Part shown: piece by piece, positions 1-64,000 of the stretch | Position numbering within the stretch: the stretch's first letter is position 1 | Layout of the letters: each line of letters starts with the position of its first letter | NCBI GenBank assembly: GCA_963701305.1 | Contig: OY969586.1 | Coordinates: 1,865,509-1,929,508, forward strand | Source: Candidatus Aminicenantes bacterium | GTDB taxonomy: Bacteria > Acidobacteriota > Aminicenantia > Aminicenantales > CAVYOD01 | DNA: 64,000 nt | Direction: 5' to 3' | Notes under the pieces: generated by a model | Databases searched by the model: none | What the model saw: the letters and a program-made list of their open reading frames with translations, nothing else | What the model was told of the DNA's origin: nothing | Made by a program: the position numbers and the translations under genes

Positions 1-251
1 TCTTCGCTCTCCTTCTCCCTGCGGTCGAGGAACCGTGCCCGCTCATCCTCTCAGACGGCCTTCTTCAACAACCACCCTTCGCCGCTCGAGATACGGCCGC
101 ACGGAGGGTAGTTCCAGAGAAAGCCGCAGCAAATTCAATCAGATTGGCGACGAACGGGGCCCGAGGCACGGAGTACGGGGAAATTTGACTTTTCGCCTCA
201 ATGAATCTAAGATGAATTTCTGATTTTCCGGACTCAAATCAACACAATGCC

Positions 252-2750
252 ATGACCAACCGCGAGTTCAAAGAAGCTTACGATTTTCGCCGTATTGAGG
301 TAAAGTGGCAGAAGATCTGGGCCGAGGAGAGGGTCTTCGAGGTCTGCGAAGACCCCCAGAAGGTCAAATATTATTGCCTGGAAATGTATCCCTATCCGTC
401 CGGGCACATCCATATGGGCCATGTCCGCAACTACTCCATCGGCGACGTCATCTCCCGATATAGGATCAGGAAGGGGTTCAACGTCATCCACCCTATCGGT
501 TGGGATGCCCTGGGAATGCCGGCCGAGAACGCCGCCATCCGTCACGGCATCCATCCTCAGAAATGGACGATGGACAATATCGCGCACATGAGGGACCAGA
601 TGAAGCGGCTGGGCCTGAGCTACGACTGGTCCAGGGAAGTGAACAGCTGCCTCCCTGAGTATTATAAATGGAACCAGTGGATCTTCTTGAAGATGTTTGA
701 CCGAGGCCTGGCCTTCCGCAAAAAGAGCTGGGTCAACTGGTGTCCCCAGTGCCGGACCGTCCTGGCCAACGAGCAGGTGACGACCGGTCAGTGCTGGCGC
801 TGTGACGATGTTGTGGTCCCGAAGAAAATGGAGCAGTGGTTCCTGAAGATCACCGACTATGCCGATGAGCTCCTGACCGGTCACGACCTGCTCCGGAAGT
901 GGCCCGAGCATGTCCTGCTGATGCAGAAGAACTGGATCGGGAAAAGCACCGGCAGTCTTGTGTCTTTTCCGGTTTCGGGGAAGGATTTGGCTATCGATGT
1001 TTTTACGACCCGGGTGGATACCATTTACGGGGCGACTTTCGTCGTCCTGTCACCCGAGCATCCGTTGGCCCATGAGCTGGTGACCGAGCCGGCAGGCCGA
1101 GAGAAGCTCCATCAGTGGATGTCCCGGGCGGGCGCAGGGGCCCGGTCCAGACAAGAGGGCGATGAAGAGAAAGAGGGGATTGATACCGGCAAAAAGGCCC
1201 TCAACCCATTCTCCGGGGCGGAGATTCCCGTCTGGATCGCCAATTATGTCTTGATGGAATACGGGACGGGCGCCATCATGGCCGTCCCCGCTCACGACCA
1301 AAGGGATTATGAATTCGCCCTCAAATATGGGATACCCATCAAACCCGTCATCTTCCCGGAAAACGACCTGGATCCCAAGTCGAAACCGGGCGAAGCATTT
1401 GAAGCTTACGGAGTTCTCCGTGACTCAGGCCCTTACTCTGGATTGCCCTCCTCCGCGGCCATTGAAAGGATGAACCTTTTTGCAGAAAGAAAAGGCTTCG
1501 GCGCGGAGAGCACGACCTTCCGCCTTCGAGACTGGGGGATTTCCCGTCAGCGCTATTGGGGGACTCCCATCCCGATCATCTACTGCCAAAGGTGCGGGAC
1601 CGTCGGCGTGCCCTATGAGGACCTGCCGGTCAAGATCCCCTTCGATGTGAAATTCACTGGGGAGGAGGGATCTCCCCTGGAAAAGCTGGAGAGCTTTGTC
1701 AAAACGACCTGTCCAAAGTGCGGAGGAGAGGCCCGCCGGGAAACGGACACCATGGACACTTTCGTCGATTCCTCATGGTATTATTTCCGCTACTGTTCGC
1801 CTGGTGAAAGTCGCTTCCCCTTCGACCCGGAAGCCGCCGATTATTGGCTTCCTACAGACCTCTACATCGGCGGGGTAGAACACGCGATCCTGCACCTGAT
1901 TTATGCCCGGTTTTTTACCAAAGTCCTGCGCGACCTGGGGCTGGCCAAGATCGATGAACCGTTCCCCCATTACCTGGCTCAAGGCATGGTGACCAAGGAC
2001 GGCGCGGCCATGTCCAAGTCGAAGGGGAACGTGGTCGACCCCGATGAGATCGTCCAGGAATACGGAGCCGACGCTCTGCGCCTCTTTATTCTCTTTGCCT
2101 CTCCTCCCGAGAAAGAATTCGCCTGGGACGAGGAGGGAATCGAGGGTTGTTACAGGTTCCTAGCCCGAGTCTGGAATCTCTTTCAGGAAAATAAGGACCT
2201 CTTCGAAGGACGGGCCCGGCCTTTGGCCAAGGCGGAGGCGGAAGGGGAAAGCGCCAAGAAGTTGCTCAAGAAGATTCACCAGACCATCAAGAAGGTCAGC
2301 GAGGACATTGAAATCAGGTTCCATTTGAATACGGCTATAAGCGCGATCATGGAACTCTATAACCAAATCAAGAAAGATAGAGAAATCCTGATGGGGTCCC
2401 CGGAAGGGAAAGCCCTCCTGCGGGAGGCCGTGGAGCAGACGATCATGCTTCTCTCACCCTTTGCGCCGCACATAACCGAAGAGATCTGGGAACTGATGGG
2501 ATACCATGAGCTCCTCGCCCGCGCCCCCTGGCCGTCCTATAATCCCGAATTGGCCCGCGAGGAGATACGGACGGTCGTCGTCCAAATCAACGGAAAGCTG
2601 CGCGATAAATTTGAAATCGAGGCCGGGGCGAGCGAAGACAGGCTGAAAGAAGAGGCGCTCCGCCTGGTCCGCATTCAGGCCATATTGGCCGGAAAAACGA
2701 TCGGAAAAGTGATTTGCGTTAAAGATAAGCTTGTCAATATCGTCGTTTGA
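252..2750 (+). CDS. leuS: Leucyl-tRNA synthetase
   Basis: 832 aa. Class I aaRS HIGH-type motif (PYPSGHIHMGHVRNY) and KMSKS motif (AMSKSKGN). LeuS-like editing (CP1) region. Followed by lptE-holA as in E. coli. Confidence 0.95.
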   Translation: MTNREFKEAYDFRRIEVKWQKIWAEERVFEVCEDPQKVKYYCLEMYPYPSGHIHMGHVRNYSIGDVISRYRIRKGFNVIHPIGWDALGMPAENAAIRHGIHPQKWTMDNIAHMRDQMKRLGLSYDWSREVNSCLPEYYKWNQWIFLKMFDRGLAFRKKSWVNWCPQCRTVLANEQVTTGQCWRCDDVVVPKKMEQWFLKITDYADELLTGHDLLRKWPEHVLLMQKNWIGKSTGSLVSFPVSGKDLAIDVFTTRVDTIYGATFVVLSPEHPLAHELVTEPAGREKLHQWMSRAGAGARSRQEGDEEKEGIDTGKKALNPFSGAEIPVWIANYVLMEYGTGAIMAVPAHDQRDYEFALKYGIPIKPVIFPENDLDPKSKPGEAFEAYGVLRDSGPYSGLPSSAAIERMNLFAERKGFGAESTTFRLRDWGISRQRYWGTPIPIIYCQRCGTVGVPYEDLPVKIPFDVKFTGEEGSPLEKLESFVKTTCPKCGGEARRETDTMDTFVDSSWYYFRYCSPGESRFPFDPEAADYWLPTDLYIGGVEHAILHLIYARFFTKVLRDLGLAKIDEPFPHYLAQGMVTKDGAAMSKSKGNVVDPDEIVQEYGADALRLFILFASPPEKEFAWDEEGIEGCYRFLARVWNLFQENKDLFEGRARPLAKAEAEGESAKKLLKKIHQTIKKVSEDIEIRFHLNTAISAIMELYNQIKKDREILMGSPEGKALLREAVEQTIMLLSPFAPHITEEIWELMGYHELLARAPWPSYNPELAREEIRTVVVQINGKLRDKFEIEAGASEDRLKEEALRLVRIQAILAGKTIGKVICVKDKLVNIVV

Positions 2751-2764
2751 ACCTTGGAATGACA

Positions 2765-3274
2765 ATGAAAAAGATACCTTGGCTTTTTTTCACCTGCGCT
2801 CTGCTGATCCAGTGCGGCTATCACCTTCGGGGGACGGGGAGCTTCCTTCCGGCCCACATCAAGAAGATCAGCATCCCGATGTTTAAGAACGAAACGACCC
2901 GCTATGAGTTGGACCTCAAGCTGACCCAAAACGTGATCAATGAACTGGTGGCCCGGGCGAGACTGGATGTCAGCGCAGATGCCGGCGGAGCCGACGCCGT
3001 ACTTGTCGGCGACATCATCTCCTTCAATGTTAACCCGATTGCCTTTTCGGGCGGCGGCTCGGCCGACCGCTACAACATCGTCATCGTCGCCAAGATCGTT
3101 CTCCGAGACCTGGTGAGCCAGAAAGTCCTTTTTTCCAACCCCTCGTTCAATTATACAGAAGAGTATGACGTTCCCCAGGGTACCGACTTTGAATCCGTCG
3201 AAACGCTGGCCATCGATAAGGTGGCCGAGAAATTCGCCCGCAGCCTGGTCGTCAACATCCTGGAGGGGTTTTAG
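2765..3274 (+). CDS. lptE: LPS-assembly lipoprotein LptE
   Basis: Signal peptide plus lipobox (LLIQCGYHLRG, compare E. coli LptE AGCGWHLRD). About 170 aa. Conserved position between leuS and holA. Start taken at the internal Met (MKKIPWLF) just after the leuS stop. Confidence 0.75.
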   Translation: MKKIPWLFFTCALLIQCGYHLRGTGSFLPAHIKKISIPMFKNETTRYELDLKLTQNVINELVARARLDVSADAGGADAVLVGDIISFNVNPIAFSGGGSADRYNIVIVAKIVLRDLVSQKVLFSNPSFNYTEEYDVPQGTDFESVETLAIDKVAEKFARSLVVNILEGF

Positions 3275-3278
3275 CCCG

Positions 3279-4367
3279 GTGCGGAGTTCCCTGCTGAATC
3301 GAGAAGTCAACGAAGGTACGCTTTCCGCAGCCTATTTTTTTTATGGAGAGGAAACCTACCTCGCAGAGCAATTCACCAGGCAGCTGAGGGATGCCCTGGT
3401 CCCACCTGAGGGTGAGCACTTCAACTACGAGAGATTCATCCTTGGGGATTCCAACTGGATGGACATCATCGACCTGGCCAGGACCGTCCCCTTTTTCTTT
3501 TCTCCCTGGAGAATTATCCGGGTGGAAGTCGGGGGCGGAGAAAAAGGCACGCTTTCCGCCACCGAGAGCAAGCTTCTCAGGGATTATTTTTCCTCCCCTT
3601 CTCCCCGGACCGTGATCATTATCGTGCTGCCCGAGAAGGCCAGGAAGAGCCACCCTCTGGTAAGATTCTTCTCCTCATTCGCCGAATCCACCGTGACCGT
3701 CAAAGAGATCAAAACGCTCCGGGGCATGAATCTTTCCGCCTGGATTGACGGCAGGCTCTATTCGTCGGGGAAGAAGATCAGCCAGGAAGCCAGGAATGAA
3801 CTCGTCGACCTCGTCGGAAATGATCTTCAAAGGCTGGATAACGAGCTGGAGAAGCTGAGCCTCTATGTCGGAGAAAAAAAATTGATCGAGGTGGACGATG
3901 TCAACCTGGTTTCAGCCTGGGACAAAACCTTTCTGGATTGGGAGTTGACGGACAACCTGGAGAGAAGGGACCCGGCCCGCTCCCTCAGGGTGCTGAACAA
4001 TCTTTTCGAGGAGGGCACGAAGCCGGAGAACATCCTGGGAAACGTCTTCCGTATGTTCAGGGACATTTATATTGCAAAGATGTCCCTGAAGGAAAAGGTC
4101 AAGGACAAAAAACAGATTTTTCGGGAACTAAAGCCTCAGATTTCTGAGAACTATGCGGACCTCTACACCCGAAAATTCAACGATTTTTTCTCATTGACCG
4201 AAAGAACCTCCGGGGAAGATTTGAAATGGGCCTTCCAGGAGCTGCAGATGATCGATCTCAATATGAAGACCTCAGATGTTTCGGTCAAAACGCTTCTGGA
4301 AGAGTTCGTTTTGGAGTATTGTCGCCGAAGCAAGGCGAAAAAGCCTATTTTGACGGGACCGGATTGA
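3279..4367 (+). CDS. holA: DNA polymerase III delta subunit
   Basis: About 360 aa. Position after leuS-lptE as in E. coli. Start assigned to the in-frame GTG just after the lptE stop; the ORF-track upstream extension overlaps lptE and is likely untranslated. Confidence 0.75.
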   Translation: MRSSLLNREVNEGTLSAAYFFYGEETYLAEQFTRQLRDALVPPEGEHFNYERFILGDSNWMDIIDLARTVPFFFSPWRIIRVEVGGGEKGTLSATESKLLRDYFSSPSPRTVIIIVLPEKARKSHPLVRFFSSFAESTVTVKEIKTLRGMNLSAWIDGRLYSSGKKISQEARNELVDLVGNDLQRLDNELEKLSLYVGEKKLIEVDDVNLVSAWDKTFLDWELTDNLERRDPARSLRVLNNLFEEGTKPENILGNVFRMFRDIYIAKMSLKEKVKDKKQIFRELKPQISENYADLYTRKFNDFFSLTERTSGEDLKWAFQELQMIDLNMKTSDVSVKTLLEEFVLEYCRRSKAKKPILTGPD

Positions 4368-4623
4368 TCTCGGCCACCTGACGGCTGAGCCGGGACTTGT
4401 AGCGGCTTCCCTTGTTCTTGGGAATCGCGCCCCTTTTGATCGTCTTATCGATAGCTGAGAAAGTTTGGGGAAGGAGTTTTTCAGCCTCTTCCTTATTTTT
4501 GCTCCGGATGGCTTCTCTGACTCTCTTGACCTGGCTGCGCAGGCTGGATCTGTTCCTCTTGTTGACGGCATTCCGGCGGAGGCTGCGCCGCATCTCTCGA
4601 ACAGCGGACCCATGATGAGCCAT
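4345..4623 (-). CDS. rpsT: 30S ribosomal protein S20
   Basis: 92 aa, very basic, typical S20 length. Confidence 0.9.
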   Translation of the reverse strand: MAHHGSAVREMRRSLRRNAVNKRNRSSLRSQVKRVREAIRSKNKEEAEKLLPQTFSAIDKTIKRGAIPKNKGSRYKSRLSRQVAEINPVPSK

Positions 4624-4772
4624 TATCTTCTCCTTCTCGAAGTGGATATGGTAGAATAAACCGGGTTCAAAGTCAACATGAAGAGGCCTATCTCGTCTAT
4701 CTGGTCAAAACCCAAACGATTTTATAATTATCTTTCTTTTTTTATTCTTGACGCGATGGACCCGACGACGAG

Positions 4773-5255
4773 ATGGCCGAGATACACGAGTTTGCCATGA
4801 TCATTGTGCTGCAACGAGTCAAAAGAGCTTCCGTCGAAGTGGAGGGCCGTCTGGTAGGAGAGGTGGGGAAGGGGGTCTGCCTCTTGATCGGAATTGAAAA
4901 GGGAGATTCCGAGAAGGATGCGGAGTTCCTGGCCAGAAAAGCCGCCGAGCTCAGGATATTTCCTGACGATTTGGGGAAAATGAATCTTTCCCTAGAGGAA
5001 GTGCAGGGGAAGATTCTGGCTATTTCCCAATTCACCCTGGCCGCCTCGGTCCGAAAAGGCCGCAGGCCGGGATTCGATAACGCCGAGGAGCCAGGGAAGG
5101 CCCAGGTGCTCTTTAACTTTTTCGTGGAATCGGTCAGACAGAGAGGGATCGAGGTCGAAACCGGCGTCTTTCAAGCCCTGATGGAAGTTCTGATTGTCAA
5201 CGACGGTCCTGTTACCTTCATCCTGAATTCCAGGCAATCCCTGGAGCCAAAATAA
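4773..5255 (+). CDS. dtd: D-aminoacyl-tRNA deacylase
   Basis: Dtd family, about 150 aa (MIIVLQRVKRASVEV..., C-terminal SQFTLAAS..GRRPGF motif). The true start may be the Met at about 4797. Confidence 0.85.
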   Translation: MAEIHEFAMIIVLQRVKRASVEVEGRLVGEVGKGVCLLIGIEKGDSEKDAEFLARKAAELRIFPDDLGKMNLSLEEVQGKILAISQFTLAASVRKGRRPGFDNAEEPGKAQVLFNFFVESVRQRGIEVETGVFQALMEVLIVNDGPVTFILNSRQSLEPK

Positions 5256-5262
5256 GGCTCAT

Positions 5263-6039
5263 CTAACAAAACTTCACTCGGGACGCATTTCTCAGGGCGG
5301 CCTCAGCGGCCGTCCGGACGTAGGAACTTCTGTCTTTAGACAGGAGCACAAGAAGCCGCAGCGCGTCTTTGCCCCCGATCTCGCCAAGGGCGAGAGTTGC
5401 GTTCCGGCGGACATCAACATTTGTGTCGCCGAGAATCCGCTCGATCTCCCGGACCGAATCGGGGTTCTTCTTCCAGGCCAAAACTTTTAGGGCCGTGCTC
5501 TTCACAAACCAGGGAGATTTTACGAGCTTTGGATAAATAAGGCTCAGATCCAAGGGCTCCCGTTTTCCGAGCATCGCGGCGATCTGATCACGGACGTCTT
5601 CGCTCGGGTCGGTAAAGGCCTCTAGGAGAACCTTGGGAACCCAGGAAGCTTGCAGCTTGGCAATCGCTTTCAAGGTCCTGAGCCTCCTCTGTTTATCGGG
5701 AGTCGACTGAATCTTTCCTAAAATGGACTTGATGATTAGACCGTTCCCGCTGTTCTGAGCTTCATAATCGCTCATCGCCTTCTGGGCTGCCTTGACCACA
5801 ACCGGATGGCGGTCGTTGAGGCACTTTTCGAAGACTCCGGCGCGATTGACTTCCGTCCGGCGCAAGAACTTCAGGGTCGCGGCCCTGAGTGTCGGAGAAC
5901 GGCCCTCATCCTGAATGAGGGGCAGAAGAAAAAGGGCCCGTTCTTTCTCGCCTAGGCTTGCGATATTCCTATATATGAACCTGACGCCCTCCCGGAAGGG
6001 AAGAGACTTGAACTTTTCTTGAAACTCCTTCAGCTCCAT
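5263..6039 (-). CDS. HEAT-repeat (PBS-lyase-like) protein
   Basis: 258 aa with repeated alpha-helical HEAT-like units (…VRRNATLALGEIG…, …VRTAAEAALRN…). Terminal gene of the rib operon strand. Confidence 0.6.
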   Translation of the reverse strand: MELKEFQEKFKSLPFREGVRFIYRNIASLGEKERALFLLPLIQDEGRSPTLRAATLKFLRRTEVNRAGVFEKCLNDRHPVVVKAAQKAMSDYEAQNSGNGLIIKSILGKIQSTPDKQRRLRTLKAIAKLQASWVPKVLLEAFTDPSEDVRDQIAAMLGKREPLDLSLIYPKLVKSPWFVKSTALKVLAWKKNPDSVREIERILGDTNVDVRRNATLALGEIGGKDALRLLVLLSKDRSSYVRTAAEAALRNASRVKFC

Positions 6040-6067
6040 GCCTTTTCAGGTTCAAGCCTGTGATTTT

Positions 6068-7285
6068 TCAAACCATATCCAGGATATGGCCCAGTTTTTC
6101 TTTTTTTGTTTTGAGGTATTTCAGATTGCATTTGTTGGGCGGGATTTCCAACGGAACGCGGTCGACGATCTCCAGTCCATAGCCGGTCAGGCCGATGAAT
6201 TTGCGGGGGTTATTGGTGATCAAGCGGAGCTTGTTGATTCCCAAAGCAACCAGAATCTGGGCTCCGATTCCATAATCCCTCTGATCAGGCTTAAATCCCA
6301 GCCTGCTGTTGGCTTCCACGGTGTCGGCCCCCCGGTCCTGGATAGCATAAGCTTTGATCTTATTGTTCAGACCGATGCCGCGTCCCTCATGATTGAGGAT
6401 GTAGAGGATAACGCCTTTTCCCTCGGCACTGACCATCTCCATGGCCCGGTGGAGCTGCTCTCCGCAATCGCAGCGAGACGAGCCGAATGTGTCCCCAGTC
6501 AGGCACTGGGAGTGGGCCCTGACCAGGGTCGGCTCTTCCCGATTGAGCTCACCCTTGATCAGCGCAACATGGGTTTCATGGTGAATGATATCCTCATAGA
6601 TGACAATTCGGAAATCGCCGTATCTGGTAGGGAGTTCCGCTTCGTCCACCTTTTGGACCAGGCTCTCATGTTTGAGCCGGTATTTGATCAAGTCGGCGAT
6701 GGTCAGGACAGGGATGTCATTTGTCAGGCTGAAACTTTCGAGCTCAGGCATCCTGGCCATGGTCCCATCTTCGTTCATGATTTCACAGATCACCCCAGCC
6801 GGCTTGAGACCTGCCAAACGGGCGAGGTCAACCGCCGCTTCAGTCTGACCGGCCCTGGCCAGAACGCCGCCCTCCCTCGCCCGGAGAGGAAAGACGTGGC
6901 CGGGTCGGGCCAGGTCCGAAGGTTTTGTCCGGGGGTCGATCGCCACCTGGATTGTTCTGGCCCGGTCGTAGGCTGATATGCCGGTGGAGATGCCTTGTTT
7001 GGCGTCGACCGAGACCGTGAAGGCCGTTTCGAAACGGGCCGTATTATCCATGACCATCAGGGGCAGATGGAGCTCTTCGAGCCTCTCCCGGGTCAAGGGA
7101 AGGCAGATGAGTCCCCGGCCGTTCTTGGTCATGAAATTGATTATGTCGGGAGTGACCTTTTCTGCCGCGACCATCAGGTCGCCTTCGTTTTCGCGGTCTT
7201 CGTCATCCACAATGATGATCAAATGACCCTCCTTGACCGCTTTGAGGGCCTGCTCGACTGTGGCTGTTTTTATCTTTTTTTCCAT
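6068..7285 (-). CDS. ribBA: Bifunctional 3,4-dihydroxy-2-butanone-4-phosphate synthase / GTP cyclohydrolase II
   Basis: 405 aa. N-terminal DHBP synthase motif (RENEGDL). C-terminal GTP cyclohydrolase II zinc site (CxCGxxLH-type CDCGEQLH). Confidence 0.95.
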
Positions 7286-7340
7286 GACCCAACCTAAAAA
7301 GTTCGGTCGTCGTTGCTTCGCCGCACTTTGCGCCGTCTCT

Positions 7341-7937
7341 TCAAGCTCTTCGCGGCGATGGCACGACTCGATTATACACGTATTTCCCGATTATGTCACA
7401 TTCTATATTGACTTCGTCTCCGGGTTTGAGGCTCCCTAAGTTGCTGTTAGTCAAGGTGATAGGGATAACTTCGACCTCCAACGAGGAAGGCCCCAGGCCG
7501 GCCAGGGTGAGACTGACGCCGTTGATCGCAACCGACCCTTTGAGGATGAAAAAAGGCCGGAGGCGGACCGGGAAACTGATCGTCAGCCTTCGCCCAGGCC
7601 TGCGAGGGATCGATTTCAAGACCTTCCCCCGGTCGTCGATGTGGCCGGCGACCAAATGTCCGCTCAGCGGTGTCTGGAGTGAGATCGGGAGCTCCAGATT
7701 CACCCGCTCTCCGGGCCGCAACAGTCCCAAGTTTGATATGCCGCGGGTTTCCTGGGAGAGGTTGAAGACGAGCCCCTTGGCTTCTTTTCGGACGAGTGTC
7801 AGGCAGACCCCGTTCACGGCCAGACTGTCGCCAGGCTCGATCTGCGCGGCCAGGGCAGGAGCACCGATAAGCATCTCTTGTTTTCCCCGGCCGTAGTTTT
7901 TAAAGACCCCAAGATGACTGATGATTCCTGTAAACAT
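7341..7937 (-). CDS. ribE: Riboflavin synthase alpha chain
   Basis: 198 aa. MFTGII...NGVCLTV and duplicated lumazine-binding halves (…NGVSLTL…). Confidence 0.9.
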
Positions 7938-9037
7938 TAGAGATATCCTTCAATGATGATGTCGTCTTCGACCCGGAAGGAGCGCGGATTTTTCAGGCGG
8001 ATGGAATCCTTGATGAGATCAACGCCCTTTCCTCCCAAGAAAGGAAGCGCCTGGTCGCCCCCGGTGATTTTGGGAGAGAGGGTCAAATAAACCTTGTCCG
8101 CCAGCTTTTGTTCGAGGAGGGAGGTCATAAGACGGCTTCCCCCCTCGACCAGAAGGCTGGAGACCTCCCTCCGCCCAAGCCATCCCATGACGTCGCCGAG
8201 ATCAATCATTCCGGAATGACCGCGAAGGGGAACAACCTCAGCCCCTCTAGCAGATAACAAATCCGCCTTCCTCGAAGAGACCCCGGCCATGGTAAAGATG
8301 ATCAGTTTGCCCTCACCCCGCGTCGATAGAATCCTGGCCTTCAAAGGGAAACGGAGGTGAGAGTCCAGGATGATCCTCGTCAGCCTTTTCTTCCCCCAAT
8401 TGGGATGACGCGCAGTCAGGAGGGGGTCATCTCGCAGAACCGTCTGGATTCCAACCATAATGGCGTCGTATTCTCCGCGCAGGAGATGAATATATTCGCG
8501 CGTGGCAGGGGAAGATATCCAGCGGGAATCGCATCGTCTGGTCGCCATCCGACCGTCCAAGGTTAACGCCGCTTTAAGAGTGACGAACGGCAGCTTTTGG
8601 GTTATGTATTTAATATAGGCCTCATTGAGGCGGGAATTCTTTTCCTGGAGGAGCCCGAGTGAGACATCCACGCCGGCCTGCTTAAGTTTTTGGATTCCTT
8701 TCCCATAGACAAGTGGATTCGGGTCAAGCGCGGAGACGACGACTCTTTTCAACCCAGCTCGGAGCAGGCTGTCTACGCAGGGCGGAGTCCTGCCCCAATG
8801 GACACAGGGTTCGAGAGTGATAAAGGCGGTTGCTTTTTTGGCCAAGCCCCCCGCCCTGCCCAAGGCGATCACTTCGGCATGCGGTTTTCCCGCCTCCTCG
8901 TGGTAGCCATGGCCAACGATGGCTCCTGCACGGACGACCAGGGCTCCGACCAGGGGATTGGGACTAACCCGTCCCCTGGCCTTTTCAGCCAGACCGTAGG
9001 CCATTTCGAGGAAAGCCAGATCCTTGGAGTTATTCAT
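7937..9037 (-). CDS. ribD: Bifunctional riboflavin deaminase/reductase
   Basis: 366 aa. CMP/dCMP-type deaminase zinc motifs (HAEVIAL…PCVHWGRTPPC) plus C-terminal RibD reductase domain. Confidence 0.95.
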   Translation of the reverse strand: MNNSKDLAFLEMAYGLAEKARGRVSPNPLVGALVVRAGAIVGHGYHEEAGKPHAEVIALGRAGGLAKKATAFITLEPCVHWGRTPPCVDSLLRAGLKRVVVSALDPNPLVYGKGIQKLKQAGVDVSLGLLQEKNSRLNEAYIKYITQKLPFVTLKAALTLDGRMATRRCDSRWISSPATREYIHLLRGEYDAIMVGIQTVLRDDPLLTARHPNWGKKRLTRIILDSHLRFPLKARILSTRGEGKLIIFTMAGVSSRKADLLSARGAEVVPLRGHSGMIDLGDVMGWLGRREVSSLLVEGGSRLMTSLLEQKLADKVYLTLSPKITGGDQALPFLGGKGVDLIKDSIRLKNPRSFRVEDDIIIEGYL

Positions 9038-9926
9038 GAGAGGAGGGCGTCGACGAAATTCTGGGGAGAAAAAGGCAGCATATCCTCTTCACTCTCTCCC
9101 ACTCCGATGAATTTGACCGGAAGCCCCAGCTCCGAAACGATGCTGATTACGCTTCCTCCTTTGGCCGTGCCATCGAGCTTGGTCAGGAATATCCCGGTGA
9201 TGCCTGAGAACTTCAGGAATTCCCTGGCCTGGACGATGGCATTCTGGCCGATGGTTGAATCCAGGACAAGCAGGATCTCATGCGGCGCCCCGCTGATTTC
9301 TCGGGCGATTATCCGTTTGACCTTTTCGAGTTCGTTCATCAGGTTGGCATTGGTGTGAATCCTGCCGGCCGTGTCGATGAGCAGAATATCAAAACCGTGG
9401 ATCTTGAAGGATTGAACCGCATCATAGACGACCGAGGCAGGGTCCGCGCCGTACTGGCCCCTGATCACCTGGATATTCAGCCTTTTCCCCCACAGGGCGA
9501 GCTGCTCAAGAGCCGCCGCCCGGAATGTATCAGCTGCCACCATCATGACCTTTTTGCCCTCATTTTTCAAGGCAAAGGCGAGCTTAGCCAGGGAGGTCGT
9601 TTTGCCTCCCCCGTTCACTCCGACCATCATAACCACCAACGGAGCCGAATTGCGGGCTCCTTCAGGAGGATACTGCGAAAGGATCCTCACCAACTCCTCT
9701 TTGAGAAGAGCCTGGACCACCGGGAATGAGCTATCCTTCTTTATCTTGTCCTTAAGGTCCCCGATGATCTTCTCGGTTGTCCCGATTCCGACGTCCGCCA
9801 GGATCAAGAGCTCAGTTATCTCATCGAGGATTTCTTCACTCTGTCTGCTGCCCTGAAGAAAGGTCTCGAGCTTGTCCCGAAAAACTTGTCGGGTCCTGGC
9901 CAGTTTTTCCTTCAGATTTCCCAGCA
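9034..9926 (-). CDS. ftsY: Signal recognition particle receptor FtsY (short NG-domain form)
   Basis: SRP GTPase motifs (GVNGGGKTTSLAKLA, DTAGR, TKLDGTAKGG). Stop overlaps the ribD start (ATGA). The ORF track extends to 10131, which would overlap divergent recJ and read through a heptad-repeat array. A GTG at 9926 gives a roughly 297-aa FtsY typical of short forms. Start uncertain. Confidence 0.8.
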
Positions 9927-9980
9927 CGGCATGAATATTATATTCATAACCGTCTATCCCGTCTATCTCGCAAAATTGCA

Positions 9981-10020
9981 GTAAGGGTGAGGGGTGAGGC
10001 GTAAGGGGCAAGAGGCAAAG
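9981..10020. repeat. Tandem GTRAGGG heptad array (copy A, one-armed)
   Basis: gtaaggg/tgagggg/tgaggcg/taagggg/caagagg: about 5 tandem 7-nt units in the ftsY/recJ divergent region. A 9-nt direct repeat (cgtctatcc cgtctatct) lies immediately upstream. Confidence 0.7.
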
Positions 10021-10112
10021 GGCTGTTTTTGGCGAAAGGAGCGCGGGGTACGGTGAACGGGGCACAGCTTTCGCGATTTGAGGATTGTCGTTGATTGTGC
10101 TAGATTTAAGCC

Positions 10113-11810
10113 GTGTCCATGACCGGTTCACGGTGGATCCTCAGGCCGCCGCGGCCTGAATCTGAGGTCATATCCAGGGAGCTCGGGATTCCGCTGCCTA
10201 TCGCCCAGATCTTGGTCAACCGCAACATCGACAGCCCCGTGAGTGCCCACCAGTTTCTTCACGGCGATCTCAGCGGGCTTTTTGATCCGTATCTGATGGC
10301 CGGAATGGCCGAGTCCGTTTTCAGGATAAAGGAGGCGATTGCCCGCCGGGAGAAGATCCTCATCTTCGGGGACTATGACGTCGATGGAATCTTATCAGTG
10401 GTCATGCTGCACAAAGCCCTGGAATCGCTCGGCGCAGAAATCGACTATTTCATTCCCGAGCGGCTCAAGGATGGCTACGGAATCAAGACTGAACACATCG
10501 ATATTGTCTCCCAGAAAAGAGCGGGCCTCGTGATCAGCGTGGACTGCGGGGTCAAGGCGGTCCAGTTTGTCCGAGAGGCCAAATCCAGAGGAATTGATGT
10601 CATCATCACCGACCACCATCGCCCTGGAGCCGAACTCCCGGCCGCGCTCGCCATTCTGAATCCCATGCTCGAGGCGAGCGGCTACCCGGATAAGGGGCTC
10701 GCCGGAGTCGGTGTCGTCTTCAAATTGATCCAGGCTCTCCTTGAGGACGCGCGCCGGTCGCGTTTGATTCCGCATTATATCAAGCTGGTGGCCATCGGGA
10801 CGATCGCTGACGTGGTGGAATTGAGGGGCGAGAACAGACTTCTGGCAAAATATGGACTCAAGGGTCTTGAAACAGTCGTTAACCTGGGCTTGAGAACACT
10901 GCTCGATTCCTGTGGACTTGTGAAAAAACGGGTTTCCGAGGGAGACGTCGGATTCAGGATCGGGCCGAGGATCAACGCGGCCGGCCGGATGGGCATGACC
11001 GACCTTGCGGTTCGGCTCTTTTTTTCAAAGTCCCCGGAAGAATGCCTCGATATTGTCGGCCGGCTGGAAACTCTGAACAGGAAAAGACAATCGACCGAGG
11101 AACGGATTTTCAAACAGGCGGCCCAGACAATCAGGACGAAGGCGCTCGAAAAACGGTACCGTTTCCTAGTCATGGGCTGTGACGAATGGCACCGTGGTGT
11201 CATCGGAATCGTGGCCGCTCGGCTGAAGGACGCCTTCCACCGTCCGGTACTTCTCTTTGCCTACGAGGACGGAAAGGCCTTCGGCTCGGGCAGGAGCATC
11301 AGCGAATTTTCGATGATCGATTGCCTGGACCAGTGCCGGCACCTGTTCCTCAACTACGGCGGCCACACCTATGCCGTCGGTTGTTCCCTCGAACGCGACC
11401 GGATGAGCTCGTTCAGGGCTTTGGTGAATGAACTCGCGGCCGCCCGGATCTCCGACGCGGATCTCCAGAGGAAAATACCGATCGATACGCGGTTGTGCCT
11501 CGATGAAATCCAACCCGCGCTCCTCAAGGACTATGTGCTCCTCTGGCCGTTTGGAATGGGTAACCCCAAGCCGGTGTTCATGACGGAGAGAGTGAAAGTG
11601 GCGGGCCCTCCCCAGACGATCCAAGGCAAGCACGCCAAGCTTCTGGTCAAACAGAGTGGGAGGACGGTCGAAGCGCTCGGCTGGGATAAAGCCGACTGGG
11701 CAGCGACGATCAAGAAAGGAGATGAAATCGATATCGCCTACTCTCTCCAGTTCTCCGAGTACATGGGGGAAGAAAAAGTCTCTCTTACTTTGGAAGACAT
11801 CAGGACCTAG
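10113..11810 (+). CDS. recJ: Single-stranded-DNA-specific exonuclease RecJ
   Basis: 565 aa. DHH and DHHA1 motifs (…ITDHHRPG…). Confidence 0.9.
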   Translation: MSMTGSRWILRPPRPESEVISRELGIPLPIAQILVNRNIDSPVSAHQFLHGDLSGLFDPYLMAGMAESVFRIKEAIARREKILIFGDYDVDGILSVVMLHKALESLGAEIDYFIPERLKDGYGIKTEHIDIVSQKRAGLVISVDCGVKAVQFVREAKSRGIDVIITDHHRPGAELPAALAILNPMLEASGYPDKGLAGVGVVFKLIQALLEDARRSRLIPHYIKLVAIGTIADVVELRGENRLLAKYGLKGLETVVNLGLRTLLDSCGLVKKRVSEGDVGFRIGPRINAAGRMGMTDLAVRLFFSKSPEECLDIVGRLETLNRKRQSTEERIFKQAAQTIRTKALEKRYRFLVMGCDEWHRGVIGIVAARLKDAFHRPVLLFAYEDGKAFGSGRSISEFSMIDCLDQCRHLFLNYGGHTYAVGCSLERDRMSSFRALVNELAAARISDADLQRKIPIDTRLCLDEIQPALLKDYVLLWPFGMGNPKPVFMTERVKVAGPPQTIQGKHAKLLVKQSGRTVEALGWDKADWAATIKKGDEIDIAYSLQFSEYMGEEKVSLTLEDIRT

Positions 11811-11818
11811 AATCGGGC

Positions 11819-13729
11819 ATGCGCGAAAAGACAAAGTTCAGGCTGACCAGGACCCTGAGAATAGCGATCCTCGCTGTCCTCCTCGGTATTGTAACGATGA
11901 TCTTGGTCTATCTCGTGACGCACCTGGGAGAAAAATCCAGTCCGCCCCGGCAATCGGCCGACATTGGTCCTTTGAAGATCGACCAGAAAGAAAAGATCGA
12001 GCATTTCGAGTTCAAGGGCGGCAAGGGAAACATCGAGCTCCGGGCGAACAGGTTTTATGTCGGAGAGGACAAACTGAATCACCTCGAAGGCAGCGTCGAG
12101 GTCGTCGATTTCGGGCAAAAGGGAGGACAGAAGACAATGATCTTCGCCGACCAGGTGGCTTACGACCAGGAGGGAAATCATTTTGTCCTGACCGGAAAGG
12201 TTAAGATTCAGGACAAGGATCTGACTCTTGTCTCCGATTTTTTCGATTATGATAAGAAGACAGAGGTCTTCAGGTCCGACAAGGGTGTCGGCATCGCCTC
12301 TCTGAGGCTCAACGGTTTTTCCCGAAACCTTCTCTACACTCGAGCGGACCAAACCCTGACACTCGAAGACGGGGTTCGACTGGAGGTCAAGCCCAAGCCC
12401 GAGCAAAAGATCACACGACCGTTTTTCCTGCGAGGCCAAAAGCTCGTCTATAGCCGCAAGGGACACCAGGGCGAAGGCGAGGGCCTGATCGAATTTCATT
12501 CCGGAGAAAGTGGGGGCTCCTGCCAGAACCTAAATTTTGCTCTGTCAACTGACGAAAACTTTCTGACAGAACTGCGCCTGAAAGGTAAAGTCCGGCTGGA
12601 GCTGATCTCGGAAGCCCAGCCGCAGGGCACACTTTCGAGTGGCTCGTCGGTCTTACTCCGGAGCAGGAGAAGGGAAGTCGAGGCCGAGAAGGTGGACCTC
12701 AGGATGTTCAAGAAGTCCTCCAAGGTCCGTTCCCTGGAGACCCGGGGTGACTCCCGTCTAATCCTGCACTCGGAATCAGGCGCCTGGTCCGAGCTCCTGT
12801 CTCAATCGTCGGAATTCTCTTTTGATGAGGAGGGTGAACTCCGGGGTTTCAGGGGGGGCAGGCAAGTCGCGATGGTCGATAAAGACAAGGAAGGACAGGA
12901 GTTGCGCCGCGCGAGCGGAGACGAAATGTCCTTCGGGGCGAAGAGACTCGAGCTTCGCGTCAAGGGCGGTCCGCAGGCTCCGGCAGGATTCACATCCCCT
13001 GAGAGCGACCTCCAGGCCTCAGAGATCGTCCTTTTCCTCAAAAACGACGACATCAGCGCCTCCGGAGAGGTCAAGGCCGTCTTGAAACCCAAGGGGGCGG
13101 ATAAACGGCCTCCCGGCTTTTTTTCCGGCGATCAGGCTCTCTTCGTAACCACCCGGAATCTGAGACATTTGGGCACCCCGGAGCGTTTTATTTTTAGCGG
13201 CGACATCCGAGTCTGGCAGGAGAAGAACATGATCGTGGCCCAGGAACTGACGCTTTTTAAGGAAAGCGGAGAAATCCGTTCGGCCGGAGCGGTCAGGACG
13301 ACCTTTCCCCACAAGGCAAAAACAGACGAACCAGAGGAAAAAGTCGAGATATCGGGCAATATCATGAATTACAAACCGAAAAACCGGGTCCTCTCTTTCT
13401 CGGACTCGTGCGTCCTCCTCATAAAGAACTATTCCATATCCGCGAGGACGATGTCAGTCCTTCTCAGGGAAGAAGACGGCAAGATGAAGGCGATCGAGGC
13501 CAGTGACAATGTCGTGATCCAGCAGGAGTCGAAAGAGGGAAGGGGAAAGCAGGCCATTTACAACGTGGCTAACGAGACGATTGTCCTTACCGGAAGCCCT
13601 CAGCTGCTTGACAAAAGTAAGGGAGAGACCAGGGGGGACAAATTGACTTTTTACCTATCGGATGGTAAAATCCGGGTCGAAAACCTGGAGCGGGAAAGGT
13701 CGGAAACACTCATCAAACGTGAGAAATGA
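11819..13729 (+). CDS. LptC/LptA-like OstA-fold protein (apparent LptC–LptA fusion)
   Basis: 636 aa. N-terminal membrane anchor (AILAVLLGIVTMILVYLV) followed by repeated OstA-like segments. C-terminal LptA signature (…VVIQQE…AIYNVANETIVLTGSPQL…GDKLTFYLSDGKIRVEN). Immediately upstream of lptB-rpoN-hpf, where lptC and lptA lie in E. coli. Confidence 0.65.
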   Translation: MREKTKFRLTRTLRIAILAVLLGIVTMILVYLVTHLGEKSSPPRQSADIGPLKIDQKEKIEHFEFKGGKGNIELRANRFYVGEDKLNHLEGSVEVVDFGQKGGQKTMIFADQVAYDQEGNHFVLTGKVKIQDKDLTLVSDFFDYDKKTEVFRSDKGVGIASLRLNGFSRNLLYTRADQTLTLEDGVRLEVKPKPEQKITRPFFLRGQKLVYSRKGHQGEGEGLIEFHSGESGGSCQNLNFALSTDENFLTELRLKGKVRLELISEAQPQGTLSSGSSVLLRSRRREVEAEKVDLRMFKKSSKVRSLETRGDSRLILHSESGAWSELLSQSSEFSFDEEGELRGFRGGRQVAMVDKDKEGQELRRASGDEMSFGAKRLELRVKGGPQAPAGFTSPESDLQASEIVLFLKNDDISASGEVKAVLKPKGADKRPPGFFSGDQALFVTTRNLRHLGTPERFIFSGDIRVWQEKNMIVAQELTLFKESGEIRSAGAVRTTFPHKAKTDEPEEKVEISGNIMNYKPKNRVLSFSDSCVLLIKNYSISARTMSVLLREEDGKMKAIEASDNVVIQQESKEGRGKQAIYNVANETIVLTGSPQLLDKSKGETRGDKLTFYLSDGKIRVENLERERSETLIKREK

Positions 13730-14457
13730 ACAATTCCCTGAAAGCCGTCTGCCTGAACAAATCCTATCAGCGGAAAAAAGTGGTCAATGATGTTTCTGTC
13801 GAGGTCCAGGGCGGCGAAGTGGTCGGACTCCTGGGGCCGAATGGGGCCGGGAAGACAACGACCTTTTCGATGATTCTCGGCCTTGTCCCGGAAGATTCCG
13901 GCAAGATCTTTCTTCATGGGGAAGAGATCACAGGGCTTCCCATGTACCTGAGGGCTCAGAAGGGGATGTGCCTGCTCCCCCAAGAACCCTCCGCTTTCAG
14001 AAGGCTCAGCGTAGAAGAAAATCTGCTGGCCATTCTAGAGGTTTTTCCCGATTCCCAATCCCGAAGAGAAAACGGGGAAATCGCCCAGGCTCTCCAGGAG
14101 TTCGGACTGGAAAAACTGGCCAAAGCCAGGGCCTATACCCTGTCCGGCGGAGAGAGGCGGAGGCTGGAGATTGCCAGGGCGATGATGACCAGGCCGGAGT
14201 TCATCCTGCTGGATGAGCCTTTCACCGGCATAGACCCGCTGGCCATCAATGACCTGCAGGAAATCATCGTCTCCCTCAAACGGAGGGGGCTTGGGCTGCT
14301 CCTGACGGATCACAGCGTCCGGGAAGCTCTCCGGATCACCGACCGTGCTTACATCATCGATAAAGGCCGGATCATCATGGAAGGGGAACCGCCGGAATTG
14401 ATCGCCTCGCCAGAGGTCCGAAGGAACTACCTGGGCGAGGATTTTTGCCTCTATTAA
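13726..14457 (+). CDS. lptB: LPS export ABC transporter ATP-binding protein LptB
   Basis: Walker A (GPNGAGKTT), ABC signature (LSGGERRRLEIARA), Walker B (ILLDEP). Position before rpoN. Confidence 0.92.
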   Translation: MNNSLKAVCLNKSYQRKKVVNDVSVEVQGGEVVGLLGPNGAGKTTTFSMILGLVPEDSGKIFLHGEEITGLPMYLRAQKGMCLLPQEPSAFRRLSVEENLLAILEVFPDSQSRRENGEIAQALQEFGLEKLAKARAYTLSGGERRRLEIARAMMTRPEFILLDEPFTGIDPLAINDLQEIIVSLKRRGLGLLLTDHSVREALRITDRAYIIDKGRIIMEGEPPELIASPEVRRNYLGEDFCLY

Positions 14458-14487
14458 TGTTAGAATAAGGGATATCGCGTTAAGACC

Positions 14488-15966
14488 ATGGTGATGAAAC
14501 AGAGGCTCGACCAGAGGCAGGTTCAGAAACTGATCCTGGCCCCTGCCCTGCAACAAGCGATCAGGCTCCTCCCTCTCACCAACCTCGAGCTCATCGAGAT
14601 CATCGACTCCGAGATCTCTCAGAATCCCGTCATCGAGCTGGAGGAGGAGACCTTCCAGAGGCAGGTCAAGGAAGGCAACGGGAAAAACCCGAAGGAGCGG
14701 AGCGAACTGGAGAAGCAGCTAGAAAAAATGCGGGACAACCCCCAGGATCAGGACGCTGAATATCAGAACGAAGCTGACTTCGAATCGCACTTTCAGGAGT
14801 ATTTCGGGGACGGCTTTCGTCCTTCCGTCGTCGGGAGGAAGGAGATTCCGTCGATTGAGAACTTCCTGTCCAAGACGCCCTCCCTCTGGGACCACTTAAA
14901 CTGGCAGGCCAACCTCACTTTTTTTGACCCAAAAGACCGGGAAATCTCTCAGCAGATCATCGGCAACATCAACGAGGACGGATATCTGAGCACTCCGCTC
15001 GAGGAAATCGCCAGGCAGTGCCAGGTCACAGTGGAAAGAGTCAACGAAGTCCGCGGCAAGATCAAGGTTTTCGATCCGGTCGGGGTGGGAAGCCTGGACC
15101 TGCGGGAAGCCCTGCTTGCCCAGATGGAATATCTGCAGATGACCAACGAGACGACGAGAACCCTCGTCACCCAATACCTCCAGCTTCTCGAAAAATCGGA
15201 TTTCTCTCAATTGGCCAAGGCCCTGCAGATCCCGCTCTCTGAGGTTAAATACCACATCGAGATCATCAAAGCCCTGGACCCGACCCCGGGGCGTAAGTAC
15301 AGCCAGGAAAGGACCTTTTACGTCGTGCCGGATATCCTGGTGACCAAGGAAGGGAACGAATACAAGGTTGTCCTGAATGACGAGGGGTTGCCCAGGCTCC
15401 GGATCAGCAGCTATTACAAGAAGCTCCTTGCGACGACGTCGAAGGACAACCCTGAGGCCCACCGCTTCCTCAAGGACAAGATGAAGAAAGCACTTTGGTT
15501 CCTGAGAAGCTTGAACCAGCGGGACCAGACCATATATAAAGTGGCGAAGTATATCGTTGATAAGCAGCAGGATTTCTTTGAGAAAGGACTGGACTATATT
15601 AAACCTCTGACTCTGATGGAGATCGCCCAGGAAATCGGCGTCCACGAATCCACAGTCGGCCGCGTCGTCGCCAACAAGTATCTCACGACCCCGCGAGGGG
15701 TCTTTTCGCTGAAGTATTTCTTCCACAAGTCCTTGGTCGGGGATTATGGTGAGGAGATTTCTTCCCTCAGGATCAAAGAGAAAATCAAAAAACTCGTTGA
15801 AAACGAGGATCGGAACCGCCCCCTGAGTGACATCGAGATCGGGGAGCTTTTGGCCAAAGAAAACCTGAAGATTGCCCGACGCACGATCGCCAAGTACAGA
15901 AAACAGCTCAAGATTCTTCCTTCCCATATCCGGAAAAGAAAATTTGTCATGGAGGGCAGCTCATGA
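14488..15966 (+). CDS. rpoN: RNA polymerase sigma-54 factor
   Basis: 492 aa. C-terminal RpoN box (ARRTIAKYR) and HTH. Acidic/Gln-rich region I. Confidence 0.95.
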   Translation: MVMKQRLDQRQVQKLILAPALQQAIRLLPLTNLELIEIIDSEISQNPVIELEEETFQRQVKEGNGKNPKERSELEKQLEKMRDNPQDQDAEYQNEADFESHFQEYFGDGFRPSVVGRKEIPSIENFLSKTPSLWDHLNWQANLTFFDPKDREISQQIIGNINEDGYLSTPLEEIARQCQVTVERVNEVRGKIKVFDPVGVGSLDLREALLAQMEYLQMTNETTRTLVTQYLQLLEKSDFSQLAKALQIPLSEVKYHIEIIKALDPTPGRKYSQERTFYVVPDILVTKEGNEYKVVLNDEGLPRLRISSYYKKLLATTSKDNPEAHRFLKDKMKKALWFLRSLNQRDQTIYKVAKYIVDKQQDFFEKGLDYIKPLTLMEIAQEIGVHESTVGRVVANKYLTTPRGVFSLKYFFHKSLVGDYGEEISSLRIKEKIKKLVENEDRNRPLSDIEIGELLAKENLKIARRTIAKYRKQLKILPSHIRKRKFVMEGSS

Positions 15967-16487
15967 ACGTTCATTTCACGGCCCGCCAGATGACTCTGAC
16001 CCCGGAGCTGAGGCAATACTGCGAGAAACGTCTCAACTCGTTGGAAAAACTGATGGGGTCGGTCCTGGAAGTGGATGTCATCTGCTCGGTGGAACGCAAC
16101 AGGCATAAGGCCGAAATTTACGTCAAAGCCAAAGGGGCGAGCCTGTTCGTGGTCGAAGAGACTCCGGAGATGTTGAACTCGCTCAACCGGGCCTTTGACA
16201 GCCTGGAAAAGAAGATCAAAAAAGAAAGGGAAAAATTCAGGGAGAGGAAGCGGCGGAGCAGCCGAGTGACGAAGGAGATCCCCTATGTTCCCGAGCCTGG
16301 GGAGACCGAAAAGAGAGTTGTCCGGAGCCGGGATTTTTCCCTTAAGCCCATGGCTCTCGAAGAGGCCCTGGTCCAGTTCGACGTGGAAAAGAGGGACGTC
16401 TTCGTTTTCCGGAGACCCGGCACGGAAAAATGGGCCGTCCTTTACAGACGCAGGGACGGAAACTATGGTTTGGTGGAGCCGGAATAA
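15963..16487 (+). CDS. hpf: Ribosome hibernation promoting factor (long form)
   Basis: 174 aa. Sigma-54 modulation protein/S30EA family N-terminal domain plus C-terminal extension. Conserved position after rpoN. Confidence 0.85.
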   Translation: MNVHFTARQMTLTPELRQYCEKRLNSLEKLMGSVLEVDVICSVERNRHKAEIYVKAKGASLFVVEETPEMLNSLNRAFDSLEKKIKKEREKFRERKRRSSRVTKEIPYVPEPGETEKRVVRSRDFSLKPMALEEALVQFDVEKRDVFVFRRPGTEKWAVLYRRRDGNYGLVEPE

Positions 16488-16496
16488 TCCTCAGGG

Positions 16497-16976
16497 GTGT
16501 CCGGCGTGAAGCTATCCGACTTCCTGGCCGAGGGCATGATCATCCCGGATCTCAGATCGAGAAAGGTGGAGAGCTCGCTCCATGAGATGGTGGATTTTCT
16601 GAAAAAAACGAATCGGGTTGTCGGGGGCACGGAGCTGTACACCAGGCTTCTCGAGAGAGAAAAATTGGGGAGCACGGCCATCGGCGAGGGCGTGGCCATC
16701 CCCCACTGCAAGTTTGCAGGGCTGAAAAACCCAATGGTCATGTTGGGCGTTTCGCGGAAGGGGGTGGATTTTAAATCGGTTGACGCAAAACCGGTTCACG
16801 TCTTTTTTTTGGTGATCGCCGCCCCGGGGGACCCCGGCAGCAGCCTTCAGATCCTGGCTTCGATTGCCCAGCTGGTTCGGAAAGCCGGAACTCTGGACAA
16901 GAAGATTCTGCAGGCGGCGAGTCCGCGGCCCATGCTAGAGGTTATCCGGCGCGAGGAGCAGAGGTTTGATGAGTAA
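16497..16976 (+). CDS. ptsN: PTS EIIA-Ntr (nitrogen regulatory IIA)
   Basis: 159 aa. PTS EIIA fructose/Ntr-type with active-site His motif (GVAIPHCKF). Conserved position after hpf. Confidence 0.85.
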   Translation: MSGVKLSDFLAEGMIIPDLRSRKVESSLHEMVDFLKKTNRVVGGTELYTRLLEREKLGSTAIGEGVAIPHCKFAGLKNPMVMLGVSRKGVDFKSVDAKPVHVFFLVIAAPGDPGSSLQILASIAQLVRKAGTLDKKILQAASPRPMLEVIRREEQRFDE

Positions 16977-17517
16977 GAAAGGGAAGTGCGTTCCGGAGGA
17001 GACGACGATTTCCGGCGAGCTTCTTCAGATCTTCGGGCTCGGTGCGCTCATTCGGGGAGACAGCGGAATCGGGAAGAGCGAGAGCTCCCTGGAGCTCATC
17101 GCCCGGGGGCACAAGTTCATTTCCGATGACGTGGTTCTCGTTCGGAAAACGGCCGCTGGCCGCTTGACCGGGAAATCACCCTCCCTGAGTCATAATTATA
17201 TGGAGATCCGGGGCCTGGGCATCATCAATATCAGAGAGATCTTTGGCGCCAAGTCGATCCTCCGTCAGGCTCCGGTCGATTTGATCATCAGGCTCAAGAA
17301 ATGGCATCACCGCAGAGAGTACGACCGGCTCGGCCTGAAATTCCCCGAAGATATCAAGATCCTGGGGGTCGGGACCCCGCAATTGAGCATTCCCGTTGCC
17401 CCCGGTCGGAATATCGCCACCCTGATCGAGGTCGCCTGCAAAGTTCATCAGCTCAGGTTGAGGGGTTACCACGCTTCCCAGGAGATCATGAAAAAACTCG
17501 AGCGGGCTTTGTCGTGA
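16966..17517 (+). CDS. hprK: HPr kinase/phosphorylase, short form (catalytic domain only)
   Basis: 183 aa. P-loop GDSGIGKSE and the HprK C-terminal domain signature. Lacks the N-terminal domain of long HprK/P. Confidence 0.8.
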   Translation: MMSKKGKCVPEETTISGELLQIFGLGALIRGDSGIGKSESSLELIARGHKFISDDVVLVRKTAAGRLTGKSPSLSHNYMEIRGLGIINIREIFGAKSILRQAPVDLIIRLKKWHHRREYDRLGLKFPEDIKILGVGTPQLSIPVAPGRNIATLIEVACKVHQLRLRGYHASQEIMKKLERALS

Positions 17518-17538
17518 GCCCGAAAGGAAGGTCTGCTT

Positions 17539-18396
17539 GTGAAGGATGACAGGTTCCTCATCATCACCGGGCTGTCCGGGTCGGGAAAAACCGCGGTCAG
17601 CCATTTCCTCGAGGACCTGGGTTACTACTGCGTGGACAATCTGCCGGCCAAGCTGATCCCGAGCTTCGTCGACCTGTGGCTCAGGGAAGAAGTCGAGATC
17701 GAACGCGTAGCCCTGGTCGTCGATATCCGGGAGCCGGGTTTTCTGAGCAAGTTTCCTCTCGTCTGGAGGGAGATCAACAAAAAGATATCCCCCCGGTTGA
17801 TCTTCCTGGAGGCTTCCGACGAAGCCCTGGTCAAACGGTTCAGCGAGAGCCGCCGGCCCCATCCGCTGACCAAGAAGAAGTCCGTCCTGGAAGGCGTTCG
17901 CCTCGAGCGCAAGCGGTTGGCAGAGATCAAGAAGATGTCGGATGAAGTCATCGATACTTCGGCCTCCACCGTCTCCCAGCTCAAGGAGTTGTTGATGCGG
18001 CGGTTTTCTAAGCGAAAGGGCCCGCGCCTTCAGATCGTTCTTGTCAGTTTCGGCTACAAATACGGTTTGCCCATAGAATCAGACCTCGTCTTCGACACAC
18101 GTTTCCTTCCCAATCCCTTTTATGAGGAGGCCCTCAGAGAAAAGACTGGAAACAATCGCCTGGTCAGGGACTTCGTCCTCAAATCTCCGGAGACCCAGGC
18201 CTTCCTGGCCGAGCTGATTCGTTTCCTGGATTTTCTGATTCCCAAATTCCTGGACGAAGGCAAGAGTTATCTGACCGTCGCCGTCGGCTGCACGGGGGGA
18301 AAGCACAGGTCCGTGGTGATCGCGGAAAAATTGAACGGGTACTTTCACAAGCACGGTTATCATAGTAAAATCTATCACCGGGATATGTTCAAATAA
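17539..18396 (+). CDS. rapZ: RNase adapter protein RapZ (YhbJ)
   Basis: 285 aa. P-loop ITGLSGSGKT. Conserved position after ptsN in the rpoN cluster. Confidence 0.88.
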   Translation: MKDDRFLIITGLSGSGKTAVSHFLEDLGYYCVDNLPAKLIPSFVDLWLREEVEIERVALVVDIREPGFLSKFPLVWREINKKISPRLIFLEASDEALVKRFSESRRPHPLTKKKSVLEGVRLERKRLAEIKKMSDEVIDTSASTVSQLKELLMRRFSKRKGPRLQIVLVSFGYKYGLPIESDLVFDTRFLPNPFYEEALREKTGNNRLVRDFVLKSPETQAFLAELIRFLDFLIPKFLDEGKSYLTVAVGCTGGKHRSVVIAEKLNGYFHKHGYHSKIYHRDMFK

Positions 18397-18400
18397 AAAA

Positions 18401-18440
18401 GTGAGGAGTCGGGGGTGAGGAGTGAGGGGTAAGAAGTCAG
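18401..18440. repeat. Tandem GTGAGGR heptad array (copy B, one-armed)
   Basis: gtgagga/gtcgggg/gtgagga/gtgaggg/gtaagaa/gtcag between the rapZ stop and the EIIA(Man) start. Confidence 0.7.
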
Positions 18441-18500
18441 CAAAAAAAATATCATCGATAGGATCGACGCGGCGAACATGACGAACGCGGAGAGTGCAAG

Positions 18501-18905
18501 ATGATCGGCGGGATCATAGTCTCACACGGGAAGCTGGCCGAGGAATTGCTGAACGCCCTGACGATCATTCTGGGAGAAGCCCCCAACATCGAGGCCATCT
18601 CCATCGGCTGGTATGATGATGTGGAAGAATCCAGGAAAAAGATCAACTCCAGCCTGAAAAGAGTCGATCAAAAGAACGGCGTCTTGATTTTCACCGACAT
18701 GTTCGGTGGGACCCCCTCCAACCTCAGCTTCGGTTTTCTGAAAGACGACCATATCGAGATCATCACCGGAGTGAATCTCCCCATGCTGATCAAATTTGTC
18801 TCGCTCCAGAGAAGCAACAATCTCAAAGATGTCGCCAGAAAGGTCGTCGACCAGGGGAAGAAGAACATCCACCTGGCCAGCGCTCTGCTGAGCTCCAAAC
18901 ACTGA
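18501..18905 (+). CDS. PTS EIIA, mannose/fructose family
   Basis: 134 aa. EIIA-Man fold with N-terminal phosphorylatable His motif (MIGGIIVSHGKLAEEL). Confidence 0.8.
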   Translation: MIGGIIVSHGKLAEELLNALTIILGEAPNIEAISIGWYDDVEESRKKINSSLKRVDQKNGVLIFTDMFGGTPSNLSFGFLKDDHIEIITGVNLPMLIKFVSLQRSNNLKDVARKVVDQGKKNIHLASALLSSKH

Positions 18906-18919
18906 GGGACCGACGGCCG

Positions 18920-19189
18920 ATGATCAAAAGAAAAGTGACCATCACGAACAAGCTGGGACTGCATGCCAGGGCCGCGGTGAAGTTCGTCAACCTGGCCAAT
19001 CGCTTCAGTTCGCTGGTGAAGATCGTCAAGGATGGGAGCGAGATCGACGGCAAGAGCATCCTCGGGATCCTCACCCTTGCGGCCACACAGGGCAGCCAGC
19101 TCGAGCTCAAGATCTCGGGCAAGGACGAAGACGCGGCCTGCGGCGCTCTGGTCGGACTGATCGACAACAAATTCGAGGAAAGAGAATAG
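18920..19189 (+). CDS. ptsH: Phosphocarrier protein HPr
   Basis: 89 aa. His15 region GLHARAA and regulatory Ser46 region (GKSILG). Confidence 0.9.
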   Translation: MIKRKVTITNKLGLHARAAVKFVNLANRFSSLVKIVKDGSEIDGKSILGILTLAATQGSQLELKISGKDEDAACGALVGLIDNKFEERE

Positions 19190-19195
19190 CGGCCC

Positions 19196-20959
19196 ATGGA
19201 CATCATCCGCCTCAGAGGGATCGGCGTTTCTCCCGGGATCGCCATGGGCGAAGTCCGGCTCTCCGCACGCGTCATCTTCACTGGAAGAAAGGAAACCATC
19301 TCCTCCCGCCGGGTTGATAACGAGCTGCGGCGGATGAAAAGGGCCATCGCCCGGACCAGGGCGGAGCTGGTCAAGATCAAAGGGGAGATCAAAAAGAAGA
19401 TGGGGGACGAACACGCCTTTATCTTCGACGCCCACCTTCTTATCCTTCAGGATAAATCCCTGCTGACGAGTCTGGAGAGGATCATTCGCGAAGACAGGGT
19501 GAAGACAGAGTGGGCTCTCTCTCAGATCAATAACAAGTATTTGAGGGTCTTCGAGGCGATCAACGATGAATATTTCAGGCAGAGGAAATCGGATATCTCC
19601 GACGTTCTGGCCAAGGTCTATCGAAATCTGGAGGCCGGGAAAAAGACCACAGAAACGGACGAAGCCGACAAGATATTAGTCGCCCATGAACTTCTGCCCT
19701 CTGAAGCGGCCTCCAGGCTCAGCCGGGGAACGATCCTGGGGGTGGCTATGGACATGGGCGGGCAGACGTCCCATACGGCGATCCTGGCGCGGTCCCTGAA
19801 CATTCCCGCCGTGGTCGGCCTCCACAACCTGACCCGGCTCGTCAAGAATGGGGACAATTTGATCGTGGACGGGACCGACGGTGAGGTCATCGTCAACCCT
19901 CCCCTGGCGGTGCGGAAGGAATTCGCAAGCAAGCGGGAGAAATACAACACCTACAGGAAGGACCTGCAAAAAACCTCCCGGCTGGCCTCGGCGACCCTGG
20001 ACGGCGAAAGATTCTTTCCGCTGGCCAACATCGAGCTGCCTGAGGAAGTGAATAACGCATTCTCCTTCGGGGCAGAGGGAATCGGTCTCTTCAGGTCTGA
20101 ATTTCTCTACCTCCGGGGTTCCCTCCTTCCCACTGAAGACGATCATTTTGCGGTCTATTCCAGGATCGCCAAGGAAGCCTATCCCGCTCCGGTGTACATT
20201 CGGACGATCGACATCGGGGGCGAAAAGGCCCTGCCCCAACTGAATATCGAGAAAGAGCCCAACCCTGCCCTGGGGCTGAGGGCGATCCGTTTTTCCCTCC
20301 GCAACAAGGATATGTTCATGACCCAACTCCGGGCTGTTTTGAGGGCCAGCGCCCTGGGCAACATGAGGGTCCTCATCCCCATGATCACGGAGCTCGAGGA
20401 GATTCTGGAAGTCAAACACCTTTTTGAGGAAGTGAAGGAGGGGCTCCGCGAACACAAGGTCAAATTTGATGAGCACATCCCGCTGGGTATCATGATCGAA
20501 GTTCCAGCCGCTGCCGCGGTCGCCGATATGCTCGCTGAGCATGTGGATTATCTTAGCATCGGGACGAACGACCTCATTCAATATTATTTGGCCGTAGACC
20601 GTTCCAATGAGTATGTCTCCTACCTCTATAAACCCCTCCACCCTTCGGTGCTCAGGCTCATCCGCTTCGTCATCAAGTCGGCCCTCAAGGCGGGTAAAGA
20701 TGTTACGGTCTGCGGAGAGATGGCGGCCGATCCTCTGTCGGCGCTTTTCTTGCTCGGCTTCGGGTTGAGAAAATTCAGCATGAACCCGATCTTCATTCCC
20801 AAATTCAAAAAGGCCCTCCGCTCTGTCGACTCGCGGACAGTGGAAAAGGTGATCCAGGGTGCCCTGAAATTGAAGACCGCTCAGGCGATCGAGGAATACG
20901 TTATTGAAGAGATCCTGGTGAAATACCCCGGTGTATTCCTGATGGGCCCCACGAGCTAA
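19196..20959 (+). CDS. ptsI: PTS enzyme I (phosphoenolpyruvate-protein phosphotransferase)
   Basis: 587 aa. Phosphohistidine motif GGQTSHTAILARSL. PEP-utilising C-terminal domain. Confidence 0.92.
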   Translation: MDIIRLRGIGVSPGIAMGEVRLSARVIFTGRKETISSRRVDNELRRMKRAIARTRAELVKIKGEIKKKMGDEHAFIFDAHLLILQDKSLLTSLERIIREDRVKTEWALSQINNKYLRVFEAINDEYFRQRKSDISDVLAKVYRNLEAGKKTTETDEADKILVAHELLPSEAASRLSRGTILGVAMDMGGQTSHTAILARSLNIPAVVGLHNLTRLVKNGDNLIVDGTDGEVIVNPPLAVRKEFASKREKYNTYRKDLQKTSRLASATLDGERFFPLANIELPEEVNNAFSFGAEGIGLFRSEFLYLRGSLLPTEDDHFAVYSRIAKEAYPAPVYIRTIDIGGEKALPQLNIEKEPNPALGLRAIRFSLRNKDMFMTQLRAVLRASALGNMRVLIPMITELEEILEVKHLFEEVKEGLREHKVKFDEHIPLGIMIEVPAAAAVADMLAEHVDYLSIGTNDLIQYYLAVDRSNEYVSYLYKPLHPSVLRLIRFVIKSALKAGKDVTVCGEMAADPLSALFLLGFGLRKFSMNPIFIPKFKKALRSVDSRTVEKVIQGALKLKTAQAIEEYVIEEILVKYPGVFLMGPTS

Positions 20960-20966
20960 TAATATA

Positions 20967-21060
20967 GTGTGAGGTAAGAGGTCAGGAGTAAGGGGCAAAA
21001 ATCAGAAAACCCCTTCCCCCTTACCGTTTACTCCTTACCACTTATAGCTGACTGCTCAGC
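20967..21060. repeat. Heptad-unit inverted-repeat element (copy C)
   Basis: Left arm gtgtgaggtaagaggtcaggagtaagggg. Right arm ccccttcccccttaccgtttactccttaccacttatagctgactgctcagc is its imperfect reverse complement. Lies between convergent ptsI and the cupin gene; likely hairpin-forming. Confidence 0.7.
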
Positions 21061-21064
21061 CTTG

Positions 21065-21448
21065 CTAGGTTCGCCCATAGAAATCTTGAATCCGGACGAT
21101 ATCGGATTCAGAGGATTTCCCGATCCAGATTTCCATCACCCGGCCGGGCTGTCGGCCGACGCAACGAAGCCGGTGGGGAGTCCGTTGGGGGACAAAGATC
21201 TCCTCATTCTTCCTCGGTCGCCAGATTCTTTCCCCCAGCGTCACTTCCAGGCCCCGGTCCAAGACGATCCAGTACTCGTGGCGATTGCGATGGTATTGCA
21301 GAGAAACCGCCCCTTTCGGGTTGACGGTGATAACCTTGATGCTGCAGACGTTGCTCCGAGGATAAGAACGGAATTTTCCCCAAGGCCTAATGTCTTCGAT
21401 GATGCTCCCCCGAAACCGACGCTCGGGTTCTTTTTTTCGGGCGGTCAT
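21065..21448 (-). CDS. Cupin-domain protein (mannose-6-phosphate isomerase type II C-terminal-like)
   Basis: Cupin motifs (…SLQYHRNRHEYWIVL…, …PHRLRCVG…). Start moved to the internal Met (MTARKK…) 16 bp after the ssb stop. The ORF-track N-terminal extension is a K/R/P-rich read-through of the ssb 3' end. Confidence 0.6.
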   Translation of the reverse strand: MTARKKEPERRFRGSIIEDIRPWGKFRSYPRSNVCSIKVITVNPKGAVSLQYHRNRHEYWIVLDRGLEVTLGERIWRPRKNEEIFVPQRTPHRLRCVGRQPGRVMEIWIGKSSESDIVRIQDFYGRT

Positions 21449-21464
21449 CCGCTGGCGTCCCTCC

Positions 21465-21926
21465 CTAGAACGGGACTTCGTCGTCGCCTCCGCCTTCTTC
21501 GGTCGCGGCGGGAGTTTCCTCCCCGCTCGGGAAATCCTGGGGCGGCGGCTCGGCGGTCGGGGCTTCATCGGTTCCTTCTTCGCGCCTGCCGAGCAGGACG
21601 ATGTTTTGAGCCTCCACTTCGGTCGTGGATCTCTTGTTGCCATCCCTGTCCTGCCAGCTCCGGGTTCGCAGTTTCCCTTCGAGATAAATCTGTTTTCCCT
21701 GGGTCAAGTACTTTTCGCAGAACTCGGCAAGTTTCCCCCACACGACGACGCGGTGCCACTCGGTCCGGTCCCTGCTCTCGTTGGTGTTCGGGTTGAACAG
21801 GCGCTCATTCGTGGCCAGTGTGAAGCGTGCGACGCGCCGTCCGTTCTGGGCCAGGTACCTGATTTCCGGCTTCGCGCCGAGGCGGCCGATCAATAAGACT
21901 TTGTTGAGGCTGTTGATATCTCTCAT
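21465..21926 (-). CDS. ssb: Single-stranded DNA-binding protein
   Basis: 153 aa. OB-fold N-terminus, Gly/Pro/Glu-rich linker and acidic C-terminal tip (…DDEVPF). Confidence 0.92.
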   Translation of the reverse strand: MRDINSLNKVLLIGRLGAKPEIRYLAQNGRRVARFTLATNERLFNPNTNESRDRTEWHRVVVWGKLAEFCEKYLTQGKQIYLEGKLRTRSWQDRDGNKRSTTEVEAQNIVLLGRREEGTDEAPTAEPPPQDFPSGEETPAATEEGGGDDEVPF

Positions 21927-22813
21927 TTTTCAGATTGAAGATCCTTGATTTTTTGTTGAGCGATCTTGGTCTCTTCCTCGAGGGGGTGTTTGCTGACGAG
22001 AAGTTTGAAGACGGCCAGGGCTTCTTCTTTTTTCCCCATCTCCATGAAGCTGATCCCCTTCTTGAGATAGGCCGCGGCGGTCTTGTCTCCGTTGGGGTAA
22101 TTGAGGATCAGCTCATTGAACTGGTCGATGGCCTCTTTGAATTTCTTCTGGCTGAAATAGCACTCTCCGATCCAGTAGAGGGAGTTGTCTGCCAGCGGGC
22201 TGTCGCGGAATTGCTGGATGTACTGCTTGAAACCTTCGATGGCCAGGGTGAAATTCCCCTTCAGATAATCCGAGTAGGCCATGCTATAAACTTCTTGGGG
22301 AGAAACAGAGGGAGGGGGAGGGGGTTGCGTTTTATCCTCAGCCGGCTTGCCTTTCTTTTCTCCCGGTTTAGGTTTTTCGGCCTTCTCGCCCTGCACCGGA
22401 GCTGCAACCGCTCCGGCTTTCAGAGTGATCAGATCCTCGGAGATCCTGATAAGCTGCTGGTTCATCTCCTCGAGTTTTTGTAGAAAGACCTGGTACTGGG
22501 TGGGGAGATTCCTCAGGTTTTCCTTAAAATTCGATTGTTCCGACTGAAAGAGTCGAAACTGTGCCTGGAGGTCCTTGATCTGAACAATGACCTGTTTCAG
22601 GTCTTCTGCGTTTCGAACGATCTTCGTTTCAACGTCCAGGAGCTTCTGCTTCAGGAGCTGGACATCTTCGTAGATGAGCTCGTAGGCCTTTTTGCTTTTG
22701 TCATCGCCCAGAGAGACTAGGGACATGAACAGAATGAGGAACACCCCAAGAAATTTTCTGGACACGGCTATTTTTCGATGATCGTGAACTGGGCTCTTCT
22801 GTTCCTGGCCCAA
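21923..22813 (-). CDS. cpoB: Tol-Pal system protein CpoB/YbgF (coiled-coil plus TPR)
   Basis: Signal peptide, long coiled coil, Pro/Lys-rich linker, C-terminal TPR repeats. Last gene of the tol-pal cluster. The start overlaps the pal 3' end and is uncertain. Confidence 0.75.
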   Translation of the reverse strand: MGQEQKSPVHDHRKIAVSRKFLGVFLILFMSLVSLGDDKSKKAYELIYEDVQLLKQKLLDVETKIVRNAEDLKQVIVQIKDLQAQFRLFQSEQSNFKENLRNLPTQYQVFLQKLEEMNQQLIRISEDLITLKAGAVAAPVQGEKAEKPKPGEKKGKPAEDKTQPPPPPSVSPQEVYSMAYSDYLKGNFTLAIEGFKQYIQQFRDSPLADNSLYWIGECYFSQKKFKEAIDQFNELILNYPNGDKTAAAYLKKGISFMEMGKKEEALAVFKLLVSKHPLEEETKIAQQKIKDLQSEK

Positions 22814-23316
22814 GCGGTCTCGCTATTGGCTGGGTCTAAGGGCTGGCTCTTCCCGTAGGAGATGATCTTCATCCTGTCCTGGGAAATCCCGAGAGAGACT
22901 AGATAATCAAGGGCGCTCTTGGCTCTTTTTTCGCCCAACGCCAAGTTGTATTCTTCCGTTCCCCTCTCATCGCAATGGCCCTCGATCAGCACCTTGACCA
23001 TCCGGAACTTTTTGAGCCAGGCCGCATCGCTCTCGAGGATAGACTTGGCATCGTCCCGGATAAAATACTTGTCGTAGTCAAAGTGGATCATCTGGAGAGG
23101 CTGTTCCTTGTTGATCTGTTCCAGCGACTTTGACATGAAGATCTCTTCTTCGGTCATCTGCGGTTTCTGGACGGGCGGCTCGACGACTTTTTCAACCTTG
23201 GGCTGTTCCTTGGCCTGGGGGGGAGGCGGCGGGACTTCCTTGGGTTTCGCCCGGCAGGAAATCAGAAAGGCAAAAACCAGAAAACAGGCTAACGAAAGAA
23301 TGAGCACTTTTTTCAT
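22768..23316 (-). CDS. pal: Peptidoglycan-associated lipoprotein Pal
   Basis: Lipoprotein signal (…FLISC) and OmpA-like C-terminal domain (NLALGEKRAKSALDYLVSLGI…). Confidence 0.9.
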   Translation of the reverse strand: MKKVLILSLACFLVFAFLISCRAKPKEVPPPPPQAKEQPKVEKVVEPPVQKPQMTEEEIFMSKSLEQINKEQPLQMIHFDYDKYFIRDDAKSILESDAAWLKKFRMVKVLIEGHCDERGTEEYNLALGEKRAKSALDYLVSLGISQDRMKIISYGKSQPLDPANSETAWARNRRAQFTIIEK

Positions 23317-23447
23317 CAGACCTCCTCTTCGGTGGTTTGTTGACTTACCATTGTTGAGGCAAGTGTATTTTGTTAACTGTCATTTTTATACAATTAAAGA
23401 ATTTTGATGTCAATAGATATTGCTGGGTCCGGGCCTCCCAGCCCGGC

Positions 23448-24743
23448 TCATCTGGACCAGTCGGGAAGTTTGTTCGTTCCTTTGGACGTCAGGGGCCGCA
23501 AATTTGTCCCATCGTAGTCGACGCAATAAACCTGGACTTTGCCGGCGAGACTGGAAGCGAAAACCAGGTGGCGGCCGTCCGGAGACCAGGAGGGAGATTC
23601 ATTCCGGGCGTTGCTCTCGGTGAGCTTGGTTATTTGATTGGTCCTCAGGTTCAGGATGTAGAGGTCGAAGGCCTGGTCCACCCGAGAGACGTAGGCGATC
23701 CGGTCGCCGGCCGGAGACCAGACCGGCGAATCATGGTAGGTCCCGCCGAAGCTCACACGGCGGACGTTTGACCCCTCCGCGTCCATGATATAGATCTGAG
23801 GCGCTCCGCTTCCGCCCCGGTCCGAAGTGAAGACGATCTCGCGGCCGGTTGGGGACCAGGAGGGAGAGGTATCGATGGCCTCGGTGAAGGTCAGTCTTTT
23901 GACATTTGAGATCTTTGTCCCGTCGACATCAGCCGCGTAGACTTCCGCGTTGCCGTCCATGGTCGAGCAGAAAGCGATCCTCTTCCCGTCGGGTGACCAG
24001 GAGGGCGCGTAGCTCGTTCCCCGAGAGACAATCGCGTTGATCTTGCCCTCGTAGATGCTCAGGATATACAGATCGGCGTTCCCCCGGCGATAGGAAGTGA
24101 ACGCAATCCTTTTCCCGTCCGGTGACCAGGAGGGCATGTAGTCAATGGTCTTGTTGAAGGTGAGACGGGTTTGGTTCTGGCCGTCGTAGTCCATTATGTA
24201 GAGCTGGTCATTTCCGTCGCGGTCGGAGACAAAGGCGATCTTGGAGCTGAAGATCGGTCGTTCGCCATAGACCTTCATGATCTCGTCGGCCATTTTGTGG
24301 GCCGCCAGGCGGAGCACGTTTTTTTCCGATTGGTAGCGCTTGCCGACAATAAACCGTTCGGAGCGGACATCGTAGAGCTTGCCTTCAAAAACGAACTCAG
24401 TTTTTCCGGCCGAGGAGACTTCGCCCACGAGCAGGAGCTTGGCCTGGATGGAGTCCCAGTCCTTAAAAAAAATCTTGTCCGGGTCGAGGGGCCGGATATA
24501 GCTGAAGTAGCTGCTGGGCAGGAGCTGGAAGATCCGGCTGAACTTCAGGTCGGCGTAGAGCGCCTGGTACAAATCCTCTGCGGCCGCTCCGGCCTGTGGC
24601 GAGTGGGTGATAAATTTTGGGATGGCGAAGGGAATGGCCGGCATGCCTTCGCTGATCTTGATCACCACCTCCTGCTGGGGGAAGACGACGAAGGCGGTCA
24701 GCCATAAAGAAAAGGCGGTCAGGATGATTCTTCTAAACTTCAT
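23448..24743 (-). CDS. tolB: Tol-Pal system beta-propeller protein TolB
   Basis: 431 aa. N-terminal TolB domain plus PD40/WD40-like repeats ([11 protein letters not shown] repeated). Confidence 0.92.
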
Positions 24744-25561
24744 TTGGAATGCTCGAAGATGAGATGGATTCCGAGAAACTCGTCTTCATACTCTTTGGGC
24801 AGGGGTGGAAAGGGCGAAGCGTTTTGAATGGCCCTCAGGGCCGACATGTCTAGGGATTGGATGCCGCTCGTCTCCTCGACCTTGAGGTCGGAGATACCCC
24901 CGCTCCTGAGGATCCTAAAAAACACGGTGGTCTGGAAATTTCCGGAGATTCCGGGAGCGACGAGGGAGGTGAACCAGGACGCCGAGACTCTGTCCATGAT
25001 AATCTGGAGGTAATACTGGAAGGGAAAATTGGAGAGGCCGATCTGGTCGGCGAGGCCCGACCCCGAGCCGCCGGGGCCGCTCCCCAGGCCTCCGATCTTG
25101 AGCCCCGTTCCGGAGTCCGGGCCCTGGCCGGCGTCCGCTGCGTCCTTGTCCGATGGTTTTTGGATTTTGGTATCGGGGAGATTCGCCGGCGGCTTGGTGA
25201 TGGCCGCTTTCTTGGTCTGTTTTGTTTTGTCCTCTTTTTTGGGCTTCTCCACCGGATGCCTCAAGCTGGATTTCGGCTCCGGTTGCAGCTTCAGGGGCAC
25301 CGTGAGATCCTTCAGGGTTTCCTTTTTTTGGGGGGGAGGAACTTCAGCCTTTTTCCCTCCCCGGCCGCCTCCGCCGCCCGCCCCGTCTCCACCGGGCAAC
25401 GACCCGAGGTTGAAAGTCACATAGTGAATCATCCCTTTCTTGGAGGACTTGGGCAGGGAGGGAGCTGCAGCAATCAGAATGATCAGTCCGATGTGCACGG
25501 CGATCGAGGCCAGGAGCGCGCTCTGGAATGTCTTTTGGCCCCGGTCGATGGCGATGGTCAT
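24740..25561 (-). CDS. tolA: TolA (TonB_C-family energy transducer)
   Basis: N-terminal TM anchor, Pro/Lys/Gly-rich spacer, C-terminal TonB/TolA domain. Position between tolR and tolB. Confidence 0.75.
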
Positions 25562-25998
25562 TCGATCTTCTTTTTCTCTTTGGGCTCGGTGACCAGGCCG
25601 ATCACTTCGATCCCAACCCTCTTGGTGATATCGAGAATGTCCACGACGAAGCCATAGGGAAGGTCCTTGTCTGCTTGAAGGTAGATAACCTTCTTTGACT
25701 TTCCATAGAAGTATTCTTGCAGCTTTCTCTCGAGGAGCATGATATTGATGACGGTTTGCCCCACGTGGATGTAGCGATCTTTGGTGATGGTCAGGGTCAG
25801 ACCTTCCTCAGCCGGAGCCGACTCCGTTTCGGCCTGAGGCAGGTTGACGCCTATCCCGGAGGTCATCATCGGTGTCGTGACCATGAAGATGATCAGGAGG
25901 ACGAGGACGACATCGACAAAGGGAGTGACGTTGATTTCGGAAAGGGAAGTGCCGATCTGGCGTTTGGAGCCCGAAGCTGACCCGACCTTAAGAGCCAT
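25558..25998 (-). CDS. tolR: TolR (ExbD/TolR family)
   Basis: 146 aa. Single TM (VVLVLLIIFMV) with ExbD/TolR periplasmic domain. Confidence 0.85.
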   Translation of the reverse strand: MALKVGSASGSKRQIGTSLSEINVTPFVDVVLVLLIIFMVTTPMMTSGIGVNLPQAETESAPAEEGLTLTITKDRYIHVGQTVINIMLLERKLQEYFYGKSKKVIYLQADKDLPYGFVVDILDITKRVGIEVIGLVTEPKEKKKIE

Positions 25999-26650
25999 AA
26001 AGACGCCCTGTAATGTTGAGAAATTCCAGGGAGAAGTTCTCCATTTCGGTGATCACGCCTTTGATCCGCTGGAGAAAAAGATTGTAGGCGATAACCGCCG
26101 GGATCGCGCAAACAAGGCCGACGGCCGTGGTCACGAGGGCCTCGGCAATCCCCGGAGCCACGGTGGCCAGGCTGGCTGAGCGTACGACCCCGATCCTGAT
26201 AAATGCATCCATGATTCCCCAGACCGTGCCGAAAAGACCGATGAAAGGAGTCACGTTTCCAGTCGTGGCCAGAAAGCTCATCATTTTTTCGAGCTTGGCC
26301 ACCTCCGAGTTCGAGGCCCTGAGGAGCGCCCGGTTTAGGTTGTCCATTTTGTCCGGGCTGAGCTCGGGCTTCGGGTTGGACTTGGCCAGATAAGCCAATT
26401 CCTTGAACCCCGATTGGAAGAGGGACGCCAGAGGACTGGACTGATATTTGCGGGCCGCCTCGTTGACGTCGGAGAGATTGGTGCTTTTGCGAAAAACGGT
26501 CAGAAACTTCCGGGACTGAGCTTCAGCCGTCTTGAGTGTTTTCCGCTTGAAAAAAACGATCGTCCAAGAAAAGATTGAAAAGAAGATAAGAACTAAAAGA
26601 ACCAGCTGCACAACGGGGCTGGCGCCGGCAATCAAATCCAGAAAATTCAT
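25988..26650 (-). CDS. tolQ: TolQ (MotA/TolQ/ExbB proton channel)
   Basis: 220 aa. Three TM segments with a conserved C-terminal MotA/TolQ/ExbB region. Confidence 0.88.
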   Translation of the reverse strand: MNFLDLIAGASPVVQLVLLVLIFFSIFSWTIVFFKRKTLKTAEAQSRKFLTVFRKSTNLSDVNEAARKYQSSPLASLFQSGFKELAYLAKSNPKPELSPDKMDNLNRALLRASNSEVAKLEKMMSFLATTGNVTPFIGLFGTVWGIMDAFIRIGVVRSASLATVAPGIAEALVTTAVGLVCAIPAVIAYNLFLQRIKGVITEMENFSLEFLNITGRLYGS

Positions 26651-26695
26651 CTTATTTCACCCAAAAAGTAGCACATGGAACAGACAAAGTCAAAC

Positions 26696-26783
26696 CCGAG
26701 TACGTGAGCGGTGAGCAGTGAGCGGTGAGATGTTCAAATCAAAAAACGGAATGGTTCACTGCTCAGTGATCACATCTCACTGC
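26696..26783. repeat. GTGAGCR heptad inverted-repeat element (copy D)
   Basis: Left arm cgtgagcggtgagcagtgagcggtgagatg. 25-nt spacer. Right arm actgctcagtgatcacatctcactgctcactgg (reverse-complementary). Lies between the helicase stop and the tolQ start on the - strand, so it sits in a transcribed 3'/5' region. Confidence 0.75.
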
Positions 26784-29177
26784 TCACTGGAGGAGGGCTT
26801 TGAGGATTTCCCTGGCGACCTGCTTGGCCTGCTCGCCGCTCTCCTTCGTCGGCCCGACGCAGGAGGGGCATCCTTCCTGGCAGGGGCAGATTTCGATCGT
26901 CTTCAGACAGTGTTCGAGGAGGGCCGTCTCTAGCTCAAAGAGTGAAGGGCTCAACCCGATTCCGCCGGGATAGTTATCGTAGATAAAAATATTGGGCTCA
27001 AAATCGGCGTCGGCGAAGATGGGCTGCTCTTCCTGGCGCAGGATCTTGAGGGGAATGGTCCTGGGAGGAACGGATTCGCCGGTGGAATTGTCTCCGATGG
27101 AGGCTCCGACGTCGTGGAGATCACACATCATGAACAATGGCGAGACGTGATGGAGAAGGTAGGCCAGCCCGAAAAGCCCGTTGATCTTCTGTTCCGAAAG
27201 GAAGGGCAAAACCTGGATGATGGAGGCGGGAATGGTCAGCCAGTAGGCCGTGGTGTGCATCTCATTCTGGGGTAGACTCAGGTCTCCGGCTCCGACGTTT
27301 TCCATGGTTTGGAATTTGATCTTCTTGAAGCCGACCACTTGAGTGGCGACATGGACCTCTCCGTGGGAGACAGTGCAGCCGTCAAGCGCTTTTTTGTTGA
27401 AGACATCGAGGATCTTGATCTTGGTATAGTCGATGGCATCGGTGAAATAGTCAACATCGGTCTTTTTGACATAGGCCTTGCGCTGGTCATACTCGAGCTT
27501 CTCGACGAAGTACTGTTCACCTTCGCAGATGTAAATGGCTTTGGGATGAAGGGTTGTCAGGGCCGAGGAGAAGTCGACCTCGGCGATGGCTTTGGATTTT
27601 TGGGTGGTATCGACGACGACGAAGTTGTCGGAGCTGATGCTGCGCAGACTGACGCCGTCGGCCGGATAGACATCGGACGTCCAGAACCATTTGTCCTGGG
27701 AGTGGTGAACGAGCTTCTCTTCCTCCAAGAATTTCAGAATCTCAGAGGGTTCGCCCTCGCCGAATTTTTCGCCGTCCGTGAAGGGGAGCTCGAACGCGGC
27801 GCACTCGATGTGGCTGATGAGGATGGAGAGGTTGTCGGGGTTGATGAGCGCCCGCTCCGGCGGTTTCGAAAAGAAGTAATCGGGGTGGTTGACGATGAAT
27901 TGATCGAGCGGGGAGCTCGAGGCCACGAGCACGGCCGCGGATATTCCGGTCTTGCGGCCCGCCCGCCCGGCCCGCTGCCAGGTGCTGGCGATCGTTCCGG
28001 GATAGCCGGCCAGCACGGCCACGTCCAGGCTTCCGATGTCGATCCCGAGCTCCAGGGCGTTGGTCGAGACGACTCCGAGGATCTTGCCCTCGCGCAGGCC
28101 CTTCTCGATCTCCCGCCTGGTGAGGGGAAGATAGCCTCCCCTGTAGCCTCTGATCAGTCCCTCGTCCTTGATCGTCTTTTCGATGTCTCCCTTGAGGTAG
28201 GTGAGCAGGACCTCGGTGATCAGCCGGCTCTGGGCGAAGATGATCGTCTGGAGACGATTCTTGAGGAAGATCGAGGCCAGGCGGCGTGATTCATTGACAT
28301 AGGACCGCCGGATCCCCAACGGTTTGTTGACCACGGGCGGCGTATAAAAGATGAAATACTTTTCCCCCCGCGGCGCTCCGTTGTCGTCGACCAAGGCGAC
28401 CGGCCGCTCGATCATTTTTTCGGCCATCTCGACCGGATTGGCGATCGTCGCCGTACAGAGGATGACCTGGGGGTTAGAGCCGTAGAACTGGGCGATCCTC
28501 TTCAGCCGCCGAAGGACGTTGGCCAGATGACTGCCGAAGATCCCTCGGTAATTGTGGAGCTCATCGATAACGATATATCTCAAATTCTCGAAGAGCTTGA
28601 TCCATTTGGTGTGGTGGGGAAGAATGCCCGAGTGGAGCATATCCGGGTTGGTCAGGACGATGTGACCCCTGGCCCGGATGGCCTTGCGCGCATCCTGGGG
28701 TGTGTCTCCGTCATAGGTGAAGATACGGATCTCTTCGGGGAGGAAATGGATGATCTCGTTGAGCTCGGCCTGCTGGTCCTGGGAAAGCGCTTTGGTCGGG
28801 AAAAGATAGAGGGCTCGGGCGGAGGGGTTCTTGAGAATCGTGTCGAGAACGGGAAGGTTGTAACAGAGCGTTTTTCCCGAAGCGGTCGGCGTGACGACAA
28901 CAATGTTCTTCCCCTCTCGAATGGCCTGCCAAGAGGTCAGTTGGTGGGAATAGAGCCGCTCGAAGCCTTTCTGCCTCAGGGCCTCGAGGAGGGCGGGGTG
29001 AACACCGTCCGGGTAATCCTGAAACCGGCCTGCCTGGGCCGGCAGGTGTTTGATCGCCTTGATGGAATCGGACTTGTGGCCGATTTCCCTCAGGATTTCC
29101 AGGGATTTGAGGAGGTTTTCTTCTCTGGGCATGCCCGTCTCTCTAACCTCGGTCCATGCTATCCTATAAAGCGCCAA
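26784..29177 (-). CDS. DEAD/DEAH-box helicase with C-terminal DUF1998 zinc module (YprA/MrfA family)
   Basis: 797 aa. Helicase motifs I (TPTASGKT), II (DELH), VI (QRAGRAGR) and a C-terminal Cys cluster (CPCQEGCPSC). Confidence 0.85.
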   Translation of the reverse strand: MALYRIAWTEVRETGMPREENLLKSLEILREIGHKSDSIKAIKHLPAQAGRFQDYPDGVHPALLEALRQKGFERLYSHQLTSWQAIREGKNIVVVTPTASGKTLCYNLPVLDTILKNPSARALYLFPTKALSQDQQAELNEIIHFLPEEIRIFTYDGDTPQDARKAIRARGHIVLTNPDMLHSGILPHHTKWIKLFENLRYIVIDELHNYRGIFGSHLANVLRRLKRIAQFYGSNPQVILCTATIANPVEMAEKMIERPVALVDDNGAPRGEKYFIFYTPPVVNKPLGIRRSYVNESRRLASIFLKNRLQTIIFAQSRLITEVLLTYLKGDIEKTIKDEGLIRGYRGGYLPLTRREIEKGLREGKILGVVSTNALELGIDIGSLDVAVLAGYPGTIASTWQRAGRAGRKTGISAAVLVASSSPLDQFIVNHPDYFFSKPPERALINPDNLSILISHIECAAFELPFTDGEKFGEGEPSEILKFLEEEKLVHHSQDKWFWTSDVYPADGVSLRSISSDNFVVVDTTQKSKAIAEVDFSSALTTLHPKAIYICEGEQYFVEKLEYDQRKAYVKKTDVDYFTDAIDYTKIKILDVFNKKALDGCTVSHGEVHVATQVVGFKKIKFQTMENVGAGDLSLPQNEMHTTAYWLTIPASIIQVLPFLSEQKINGLFGLAYLLHHVSPLFMMCDLHDVGASIGDNSTGESVPPRTIPLKILRQEEQPIFADADFEPNIFIYDNYPGGIGLSPSLFELETALLEHCLKTIEICPCQEGCPSCVGPTKESGEQAKQVAREILKALLQ

Positions 29178-29368
29178 TGGTCAACTTTCTCGCTCATCGC
29201 CCATGGTTTATAGCTCATGGCCTTCCATCAAGTGTTTTAATCTAAATCCTGGGTATCATATTGAATGTGTTCCTTGGCTAGGGGCCGTGAGCTCAAGATC
29301 CTAGTAATCCCATAAAAATGCTATACTTAAGGCTTGTCACGAGGAAACCGAAGCGCTAGAATAGGAGC

Positions 29369-31903
29369 ATGCTGGAAGAGATCAGGGTCAAAAAAGCGGC
29401 CCAGCACAACCTCAAGCGGATAGACGTCGATCTGCCGCGAAACAAGCTGATTGTCATCACCGGCCCGAGCGGCTCTGGAAAGTCGTCTCTCGCCTTCGAC
29501 ACCCTCTACGCCGAGGGGCAGAGGCGGTATATCGAATGCCTTTCGGCCTACGCCCGCCAGTTCATCGAGCAGATGGAGAAGCCGGAGGTGGAATCCATCG
29601 AGGGTCTCTCCCCGTCGATCTCGATCGACCAGAAGACAATCTCCTCGAACCCGCGCTCAACGGTCGGAACGGTCACGGAGATCTACGACCTCGTCCGGCT
29701 GCTCTTCGCGCGAGCCGGCATTCCCCACTGTCCCCGCTGCGGCCGAAAGGTGAGCTACCAGACACGCGCTCAAGTCCTGGGCCGGATTCTACAGACTCTC
29801 GCGGGGGAAAAGATCAAACTGTGTGCTCCTGTGGTCAAGGGGCGAAGAGGCGAATACCAGCGTCTTTTTGATAAACTGAGAAAGAAAGGCTTTCTCCGGC
29901 TCCGGGTCGACGGGACATGGCGGGAGCTCGAGGAGAAAATCGTTCTAGAAAAAACCAAGAAACACGAGGTGGATGTTCTGGTCGACGAAGTCCGGGTTTC
30001 GTTGAAATCAGAAGCCAGGCTCAAGGAGGCTATTGAAAAAGCTTTGGAGGTCTCCAAGGATGAGCTCTTGGTTGTCCGGGAGAACGGCCGGGAGGCATAT
30101 TATTCTCTGAGGCTGCGCTGCCCCGAGTGCGAGCTCAATCTGCCCGAGCTCGAACCGAGGAATTTTTCTTTCAATAGCCCCTACGGCGCTTGCCCCGGAT
30201 GTCACGGGCTGGGCTACCAGACCTCCCTCAACGAGTGGGGCGAGGTCGAGGTCAGCGATGAAGTCTGTGCCACTTGCCAGGGGATGAGGCTGCGACCCGA
30301 GAGCCTCTCGGTAAAGATAGGCGGCAAAAATATCCATGAGCTGAGTTCTGTTCCGGTCAGCCGGCTCATGGAAGTGCTGACGGGCCTGGAATTTTCTGCG
30401 GCCCAGAAGGCCGTGGCGCCAAGGATCGTGAAAGAGATCTCCTGCCGCCTCCAGGTTATGGCCGAGCTCGGAATGCCTTACCTTCAGCTCAGCCGGACGA
30501 CCGGCTCGCTCTCCGGAGGTGAAGCCCAACGAGTCCGTCTCGCCGCGCAGATCGGAGCCAGGCTGAGGGGAGTGCTCTACGTGCTGGACGAGCCGACGAT
30601 CGGTCTTCATCAGAGAGACAACGGCCGGCTGATCTCGCTTCTGCGAGGAATCAGGGACGAAGGCAACTCGATCGTGGTTGTTGAACACGATGAGCAGACC
30701 ATCCGCTCCGCGGATTTTATTCTTGACCTCGGTCCTGGCGCGGGCGAAAAAGGCGGGTACAAAGTGGCCGAGGGAGACCTCGGTCAGATCCTCCGTTCCC
30801 CGAACTCTCTGACCTCACAATATCTGCGGCGGGAGAAGCGAATCCCCGTCCCCGCAAAGAGGAAGGAGCCGAACGGCTGGCTCACCATTCTGAAAGCCGC
30901 CGAGCACAATCTCAAAGAGATCAGTGTCCGGCTGCCTCTTTCGGTGATGACAACCGTCACCGGCGTCTCCGGGTCAGGAAAAAGCACGCTGGTTTATGAT
31001 ATCATTTACAAAAGTCTGATCAACAAACTTTACCGTGCGAAGCAGAAAATCGGCCGGCACGGGGGCATCCTCGGTGCCGAGCAGCTCGACAAAATCATCT
31101 CGGTTGACCAGCGGCCCATCGGGCGGACGCCGCGCTCGAATCCGGCGACCTATACGGGGCTCTTCACTCCCCTGCGGGAGCTATTTTCGCGCACTCAGGA
31201 AGCCCGCCTCCGCGGTTATGTGGCCGGTCGGTTCAGCTTCAACCTTTCGGGAGGACGGTGTGAGGAATGCCAGGGGGCCGGGGTCAAGAAAATCGAGATG
31301 CATTTTCTTCCCGACGTTTTTGTCACCTGTGACCGCTGCGGGGGGAAGCGTTACAACAAGGAGACACTTTCTGTTTATTACAAAGGGAGGAACATCTCCG
31401 ATTATCTGGAGATGACGGTGGACGAAGCTTACGAGTCTTTGAAGGCTCACCCCGTTCTGAAGCGCAAGCTGGCCGCGCTCAAAAAAGTCGGGCTGGCTTA
31501 TATCCGGCTGGGGCAGCCGGCTCCCACGCTTTCCGGGGGAGAGGCCCAGCGGATCAAACTGACCAAGGAACTCGGCCGGAAGAATACCGGCAGGACGCTT
31601 TATCTTCTCGACGAACCGACGACCGGGCTCCACTTTGACGATGTCAGCCACCTGCTCGAGCTCCTGACGGAACTGGTCCGGCTCGGCAACACGGTTGTGA
31701 CGATTGAGCACAACCTTGAAGTTATAAAGTATTCCGATTATATTATAGACCTGGGTCCCGAGGGGGGAGAAGAAGGCGGTTGGATCGTGGCCGAGGGGAC
31801 TCCCGAAGAGGTGGCCAGGGTCGAGAATTCCCACACCGCGCCCTTCTTGCGGCGAGCCCTGGCTGATGCCCAGGCAGGTGAAGAGAGAACAGATGGCTTT
31901 TAA
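29369..31903 (+). CDS. uvrA: Excinuclease ABC subunit A
   Basis: 844 aa. Two ABC modules ([10 protein letters not shown]… / [10 protein letters not shown]…), signature LSGGE twice, Zn-finger Cys pairs. About 100 aa shorter than E. coli UvrA; the insertion-domain segment after the first CxxC…GLG appears to be missing. Confidence 0.9.
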
Positions 31904-32885
31904 AGGTATTCCCGGCAATGAGCGGATAAAGAAGACGCTGCGAATCGCCCTGGAGAGATCGCGCGTTCCCAATTCCCTGCTCTTCTGCGGCCCCGAGGGC
32001 GTCGGCAAAAAAACCATCTCGCTCGTCCTGGCCAAGGCCCTGAACTGCGAGCGCAAGAAAGACGACTCTTGTGATGAATGCACGAATTGCCTGGCCATCG
32101 ATAACCACAGGTTCCCCGACGTTATGGAGCTCACTGCCGAGAAGGAGGTTATCAAGATCAGTCAGATGAGGTTCCTGAAGCAGATGGCTTATCTGAGGCC
32201 GATGACCAAGGAGAAGAGAGTTTTTATCGTGGAGGAAGCGGACAAGATGAACGATGAGGCGGCCAACTCTCTCCTCAAGATCCTCGAAGAGCCGCCGCTT
32301 TTTACCCATATCATCCTTTTGACCAGCAACCCGTATCTGATCCTGCCCACGATCCGGTCGCGCTGCCGGATTCTGAATTTCCTCCCCGTCTCCAACCCGG
32401 AGATCGAGAGACTGCTCCTCGAGCGCGGCTTTCCCGAGGACAGAGCCAAGATCGTCTCTCTTGTGGCAAGAGGGAACCTGGATAAAGCCCTCTCCTTGGA
32501 ATGGGAGGAGGTTCAGAAAAGGAAGCGCGACACCTGGGGGCTTTTTCTGGCGCTCCTCCAAGGCCGGGGAGCGTCGGGCGTCCTGAGGAAGCTGAGCACA
32601 ACCCAGCGCTCCGTCGTCAGGGAGGAACTCGAGCAGCTCTTGGAGCTCCTGTCATCGTTCGGGCGGGATGTTGTCCTGCTCAAGGAGGGGGGTAAAACAC
32701 GCTACCTCCTCAATCCCGACTTTGAAAATGAGCTCAGAGAGGCGGAAAAGCTCCTCGGCTTGGAGGGAGCGCTGGAGGGGCTGGCCCAGATCGATTTCGC
32801 GACGGCCGGCCTGTCCAGGAACCTCAACACCGGCCTGTTGGTCAACTCACTTTTTTCAAAATTTGGAGAACAGAGAAATGTCTGA
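31893..32885 (+). CDS. holB: DNA polymerase III delta' subunit
   Basis: AAA+ Walker A-like GPEGVGKKT and zinc module (CDECTNC). Start taken at the internal Met (MAFKGIPG…) overlapping the uvrA stop. Confidence 0.85.
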   Translation: MAFKGIPGNERIKKTLRIALERSRVPNSLLFCGPEGVGKKTISLVLAKALNCERKKDDSCDECTNCLAIDNHRFPDVMELTAEKEVIKISQMRFLKQMAYLRPMTKEKRVFIVEEADKMNDEAANSLLKILEEPPLFTHIILLTSNPYLILPTIRSRCRILNFLPVSNPEIERLLLERGFPEDRAKIVSLVARGNLDKALSLEWEEVQKRKRDTWGLFLALLQGRGASGVLRKLSTTQRSVVREELEQLLELLSSFGRDVVLLKEGGKTRYLLNPDFENELREAEKLLGLEGALEGLAQIDFATAGLSRNLNTGLLVNSLFSKFGEQRNV

Positions 32886-33561
32886 TATCGTCTGCATGAT
32901 CTCGGAAAGCACGGGCCGGCTGGTGCGCGCCAAAACCGAAGGCTTGGCTGTCCAACGGGGAGACCTGTGCCTGGTCGAATCAGAGCTGGGGGGCGACTTG
33001 GCGACAGTCTTCGATCTTTCGAGCTGCCTCTGCACATCTCCCAAAGCGGTTAAGGATGCGGCCAGGTTGATCCGAAAGGCCACCGAAGAGGACAAGAGGA
33101 AGTTCGAGTGGCTGCGGGAAAAGGAGAAACGAGCTCTGGATTTTTGCCTGAGGAGGATCAGTGCCCGCGGTCTGCCGATGAAACTCGTCGCCGTCCGCTA
33201 TTTTTTCAGTGAGAAGAAGGGGATCTTCTACTACACGGCCGAAGGCCGAATTGATTTTCGTCAATTGGTCAAAGACTTGGCCAAGGAGTTCAGGATGAGG
33301 ATCGAGATGCGCCAGGTGGGCGTCCGGGACGAGGCCAAGATGATGGGCGGGCTGGGAGTGTGCGGAAGGCCGCTCTGCTGCTCCAGTTTTATGAGGAGCT
33401 TCGAGCCCGTCACCATCCAGAAGGCCCGGAGGCAGCAGATCGTCATCAACCCAACCAAGATATCCGGGCTCTGCGGACGCCTGATGTGCTGTCTGGCCTT
33501 TGAGGAAGAGAGCCGCGGCCGCATGTACACCGGGGAAGAAGACAGACTCATCGAAGACTGA
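32878..33561 (+). CDS. ricT: PSP1 domain protein (YaaT/RicT-like)
   Basis: PSP1 C-terminal domain (…GVCGRPLCCSSF…GLCGRLMCCLAFE). Conserved position after holB as in Bacillus. Start at the internal Met MSDIVCM overlapping the holB stop. Confidence 0.85.
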   Translation: MSDIVCMISESTGRLVRAKTEGLAVQRGDLCLVESELGGDLATVFDLSSCLCTSPKAVKDAARLIRKATEEDKRKFEWLREKEKRALDFCLRRISARGLPMKLVAVRYFFSEKKGIFYYTAEGRIDFRQLVKDLAKEFRMRIEMRQVGVRDEAKMMGGLGVCGRPLCCSSFMRSFEPVTIQKARRQQIVINPTKISGLCGRLMCCLAFEEESRGRMYTGEEDRLIED

Positions 33562-33662
33562 GAAAGCCGACCGGCTTATTTTTTGGGGGCCTTCCGGAAA
33601 ATCAAAGACAAAAAAAAGAAGTTGGCTTTTCTTCTCTCAAAAGAAAAGCCAACTCCCTCGGT

Positions 33663-34331
33663 TTATTCGACTCTGGAAATCTTGAACGGGACCTTGCTCG
33701 AGACGGCGATCAACGCGCCTTTGGGATTGAACGCTTTCACCTGCCAGGAATATCTCTCTCCCGCGACCATCCGGTTCTTTACCTCAGTCGGCAGGACGAT
33801 CCGGCTCTCTCTGGTCGAGCTCTTCCAGAGAAGTTGCAGGTTAGATAAGTAGAACTGGTATTCGATATCGTCGCCCAGGCTCTTCCATTCAAAAGCAGCC
33901 GGCACCGTGCCGACGTCCGACAGCGGCGAGATGAGCTGGATCGAACTTCCTCGGACCGTTTCGCCTTCACTGAGATAAAACTGGGGTGTGCCGTGTTTGA
34001 GGCTCGGGAGGACTCCGAAAACAGCGATCAAGACGACGGCCGCTGAGACCGCGGCCACGGCCCACCGTTGAGGAGTCAAAAAGGAAAGAACATTCTGGTA
34101 CCAGGCGGGCGCCCGGTCCTTCTCCATCGCAGGCTCCTGGGCGAAGAACTCGGCCCGTTTGGACTTGATGGCCCTTATCATTTCGTCTCGTTCGCGGGTC
34201 AACTCAAAACAGGCCAGGCAGTTGAAATAGTGCTCTTCAAATTTCTCTTTTTCGGCAGCCGGGAGTCTGTTCAGAAGGTAATCATCGATCTGATTTTCAT
34301 ACAAGCATTTCTTCATCGGACTCACCTTCAT
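33663..34331 (-). CDS. Anti-sigma factor (zf-HC2 type), membrane-spanning
   Basis: N-terminal HxxxCxxC zinc motif (EEHYFNCLACFE), a single TM, periplasmic C-terminal domain. Immediately downstream of the ECF sigma gene. Confidence 0.7.
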   Translation of the reverse strand: MKVSPMKKCLYENQIDDYLLNRLPAAEKEKFEEHYFNCLACFELTRERDEMIRAIKSKRAEFFAQEPAMEKDRAPAWYQNVLSFLTPQRWAVAAVSAAVVLIAVFGVLPSLKHGTPQFYLSEGETVRGSSIQLISPLSDVGTVPAAFEWKSLGDDIEYQFYLSNLQLLWKSSTRESRIVLPTEVKNRMVAGERYSWQVKAFNPKGALIAVSSKVPFKISRVE

Positions 34332-34391
34332 TCTTTTAAGCTGATTTCAACGATTTAGTCGAATTCAGGGCCGAAAAACTGAAAGAATCAC

Positions 34392-34928
34392 TCATTTTTT
34401 CATGATCTTCCGGAGCAGCTTCTGGGCGTAGTTGACTCGCTCACTCACTCTTCGAGGCGAAATTCCTAGGCGCTTGGCCACTTCCTCCCTGGAGAGTTCC
34501 TTATAATAATAGAGATAGATGACCTCCTTGAACTTGGGTTTTAACTTGTCCAGAGCCCCGGAGATCCATTCCGCCCGCTCTTTGCTCTCGACGTCCTCCT
34601 GGGGGTCGGGAAAAGGATTGCTCTCGGGGATGTGTCTCAGGACCTTGCTCTTCTCCCGGATATGATCCACAATCCTCCTGCTGGTAATGGTATAGATGAA
34701 GGTTCCGATCGAGGAATCCCCCCGGAACTCGCCCTTGCGTAGCTTTTCGATGGTCTGGGTCATGATCTCGGCGACGACATCTTCCCAGTCCGGGCTGTAG
34801 CTGCCCAGGGTGCGTCTGACTCTGAAGCTGACCACCGGTCTGTATTTGGTGATGATCTCTTCTAGATTGAACTCCCTTTTTTCTGCGCTCACGGCTGCTA
34901 TTATATCGATTGGTCCCTGGGTTGACAA
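34392..34928 (-). CDS. ECF-type RNA polymerase sigma factor
   Basis: 178 aa. Sigma-70 region 2 and region 4 HTH (…LSREEVAKRLGISPRRVSERV…). Confidence 0.88.
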   Translation of the reverse strand: MSTQGPIDIIAAVSAEKREFNLEEIITKYRPVVSFRVRRTLGSYSPDWEDVVAEIMTQTIEKLRKGEFRGDSSIGTFIYTITSRRIVDHIREKSKVLRHIPESNPFPDPQEDVESKERAEWISGALDKLKPKFKEVIYLYYYKELSREEVAKRLGISPRRVSERVNYAQKLLRKIMKK

Positions 34929-34983
34929 GCAAAGGGCCTGTCAATTTTTGGTCCCGGGGCGCGACTAATCTTGTGCATTTGAA

Positions 34984-35175
34984 GTGAGGACAACCATGGG
35001 AGATCATCCGGAGGGGCGAAAAGGACCCGGTTATTTCGTTCTCAAAACAGAGCGAGATTTCTATAACCACATCGAGAACAGGCTGAAACAAGAAGGTTTT
35101 GAGGTCCTGGACCTCTTCGCTCCCAGTCAGCCGGAACGCCGCTCCGCCACCGGAGTCGGTCAGGAAGGAGCGTAG
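34984..35175 (+). CDS. Small hypothetical protein (63 aa)
   Basis: Only ORF in the 366-bp divergent region between the ECF sigma gene and the HD-GYP gene. Non-repetitive composition (…GYFVLKTERDFYNHIENRLKQEGFEVLDLF…). Coding status unproven. Confidence 0.3.
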   Translation: MRTTMGDHPEGRKGPGYFVLKTERDFYNHIENRLKQEGFEVLDLFAPSQPERRSATGVGQEGA

Positions 35176-35294
35176 GCCCGGCGCAGAAGGTTGGCCGTTC
35201 TTTGCGGAGGAGACAAAGGATTCAATTTTATTTTGTCTTTTCCGACTAAAGTTTTGGAACCGCGCTTCAGGATGGAAGTAAGAGCAAGCCAAGG

Positions 35295-36350
35295 ATGAAA
35301 GGATCGATGAAGACAAGAGTTGAGACCGGACGCCAAAAGCGGTTCGTCCTCGAGGATGAAAAGGGACTGAAAAGCGTCTTCTATCAGACCATGACCCCCA
35401 GGGAGCTTGAATACTTCCAGACCTTTAGCAAATTGGAAGCCATGAATCCTCAGAAAACCCGGACATTCTCAAGCTTCAGCCTGACGCAGGGCCTGAACGC
35501 ACTTCTCATTCTGGACCGCGGCGGAGACAGAAACGGCCGGACCTTATCCCCGATGCCGCTCCCCGAATCTCCGGAAAAAGAGCAGGAGCTCGAGAAACAT
35601 TTCAGTTGGGATAACCAGCTCGAGAAGCTCGTTAAGATCATCTCGGCCCGTCGGATTCTTAAAGAACTGGACCAGTACTATGAGCGTGTCTTCAAGGAGC
35701 ACGTATCCGAGATGGGAAAGAACGTCAGCGAAGCCCAGGTATTCTTCAACTCCAACCTTCTCTATTTCATCGCCGCCACCGACGACAACGAGGATTCTCT
35801 GGGTCATTCCCAGTACGTGGCGAGCTATGCGCTGCTTCTGGCCAGGGCCCTCGGGATCGATGATAAGAAATTCCTGAGTGACCTGGAGAGGGGCGCTCTG
35901 CTCCACGACATCGGCAAAATCGGAGTCCCCGAGTCCATCCTGAAAAAGGCAGGCCCCCTGACAACGATCGAGAGAGAGATCGTCAAGGACCATCCTCTCC
36001 TCGGCCACGAGATGATCGCCGAATTCGATTCCCTCAAGGAGGCCGCCCGGGTCGTGCTCTACCACCATGAATCCTACGATGGCAGGGGCTATCCTTACGG
36101 CTTGGCCGGTGAACAGATCCCGCTGGAAGCCCGGATCTTCGCCCTGGCGGACACACTCGACGCCATCACTTCCGACCGGCCCTACCGCAGAGGGAGAGGC
36201 TTTGATGAAGCCATCCGGGAGATCGAGAAGTGCGGCGGCCGTCAATTCGATCCGCTGGTCGTCGACGTCTTCCTCTCCATTCCCAAAGATAAATGGCAGC
36301 GCTCCAGGCTCGAGACCAAGAGCTCTCTTCGCCTGCCATCAATCCATTAA
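35295..36350 (+). CDS. HD-GYP domain c-di-GMP phosphodiesterase
   Basis: HD motif (ALLHDIGKIG), HHE..DG..YPYGL GYP-motif region. Confidence 0.85.
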   Translation: MKGSMKTRVETGRQKRFVLEDEKGLKSVFYQTMTPRELEYFQTFSKLEAMNPQKTRTFSSFSLTQGLNALLILDRGGDRNGRTLSPMPLPESPEKEQELEKHFSWDNQLEKLVKIISARRILKELDQYYERVFKEHVSEMGKNVSEAQVFFNSNLLYFIAATDDNEDSLGHSQYVASYALLLARALGIDDKKFLSDLERGALLHDIGKIGVPESILKKAGPLTTIEREIVKDHPLLGHEMIAEFDSLKEAARVVLYHHESYDGRGYPYGLAGEQIPLEARIFALADTLDAITSDRPYRRGRGFDEAIREIEKCGGRQFDPLVVDVFLSIPKDKWQRSRLETKSSLRLPSIH

Positions 36351-36395
36351 AACCGTCCCCCGTCCTCCGTGCCCCGTCAATCTCACCAAGAAGAC

Positions 36396-36718
36396 GGTGA
36401 GCAGTGAGCTGTGAGCACTGAGCAGCTAAAAAACGATGATCCAGAACAGCTGAACACGCCGTGCATCCTTCCGAAGTAACGTCCGGGCGGGAATTAAAGA
36501 TAGTCAAGAACATAAATCAAGAACCCCGAGATCATACTTGGTGCTCTGTCTGATTCCCTCAAAATAAGAGACGGACGCACATCCAAGCCCAGGTCCGCGC
36601 CCCTGATTGCCGGCTGTGGGAAAAGAGCCGTCGGGAGTGAGTCTTAATCGCGGTGTCAAGCATAAGATAGCCTTTTATGCTTTTCACTGCTCAGTGCTCA
36701 CAGCTCGCCGCTCACTGG
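36396..36718. repeat. MITE-like element bounded by inverted GTGAGCR heptad arms (copy E)
   Basis: Left arm 36396-36426 ggtgagcagtgagctgtgagcactgagcagc. Right arm 36685-36718 cactgctcagtgctcacagctcgccgctcactgg. Reverse complements share a perfect 20-mer gagctgtgagcactgagcag. They enclose 258 bp of non-coding sequence between convergent HD-GYP and ftsK. Confidence 0.75.
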
Positions 36719-36731
36719 AGGTCTTGACGAA

Positions 36732-39050
36732 TTATTGTTGTTCTTTTTGTTTGAGGTAGGAGATGGGGTCGACAAGGATGTCCCGCGGTTTGCTGCCTTC
36801 GCCGGGTCCCAGGATCCCTTCTTGTTCCATCTGGTCGATGATTCTCGCGGCCCGGGCATAGCCCAGCTTCAGCTTTCTCTGGAGGTAGGAGACCGATGCC
36901 TGACCGGTATTGAGGATAAGCTCCACTGCTTTTTCGTAGAGCTCATCCTTCTCCCCATCTTCGTCCCAGACCTGGTCCGACGCGCCTTTGACCACATTGA
37001 CGATCTTCTCATCGTATTTCGGCGTCCTCTGTTCGCGGACGAATTTGACCAGGCGTCTGACCTCCGGGATGGAGATGTAAGCGCAGTGCAACCGGATGAT
37101 TCTGGGGTAGTTGGGAGGCATGAACAGCATGTCACCCAGGCCCAGGAGCTTATCGGCCCCGATCGTGTCGATGATGATTCTGGAATCGACTTTGGAGGGC
37201 ACGCGGAAGGCGATCCGGCTTGAGAAATTGTTCTTGATCGTCCCGGTGATGACATCGATCGACGGACGCTGGGTCGCCATCACCAGGTGAATGCCAACGG
37301 CCCGGGCGAGCTGGGCCAACCGAGCGATGCAATTCTCCACATCCTGGGCTCCGACCATCATTAGCTCGGCCAACTCATCAATGATGATGATGATGTAAGG
37401 GAGCGGCTTGAATTTTTCTTTCTCCTCATCGGAGAGCTTCCCCTTCTTTTCGGTCAGGATCTGCTTGACCTGCTGGTTGTACTGCTCGATGTTGCGGACC
37501 TTCATCAGGTTCAGTGTCTGGTACCTCTCTTCCATTTTCTTGATGGCGTAATAGAGCACGGGGGCGGCCTTCTTGGGATCGTTGATCACCGGGCTGAGGA
37601 GGTGGGGGATGCCTTCGTAAAGGGTGAATTCCAGCCTCTTGGGGTCGATAAGGATCAGCTTTACTTCGTCCGGGGTGGATTTGTAAAGAATGGAGGCAAT
37701 GAGGGCGTTGAGGGCGACACTTTTTCCCGTCCCCGTCGCCCCGGCGATGAGCAGGTGGGGCATGACCGACAGATCGGTCACGTAGACCTCTCCGTGGACG
37801 GTTTTCCCCAGGGCGAAGCTCAACCTGGAGGGAGCGTTCATGAATTTTTCCGATTGGATGATATCCCTGAGGTTGATGACCTCTCGCCGATTATTGGGGA
37901 TCTCCACCCCTAGTGAGGATTTGCCGGGGATTCTCTGAATTCTGACTGATTCCGCACCCAGGGCGAGAGACAGGTCCTCGGCGAGGTTGGCGACCTGAGC
38001 GATTTTTATCCCCGGATCGGGACAAAATTCGTAGGTCGTGATGACCGGGCCGGGATGGTACTCCCTGACCTCTCCCTGGACCTTGAACTCACGGAGCTTC
38101 TCCTCGATCCGCTGCTTTTTTTCATAGAGTTCACTTTTATCGACTTTTTCTGACGGTTTGCCGGGGTCGAGCAAATTGAAGGGCGGAAAATGATAATCTC
38201 CCGTCAGTTCCATCTCCGGGAAGAGAAACTTCTCGGGCGGCCGCGGGGGTTCCGCGACAGGAGGAGCGGTCCCCAGTCTGAGCCCCCTCTTGGGTTCCTT
38301 GGCTTTTTTTTGCTTCTCTTCTTTTTTCGCCTCTTTCTTGTCTTCTTTTTCTTTGTCTTTCTCCGGAGCCGGCGACGAGTACTTCTTGACGACCTTATCC
38401 CTCATCTTCTCTTTGTTCTTGGATTTCTGGTAATGGATCACGCGGATCCTGACTTCCTTGAAGGCGAACTGAGAAACGCGGGCCAAGGAATGAAGGACCT
38501 TGCTCAAGGAGAATTCCGTGGAGAACATGATGAAAAGGATGAGCCCGGCGATGAGAAAGATCAGCGTCCCAACGTGGTTAAAATAGCGAATCAGGAGAGA
38601 AGAGAGGGAGCTTCCGATAATGCCGCCGGCCGGGATTTCGGTCCCGCCCCAGGTGTAGCTCTGGAACAGAATAAAGGATAGGGAACTCAGGATAAAAACA
38701 AAGAGGACTGTCCCGCCGAATCGCAGCAGGAGTCGGGCGGTCTTCTGGGACAGGATCGACCTGAGCCCAAGATAGCCCAGGAGGAAGGGGAAAACAAATG
38801 CGGAAAGGCCGAGGAATTGAAGAAAAACCTCGGCCAGCGAGGCACCGACCTTTCCTCCGAAGTTGTGGACTTTAGCCCGGGAGGAAGTGACGCTGGCCCA
38901 GGATGGGTCCTTGGAGTCGTAACTGACCAGGCTGATCAGAAGGAAAAGCGATAGAAAGACGACAAGGATGCCGACGATCTCCGAGGAAAAAGTGCGCTTT
39001 TTCGCCGAGCGTTTTTCCGGCGCCGCCTTCTTGCTTTTTTTGATCGTCAT
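36732..39050 (-). CDS. ftsK: DNA translocase FtsK/SpoIIIE
   Basis: 772 aa. N-terminal TM segments, Lys/Glu/Pro-rich linker, motor domain with Walker A (GATGTGKS) and a C-terminal gamma winged helix. Confidence 0.92.
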   Translation of the reverse strand: MTIKKSKKAAPEKRSAKKRTFSSEIVGILVVFLSLFLLISLVSYDSKDPSWASVTSSRAKVHNFGGKVGASLAEVFLQFLGLSAFVFPFLLGYLGLRSILSQKTARLLLRFGGTVLFVFILSSLSFILFQSYTWGGTEIPAGGIIGSSLSSLLIRYFNHVGTLIFLIAGLILFIMFSTEFSLSKVLHSLARVSQFAFKEVRIRVIHYQKSKNKEKMRDKVVKKYSSPAPEKDKEKEDKKEAKKEEKQKKAKEPKRGLRLGTAPPVAEPPRPPEKFLFPEMELTGDYHFPPFNLLDPGKPSEKVDKSELYEKKQRIEEKLREFKVQGEVREYHPGPVITTYEFCPDPGIKIAQVANLAEDLSLALGAESVRIQRIPGKSSLGVEIPNNRREVINLRDIIQSEKFMNAPSRLSFALGKTVHGEVYVTDLSVMPHLLIAGATGTGKSVALNALIASILYKSTPDEVKLILIDPKRLEFTLYEGIPHLLSPVINDPKKAAPVLYYAIKKMEERYQTLNLMKVRNIEQYNQQVKQILTEKKGKLSDEEKEKFKPLPYIIIIIDELAELMMVGAQDVENCIARLAQLARAVGIHLVMATQRPSIDVITGTIKNNFSSRIAFRVPSKVDSRIIIDTIGADKLLGLGDMLFMPPNYPRIIRLHCAYISIPEVRRLVKFVREQRTPKYDEKIVNVVKGASDQVWDEDGEKDELYEKAVELILNTGQASVSYLQRKLKLGYARAARIIDQMEQEGILGPGEGSKPRDILVDPISYLKQKEQQ

Positions 39051-39074
39051 CGGGGGAGATTATAACATATTTTA

Positions 39075-39298
39075 GTGAGCAGTGAGCAGTGAGCAGTGAG
39101 CACTGAAATAATTAACACATCATCTTTATCGATTATAATGAAGATGCTTTTATTTATAATAGGTTCTTGCCAGTTAAACGGAGCGACGCAGACCAGATAA
39201 ACGTTTGTCCAGTGAGAACTGAGCAATAAAGTACTTCGCTGATTCGGCCTTTACTTGCTTTTTTTGGCTTCTCACTGCTCAGTGCTCACGGCTCACTG
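39075..39298. repeat. MITE-like element with AT-rich core bounded by inverted GTGAGCA heptad arms (copy F)
   Basis: Left arm 39075-39106 (gtgagcagtgagcagtgagcagtgagcactga). Right arm 39270-39298 (tctcactgctcagtgctcacggctcactg). Reverse complements match 19/20. The 163-bp core is about 30% GC in a 58% GC genome. The right arm supplies the last codons (…SEP*) of the upstream GT-C gene. The left arm ends 25 bp before the ftsK start codon. Confidence 0.75.
39112..39139 (+). promoter_or_regulatory. Sigma-70-like promoter motif inside element F core (TTAACA-N16-TATAAT); a second TATAAT at 39155-39160
   Basis: Perfect -10 hexamers in the AT-rich core. A GC hairpin plus T7 run (ggcctttacttgcTTTTTTTgg, 39247-39267) lies about 120 nt downstream on the same strand. 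Orientation and function not established. Confidence 0.3.
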
Positions 39299-41706
39299 TT
39301 TTCTCCGAGGGGCGGGAGCTCGCGAACCTCGAAACTCTCCGATCTTCCGACTCGGGCCGGCTTCCGGTTGTCATAATAGTCGTCGTAGCCGACCACGATC
39401 CTAAAGGGACGAGGCAGAGAAGGAATTTCCCAAGATCCCGTGACTGGCGCCCTGCGGTCGGCCTGCCAGGAGCCCACCTTGCCCTCAAAGAGAACGTGTT
39501 TTTGGACCTCACGGCCGTCCCGGTCTGTGATTTGCACAAACGGGTTGAGGACATACTCTTCGCCCCAGCGGAGCTCCCCCCCAAAGACCGCGCTGGAGAG
39601 TCTCCATGCCCCCCCCCTGTCGGCCAGGGAGACGACCTGGCAGTAGGCGTGGCCGCGATCGTTTGGAACGAGGATGTAATAATAAAAAAAGGTGAAGGAC
39701 TTTTGGCCGGGAACAAACTTGATAGTTCCGTAAGGCAAGGGGCTTTCCTTGGTCAGCTGACGCTCCGGCTTGGGAAGTCTGAGTCCTGGAATCTTAAGGT
39801 CATATTTATAGCCGATCGCAACCTTGGAATCATCCGGCCATGAAGGAAGGCGAGAGGAGCCCGAATACGAAGATTCGGACTCTTTCTCCAAACGGCCCGG
39901 ATAAACCTTTAACAGACTGATCTCTCTTCCCCGGATATCTGAGATCCGGACATAGGGATCTCTCACGTGTTCATTCAGCCCCGGGAGCGGCCTTCCGGAA
40001 ACGAAACTGGACAGGGCCCAGCTCCCGTCCTCGGCTTCTTTTAAGATAACACTCTGCGAATAGGAGCTGAAGTTACCGGGGAAAAGATGGGTGGGACAGT
40101 TCGTCCATTTGTAGACTCTGATCGTAGGATTGTGAAGGTCGGTCAGAGGCGGGTCATTTTTGTACTCGTCCCAGGCAGGCTCGAAGGTTTTGATCAAAAC
40201 GCCGCCGGCATCCAGCGAGCCGTAAAATTCCGCCTCTCTGGGAAACTCTTTCGGAAAACGGGTGAACCGCGCCGACATGGCGTCGCTTGTGACGACATAC
40301 TGGATTCTTTTCCAGGTGAGCCACTCCAGGTTGATCTGGCTCAAGGTGTGCCGATAAGAAAGTTGATAATCTTGCGGGGAAAGAGGAGGGCAGTAGGACT
40401 CCAGTGCGATTCTACTCCCCTTCGCGATGAACCTCTCAATCCAGGCTTTGGCCGTGATCCGGGTATCCGGTCGAGTCAGAGTGTAATCGACCATCACGAC
40501 CTTGTAAGCAGGGCCAAGGAGGAGGATGAAGACGACGGCCGCGGCGAGGATTTTTTCTCCCGCCGGAGTCACTTTTGCTTTCAAATGGAGCGACGACGAC
40601 AGCTTTTTGAGCCACGATAACATGGCGTCCAGAAAGAGAGAGGCCAAGAGAATCAGGAAGGGAGCGAGAGGGAGCATGTACCGGGTCGCTCTCGTCTTCC
40701 ACATGCCGATCAGGATAAAAAGCACGAGTGGGTAGGAGAGCAGAATGAGGTCTTTCTTTCTGTGCCGGACCAGGGCGTAGACGAGACCCCCTCCGACCAG
40801 GAACTGGGCGTAAGGCCCGACATTTTCTCTGAACCCGTACTTGAGGTAAAAAAGCCAGGCGGGATCCGCCGTCGAATCGCCGAAGTGGCCGAAGGAATAG
40901 AGATGTCTCGATTGCCAGCGAAAATCTCTCCAGAAGGTCGGAAAATCAAGCACGGCATATGGACAACCGGCCAGGAATCCGGCGGTGAATGAGGCCGCTG
41001 ATAGAAAGAGATCAGGACTCAGAATGATCTTTCGAAGCGGAAGCTTGTTTTCGAGGATACGAAAGATGTGGGCCAGGATAAGAGGAAGGAAGAGCATTTG
41101 GCCGCCGTACTTTGTGGCCGTGGCCAGTCCGGCTGCCAGTCCGGCCCAAACATAGTATTTTCGATCGCCTCGAGTGTAGATGAGCCAGCAAAAAAAGAAA
41201 GATAAAACCAGAAAGAAAACCATCGGTGAGTCGGGGTTCATGTAGTGCGAGATTTTGTTGTGCTCGGGCGAAAATATCAGGAACAGCCCGGCCAGGAATC
41301 CGAGGCGCCGATCGTACATTTTTTTCCCGATGAGATAGACGAGGAGGATTGTCCCCACGCTCAGAAAAAGGGTCAGGAGACGGCCGATGAGATAGAAAAC
41401 GGTTGGGTCATGGTTGAAATGGGCGACGAAGGTCGCGACAGAAGGAAAATTCCCGGCCATCTTGCCGCCGAGAAAATAGACGCCCCACAGCGCCGCGACC
41501 ATATAGGTATAAAGAGTAGGGACATGGAAAAAATGGGGGTCCAGGCCCTTGCTGAAATAGTCGATCGAGATCTGGGCGAAGCGCGCCTCGTCAACGTGAA
41601 GAATGAAGGGCAGGCCGAAATTGATGCCCCAGCCTCGAACGAGGACCGCGAGGACGACAAGGACAATGAGGACGGTTTTTTCTGATGGAAATTTCTCGGA
41701 ATTCAT
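39286..41706 (-). CDS. GT-C fold glycosyltransferase, ArnT/PMT-like (GT39/GT83) with large C-terminal periplasmic domain
   Basis: 806 aa. About 11 N-terminal TM helices with a first-loop acidic motif (HVDEARFAQ), then a roughly 350-aa soluble domain. Confidence 0.75.
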   Translation of the reverse strand: MNSEKFPSEKTVLIVLVVLAVLVRGWGINFGLPFILHVDEARFAQISIDYFSKGLDPHFFHVPTLYTYMVAALWGVYFLGGKMAGNFPSVATFVAHFNHDPTVFYLIGRLLTLFLSVGTILLVYLIGKKMYDRRLGFLAGLFLIFSPEHNKISHYMNPDSPMVFFLVLSFFFCWLIYTRGDRKYYVWAGLAAGLATATKYGGQMLFLPLILAHIFRILENKLPLRKIILSPDLFLSAASFTAGFLAGCPYAVLDFPTFWRDFRWQSRHLYSFGHFGDSTADPAWLFYLKYGFRENVGPYAQFLVGGGLVYALVRHRKKDLILLSYPLVLFILIGMWKTRATRYMLPLAPFLILLASLFLDAMLSWLKKLSSSLHLKAKVTPAGEKILAAAVVFILLLGPAYKVVMVDYTLTRPDTRITAKAWIERFIAKGSRIALESYCPPLSPQDYQLSYRHTLSQINLEWLTWKRIQYVVTSDAMSARFTRFPKEFPREAEFYGSLDAGGVLIKTFEPAWDEYKNDPPLTDLHNPTIRVYKWTNCPTHLFPGNFSSYSQSVILKEAEDGSWALSSFVSGRPLPGLNEHVRDPYVRISDIRGREISLLKVYPGRLEKESESSYSGSSRLPSWPDDSKVAIGYKYDLKIPGLRLPKPERQLTKESPLPYGTIKFVPGQKSFTFFYYYILVPNDRGHAYCQVVSLADRGGAWRLSSAVFGGELRWGEEYVLNPFVQITDRDGREVQKHVLFEGKVGSWQADRRAPVTGSWEIPSLPRPFRIVVGYDDYYDNRKPARVGRSESFEVRELPPLGENSEP

Positions 41707-41807
41707 ATGTTAAGGCAATTTACGCACACTTGAGGAAAGGCGTCAAGAAGAAGCGTGATCCAGGCACAGAAGCAAGAGAAAAACAAATCAAGGTGAGGGT
41801 GGTCATC

Positions 41808-43862
41808 TCATTGATCGCCGGCGGGCCTTGAGCAGGGCCCTTCCACCCCATCCGCTCTGATCACAGAGACGATGTAGAGATAATTTTCAGAAGGGATGAT
41901 GCTCTTGTCAAAGTACTGGAGCAACGGGGCAACGGTGGCAATGAGTCGATATTCCCCCTCCGCCTCCGACAGACTTTTCCGGTAAATGTTGTAGCCTTTG
42001 ATCAGAGTCTTGTCAGCGGTCTTGGGGTTATCGTGCCAGACGACAGAATTGATCAGCCCTTGGCTCTGGACAGAGATCGATATCTTAATCGGGTTGAAGG
42101 GGGGAGTGAGGGCAAAATCCCTCCTTTTGACCTCCAAATCTATCGGGGGAAAGGGGAATTTTTGAATCTCCTCAGACCATGTTAAAGCCATGAACTGGTA
42201 GCCCTTGACGCTGGGATGTTTCCGGTCGCTCGACAAAAGAGAAAGGCAGCCTCCATCCGCTTCAGGGTAATCGTTGAAGGCATTGAACTGCTCGACCAGC
42301 GGGACGCCCAATTCAGAAGCGACCTGACGAATCAGCTCATTGAGATAGTAGATTCGCTCCCGATAAAAATCATTATCCCAGCGCGTGTCCCTTCGGGGAA
42401 TGGTGGTCGCCAGGGCCGGAAAAACTCCGTAACCCAGACATCGGCTGGCTATCTCCTTGAGGTTGAAGGCTGAGGTATCCATCGAGATTTGATTGAAGAC
42501 GATGTCGTTGGTGCCCTCCATGATCAGAAAATATTGTGACGAGTGAGCGGTTAACACGGCGTTGATTCGGCCCAGGCCTTGCGAAGTGACCTCGCCGGGG
42601 AAACCTTCATTAAAACAGGTCGTGTCTCCAAATCTCTGAAGCAGGAGGTTCTGAAGCCGGGGGATGTAGCCGATCGATGGATCTTCTAGATCGGTATCGC
42701 CATTATATCCATAGGTGATACTGTCTCCAAAACAGGTATATTCATTATCAAGCAGTGAGGCGTTTGCGATAACCTGAGAAGAGGGCGGAGGTAGCGGGAT
42801 AAAGTCGGATTCACTCCCTAAATTGGAATCCAGGACGACCGCCCTGGCCCCGGCCTCTGATTGCCAAGCGATTCCAATTTCGTGTCCCCCGATGATCATT
42901 TTGGGAATGGCCGGGCCTGCGATTGACGTTATGATCCGCTTCTCCCAGCGCCCAGTATCGTTTCTGAGATGCCTCAGGTAGATCGAGCTGCCCTTGGGCC
43001 CGGAGTGAAGGCAGACCACGACCGGGACGTTTCCCGAAGCGAATCCGATCGTAGGGAAAGAGTCACTCCCGTTCTGGGTAACATCCGAGACCTTGCGGAC
43101 TTTTGACCATCCGCTTGGTTGCCGACGAGAGCTTTCGATTTCATAGCTCCGGCCATTGTAGGCGGACCAAACGACCCAAATGGTGCCTTCTTCGTCCAGG
43201 GCGGCATCCGGATTCAAGGCGGGAAACCGAGGATCGGTCGAGATTTTGCTGAGCGCTGACCATTGAGAATGGTTGTAAACTCTGTAAAAAATCTCCTCCT
43301 GCAAACGGCCTTTTCTCGTCCAGAAGACCCAGATGTTGTTATCGCGATCGGTGATCATTTTGGGCGTAAAGGTTGAGGGTGAAGGGGAGGAATCGAGCAG
43401 CCATGTCTTACCGGATTTGACCTCCTGGACATAGACACCGTGGTTAGACTTCCGGACATTATTCCAGGCCAAAAAAGGCTCGTTGCCTTGATCGAAACAG
43501 ACATCGGCGGAAAAATTAAAACCCTGAGGCTGTTTCAAGTCCGGAGCTCCGAGGATCCGGCCGTCTTCCAATCTTCCGAGGCGAATCTGGCTTTGATATT
43601 GGTCCCACTCTTCCCAAATCAACCAAAGGTTGCCGGATCTGTCCTTCTTGACCTGAGGAGAGCAAGCGTTTTTCTGAAGGGAGAGAACCTTGAGGAGAGG
43701 CTTGGCCGAAGATGTCGCCAGGATGTTCAGACCGATTCTTCCATCCTTCCCTTTATAAGCGAAGACCAAGGCTCCCCGTTTGTCGAATTCAACAGAGGCT
43801 CCGAGGTATGAAACAGCGATGAGCACGGCGAAGAGCGAGCTGAAAATAAACCTGCTTTTCAT
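41808..43862 (-). CDS. Secreted beta-propeller – SGNH/GDSL hydrolase – Fn3 multidomain protein
   Basis: Signal peptide (start at internal Met MKSRFIF, ATGA-overlapping the upstream GT-C gene). Repeated D-x-x-G-N-[IL]-W-[VL]-[IV]-W blades. GDSL block I (CFGDSITYGY) and block III (GTNDI). C-terminal Fn3-like domain (GYNIYRKS…). Confidence 0.7.
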   Translation of the reverse strand: MKSRFIFSSLFAVLIAVSYLGASVEFDKRGALVFAYKGKDGRIGLNILATSSAKPLLKVLSLQKNACSPQVKKDRSGNLWLIWEEWDQYQSQIRLGRLEDGRILGAPDLKQPQGFNFSADVCFDQGNEPFLAWNNVRKSNHGVYVQEVKSGKTWLLDSSPSPSTFTPKMITDRDNNIWVFWTRKGRLQEEIFYRVYNHSQWSALSKISTDPRFPALNPDAALDEEGTIWVVWSAYNGRSYEIESSRRQPSGWSKVRKVSDVTQNGSDSFPTIGFASGNVPVVVCLHSGPKGSSIYLRHLRNDTGRWEKRIITSIAGPAIPKMIIGGHEIGIAWQSEAGARAVVLDSNLGSESDFIPLPPPSSQVIANASLLDNEYTCFGDSITYGYNGDTDLEDPSIGYIPRLQNLLLQRFGDTTCFNEGFPGEVTSQGLGRINAVLTAHSSQYFLIMEGTNDIVFNQISMDTSAFNLKEIASRCLGYGVFPALATTIPRRDTRWDNDFYRERIYYLNELIRQVASELGVPLVEQFNAFNDYPEADGGCLSLLSSDRKHPSVKGYQFMALTWSEEIQKFPFPPIDLEVKRRDFALTPPFNPIKISISVQSQGLINSVVWHDNPKTADKTLIKGYNIYRKSLSEAEGEYRLIATVAPLLQYFDKSIIPSENYLYIVSVIRADGVEGPCSRPAGDQ

Positions 43863-45877
43863 GGGTCCGGCTCCATAGTATAGCATACTCCCCCCCGAGA
43901 AGCCTTGTCGGTAGAAGTATGCTCCATATAGTCAAAATGGGCTGGTCCCGTCAAAGGCACGATCTCCAAATAATACCAATCGCTCCTGGGAGTCTCGACG
44001 CCGAAAATTGCCCGGTGGCCTTCGATCCTGACTGCCTTCTCGGCAAGAGTCTTCCCATAAAGCCTAAACCGTATTTTAACTCTTCTCCCTTCTGAACGCC
44101 TAAAAAAAAGCCTGAGCTCCTCGATTCCCTTGTCGAAGTGCACAAAAGACGTGAGGTACTTTTGTCTTATCCGGACGCACGAGGATTCGGAGAGGTTATG
44201 AACAGGCTCAAGTGCTCCAGGCTCAAAAATTCCCCATTCAGCCTCATAAAACCGGCTCGGCGTGACGGTGTCGTCAAAAAGATAGGCCCGGCTAAATCCG
44301 TCCTTGCCCAGCCATCTCGTTCGAAAACTGTTTTGATGCAAAAAGTCCCTGATTCCCTTATTGATATGGCCTCGTTTCTCTATCGAGGTCGTCGAAACGA
44401 CCCAGACTCTTCCCCCTTCTCCGAGATTCCGGCTGATCATATCCTTCAATTCCTCGACCGTTCTCAGCCAGGGGACTCCGAGATAAAAATCGACCCATTG
44501 GCCATGAGTATACTCCCCCGCATCCCAGGTCCCGGGGCCGCCGCTGAAAAGCCAGGCGTCGACCTGCCCGCCGTAGATGTGCTCAAAGATCATGTTCATG
44601 GCGATCACCTTGTCGCCCTTTCGGAGATGTCCCTTCACATATTCAGCGCAGGAGCGATGGTCTTCCTGAAAATAGCGGCCCGAGGTATAGATAATGTCGG
44701 TTCGGATTTGATCGACATACTCCCGGCGGAAGATCGAGCTGAGTTTATTGATCCCGACGTCGCGCACAAATAAAAAAGGAATGAGAAGAGTCGGGACGAG
44801 AGCGAGCGGCCCGGCCCAGGACGGCTTAAAAACCTTTTGGAATAGCACCCTTGAAAAATCGTACAGGAAATAGAGGTTGATCAGTAAGAACTGGGCGCTG
44901 AAGGGAAAGAGATAGCGAGGCATGGGATGGGTTCTCATCAACCCGAGGCTCAGGGTGGTCAGGCCGAAATTGATCAAGAGGAAGAGGATGAATTTCTCCG
45001 AGACCGAGAACTCCCCCTTTTTTGTTTTTTTGATACAAAGAGTGATCAGAAAGAGGCACGTCCCCACCAGGAACAAAGGCCAGAAAAAAGGAAATGACCT
45101 CCTGAGCATTCCCAAATAGTTGAAAGAAAAATCTTTGAAGAAATAACTCAGGGTGTCCCGGACAGAGGTCACCGCCTGAGTGGAGTATGCTTGTCCCACT
45201 TTCCAGACCAAGACTTCCTGGAGCTGAACGAAAGCGATCAAGGGCAGCCAGAGCGCAAAACTGAGAATGTTCTTTTTGGAGAAAAATCTCTTCCCGGTTA
45301 GGACGAGCAAAGCCAAAAAACAAAAGATCAGGGAGATAGCCAGTTGGTGGGTGAGCAAGGCCGCGATCCAGACCAGGAAATAGAGATTTCTCCGGCTGAG
45401 AAAACGGTTCCTGAAAAACAGAATGACGCCCAAGAGAATGAGAAGCTCTGTCAGACCAAAGTAGAGGATGACTCGCGAGTATTCTGTCTGCCAGGAGGAA
45501 AAATAGAACAGGATTCCAAACGCGACCAGAATTTCTTTTTTGAGAATATCCTTGAGCAGGAGGTAGGCCAGGAGTGGTGTCATCACATGTACCAGAACGG
45601 AGAAAAAGCGCAGGGCCTCCGCAGAAAACCCGGAAAAGAGTGAAAAAAAAGCAAGGGCATAGGAAAAGAAGATGCTCTTAAAAAGAATATGGCCCGAAGG
45701 ATACAATGGATACCCGAGGGCCCTTATTTTTTGGGCGGCGAGATAATAAAATCCCTCATCCATCCACATAGGAAAATAGCCGAGCCGCAGCGATTTCAAA
45801 ATGAGGACGAAGAGGGCCAGAACGCAGAGCAGAAGAAGGTAAAAGTCGATTCTTTTCTTCAACGCAATCAGATTCAA
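43859..45877 (-). CDS. GT-C fold glycosyltransferase, ArnT/PMT-like paralog
   Basis: 672 aa. About 12 TM helices with a first-loop DE motif (FPMWMDEGFYY), C-terminal soluble domain. ATGA overlap with the upstream methyltransferase gene. Confidence 0.7.
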   Translation of the reverse strand: MNLIALKKRIDFYLLLLCVLALFVLILKSLRLGYFPMWMDEGFYYLAAQKIRALGYPLYPSGHILFKSIFFSYALAFFSLFSGFSAEALRFFSVLVHVMTPLLAYLLLKDILKKEILVAFGILFYFSSWQTEYSRVILYFGLTELLILLGVILFFRNRFLSRRNLYFLVWIAALLTHQLAISLIFCFLALLVLTGKRFFSKKNILSFALWLPLIAFVQLQEVLVWKVGQAYSTQAVTSVRDTLSYFFKDFSFNYLGMLRRSFPFFWPLFLVGTCLFLITLCIKKTKKGEFSVSEKFILFLLINFGLTTLSLGLMRTHPMPRYLFPFSAQFLLINLYFLYDFSRVLFQKVFKPSWAGPLALVPTLLIPFLFVRDVGINKLSSIFRREYVDQIRTDIIYTSGRYFQEDHRSCAEYVKGHLRKGDKVIAMNMIFEHIYGGQVDAWLFSGGPGTWDAGEYTHGQWVDFYLGVPWLRTVEELKDMISRNLGEGGRVWVVSTTSIEKRGHINKGIRDFLHQNSFRTRWLGKDGFSRAYLFDDTVTPSRFYEAEWGIFEPGALEPVHNLSESSCVRIRQKYLTSFVHFDKGIEELRLFFRRSEGRRVKIRFRLYGKTLAEKAVRIEGHRAIFGVETPRSDWYYLEIVPLTGPAHFDYMEHTSTDKASRGGVCYTMEPDP

Positions 45878-46848
45878 AATTTATTTTGAGCGAAGACTCT
45901 CCAGCTCATCCCATTCCTGGAGGTGATCATGACTTTTTCAAATTTCAGATCTCTGAACTGGTCCTCTAATTCCCTTTTTTTAAAATAGTGAGTCCGGGGA
46001 GCAATGAGCTGGTCGTAGACCGTGTTGTGCTGGTACCTAAAGGGGAAGCGGGCCATGTATAAAAGATAATTCTTCATCGGAAGAATCGCGCTCAAACCGG
46101 GAACTCCACTCATTGCCTGATAGATCTTTCCGCTGAGGTAAAATAACGCCGCGAAAATGAAGGAGCACAGATAGGCAAATCTCAGATTCGTTTGGAGAAA
46201 GATTCTCCTCAAGGGTTCGATAAAGGTCCTGACCAGAAAGGTACCCTCGTAGCCATAAACCCAGATCGAAAAATTCCCCCCTTTTTTGAGGAGAGAGGTC
46301 AGCTTCTTGAGGGCCTTTTCTCGCTCCGGCAGGTGCTGAATGACGCCGACCGAATAGACATAATCGAAGCTCTCTTCTTTAAAGGGAGGAGCATAGAGAT
46401 CGGCCTGAGAAACGTAAACATTTTTTCGGTCTCGACAATTGTCAAAGGCCGCCTCGACGGCGGTGGAAAGGTCGATCGTGTAGACCTTTTCGGCTCCGAA
46501 TTCGGAGGCAAAACGAGCGTGAAGACCGTTGCCCGCACCGGCGTCCAGGACAATTTTGCCTTTAAAAAAATCGGGTTTGGCCGGATAAACCCAATTCAAA
46601 AAGTCTTCCTTCTGATCCAGATAAATGTCCGAAAACCGCCGCCAGGAAAAACCGAAATTGGACCTTGTCTTTGGATCGAACTTCGGCTCAAACCAGGGGA
46701 TTCCCCGTTTGATCTCATAGCGAGAGCCACAAAAGCTGCAGGCCAAGACTCCGGAGATGATCTCATCGCCTTGAGATTCCGAGGAACGGCTCAAAAGCCG
46801 ATGCCGACACTTTGGACAGACAGCAAAGGTCAGAAACTCTTCTCTCAC
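45874..46848 (-). CDS. SAM-dependent methyltransferase with N-terminal Trm112-like zinc ribbon
   Basis: CPKC…CSFCG zinc ribbon plus class I MTase motif I (VLDAGAGNG). Confidence 0.75.
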   Translation of the reverse strand: MREEFLTFAVCPKCRHRLLSRSSESQGDEIISGVLACSFCGSRYEIKRGIPWFEPKFDPKTRSNFGFSWRRFSDIYLDQKEDFLNWVYPAKPDFFKGKIVLDAGAGNGLHARFASEFGAEKVYTIDLSTAVEAAFDNCRDRKNVYVSQADLYAPPFKEESFDYVYSVGVIQHLPEREKALKKLTSLLKKGGNFSIWVYGYEGTFLVRTFIEPLRRIFLQTNLRFAYLCSFIFAALFYLSGKIYQAMSGVPGLSAILPMKNYLLYMARFPFRYQHNTVYDQLIAPRTHYFKKRELEDQFRDLKFEKVMITSRNGMSWRVFAQNKF

Positions 46849-47041
46849 AGAGGTTCAATTTAACAGAAACCCCTGGGGCTGTCAATTTTCCAGGCTTGCT
46901 TCCGGAGGGCTCGGCAGCGCCGTTATTCGAACACAAGCATTCGGCCATAAAGGGCGCAAAATCAATAGCTTGCAATGACAGCAGAGGCCAAAACGAAGAT
47001 CCGGGACCGAGGGGCCTGCGTCGGGTGCTGGGGGGCGTGAG

Positions 47042-47070
47042 TTGACAAGATTTCGCTTTTGCACTAAATT
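47042..47070 (+). promoter_or_regulatory. Candidate sigma-70 promoter TTGACA-N17-TAAATT
   Basis: Good -35/-10 spacing about 125 bp upstream of the 47197 gene. Followed by a structured leader (gacgag…ctcgtc, ccctctcggccgaggg hairpins). Confidence 0.35.
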
Positions 47071-47196
47071 AAAAATTCTGGAGACGAGTTTTTTGTTTTT
47101 TCGTCGAGAGCGACTGCTCGTCAGAAGTGACGATTCTCCCTCTCGGCCGAGGGCAAAAAATGCTTTCTCGATTTTCAATAGAGGAGACTTAGGCGA

Positions 47197-48957
47197 ATGA
47201 AAAAATCAGCCTTTTGTTTGGTCCTGATAATTCTCGGGACAGGTTTTGGGCTTGCTCAGACCATGTCCAATCCGGTCAGGGTTTCCACCATTGATCCGGT
47301 GGACGGGTTCGCCTGGTGGGCCCAGGTGGCCATGGGGCCCAAAGGAGAGGTCTATGTCGTTTGGCAAGAAAACCATACCACGAACAGCGGTTACGATATC
47401 AAGTTCAGATCCTATAACGGAGCGAAGTGGTCGGATATCATAAACCTCAAGACCAGGGACAATCTCGCCTCGGAGAGACCCGGAATAGCCTGCAATAAGC
47501 AAGGGGTCATTGCCGTCGTCTGGGGCCAGCCTGAGGGCGTCTTTCTGAGGGAATACGATCCCCTCCAGAAAAAATGGCTTCCCGTCTTTAAAGTCAGCCA
47601 ATCGGATTTGAGCGGCTGGGAACAATCTGTGGCCCTCGATCCGGACGGCAATGTCTATGTGATTTGGTATGGACGTAAACCCATAGCCGGTCGTATTTTT
47701 TCTCGGTCCAGAATCAACGGAATATGGGAAGAAACTGTCCAGATGTGCGGACCGGCTTATTCCACCGGGTGTTCGATCGCCGCCGGTCAAGACGGTCGGG
47801 TGTGGGCGGTCTGGAGGGAGAAAACAAGTGATTACTATATTCAGTATAGTAGGCGGACAAAGAGCACTGGCTGGACGGCCAAGAAACCGATAGTGAACCA
47901 AGGCGCGGGCCATGATCATCCCAATATCACGGTCGGGCCGGATAACGTGCCCTGGGTCACGTATGCGGAGGTCCCCAAGGAGGGCTACGCTTACGTTTGG
48001 CTGTTGATGCTCAACGAAAAACGCAACCCGCGCGAGGTCGTTTTTCCGCCGATTCTTCAGCACTATTCTCAAGTTGCGATTGATGCCAGCCTGAACAGGC
48101 ACCTGACAATTGCCGTCGGACCTGGCGACAACGGAATCGGGATTAAGTACTCAAACAATATCGGAGGAGCATGGATGGCTCCCCAGATGATGCCGAACGC
48201 CATCGGGAATGCCAAGACCCCGGGCATAGCCGCGGATGCCTTTGGAAATGTCGCCTTGGTCTGGTCCGCGGGCGGACAAACCTGGTTCAGTTCACTCCAT
48301 CCGGTTCTTGTCGTCGAGGCTCCCCTCAATCTGGCTGGACGGCTCACTTTTAATCCGGACCCGACGTATGTCTTGACCTGGCAGGCGAACCCTGATAACA
48401 CGGGCGGCATCGCTCAAGGCTACAATATCTATAAAAAAGAGAGTGCGGATGCGGATTTCGTCAAGCTCCTGAGCGTTTCGAATTCGACCTTCACGGCTTC
48501 GCTGACTTACCCCGAGGTCAAGATTGGAATTCAATTCGGACTCACCACCGGCGGCCCGGGAGGCAAAGAGAGCGATATGGTTCTGTTCCCGGTCACCTAT
48601 CCCCAAATCTATGCTCCCGTCAATCTGAAAGCGACGATCAACGTCGGTTCGCTCAAAGGGACTCAGGAAGTGACCTATGCCCTGAGCTGGCAGTCCAGTC
48701 CTCAAAACAGTCCGAAGTACGTCCAGAGCTATAAAATCTATAAAAAAGAAGGCAGCGGAGAGTTTGAGCTCCTGACCACGGTCTCAAACTCGACGTTCTC
48801 TTATACTCAGACTTTCGTCAATCCCCAGCAGAAGATGCAGTTCGCCGTTTCGGCGGTTTCCGTCTTGGGCCAGGAGAGCGCGCAGCCGATCTTTGGAGCC
48901 CAAGCGAGTGGGCTGAAAAGCCGCATCACGACGAGAAGCGTCGATCGCCATTTCTGA
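47197..48957 (+). CDS. Secreted beta-propeller protein with two C-terminal Fn3-like domains (paralog 2)
   Basis: Signal peptide. Same blade motif as 41808 (DPDGNVYVIWYG, GQDGRVWAVWRE, AFGNVALVWSAG). Two GYNIYKKE…/SYKIYKKE… Fn3-like modules. Confidence 0.7.
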   Translation: MKKSAFCLVLIILGTGFGLAQTMSNPVRVSTIDPVDGFAWWAQVAMGPKGEVYVVWQENHTTNSGYDIKFRSYNGAKWSDIINLKTRDNLASERPGIACNKQGVIAVVWGQPEGVFLREYDPLQKKWLPVFKVSQSDLSGWEQSVALDPDGNVYVIWYGRKPIAGRIFSRSRINGIWEETVQMCGPAYSTGCSIAAGQDGRVWAVWREKTSDYYIQYSRRTKSTGWTAKKPIVNQGAGHDHPNITVGPDNVPWVTYAEVPKEGYAYVWLLMLNEKRNPREVVFPPILQHYSQVAIDASLNRHLTIAVGPGDNGIGIKYSNNIGGAWMAPQMMPNAIGNAKTPGIAADAFGNVALVWSAGGQTWFSSLHPVLVVEAPLNLAGRLTFNPDPTYVLTWQANPDNTGGIAQGYNIYKKESADADFVKLLSVSNSTFTASLTYPEVKIGIQFGLTTGGPGGKESDMVLFPVTYPQIYAPVNLKATINVGSLKGTQEVTYALSWQSSPQNSPKYVQSYKIYKKEGSGEFELLTTVSNSTFSYTQTFVNPQQKMQFAVSAVSVLGQESAQPIFGAQASGLKSRITTRSVDRHF

Positions 48958-49055
48958 TATCGGATTTTCTCGGCTCCTGGCCCAGCGGACGGCCGCGACA
49001 TTTGTTCTAACTTTCTCTTTGGTCTGAAAAAAGAGAGCGGCATCATCGAGAACTC

Positions 49056-50429
49056 ATGAAAAAGAAAGTCCTCTTGCTCCATTGCCCTGGGGATAAGATC
49101 TATCTTCACGACCTTTACTGCAGTTATTCTACAAAGGCGAACTACTATTGGTCGCCTTCGGACTTGATCATTCTGAGTGGAGTCCTTCGCGGTCACGAAT
49201 TGGCTGTGATCGATGCCATAGCTGAGCGCTTGACTGAGGAAGAATGCGAAAGGAGGATCGCCGCTTTCGGGCCGGAGGCCATTGTTTTTGTAACGGGAAC
49301 AGCGACCCTGGAGAGTGATTTTGCCTTTGTGCAGAAAATAAAAAAGAACCGGGCCGTGAGACTCATCGCCTCGAGCGCTGTTTTTGTTTTTGAAATCAAC
49401 GGCTTCCACAAGACCTACCCATTTGTTGATGCCTTTATCCTGGACATCACGAGCCCGGAGATCGGAGATTTTATTGACGGGCAGGAAAAAGAATATCGGG
49501 CACTGGCCTACCGGAAGGGAGACACGCTCCGGGTCCCGCCGGCCAGAAAATCGAGGGGGCTCATTCATCTTCCGACTCCGCGGCATGAGCTCTTCAAGTT
49601 CTGTCTCAACAGAAGCCCCCTGGCCAAGCGAACCCCTTTTGCCGTCGTCATCGGCTCTCTGGGCTGTCCTTTTGGGTGCAAGTTCTGCGTCTCTGGTTCC
49701 GTTGACTACCAATATCGCAGTGTTGATGAGGTTCTTCAGGAAGTCGAGTATGTCCGTTCGCTCGGCATCAGGGAGATCATGTTCAATGATTCCACGTTCA
49801 CGGTTTCGCGGAAGCGGGTGATCGAGCTCTGTCAAAGAATGATTGGTCAAAACCTGGACCTCAGCTGGATATGCAACGCCCACGTAGCGACGATCTCCGA
49901 AGAGCTGATTGCGGCCATGCGGGAGGCGGGCTGCCACACGGTCATGATCGGAGTCGAGAGCGGAGAGAATGCAATCCTGGAGCGATGCGCCAAGAGGACG
50001 ACGACGGACCAGATCAAAAGCGCTTTTCTTCTTTGCAAAAAACACAGAGTGAAGACTCTGGCTTACTTCGTCATCGGCCTTCCGGGAGAAACCCGGGGAT
50101 CTGTGCTCGAGACGATCCGTTTCGCCAGGGAGCTTGATCCCGATTATGCCTCCTTTACCGTGCTCACTCCCGATATCGGTTCCGAGTTGCGCCGTGAGGC
50201 CATAGCCAAGGGTCGGCTGGATGAAAAAGCCCTCATTTTTGATAGCACGGCTTTCCCCGTCTTCGCCGCCGGAGACCTGAGCAAAGAGGCGATCTGGAGA
50301 TTGCGTCAGAAGGCCGTCCGCCATTTTTATCTCCGGCCGGCCTATCTCTTCAAAAGACTTACCGCCATCCGCTCTATCAGGGACGCGGCTCTGCTCATTG
50401 ACCAAGCCCGTTCGATGTTCCTGAAATAG
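49056..50429 (+). CDS. B12-binding domain radical SAM enzyme (class B)
   Basis: 457 aa. N-terminal B12-binding-like domain plus CxxxCxxC (CPFGCKFC) radical SAM core. Confidence 0.8.
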   Translation: MKKKVLLLHCPGDKIYLHDLYCSYSTKANYYWSPSDLIILSGVLRGHELAVIDAIAERLTEEECERRIAAFGPEAIVFVTGTATLESDFAFVQKIKKNRAVRLIASSAVFVFEINGFHKTYPFVDAFILDITSPEIGDFIDGQEKEYRALAYRKGDTLRVPPARKSRGLIHLPTPRHELFKFCLNRSPLAKRTPFAVVIGSLGCPFGCKFCVSGSVDYQYRSVDEVLQEVEYVRSLGIREIMFNDSTFTVSRKRVIELCQRMIGQNLDLSWICNAHVATISEELIAAMREAGCHTVMIGVESGENAILERCAKRTTTDQIKSAFLLCKKHRVKTLAYFVIGLPGETRGSVLETIRFARELDPDYASFTVLTPDIGSELRREAIAKGRLDEKALIFDSTAFPVFAAGDLSKEAIWRLRQKAVRHFYLRPAYLFKRLTAIRSIRDAALLIDQARSMFLK

Positions 50430-50524
50430 AAACGGCGGCGACGATAGGTCATAAGCCGCTGGCGTGCGTTCTCTCCCAGGCTCTTGTCTTTGGGCCGGAG
50501 TTGTGGCATAAATAGAGACTCCGA

Positions 50525-51640
50525 GTGCCGTCACGGCCCCGATTCATGCTCAGGAATGATTGCCGCTATTTTAGAGGAGACAAGCCCTGCCGTTTCAAAA
50601 TCGTCTGTGATGACTGCTCGCATTTTGCTCCCTCCTCCCATAAAATCCTGATCGTCAAATGCCGGGCGCAGGGCGATGTCCTCAGGACGACACCGCTCCT
50701 CCCCGCCCTCAAACGAAAATATCCGCAGGCTTTGATTTCCTGGCTCGTCGATGAGGAGAGCGTGGAACTTCTCCAGAATAATCAGGACATCGACCGTCTT
50801 TATCCTCTCAGATGGGAAGATACCCTGCCCTTAACCGTCGAAAAATTTGACACCCTCATCTCGCTTGACAAGGAACCAGCCCTGGCCTCCCTGGCGACCA
50901 AGATCTCTTCTTCCCAGAAATTCGGGTTCGGGATGAATGAGTTCGGAAACCTGATGATTTTCAACCCGGCGGCCGAATATGCCTTCCGCCTGGGCGTCGA
51001 CGACGATCTCAAATTCCGCCGGAATCAGAAGACCTATCAGAAAATCATACATGAAGTGGCCGAGGTCGAATTTCGGAATGACGACTACGTTTTCGCGCTC
51101 GCGGAGAAAGACAAAAAAAAGGCCAAAGAATTCTTTAGGAAGCACAGAATCCCCTCCAGAAAACCAGCCATTGGACTCAACACCGGCGCGGGAACGAAAT
51201 TTGAGACGAAGCAGTGGCCCGCCGAATTCTTCCTCCAACTGATCCGACTTCTGGAGGCCAAGCTCGAGGCCAATATTTTTCTGCTGGGGGGGCAAAAGGA
51301 GAGAGAGTTCAATAGCGACCTCGAGAGGAGAGCCGGGGGCGGGGTCTTTAACACCGGCAATGACAATTCGCTGCTCGAGTTTGCCGGATTTCTTTCCCTG
51401 ATGGACCTGGTTGTCACCTCGGACACGCTGGGGATGCATCTGGCCATAGCTCTGAAGAAAAAAGTGGTCGTTCTTTTCGGCCCCACCTGCCCCCAGGAGA
51501 TCGAGCTCTACGGTCGGGGCACAAAGATCTTTCAGGGCATACCCTGCTCGCCCTGCTATAAACAGACTTGTCCGGACCCTCGATGCATGCGAGAAATCTC
51601 GCCGCGCCGAGTCTTCAACAAGATAAAAACCCTGGTCTGA
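50525..51640 (+). CDS. GT9 glycosyltransferase (ADP-heptose:LPS heptosyltransferase family)
   Basis: GT9 N-terminal motif (ILIVKCRAQGDVLRTTPLL) and C-terminal GT-B region (…SDTLGMHLAIAL…). Extra Cys-rich N- and C-termini. The start may be an internal Met. Confidence 0.75.
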   Translation: MPSRPRFMLRNDCRYFRGDKPCRFKIVCDDCSHFAPSSHKILIVKCRAQGDVLRTTPLLPALKRKYPQALISWLVDEESVELLQNNQDIDRLYPLRWEDTLPLTVEKFDTLISLDKEPALASLATKISSSQKFGFGMNEFGNLMIFNPAAEYAFRLGVDDDLKFRRNQKTYQKIIHEVAEVEFRNDDYVFALAEKDKKKAKEFFRKHRIPSRKPAIGLNTGAGTKFETKQWPAEFFLQLIRLLEAKLEANIFLLGGQKEREFNSDLERRAGGGVFNTGNDNSLLEFAGFLSLMDLVVTSDTLGMHLAIALKKKVVVLFGPTCPQEIELYGRGTKIFQGIPCSPCYKQTCPDPRCMREISPRRVFNKIKTLV

Positions 51641-51646
51641 GGGACG

Positions 51647-52399
51647 ATGGAAGGACAAACAAAAAAACGGTGTGTCGTCACCATCCCGACCTACAACGAA
51701 AAAGAGAATATCGCCGAAGTCCTGCGGGAGATTCTTGACCTTCCCCTTCCGGGCTATGACTTGATGGTCCTGGTGGTCGATGATAACTCTCCGGACGGCA
51801 CGGCCCAAGAGGCTGCCCGGCTGGCCCAATCAGACGGTCGCGTTCGGCTCCTCGTCAGGACCAAGCGCCGAGGACGCGGCGCCGCCGGGATCGACGGATT
51901 CCGGACAGCCCTTGGGCTCCATCCCGACCGGGTCATCGAAATGGACGGCGACCTTTCTCACCAGCCGCGCTTCATCCCTTCTCTCCTCGCCGCGAGCGAT
52001 TCCTACGATATCGTCCTCGGCTCCCGGTTTGTCCAGGGGGGAAAAGACGCCGACCGCAATATTGTCCGCAGGATCATCACTTCTCTCGTCCGCAAGTTCA
52101 TCCGATACCAATTCCACTTTCCCGTCCGCGATGTCTCTTCCGGTTTCCGCTGCTTCAATGCCCAAGTCCTCGAACGGATCGACCTAGATGACATGATTTC
52201 AGTCGGGCCTTCGATCGTCCAGGAAGTTCTCTACAAAGCCTCCCTCCTCGGCTTCAAGATGGGCGAAGTGCCCATCACCTTCCTCGACCGCAAAAGAGGG
52301 AAGACCAAGCTGAGCTTTTTGACCTTGCTCGAAACCCTGATCATGGTGCTGAAGTTCAAGAAGCAGTATGCCAGTCTCTCCCAAGCCAAGGCATCTTGA
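51647..52399 (+). CDS. GT2 polyprenyl-phosphate mannose/hexose synthase (Dpm1/Ppm1-like)
   Basis: 250 aa. GT-A DxD (VVDDNSPDGT…EMDGDLSH). Soluble Dpm1-like architecture. Confidence 0.8.
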   Translation: MEGQTKKRCVVTIPTYNEKENIAEVLREILDLPLPGYDLMVLVVDDNSPDGTAQEAARLAQSDGRVRLLVRTKRRGRGAAGIDGFRTALGLHPDRVIEMDGDLSHQPRFIPSLLAASDSYDIVLGSRFVQGGKDADRNIVRRIITSLVRKFIRYQFHFPVRDVSSGFRCFNAQVLERIDLDDMISVGPSIVQEVLYKASLLGFKMGEVPITFLDRKRGKTKLSFLTLLETLIMVLKFKKQYASLSQAKAS

Positions 52400-52421
52400 A
52401 AACTCCCCGGCCATAAAAACA

Positions 52422-53243
52422 ATGAAAAAGAGCAGACGCCACGCCTTGGGACAGCACTTCCTGGTCAACTCCGGAGTTCTTAAAAAAATCATTCAGGCGA
52501 TTGATCCGCGAAGTGGCGACCTCATTATCGAGATAGGTCCGGGCCGGGGGGCACTGACGATTCCGCTGGCTGAACGAGCCGGCCGGATCATCGCGATCGA
52601 AAAGGATAAGGTTCTGGCCGAGCGACTCAAGAGCGGGGAGATCACGAATCTCAAGGTTCTGGAAGCCGACGTTTTGAAAATCGATCTCAACAATATTCTC
52701 GCCCTGGAGAATGCGGCCGGTGACCGGGTGAAACTCGTCGGGAATTTGCCTTATTCGATCTCTTCTCCGCTGCTCTTCCGAGTCCTGGCTCAAAAAAGCC
52801 TCCTTCCCGAGTGTGTTTTCCTCCTCCAGAAGGAGGTGGCCGAGAGGATCTGCGCTTCGCCGGGCTCCAAAAAATATGCTCCACTCAGCGTCCTTTTTCA
52901 AATCTATTTCGCGGTCCGCCTCCACTTTGTTGTCTCGGCCGGGTCCTTCTCTCCCCCTCCCAGGGTAGAATCGGCCCTCGTCTCCCTACGGAGACGGCCC
53001 GAGCCGCTTTTTGAGGTCAAGGACGAAGAGGGGTTCCAGAAATTCCTCAGGGTGGCATTTGGCCATCGCCGCAAAACCCTGCTGAAGAATCTTCGGGAAC
53101 TCAACCTTGAGCCTGCTCCTCTGGGTGACGGCTACGGGACGTTTCGGCTGAGCCGGCTGGCCCGGCCGGAAGAGCTCACCATCTCGCAGTTTGTCGATCT
53201 CTACAACTTTCTGTTCAAGACGGAGAGCGCGACTGTTGCCTGA
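52422..53243 (+). CDS. rsmA: 16S rRNA (adenine1518/1519-N6)-dimethyltransferase
   Basis: KsgA motifs (GQHFL…, EIGPGRGALT, NLPY). Start taken at the internal Met (MKKSRRH…). Confidence 0.88.
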   Translation: MKKSRRHALGQHFLVNSGVLKKIIQAIDPRSGDLIIEIGPGRGALTIPLAERAGRIIAIEKDKVLAERLKSGEITNLKVLEADVLKIDLNNILALENAAGDRVKLVGNLPYSISSPLLFRVLAQKSLLPECVFLLQKEVAERICASPGSKKYAPLSVLFQIYFAVRLHFVVSAGSFSPPPRVESALVSLRRRPEPLFEVKDEEGFQKFLRVAFGHRRKTLLKNLRELNLEPAPLGDGYGTFRLSRLARPEELTISQFVDLYNFLFKTESATVA

Positions 53244-53287
53244 ACGGCCGGGGCATGGTATAAATTCCAGAGAAACCAAAAAATCCG

Positions 53288-54265
53288 ATGACCAGAATGG
53301 ACTATTTCCGTCGGCTCTTCCGGATCTTTTTTGCTTACAAGGGGAAAAAGACCCGGCTCGACTACCTCCCGATCCGCTTGTGGGTCGAGCCCACGAACTG
53401 CTGTAACCTCGCCTGTGTCATGTGTCCCAACAAGAGTCTGCCCGAAGAGAAAAAGGGTTTTATGGAATTCACACTGTTCCAAAAGGTCATTGACGAGGCC
53501 AGGGATTTTGTGTTCGACGTCAACCTCCTTCATCGAGGCGAAGCCCTGCTTCACCCCGAATTCTTTAGGATGGTCCGCTATGCGCACGAGGCAGGACTCT
53601 TCACCAAGTTCCACACCAACGGGACCCTGTTGGATGAATCGAGATCCTACGAACTCATCCATTCGGGGATCGACCAGTTTACCTTTTCCTTCGACGGCTA
53701 TGACCAAAAAACTTATGAGAGCATTCGGGTCAATGCCGGATTTGAAAAAACAGTCGAAAATATCCTCGGTTTCCTTCAGATCAAGAAGAGCCTGAGGGTC
53801 AAAAAACCCTATACCATCCTCGAGCTGATCAATTTCCCCGAAATCTACAGGCAGGTATCCCGGGCGCAGAGGCGGGAATTCCTGAATCGATTCAAGGGCC
53901 TTCCCTTGGACAGGATGATTGTCAAAGAAATTCACAACTGGGCCGGCGAAATCGCGGCCGCCCGAGGATCCAAGAGTTACCTCCCCTGCACTTTTCTGTG
54001 GCAGGCTCTGGTCATTTTCTGGGACGGAGAAATCCTCCCCTGCGCCCAGGACTTCCAGGGATATTACTCTCTCGGAAATATCCGAGATTCCAAGCTGGAA
54101 GAGATATGGAACGGGGAGCGGCTGGTCACGCTGAGAAAAAAGATTTTGGAGCGGGACATCGAAGGCCTGAAAACTTGTGCCGGCTGCGACAGGCTCTGGC
54201 GCGATCAGATCTTTGGGATTCCCAAAGAGAACCTCTGGAAATTCCTCTTCAAGAAAATGCCCTGA
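53288..54265 (+). CDS. Radical SAM protein with C-terminal SPASM-like Cys cluster
   Basis: CxxxCxxC (CNLACVMC) near the N-terminus. C-terminal CxxC…C motifs (…LPCAQDF…CAGCDRLW). Confidence 0.75.
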   Translation: MTRMDYFRRLFRIFFAYKGKKTRLDYLPIRLWVEPTNCCNLACVMCPNKSLPEEKKGFMEFTLFQKVIDEARDFVFDVNLLHRGEALLHPEFFRMVRYAHEAGLFTKFHTNGTLLDESRSYELIHSGIDQFTFSFDGYDQKTYESIRVNAGFEKTVENILGFLQIKKSLRVKKPYTILELINFPEIYRQVSRAQRREFLNRFKGLPLDRMIVKEIHNWAGEIAAARGSKSYLPCTFLWQALVIFWDGEILPCAQDFQGYYSLGNIRDSKLEEIWNGERLVTLRKKILERDIEGLKTCAGCDRLWRDQIFGIPKENLWKFLFKKMP

Positions 54266-54284
54266 CGATGCCGGAATGGGAAGA

Positions 54285-55238
54285 CTAATTCCAGTCAGGA
54301 AAGACCGCTCTTCCGGGGACGTCTAACAAGAGGGTCACTTTTTTGGTCGCCACGTTGACAAGATAGAGCTTCCAATCTCCTTCTTGGGCATAGTGGCTCT
54401 TGGCATTTGAACAAAAGACGATCCATTTTCTGTCGGGCGACCAGGCCGGAAAATAGTTATAGCCCTTGATCGCTTCAGTCAGCCGGGTCTCCCCGGTTCC
54501 GTCCGGATTCATCATCGAAATATCACTTTTTCCGTCCCGCCGGGAGGAGACGAAGACGATTTTCTCCCCGTCTTGGGAAAAGCGAGGCCGGCAGCCTCGT
54601 CCTCCCTCCGTCAGGCTCTTGTATTCTCTTTTCTCCAGGTCAAACACAAAAACGTCCCAGCCTCTCATCCTGCCTCCCGTAAAAGCCATCAAGGGGGCCT
54701 TGGGAGAAAAATTGGGCAGAGCCGTCGAGCCTGAAAAGTCGGGAATGATTTTTTCGCTCTTTTTCGAGAGGAGGTCGATCATCCAGAGCGTGTAGCTTTT
54801 GAAAATGCCTTTTTTTCTCATCTCCGTGTAGGCGATCTTTTTTCCGTCGGGTGCCCAGGCCATCTCAAACTCATCCCGTGGAGAAGCGGCCACAGGAGTC
54901 ATGTTCGTGCCGTCATCGTTCATCACATAGACATCATAATTATCCCGGGGGCTTGCCGCGAAGGCGATTCTTCTTCCCTCGGGAGACCAGAGTGGATACT
55001 CGCTCCTCCAGGAGTGTTCGGTTATTTTCTTTAATCCGTCACTGGTCAGGAGGTAAATTTCGTTGTGGCCGGACAGATCCGACTGGAAAACAATCCTTCC
55101 GTGAAAGGAAATCAGGGGCTTCACGAGGCTCAGGTCGGCGGGTTTCTTTCCCGGCTCCGCCTGGCTGTCCCTTGGTTTTTCAGAACAGCCCAGATTCGCC
55201 ACCACGGTCAAAACCAAAAGATAAATCCTAATGCTCAT
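54285..55238 (-). CDS. PD40/TolB-like beta-propeller lipoprotein
   Basis: Lipoprotein signal (…VVANLGCSE) at the internal Met. The ORF-track N-terminal extension overlaps the upstream gene. Repeated PD40 units (WSPEGRRIAF, WAPDGKKIAY, WSPDRKWIVF). Confidence 0.7.
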   Translation of the reverse strand: MSIRIYLLVLTVVANLGCSEKPRDSQAEPGKKPADLSLVKPLISFHGRIVFQSDLSGHNEIYLLTSDGLKKITEHSWRSEYPLWSPEGRRIAFAASPRDNYDVYVMNDDGTNMTPVAASPRDEFEMAWAPDGKKIAYTEMRKKGIFKSYTLWMIDLLSKKSEKIIPDFSGSTALPNFSPKAPLMAFTGGRMRGWDVFVFDLEKREYKSLTEGGRGCRPRFSQDGEKIVFVSSRRDGKSDISMMNPDGTGETRLTEAIKGYNYFPAWSPDRKWIVFCSNAKSHYAQEGDWKLYLVNVATKKVTLLLDVPGRAVFPDWN

Positions 55239-55386
55239 TCTTGCCTTTACTCCTGAGTGCGTCTCTTGGCGCGGGTTCTCAAATAACCGCGGCGCGGTCT
55301 GTTCCGGCCGGCGCTGAGCGTCCACGACGATCCGTTTTTTTTCTTCCCGGTCGAAGCAACAGAGGGATTGGCTGGCTCCGGCAGAA

Positions 55387-55983
55387 TCAGAATACGAGCG
55401 CCAGGCCAATCGCGTATTCCAGGCCGCCGAGCTGCAGTGTGCGGTTGGAGCCGTGAGCCTGGGCGGTCGTGTATTTGAACTTCAGGTTTAACCAGACGGG
55501 GATTCTCTTGGAGGCCTGAAAATATGTCCCCACCTGAAAATGATATCCCTGCGCATAATTGGTTGCTGTTCCGATGGGATTATCCTCATAATAAAAATAG
55601 TAGTCAGCCCCAATCCCGACGTAAGGAAAAAACCAGGTTGTTGGATAGATGTAGCGAACGCCAAGGGTAAGCGGAAACAGATAAAAATCCGTTTTTGCCT
55701 TGCTGAAGGTCAGCTCCCCCGTCTTGTGCCAGCCCTTGAACTCGAGATAGACATTGAAGTTTGAAACCAGATACGCTGAAAGCACAAGTCCCCTGATAGC
55801 GCCCCCCGTTTGATAGACTTTTTTGAATTGATCATCATTAGGAGTGAAGCCGCCAAGCAAGAACTCGACCGTCCCCTGTCGCCTGTCAGCGGCCAGCGAG
55901 GAGAAGCTCAAGAGCCCGCTCAGGAAGAAAAAAGACAAGAGAAGAATCGCCGTTCGCTCGGCCAGATTTTTCTTTATCTCCAA
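55387..55983 (-). CDS. Small outer-membrane beta-barrel protein
   Basis: Signal peptide, alternating amphipathic beta-strands rich in Tyr/Gly, C-terminal aromatic (…LALVF). Confidence 0.6.
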   Translation of the reverse strand: MEIKKNLAERTAILLLSFFFLSGLLSFSSLAADRRQGTVEFLLGGFTPNDDQFKKVYQTGGAIRGLVLSAYLVSNFNVYLEFKGWHKTGELTFSKAKTDFYLFPLTLGVRYIYPTTWFFPYVGIGADYYFYYEDNPIGTATNYAQGYHFQVGTYFQASKRIPVWLNLKFKYTTAQAHGSNRTLQLGGLEYAIGLALVF

Positions 55984-56014
55984 AGAAGCCTCAATCCTTT
56001 AGTCGAGATTTCCT

Positions 56015-57304
56015 CTAAAAGTTATATTTGAGTCCCAGAACAAACTGGATTTGAGAAAAATTGGCTTTCCGGGCGAGGTTTTTGATATTCGGGTTGAGAT
56101 AGATCACCCGGCCATCCAGGTCCAAGGACAATCTCGGGCTGATCGAGTATTCCAGGCTGGCTTGTGCTCCGAAAAGGAGGCTCGAGATGTTGTCCTCGGC
56201 ATATGTTTTGTCAGTGACGGTGACGTCGGAATTTCCGAAGGGGAAATTATCCGTGATGTTGAAGTCCTGAAGAGACAAATATCTTCCTGAGGCAAAACCC
56301 AGGGCAGGCCCCGCAGACACGCTAAACCTCTCCCCTCCCATGACCGGATAGAGACCGTAAAGATAAAAATAAAACAGCTTGTCTTGAAGGTTGTCTTCGC
56401 TCGATACCGTTCGCGGGTTGTTGGGGATAAAAGGATGAGGCAGGGACAGGTCAAGAGTCGCCTTATATTTGAACTGATAATACCCTAATCCGATCCCGGC
56501 TTTGATCTCTTTTCCCACCATCTTGAAATATCTGCCGAAGCCGAGCTCTGCAAGAAGAACCGATCTGAGCTTGTAGCTTTCTTTTATGGAACCAACCTCT
56601 CCATAAAGGTTGAGATCTTCCTGGAATTGAGTCGCCGACGCAAGGGGCAATACGATTCCACCTCCGACCTGGAGGAAATAGCCTTTTCCCTCTTGGCGCG
56701 TCTGCGGAACTTCCTCGACGGCTTTTTCGGGCTTCTTGTCGGCTGCGATTTTCTTTTCGGTCGTCTCCTTCAAAGTTTCCTTTGTCTTAGATTCAGCGAC
56801 TTCGGTCTTCACCACGGGAGCAACGTCTTCTTCTTTTTTGGGTACTTCGGCCTCGGCCGGGGCCTGGGCGGCTTCCTGCCAGAAAACAACCTTCAGGCCG
56901 TCCTCGACCTGAGAAATCCGATGAAGAGGACCTTTTTCGTCGAGGTCACAGACGACCCGGGCCAGCTTAGGCTGGAATTGTCCGACCCGAACGGTCAAGA
57001 CGCCGACGTCGTTGATCTGCAGGAGAGCTTCCGAAGATATTTTTTCAACTGAAGAAAGGTCGATCACCAGGCGGTTGGGAGAGCTGAGCTCGAATATTTC
57101 AAAACCGAATTTCCCCTGGATCTTGATATCAACCTCAAGCTGTCCTCCTACCTTGTTATAGCTGATTTCCTTTAGTTCCGAACTATGCTGAAAGTTGAAA
57201 TTGGCTCCAAATGTCTGGGTTTGTCCGAAGAAAAAGATGATGGCCAAGCCAGAGATGAGCCATTTTGACGTGTTTCTCAAGTCGACCTCCGTACTCAAAT
57301 ACAA
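56015..57304 (-). CDS. Outer-membrane protein with N-terminal AMIN domain and C-terminal beta-barrel
   Basis: Signal peptide. AMIN-like region (…NRLVIDLSSVE…VGVLTVRVGQF…). Lys/Glu/Pro-rich linker. C-terminal barrel ending …LGLKYNF. Confidence 0.6.
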   Translation of the reverse strand: MYLSTEVDLRNTSKWLISGLAIIFFFGQTQTFGANFNFQHSSELKEISYNKVGGQLEVDIKIQGKFGFEIFELSSPNRLVIDLSSVEKISSEALLQINDVGVLTVRVGQFQPKLARVVCDLDEKGPLHRISQVEDGLKVVFWQEAAQAPAEAEVPKKEEDVAPVVKTEVAESKTKETLKETTEKKIAADKKPEKAVEEVPQTRQEGKGYFLQVGGGIVLPLASATQFQEDLNLYGEVGSIKESYKLRSVLLAELGFGRYFKMVGKEIKAGIGLGYYQFKYKATLDLSLPHPFIPNNPRTVSSEDNLQDKLFYFYLYGLYPVMGGERFSVSAGPALGFASGRYLSLQDFNITDNFPFGNSDVTVTDKTYAEDNISSLLFGAQASLEYSISPRLSLDLDGRVIYLNPNIKNLARKANFSQIQFVLGLKYNF

Positions 57305-57449
57305 TCAAACCGACAAATCACTATAGCACAGTCTTGATCTTTTTTTAATTTGTTTTTGCCGCTCGCGCGACTAAATATATAGAGGCAGGAAGGTCTGTCC
57401 TGAAAAAAGGTTTGACAAGATCAAAAAAAATGACGCAACATATAACGAC

Positions 57450-59501
57450 ATGATCAGGAAGAAAGGGATGATGCAGGGAATTTATCCAAAATATGCTTTC
57501 ATCTTCGTTTTCTTGGCGCTCTTCTTTGCCGCCTTTCAAAGCCAGAGTCTGGCAGCTGTCAACATTTCCAATTCATCGGGCCATGCCTCGTGGGCCCCAA
57601 GGATCGCATTGGACTCTCAGGGGAACATCTATGCCGTCTGGCTCGAAATTTATTCGGCGACCAGCGCAAGCGGCGATATCTTTTACACAAAATTCGATAG
57701 CCTGGATCAAAGCTGGAGCGCTCCCCTGAATTTGAGTCAATCGGGTGTGGCCGCGAGCTATTCTTACATGGCTTGTGATGTTGCCAGCGATAGCTCTGAT
57801 CGCATCTACGTCGTCTGGGCAGAAAGCAATGTGATCAAGCTGAGAATTCTTTCGGGGGGGGCTTGGGGCGGCTCGATCGTTGTCGCCAACTCATCGGGCT
57901 CGGATCATCCCAGGATTGGCGTGAGCTCGGACGGGGATCTCTTTATCATCTGGTGGACAACAAACGGGGTGGTCTATTCCAGGGCAAGAGTTGGGGGGAC
58001 ATGGGAAGGGACCAGGACTATAAGCAGAGCGGGAGCACGAGCCAAATTTCCTAACATTGCCGTAAGAGGAGGATCGGTTTTCGGGACTTGGGTCGAGAAG
58101 AGCGGGGACTACAAGGCGGTTTATGCCACGCGGAATTCCGGTCTCAATTCAGGTTGGAGTCAAAGCGAAGCGCTGCCGTCGTCCAAAGGATCGGACGAGC
58201 ATCCGGATGTCGTCATCGATACCAATGGGACGGCTCATTTCATCTGGACGCCCGACTTCGGCGGGACCAGAGCCGTCTGCTATACCTACCGCACGGGCAG
58301 CGGCTTCGGCCCTCTGCAATGGATTTCAGAGCAACAGATGCTGCACTACCCGAATCTCGTGGTCCAGGGCACGAGCCTCTATGCGTGCTGGCAGGTCGGA
58401 GCGTACGGCAATGGCTTGCGCGTCAATTATAATATCAGGCAGGGAGGGACCTGGACTGGGGAAACCCCAGTCTCTCAATCGGCTGGATCGACATTCTCTG
58501 ACATCGAGATCAGTCAGGGTGGGGAGAGCGTTTATTTTGTTTGGGAATCCCATGGAGAGATTTATTTCGCGTCGACGGGACAGACTCCGCCGCCACCTCC
58601 GTCAGGAAATCAGCCCCCTATTGCCGATTTTGGGTTCTCGCCGACAACCGGTCAATATCCTCTCGAGGTCACTTTTGACGGCTCTCTTTCCTATGATCCT
58701 GATGGGCGGATCGATTCCTATGCCTGGATTTTTGGAGACGGCGGCACCGGCACAGGGAAAGCCGTCAAACACACTTACAAGAAAAACGGCACATTCAGCA
58801 TCAAATTGACAGTCGCTGATGACAAGGGAATGACAGGAACTTATGCTCAGAAAATTACCGTTTTGAAGCCGAACACTCCTCCCGTCGCCGGGTTTGCCTT
58901 CTCTCCAACAACCGGGATCTGTCCCCTGGCCGTGAATTTTGATGCCTCGGCTTCGCGGGATCCTGATGGCAGCATCGTCTCTTTTGCCTGGAATTTTGGC
59001 GACGCCGGAACTGGTTCAGGCAAGCTCACCAATCACACTTATTCTAAACCCGGAACATTCGACATCCAGCTCACGGTGACCGACAACAGGGGAGGCACAG
59101 GAACGAAGACGAAGACGATCACCGTCCTGGCCCTTTATGGTCCGCTGGACGTGCGCTGGGAGACCGTTATCGATGAAAGCCTTTTTCAGTCTCGCCATGT
59201 CACCGAGGTCGTTTGGGCCAAGAATCCCAAAAATGACGCCATCGGCGCCCAGATCACCGGGTACAGGGTCTATCGCAAAGGAACTCAGGATCCCATCAGT
59301 TCGTACGCGCCGGTCAAACTCGTGGATGCCAATACGTTTTCTTACATGGATTTCGATGTCGAGGGGAAGGGCCTCTATTCTTACGTTGTGACGACGGTGG
59401 ACAGCCAGGGTCATGAGAGTCTGATTGGCAACACGGCCGGGAGGATCCTGGATTCGGTCAAGAGCCAGGAATCAGCCAGAAATCGGATCAAAAAATATTA
59501 G
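57450..59501 (+). CDS. Secreted beta-propeller protein with two PKD domains and an Fn3-like domain (paralog 3)
   Basis: Signal peptide. Same blade motif (DSQGNIYAVWLE, SDGDLFIIWWT, DTNGTAHFIWTP). Two canonical PKD modules (…FDGSLSYDPDGRIDSYAWIFGDG…). C-terminal GYRVYRKG Fn3-like domain. Confidence 0.75.
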   Translation: MIRKKGMMQGIYPKYAFIFVFLALFFAAFQSQSLAAVNISNSSGHASWAPRIALDSQGNIYAVWLEIYSATSASGDIFYTKFDSLDQSWSAPLNLSQSGVAASYSYMACDVASDSSDRIYVVWAESNVIKLRILSGGAWGGSIVVANSSGSDHPRIGVSSDGDLFIIWWTTNGVVYSRARVGGTWEGTRTISRAGARAKFPNIAVRGGSVFGTWVEKSGDYKAVYATRNSGLNSGWSQSEALPSSKGSDEHPDVVIDTNGTAHFIWTPDFGGTRAVCYTYRTGSGFGPLQWISEQQMLHYPNLVVQGTSLYACWQVGAYGNGLRVNYNIRQGGTWTGETPVSQSAGSTFSDIEISQGGESVYFVWESHGEIYFASTGQTPPPPPSGNQPPIADFGFSPTTGQYPLEVTFDGSLSYDPDGRIDSYAWIFGDGGTGTGKAVKHTYKKNGTFSIKLTVADDKGMTGTYAQKITVLKPNTPPVAGFAFSPTTGICPLAVNFDASASRDPDGSIVSFAWNFGDAGTGSGKLTNHTYSKPGTFDIQLTVTDNRGGTGTKTKTITVLALYGPLDVRWETVIDESLFQSRHVTEVVWAKNPKNDAIGAQITGYRVYRKGTQDPISSYAPVKLVDANTFSYMDFDVEGKGLYSYVVTTVDSQGHESLIGNTAGRILDSVKSQESARNRIKKY

Positions 59502-59576
59502 CTCTCCCTCCCCTTGCCTTTCGCCAAGGAGATTTTTTCGCACACCGTTATCCCACTGCGGCCAACGAATCGCGGC

Positions 59577-60230
59577 TCATTCCTTGGCGGCGAAAAAAAG
59601 GACGTGGGGATACCAATAGCCTTTGTCCAAGGAGATTGGTCTAACTCTAAATCCTACTCCCTCGAGCAGCCGGAGATATTCAGCCCTGCTCCGGAAACAA
59701 AATCTGTTCCCGTGCGTGAATCCGATGATCTTGACGGCCATGGTTTCCTGGAAGAGATTCCAGAGATATTTCCAGCGGGGCCGGGTATCCATATCTTTGA
59801 GTAGGAGCACTCCTCCCTTAGTCAAAGCCTGGTAACATTTGCGGAGCATGGCCTCCTGCCGGGAGGAGGGGATGAGATACAGAACATCGATCATGGCGAT
59901 GACGTCGCTCTTCGGATAATCCATATCCGTGATGTTAAAAACCCGGAATTCCAGACCGGGAATGTCTTTATGGACATCGCGGGCGGTCTTGATCTTTTTG
60001 GGGTCCAAGTCAAAGCCGAGAATCTCACGGGCGGGAGATCCCAGTTTGAGCAGGTTCGAAAAAACGCCGTTGCCGCAGCCTAGATCGATGACTTTTCCGG
60101 CAGGAGGAAAATAGGTCTCCATCGCCAGAAACGGGCAAATCTTGAGCTTGATCCGCAAATAGAGTTTTGTGGCCAGGCCACAGTTGTGATAGAGACGGAA
60201 GACTTCTTCTCGATTCAGCATCCGCCTCAC
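59577..60230 (-). CDS. Class I SAM-dependent methyltransferase
   Basis: Motif I VIDLGCGNG, post-I D, about 217 aa. ATGA-coupled to upstream asnB. Confidence 0.75.
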   Translation of the reverse strand: MRRMLNREEVFRLYHNCGLATKLYLRIKLKICPFLAMETYFPPAGKVIDLGCGNGVFSNLLKLGSPAREILGFDLDPKKIKTARDVHKDIPGLEFRVFNITDMDYPKSDVIAMIDVLYLIPSSRQEAMLRKCYQALTKGGVLLLKDMDTRPRWKYLWNLFQETMAVKIIGFTHGNRFCFRSRAEYLRLLEGVGFRVRPISLDKGYWYPHVLFFAAKE

Positions 60231-62137
60231 CTCAGATAGTGATCATACCAGAACTGGAAGATGATGAGCGGCCATAGCAACTGGCGATGATTGTGATTTC
60301 CTTCGAAGTGCTCTTTCATGATCTTCCCAACGTAGGCGGCATTAAAAAAACGGTGCTTTTTCAGGTTCTCAGGGGAGAGGACGGAGGCCACGAAATCCTT
60401 GAGGTCATCCTTGATCCAGACGCCCAGGGGGATGTCGAAACCTATCTTCTTCCTGCGGATGATTTCCCGTGGCAACCGGCGGCTCATTGCTTTCTTGAGG
60501 ATGTATTTGGAGGTCATTCCCTTGAGCTTGAGGGAGCTTGGGATCGTGGCGGCGAACTCGACGAAGGTGTAATCCAGAAAGGGGACGCGGATCTCGAGGG
60601 AATTGGCCATGCTCATCCGGTCCACTTTGACCAGGAGGTCGTCCTGGAGATAGAGCTTGAGGTCCAGGTAGGCCAGCCTGTCCAGGGTTTCGCTGGCTCG
60701 GCAGTTTCGAAGATGGAAGGCCACCGGGGAGTAGGCATCTTGGCCAAGCGCCTCCCTGAACTCCTCGGAGAAGAGGTCCTTTTTGGCGGCGGGAGTGAAA
60801 GCGCCCCACCAAACAAAATTGGCGATCTCGGGCGGGTATTCGACACCGGCGATGAATTTTTTCGCCTTGAACTCGAAGGAGAGCCTCTTCTTAGTGGCCG
60901 GCAGGAGCGAGACCAGGTTCTTGACGATTCCGGTCCTGATCAACCGAGGGACCCTGCGGTAGAGACGGGCCACCTTGTAAGCTTTATAGGTATCGTAGCC
61001 CGCGAAGAGCTCATCGCCGCCGTCCCCGGCCAGGGCCACGGTGACATATCGACGTGCCAGTTTGGAAATGATATAAGTTGGGATGATCGAGGCATCAGCC
61101 AGGGGCTCGTCCACATAGTTCATCAAGAGGGGAACCAGGTCTTTCACCAGGCTCGACTCGACGACGAACTCCCGGTGTTCGGTGCCGAAGCGCTGCGCGA
61201 TCGTCTTGGCGTAATCCAGCTCATCGAAGCTCTTTTCTTTGAAACCGATCGAGAAGGTCTTGATGGGAGACGATGCGCCCTCGCTCATCAACGACGTGAT
61301 CGAACTCGAATCGATCCCGCCGCTCAAGAAAACGCCGAGGGGGACATCACTGATGAGTCTCATCCGCACAGACTCCTTGAGCCGGCGTTCAATCTCCTCC
61401 GCAAATTCTTCTTCGCTCTTCGGGGGAGAAGGCTTGGGCTCAAAGCGAACATCCCAGTAAGGACGCAGAGTGACTCGGCCGTTCTCAAGGACGAGCATTT
61501 CACCTGGCTGGAGTTTCTGAATGCCTCTGAAGATCGTGCGCGGAGCCGGGACATATTCGAAGGTAAAATATTGCGAGAGGGCCTCCAAGTCGATCTCTCT
61601 CGGGCAGTCTGACTGAAGCAGCGACTTAATCTCCGAGGAAAAAAGGAGCTGGCTCTTGTACCTTAGGTAGTGAAGCGGCTTCACGCCCAACCGGTCTCGG
61701 ACAAGGATCAGTTTTTTTTTGGCCTTGTCCCAGAGGGCGATGGCGAACATCCCGTTGAGGTCCTGGACGAACGACTCTCCTTTTTCTTCGTAAAGGTGGA
61801 CGATGACTTCCGTATCGGTTTGCGTCCGGAAGGTGTGGCCCTTGTCCACGAGGCGCTTCTTCAATTCCGGGAAATTGTAGATCTCGCCGTTGTAGATCGT
61901 CCAGATCGATCCGTCCTCGTTGGACAGCGGCTGATGGCCGGTGACCAGGTCGATGATGCTCAGCCTCCTCATCCCCAGGGCGATCCGGTCGTCTCGATAA
62001 TAGCCCTCGTCGTCAGGGCCGCGATGGACCATCGCCCGGCACATCGCCCGGGTCAGGATTTCCGCGTCCGGGCCCAGTTCGCCAAAACCGCAGATTCCGC
62101 AGATGCCACACATCTCAGTTGGGCTCATTGTATCCAT
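60227..62137 (-). CDS. asnB: Asparagine synthetase (glutamine-hydrolysing) family amidotransferase
   Basis: N-terminal Ntn Cys (MCGICGF), SGGIDSS PP-loop. 636 aa. Confidence 0.88.
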   Translation of the reverse strand: MDTMSPTEMCGICGICGFGELGPDAEILTRAMCRAMVHRGPDDEGYYRDDRIALGMRRLSIIDLVTGHQPLSNEDGSIWTIYNGEIYNFPELKKRLVDKGHTFRTQTDTEVIVHLYEEKGESFVQDLNGMFAIALWDKAKKKLILVRDRLGVKPLHYLRYKSQLLFSSEIKSLLQSDCPREIDLEALSQYFTFEYVPAPRTIFRGIQKLQPGEMLVLENGRVTLRPYWDVRFEPKPSPPKSEEEFAEEIERRLKESVRMRLISDVPLGVFLSGGIDSSSITSLMSEGASSPIKTFSIGFKEKSFDELDYAKTIAQRFGTEHREFVVESSLVKDLVPLLMNYVDEPLADASIIPTYIISKLARRYVTVALAGDGGDELFAGYDTYKAYKVARLYRRVPRLIRTGIVKNLVSLLPATKKRLSFEFKAKKFIAGVEYPPEIANFVWWGAFTPAAKKDLFSEEFREALGQDAYSPVAFHLRNCRASETLDRLAYLDLKLYLQDDLLVKVDRMSMANSLEIRVPFLDYTFVEFAATIPSSLKLKGMTSKYILKKAMSRRLPREIIRRKKIGFDIPLGVWIKDDLKDFVASVLSPENLKKHRFFNAAYVGKIMKEHFEGNHNHRQLLWPLIIFQFWYDHYLR

Positions 62138-62213
62138 TTTCGATCAAAAACACTACCTTCGCCTGTCTTATCCCTCTCTTTATCTGATGTAAACGCGATA
62201 AGTAACTTGACAT

Positions 62214-62350
62214 GTTCAAGATTGCGCCCACGGCCACCCTCTGGCCCCCGGACCCCGAGGAACCAGTCCCGTCGGTTCCCCCGTCGGACATGCCGACGGG
62301 CCCCCCTCCGCTACGGGGTCTCAAGGGTGGCCGTGGGCGCAATCTTGAAC
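62214..62350. repeat. 137-bp element with perfect 27-bp terminal inverted repeats and a nested GC hairpin
   Basis: gttcaagattgcgcccacggccaccct (62214-62240) is exactly reverse-complemented at 62324-62350. The 83-bp C-rich spacer contains cccgtcgg-acatg-ccgacggg. Lies in the asnB/ydjC divergent region. Confidence 0.8.
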
Positions 62351-62400
62351 AGAAATGTCGCGTTTGTATTAGTCATCTCGTCATCCCGTCAAGAAAGAGA

Positions 62401-62476
62401 AAGCAGTAAGCTGTAAGCACTGAGCAGTGAAAGCCCAAATCAAATATTTTCTTACCGTTCACTCCTTACCCCTGAC
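62401..62476. repeat. Heptad-unit inverted-repeat element (copy G)
   Basis: aagcagtaagctgtaagcactgagcagtga … ttaccgttcactccttacccctgac. Shares the cttaccgttYactccttacc module with copy C. Confidence 0.7.
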
Positions 62477-62573
62477 TATCTTCTCGACGAGATGGACGTC
62501 TTTTTGTTGTTTTTTAGGTGAAAACTGGCATAAAATAAGCCGGGTTGGAGATAAAAAAAGCCCGAGATTCCGA

Positions 62574-63443
62574 TTGAGATCAGAAAAAAGAATCATCGTC
62601 AACGCTGATGACTTTGGGCTGAGCCGGGGCATCAATGAAGGGATCATCCTGGCCCACAGGAAGGGCATCCTGACGAGCGCCACCCTCATGGCCAACATGC
62701 CGGCTTTCGACCAGGCCGTGGATCTGGCCAGGCAAAATCCCGGGCTGGGAGTGGGGATTCACCTGAACATCCTCAGAGGCGCCCCCGTTTCTTCACCCGG
62801 CCAGGTGACCAGCCTGGTCGATCCGCAAGGCCTATTTTGGGGCCGCGTTTCCATCCTTATCAGGAAATTGATCTCCAGGAGTATCCAAGCCGAGGATGTC
62901 GAGAGGGAATGGCGGGCCCAGCTGGAGAAAATCTTGGCTGCCGGGATCAGGCCGACTCATTTTGACAGCGAGAAACATCTCCACACCTGGCCTCTCCTCT
63001 TCCGCACCGTCCTCAAGCTGGCCAAGGAATATTCAATCCCGCGTGTCAGATTCATCCGGGAATATTGCTGGTCCGGGTCTCCGGCCCAGATACTGAAATC
63101 TCTCGGGATCTCGCTCGCCTGCAGTTTTATGAAGAAGAAAATTGCCCGGAATGGTATAATGAGGCCCGATCATTTCTCGGGAATCTGCCGGAGCGGCGGG
63201 ATGACAGTGCAGCGGTGGGAGAAAATTCTGGCCAATCTTGCTGATGGTACCACCGAGGTCATGGTTCACCCGGGCTTCAAAACGGCGGAACTGGATGCCC
63301 TCCAGGGACTGACCGGCTCCTATTATATTCATAAATTCAGAGAGAAGGAGTTGGAGGCCCTGGTGGATGAAAGGCTGAGATCTCTGGTCCGGGCTTCCGG
63401 GATTCAACTCATTAATTTTAGCGGGCTGGACAAAGATGGCTAA
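62574..63443 (+). CDS. YdjC/ChbG/HpnK-family carbohydrate deacetylase
   Basis: N-terminal IIVNADDFG motif and conserved His/Asp residues. The ORF-track start (GTG at 62427) reads through repeat copy G; a TTG at 62574 is the more plausible start. Start uncertain. Confidence 0.75.
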   Translation: MRSEKRIIVNADDFGLSRGINEGIILAHRKGILTSATLMANMPAFDQAVDLARQNPGLGVGIHLNILRGAPVSSPGQVTSLVDPQGLFWGRVSILIRKLISRSIQAEDVEREWRAQLEKILAAGIRPTHFDSEKHLHTWPLLFRTVLKLAKEYSIPRVRFIREYCWSGSPAQILKSLGISLACSFMKKKIARNGIMRPDHFSGICRSGGMTVQRWEKILANLADGTTEVMVHPGFKTAELDALQGLTGSYYIHKFREKELEALVDERLRSLVRASGIQLINFSGLDKDG

Positions 63444-64000
63444 GACGAAAGACCTTCCCCAAGTCTCGATTGTCGTCCCATTTTTCAACGAGCAGGAGAA
63501 CATCGGGGAACTGTATGGTTCCCTGAAGCGGGTCCTGGACGGGTTGAAGATCAGCTACGAACTGATCTTCATCGACGACGGGAGCAAGGATCAGACCTAC
63601 TCAACTCTCGTCGGATTGTTTAATAGAGATGAAAACGTGCGGATCATCAAGCTAAGAAAGAATTTTGGCCAGACAGCCGCCCTCCAGGCGGGGTTCGATG
63701 ATGCCCGGGGGGAGATCATCATCTCCATGGATGGTGACCTTCAGCACGACCCCAGTGATATCCCGGCCATGCTGGAGAAGATGAAGGACGGTTATGATAT
63801 TGTCAGCGGTTGGCGCAAGAGGCGAGTGGATAACTTTTTTCTCCGCAAGCTCCCTTCTCTCCTGGCGAACCGCATGATGAGAAAACTCTCTGGAGTCCAG
63901 ATCCATGATTTCGGAACGACCTTCAAAGCTTATAAAAAAGATGTGATCAAGAGCGTACGTCTCTACGGTGAGCTCCACCGTTTCATCCCCGCTCTCATCA
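63436..64000 (+). CDS. GT2 polyprenyl-phosphate glycosyltransferase (ArnC/GtrB-like), 5' portion; runs off window end
   Basis: MAKTKDLPQVSIVVPFFNE…IFIDDGSKD…SMDGDLQHDP: GT-A DxD and ArnC/GtrB-type N-terminus. No stop before the window end. Confidence 0.8.
   Translation, partial: MAKTKDLPQVSIVVPFFNEQENIGELYGSLKRVLDGLKISYELIFIDDGSKDQTYSTLVGLFNRDENVRIIKLRKNFGQTAALQAGFDDARGEIIISMDGDLQHDPSDIPAMLEKMKDGYDIVSGWRKRRVDNFFLRKLPSLLANRMMRKLSGVQIHDFGTTFKAYKKDVIKSVRLYGELHRFIPALI

Follow-up and report, generated by a model that had tools for sequence, protein, structure and literature searches.

A dispersed nested-palindrome intergenic repeat of Aminicenantes with a near-invariant core and a variable, paired stem

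The element described here lies in the window, the whole 64-kb stretch of DNA analyzed, which the homologues of its AsnB protein place in Aminicenantes (Acidobacteriota). It sits between two divergent genes. On the minus strand is asnB (60227-62113), recognized by its homologues and coding for a glutamine-hydrolysing asparagine synthase of 628 aa. On the plus strand is a ydjC-family gene (62574-63443) with a TTG start and a 289-aa product, a length shared by its relatives, followed by a gene for a GT2 glycosyltransferase. The longest asnB ORF begins at 62137, but translation truly starts at 62113, with the Met of MCGICG, as the length of about 628 aa in all 120 homologues listed indicates; in asparagine synthases, the catalytic Cys must come directly behind the initiator Met. 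Adjoining the element, and outside it, is a hairpin module built of GTRAGCN repeats, a loop, and CTYACNN repeats (62385-62485). The original prediction had set the element apart from this heptad family, and the distinction is borne out by the differing sequences of the heptad hairpins and by the position of the adjoining module.

The most conspicuous part of the element is a perfect inverted repeat, placed both by direct reading of the sequence and by a repeat finder at 62213-62240 and 62324-62351. It had been given as a 27-bp repeat with a spacing of 83 bp; it is exact and real, and its arms are indeed 83 nt apart, but it measures 28 bp, one base more on each side, with 28 nt of perfect complementarity (TGTTCAAGATTGCGCCCACGGCCACCCT). 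The repeat finder further extends the arms imperfectly to 38 nt at 89%. The 27-mer of the arm is confined to these two positions within the 64-kb window (100 shuffles give an expectation of 0), and the repeat is the strongest close-range inverted repeat of the window, with none other comparable. The second stem and the direct repeat that had been noticed inside the C-rich spacer are both present, the former as a nested hairpin, CCCGTCGG-ACATG-CCGACGGG, at 62280-62300, and the latter as two occurrences of CCCGTCGG at 62268-62275 and 62280-62287.

The 28-bp repeat, which had been taken as terminal, is internal to a longer unit that ends 28 nt farther left and 20 nt farther right and measures 187 bp (62185-62371, plus strand). 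Homology to a copy at a second locus (contig L017, 6821-7031) begins and ends exactly at these limits, and the flanks outside are unrelated. The unit consists of outer repeat, spacer, 28-bp stem arm, 83-nt core, 28-bp stem arm, spacer, and outer repeat. The left outer repeat, TGATGTAAACGCGA (62185-62198), pairs with the right one, TCGCGTTTGTATTA (62358-62371), and reads TAATGCAAACGCGA in the relatives L009, L011, L012, and L017. The left spacer, TAAGTAACTTGACA (62199-62212), is unpaired in the window copy because the right side is without 12 nt that are present in the second-locus copy. It is followed by the left arm of the stem (62213-62240), the C-rich conserved core (62241-62323), within which hairpins are predicted at 62259-62279 and 62280-62300, and the right arm (62324-62351). 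The outer repeats are AT-rich (TAATGCAAACG...CGTTTGCATTA in relatives); their terminal match is 11/11 in L017, and over 14 bp they match at 13 positions in L011 and at 11 in the window, counting Watson-Crick pairs alone. In L009, L011, L012, and L017, TA stands at both tips of the unit, whereas the left tip of the window copy reads TG; being palindromic, this TA may be the repeat's own tip. Each unit is thus three-layered, with short AT-rich outer repeats tipped by TA, a long GC-rich stem, and a C-rich core of about 80 nt.

Folded as a single strand, the 201-nt region encompassing the unit has a predicted energy of -115 kcal/mol (z = -11.3), which none of 200 shuffles equals. The predicted fold adds an outer stem, 62184-62200 with 62356-62372, in the same unit as the 28-bp repeat, so that the whole becomes one long rod.

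A near-identical unit was found by looking up the contigs of a translated copy (P0135). In contigs L016, L017, and L018, its neighbors are genes for an OMP beta-barrel protein and a DPP-IV/S9 peptidase, one on either side, and its flanks are unrelated to those of the asnB/ydjC site. These contigs come from the same three metagenomes as the asnB/ydjC-site contigs L009, L011, and L012, and the two loci likely belong to one genome. The second-locus unit is co-directional with both neighboring genes, and its first bases, TAA, are the stop codon of the upstream gene. Since homology between the two loci begins exactly at TAATGCAAACG and ends exactly at CGTTTGCATTA, the unit corresponds to 62185-62371 in window coordinates. 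The second-locus copy has 12 extra nt in its right outer arm; in L017, the extra ATTAGATATTAC pairs with the left spacer, and the full 211-nt unit is predicted to fold into a continuous rod of -128 kcal/mol (z = -12.4). Copies overall are about 190-210 bp long.

Further copies came to light in translated form, when the spurious 65-aa ORF running through the element was used as a query against a protein catalogue. Eight short ORF “proteins” share the translated arms and core, with at least four different N- and C-terminal flanks; the translated copies P0136-P0139 diverge directly past ...GCATTA, matching the right end of the unit. A profile search of 1.84 billion representative proteins recovered 23 clusters that share the translated core. 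Overall, the translated copies lie in at least five different flank contexts, the wider set sharing just the GC-rich core. In distant copies, this core is carried in alternative reading frames (PPPLRG, PLRYGG, and PPSATG); the homology is therefore at the nucleotide level, with indels tolerated. The blocks GARCCAGTCCCGTCGGTTCCCCC and CCGACGGG.CCCC.CTCCGCTACGGGG are found again in these distant translated copies. The unit is hence dispersed, with at least two DNA loci and at least five flank contexts overall. The original prediction had allowed that the sequence might prove single-copy, with covariation inconsistent with a hairpin; it is multi-copy, and, as detailed below, covariation supports the hairpin. 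An assembly artifact was rejected, given that short-read assemblies made independently (JGI; ENA k141 contigs) and another ENA assembly (L009, L016) all contain the element, across several samples and pipelines.

In public catalogues, at least 23 clusters (P0135-P0157) of 45-301-aa “hypothetical proteins” are translations of this repeat, and all those found are in one frame, probably as that frame has the highest third-position GC.

Neither the 64-kb window nor some 190 kb of contigs from relatives contained a second copy, a covariance model (R1) recovered no extra copy in the window and 12 loci, and a terminal 15-18-mer had no further match in the window or loci. The arm 20-mer GTTCAAGATTGCGCCCACGG gave just chance single-arm matches in unrelated contexts (L001-L003) among genome and metagenome contigs; such arm scans are uninformative on family size because the arm is the most variable part of the family. 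In viral contigs, a core 21-mer had no match and a profile-based scan had no confirmed match, and plasmid and phage collections were likewise unmatched. One viral contig (L019, IMGVR_UViG_3300046777_001387) carries at 353-372 the exact core 20-mer CCAGTCCCGTCGGTTCCCCC, within a small hairpin whose 3' arm it forms (GACGGGACTGG...CCAGTCCCGTC); the remainder of the element is absent there and the covariance model is unmatched, and the match may be due to chance or to a shared submotif. In the literature, the core sequence occurs in no paper, and a full-text search returned no paper on Aminicenantes together with inverted repeats.

At the asnB/ydjC site itself, the unit is present in some strains and absent from others, as seen in relatives' contigs gathered through the 90%-identity cluster of AsnB (five members) and the YdjC cluster. 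It is present in four strains (the window, L009, L011, and L012) and absent from L004, L010, L015, L008, and L005. The AsnB proteins of L004 and L010 fall within the window's 90%-identity cluster (P0001, carried by L004, is 95% identical), and in both the heptad module beside the site is rearranged. In more distant relatives, whose AsnB is 72-82% identical, the intergenic region is short and the element absent. L015 keeps solely the right outer repeat, and its 192-bp gap, equivalent to window positions 62168-62359, is bounded by a TGTC microhomology (62164-62167, plus strand; partner 62356-62359), with L015 reading CCTTCGTCTGTC joined to GCGTCTGTATTAGTCATCTCG. Because the right outer repeat is left behind and 17 nt of the left flank are removed, this gap reads as an imprecise deletion rather than an excision. 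A cleanly empty site was found in none of these strains. One JGI sediment metagenome (3300032069; L004, L011, and L017) contains strains with and without the element at this site; L004 and L011 coming from one sample, the polymorphism therefore segregates within one community.

Directly to the right of the unit stands GTCATC (62372-62377, plus strand), whose left counterpart (62179-62184) reads TTTATC in the window, TTCATC in L009, and GTCATC in L011 and L012. This flank is probably no target duplication, since it is part of an array of CGTCNNCT octamers. At the second locus (L016-L018), no flanking repeat of this type was found, and the reading of GTCATC as a 6-bp target duplication was dropped on this ground; neither locus shows an unambiguous target duplication.

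The five distinct DNA copies available from the two loci reveal an unusual pattern of conservation in stem and core. In these copies, 98.6% of the cells of the predicted structure are paired. In the long stem, 6 of the 28 pairs have changed on both sides and are still paired, a level reached in none of 500 shuffles, and the arms are perfectly complementary in both the window and L017. Variable columns amount to 16 of 56 in the arms versus 10 of 131 elsewhere (pairwise Fisher p = 0.002-0.02), so that the arms are about four times more variable than the rest, and the core is near-invariant, with 4 of its 83 columns variable. The drifting long stem is hence held paired by two-sided changes while the core hardly changes. 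The inner helices never vary in the DNA copies and are therefore without covariation support. Among the distant translated copies, the back-translated ORFs of P0144, P0146, P0153, and P0155-P0157 have flanks that are complementary to each other (p <= 0.04 versus shuffles) and unrelated in sequence to those of the window; the long closing stem is therefore conserved, its sequence being free.

The two strands differ in their signal. On the plus strand, which is co-directional with the neighboring genes at both loci, the two main helices contain 24 non-Watson-Crick cells, comprising 19 G·U, no A·C, and 5 other mismatches; six independent transitions are all G·U on this strand (two-sided p about 0.03), although this could reflect mutational asymmetry. 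With the structure mirrored on the minus strand, the paired fraction is only 91.3%. In folding energy, the 139-nt core does better by 2-6 kcal/mol as the minus strand than as the plus strand.

Given its occurrence at several unrelated sites and its absence from some close relatives, we consider the unit a dispersed and probably mobile element rather than a switch for the neighboring sugar genes. We propose, with moderate confidence, that the window copy is one of a previously undescribed family of rod-shaped, nested-palindrome intergenic repeats in Aminicenantes, of the MITE/REPIN kind, in which the folded single strand is under constraint. The unit might spread as non-autonomous mobile DNA moved in trans by an enzyme encoded elsewhere, and the TA tips would suit a TA target of the IS630/Tc1 type. 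Selection may act on the folded plus strand, be it an RNA transcript or a DNA intermediate in single-stranded form. Read-through, which would be necessary at the second locus, where the unit overlaps a stop codon, would yield a very stable RNA rod of at least 28 bp. From what is established of RNase III, a perfect 28-bp RNA duplex would be a substrate, and the RNA of the Correia elements is processed by this enzyme. The rod might likewise be cut by RNase III and could block 3' exonucleases, altering the stability of the neighboring message. The copy between asnB and ydjC would most likely be a tolerated insertion between two divergent promoters and not a dedicated regulator.

A miniature transposable element was among the options of the original prediction. 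The dispersed family, the unrelated flanks, and the presence or absence among strains speak for it, but the 27-bp repeat is not terminal, there is no duplication at its edges, and the pattern of conservation is the reverse of that in classical MITE families, which have conserved terminal repeats and a drifting core. In particular, a conserved core shared by distant members with differing stems looks more like a functional RNA. A MITE whose terminal repeats end at the 28-bp arms was rejected: the ACA/GAA flanks there form no duplication, and the L015 deletion ignores those edges. The unit as now delimited is small and without conserved coding capacity (187 bp for the window copy, 211 bp for that of L017, with non-conserved ORF ends), and it has terminal inverted repeats at its true ends. 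Bacterial MITEs, which are generally below 200 bp and reach up to about 400 bp, are defined so as to include elements with a long RNA stem-loop and TA-flanked elements of the ERIC type (PMC3184786). Like the present unit, the Correia elements of Neisseria (CREE/NEMIS) and the ERIC-type MITEs of Enterobacteria are intergenic units of 100-200 bp with a long hairpin and TA at both tips, which occupy many unrelated sites, vary between strains, and form dsRNA if transcribed (PMC3184786). Neither has sequence similarity to the Aminicenantes element; further, the 26-bp repeat of Correia is terminal and conserved, whereas our element has a variable long repeat in its interior, a terminal repeat of only 11-14 bp, and a core that is the conserved part.

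This reversal raises the possibility, on balance a doubtful one, of a novel family of structured non-coding RNAs, either an RNA gene or a mobile RNA-encoding module, with a functional core and copies arising through duplication or transfer instead of MITE transposition. Under the same doubtful reading, the core of about 80 nt might bind a protein or be catalytic, and the long closing stem would need only to pair. Functional RNAs are classically recognized by a conserved core with a covarying closing stem, and it is suggestive that distant members share the core blocks, yet have complementary stems unrelated to each other. That the wobble pairs all fall on the one strand co-directional with the neighboring genes at both loci is consistent with such an RNA, as are the two mutually exclusive pairings with CCGACGGG that the repeated CCCGTCGG affords. 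Structured RNAs with a long variable closing stem, such as 6S RNA (about 185 nt), resemble the element in rod shape, length, and the combination of a covarying stem with a conserved interior; unlike them, the element is multi-copy, dispensable between strains, found in unrelated contexts, and without an Rfam match. Rfam 15 gave no match for the window at gathering thresholds, the best sub-threshold hit being a long-hairpin microRNA model, MIR1882 (40 bits versus a gathering threshold of 107), which matches equally on both strands and is therefore a generic hairpin. No promoter-like or terminator-like site was found, a consensus scan of 62050-62650 yielding no sigma-70-like site, albeit in a phylum whose promoters are unknown. 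Against an RNA family also stand the dispensability of the unit in strains whose neighboring genes are 95% identical, the invariance of the inner helices, which leaves them without covariation support, and the short inverted-repeat ends, TA tips, and unrelated contexts, which point to insertion. A bolder and rather unlikely form of this idea is a new structured-RNA class that travels as a small mobile module, with a functional C-rich core and a stem of free sequence, in diverse uncultured bacteria beyond the species. Its core blocks, proposed with the same reserve, would be GARCCAGUCCCGUCGGUUCCCCC and CCGACGGG.CCCC.CUCCGCUACGGGG, with two competing CCCGUCGG pairings.

A distinctly less probable alternative is a REPIN-like element whose folded single-stranded DNA is handled by an HUH enzyme (RAYT or the IS200/IS605 type), the hairpin being the recognition structure. 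Equally improbable as part of this alternative is that templated repair inside the hairpin keeps the arms identical as they drift. Copying from arm to arm would explain more easily than second-site mutations how arms that evolve about four times faster stay complementary, and perfectly so in the window and L017; strand-specific tolerance of G·T suits a single-strand intermediate; and the instability typical of palindromes is seen in the L015 deletion, which spans the hairpin between 4-bp repeats. REPINs, which are REP doublets moved by RAYT, are likewise dispersed non-coding hairpins that maintain stem complementarity, possibly through a single-strand intermediate, but their arms are conserved REP sequences of 20-40 nt around a variable loop, the opposite of the Aminicenantes element, in which the arms are the most variable part. 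No RAYT, TnpA, or transposase with matching ends was seen in the window and related contigs, the search for RAYT being non-exhaustive. Moreover, the unit is much longer than REP sequences, is without a conserved GTAG-type head, and has symmetric inverted termini, unlike the ends of IS200/IS605.

The idea that recombination between the 28-bp repeats inverts an 83-bp promoter segment ahead of polysaccharide genes fits the long perfect repeats, their position upstream of glycosyltransferase genes, and the true inversion of the adjacent heptad module between strains; like invertons upstream of polysaccharide loci, the element places inverted repeats before glycosyltransferase genes. It is nevertheless very improbable. 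The site-specific recombinase or invertible site that had been suggested is not supported: relative to the asymmetric outer segments, the core keeps one orientation throughout the seven DNA copies, which come from at least four samples, and the translated ones. Further, recombinase sites are conserved, but these repeats differ from copy to copy; 83 bp is very short for inversion; a second copy lies in an unrelated context; and, unlike in invertons, no inversion was observed and no promoter or recombinase was found.

Hardly credible either is that the element serves the ydjC-GT2 operon as a dedicated 5' leader or riboswitch, or that the 65-aa ORF (62212-62409) is a small protein gene. The element does lie upstream of ydjC in the same direction, and the ORF is open in all copies, with gene callers choosing just this frame. 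However, the ydjC operon is present without the element in L004, L010, L015, and L008, and the cis-regulatory leader proposed earlier is not supported, in view of L004, L010, and L015, which have the operon without the element and a 95% identical AsnB, and of the near-identical copy between the outer-membrane-protein and peptidase genes. As for a protein, the starts, stops, and flanks of the ORF differ between copies, substitutions are overwhelmingly non-synonymous (those in the arms nearly all so), and distant copies are frameshifted with nucleotide blocks retained. That five of the six frames are open follows simply from the high GC content. The five other reading frames, concatenated into one query, returned no matches, and gene calling in L009, L011, and L012 placed no gene over the unit. 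The unit is non-coding.

Three further candidates were dropped. For an integron attC site, the arms GTTCAAG...CTTGAAC are in reverse order relative to RYYYAAC/GTTRRRY and do not fit the consensus, and these bases are not conserved in L009, L011, and L017; for a hammerhead motif, CTGATG is not conserved; and a JUMPstart/ops element was considered and set aside.

For Aminicenantes, a phylum known from metagenomes alone, there are hardly any descriptions of intergenic repeat elements. The family lends itself to use as a marker for variation between strains and for hot spots of rearrangement, and it seeds spurious “hypothetical proteins” of 58-111 aa in public protein catalogues. Its invariant core combined with a fast-changing, always-paired stem is unusual and provides a test case for RNA-level selection versus hairpin-templated DNA repair; if the core is indeed functional, it would constitute a new RNA motif.

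The surroundings of the unit are themselves repetitive. Heptad-repeat hairpins, of the form (GTGAGCA)n, a 30-250-nt spacer, and (TGCTCAC)n, sometimes with (CCGTNCC)n before, constitute an intergenic family in the window (9950-10008, 18400-18440, 21009-21044, 26704-26789, 36353-36717, 39074-39298, and 62372-62475). These hairpins, REP-like or STRR-like, separate genes in convergent, tandem, and divergent arrangement and are unlike the 187-bp element in sequence. The module at the asnB/ydjC site is inverted relative to both genes in L004 and L010 (window 62385-62498 versus L004 6326-6439 and L010 2286-2399), as judged from a 79.5% plus-strand match over 117 nt with both flanks matching on the minus strand, and it keeps the window orientation in L009, L011, L012, and L015. 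The asnB/ydjC intergenic region is a nested quasi-palindrome, with arrays of CGTCNNCT octamers on one side and their complement on the other, and recombination between its arms therefore probably flips the center. In L009 (8611-9481; sample ERZ25039515), ydjC is broken into two fragments (80 and 130 aa), probably through assembly indel errors rather than as a real pseudogene. At 62475-62485, the window is without about 60 bp of a GGGGAACGGGGCACGGTGCACGGGGAACGAGATGGACGAGATGAC array that its relatives L009, L011, and L012 have beside ydjC, another indel in this intergenic hot spot.
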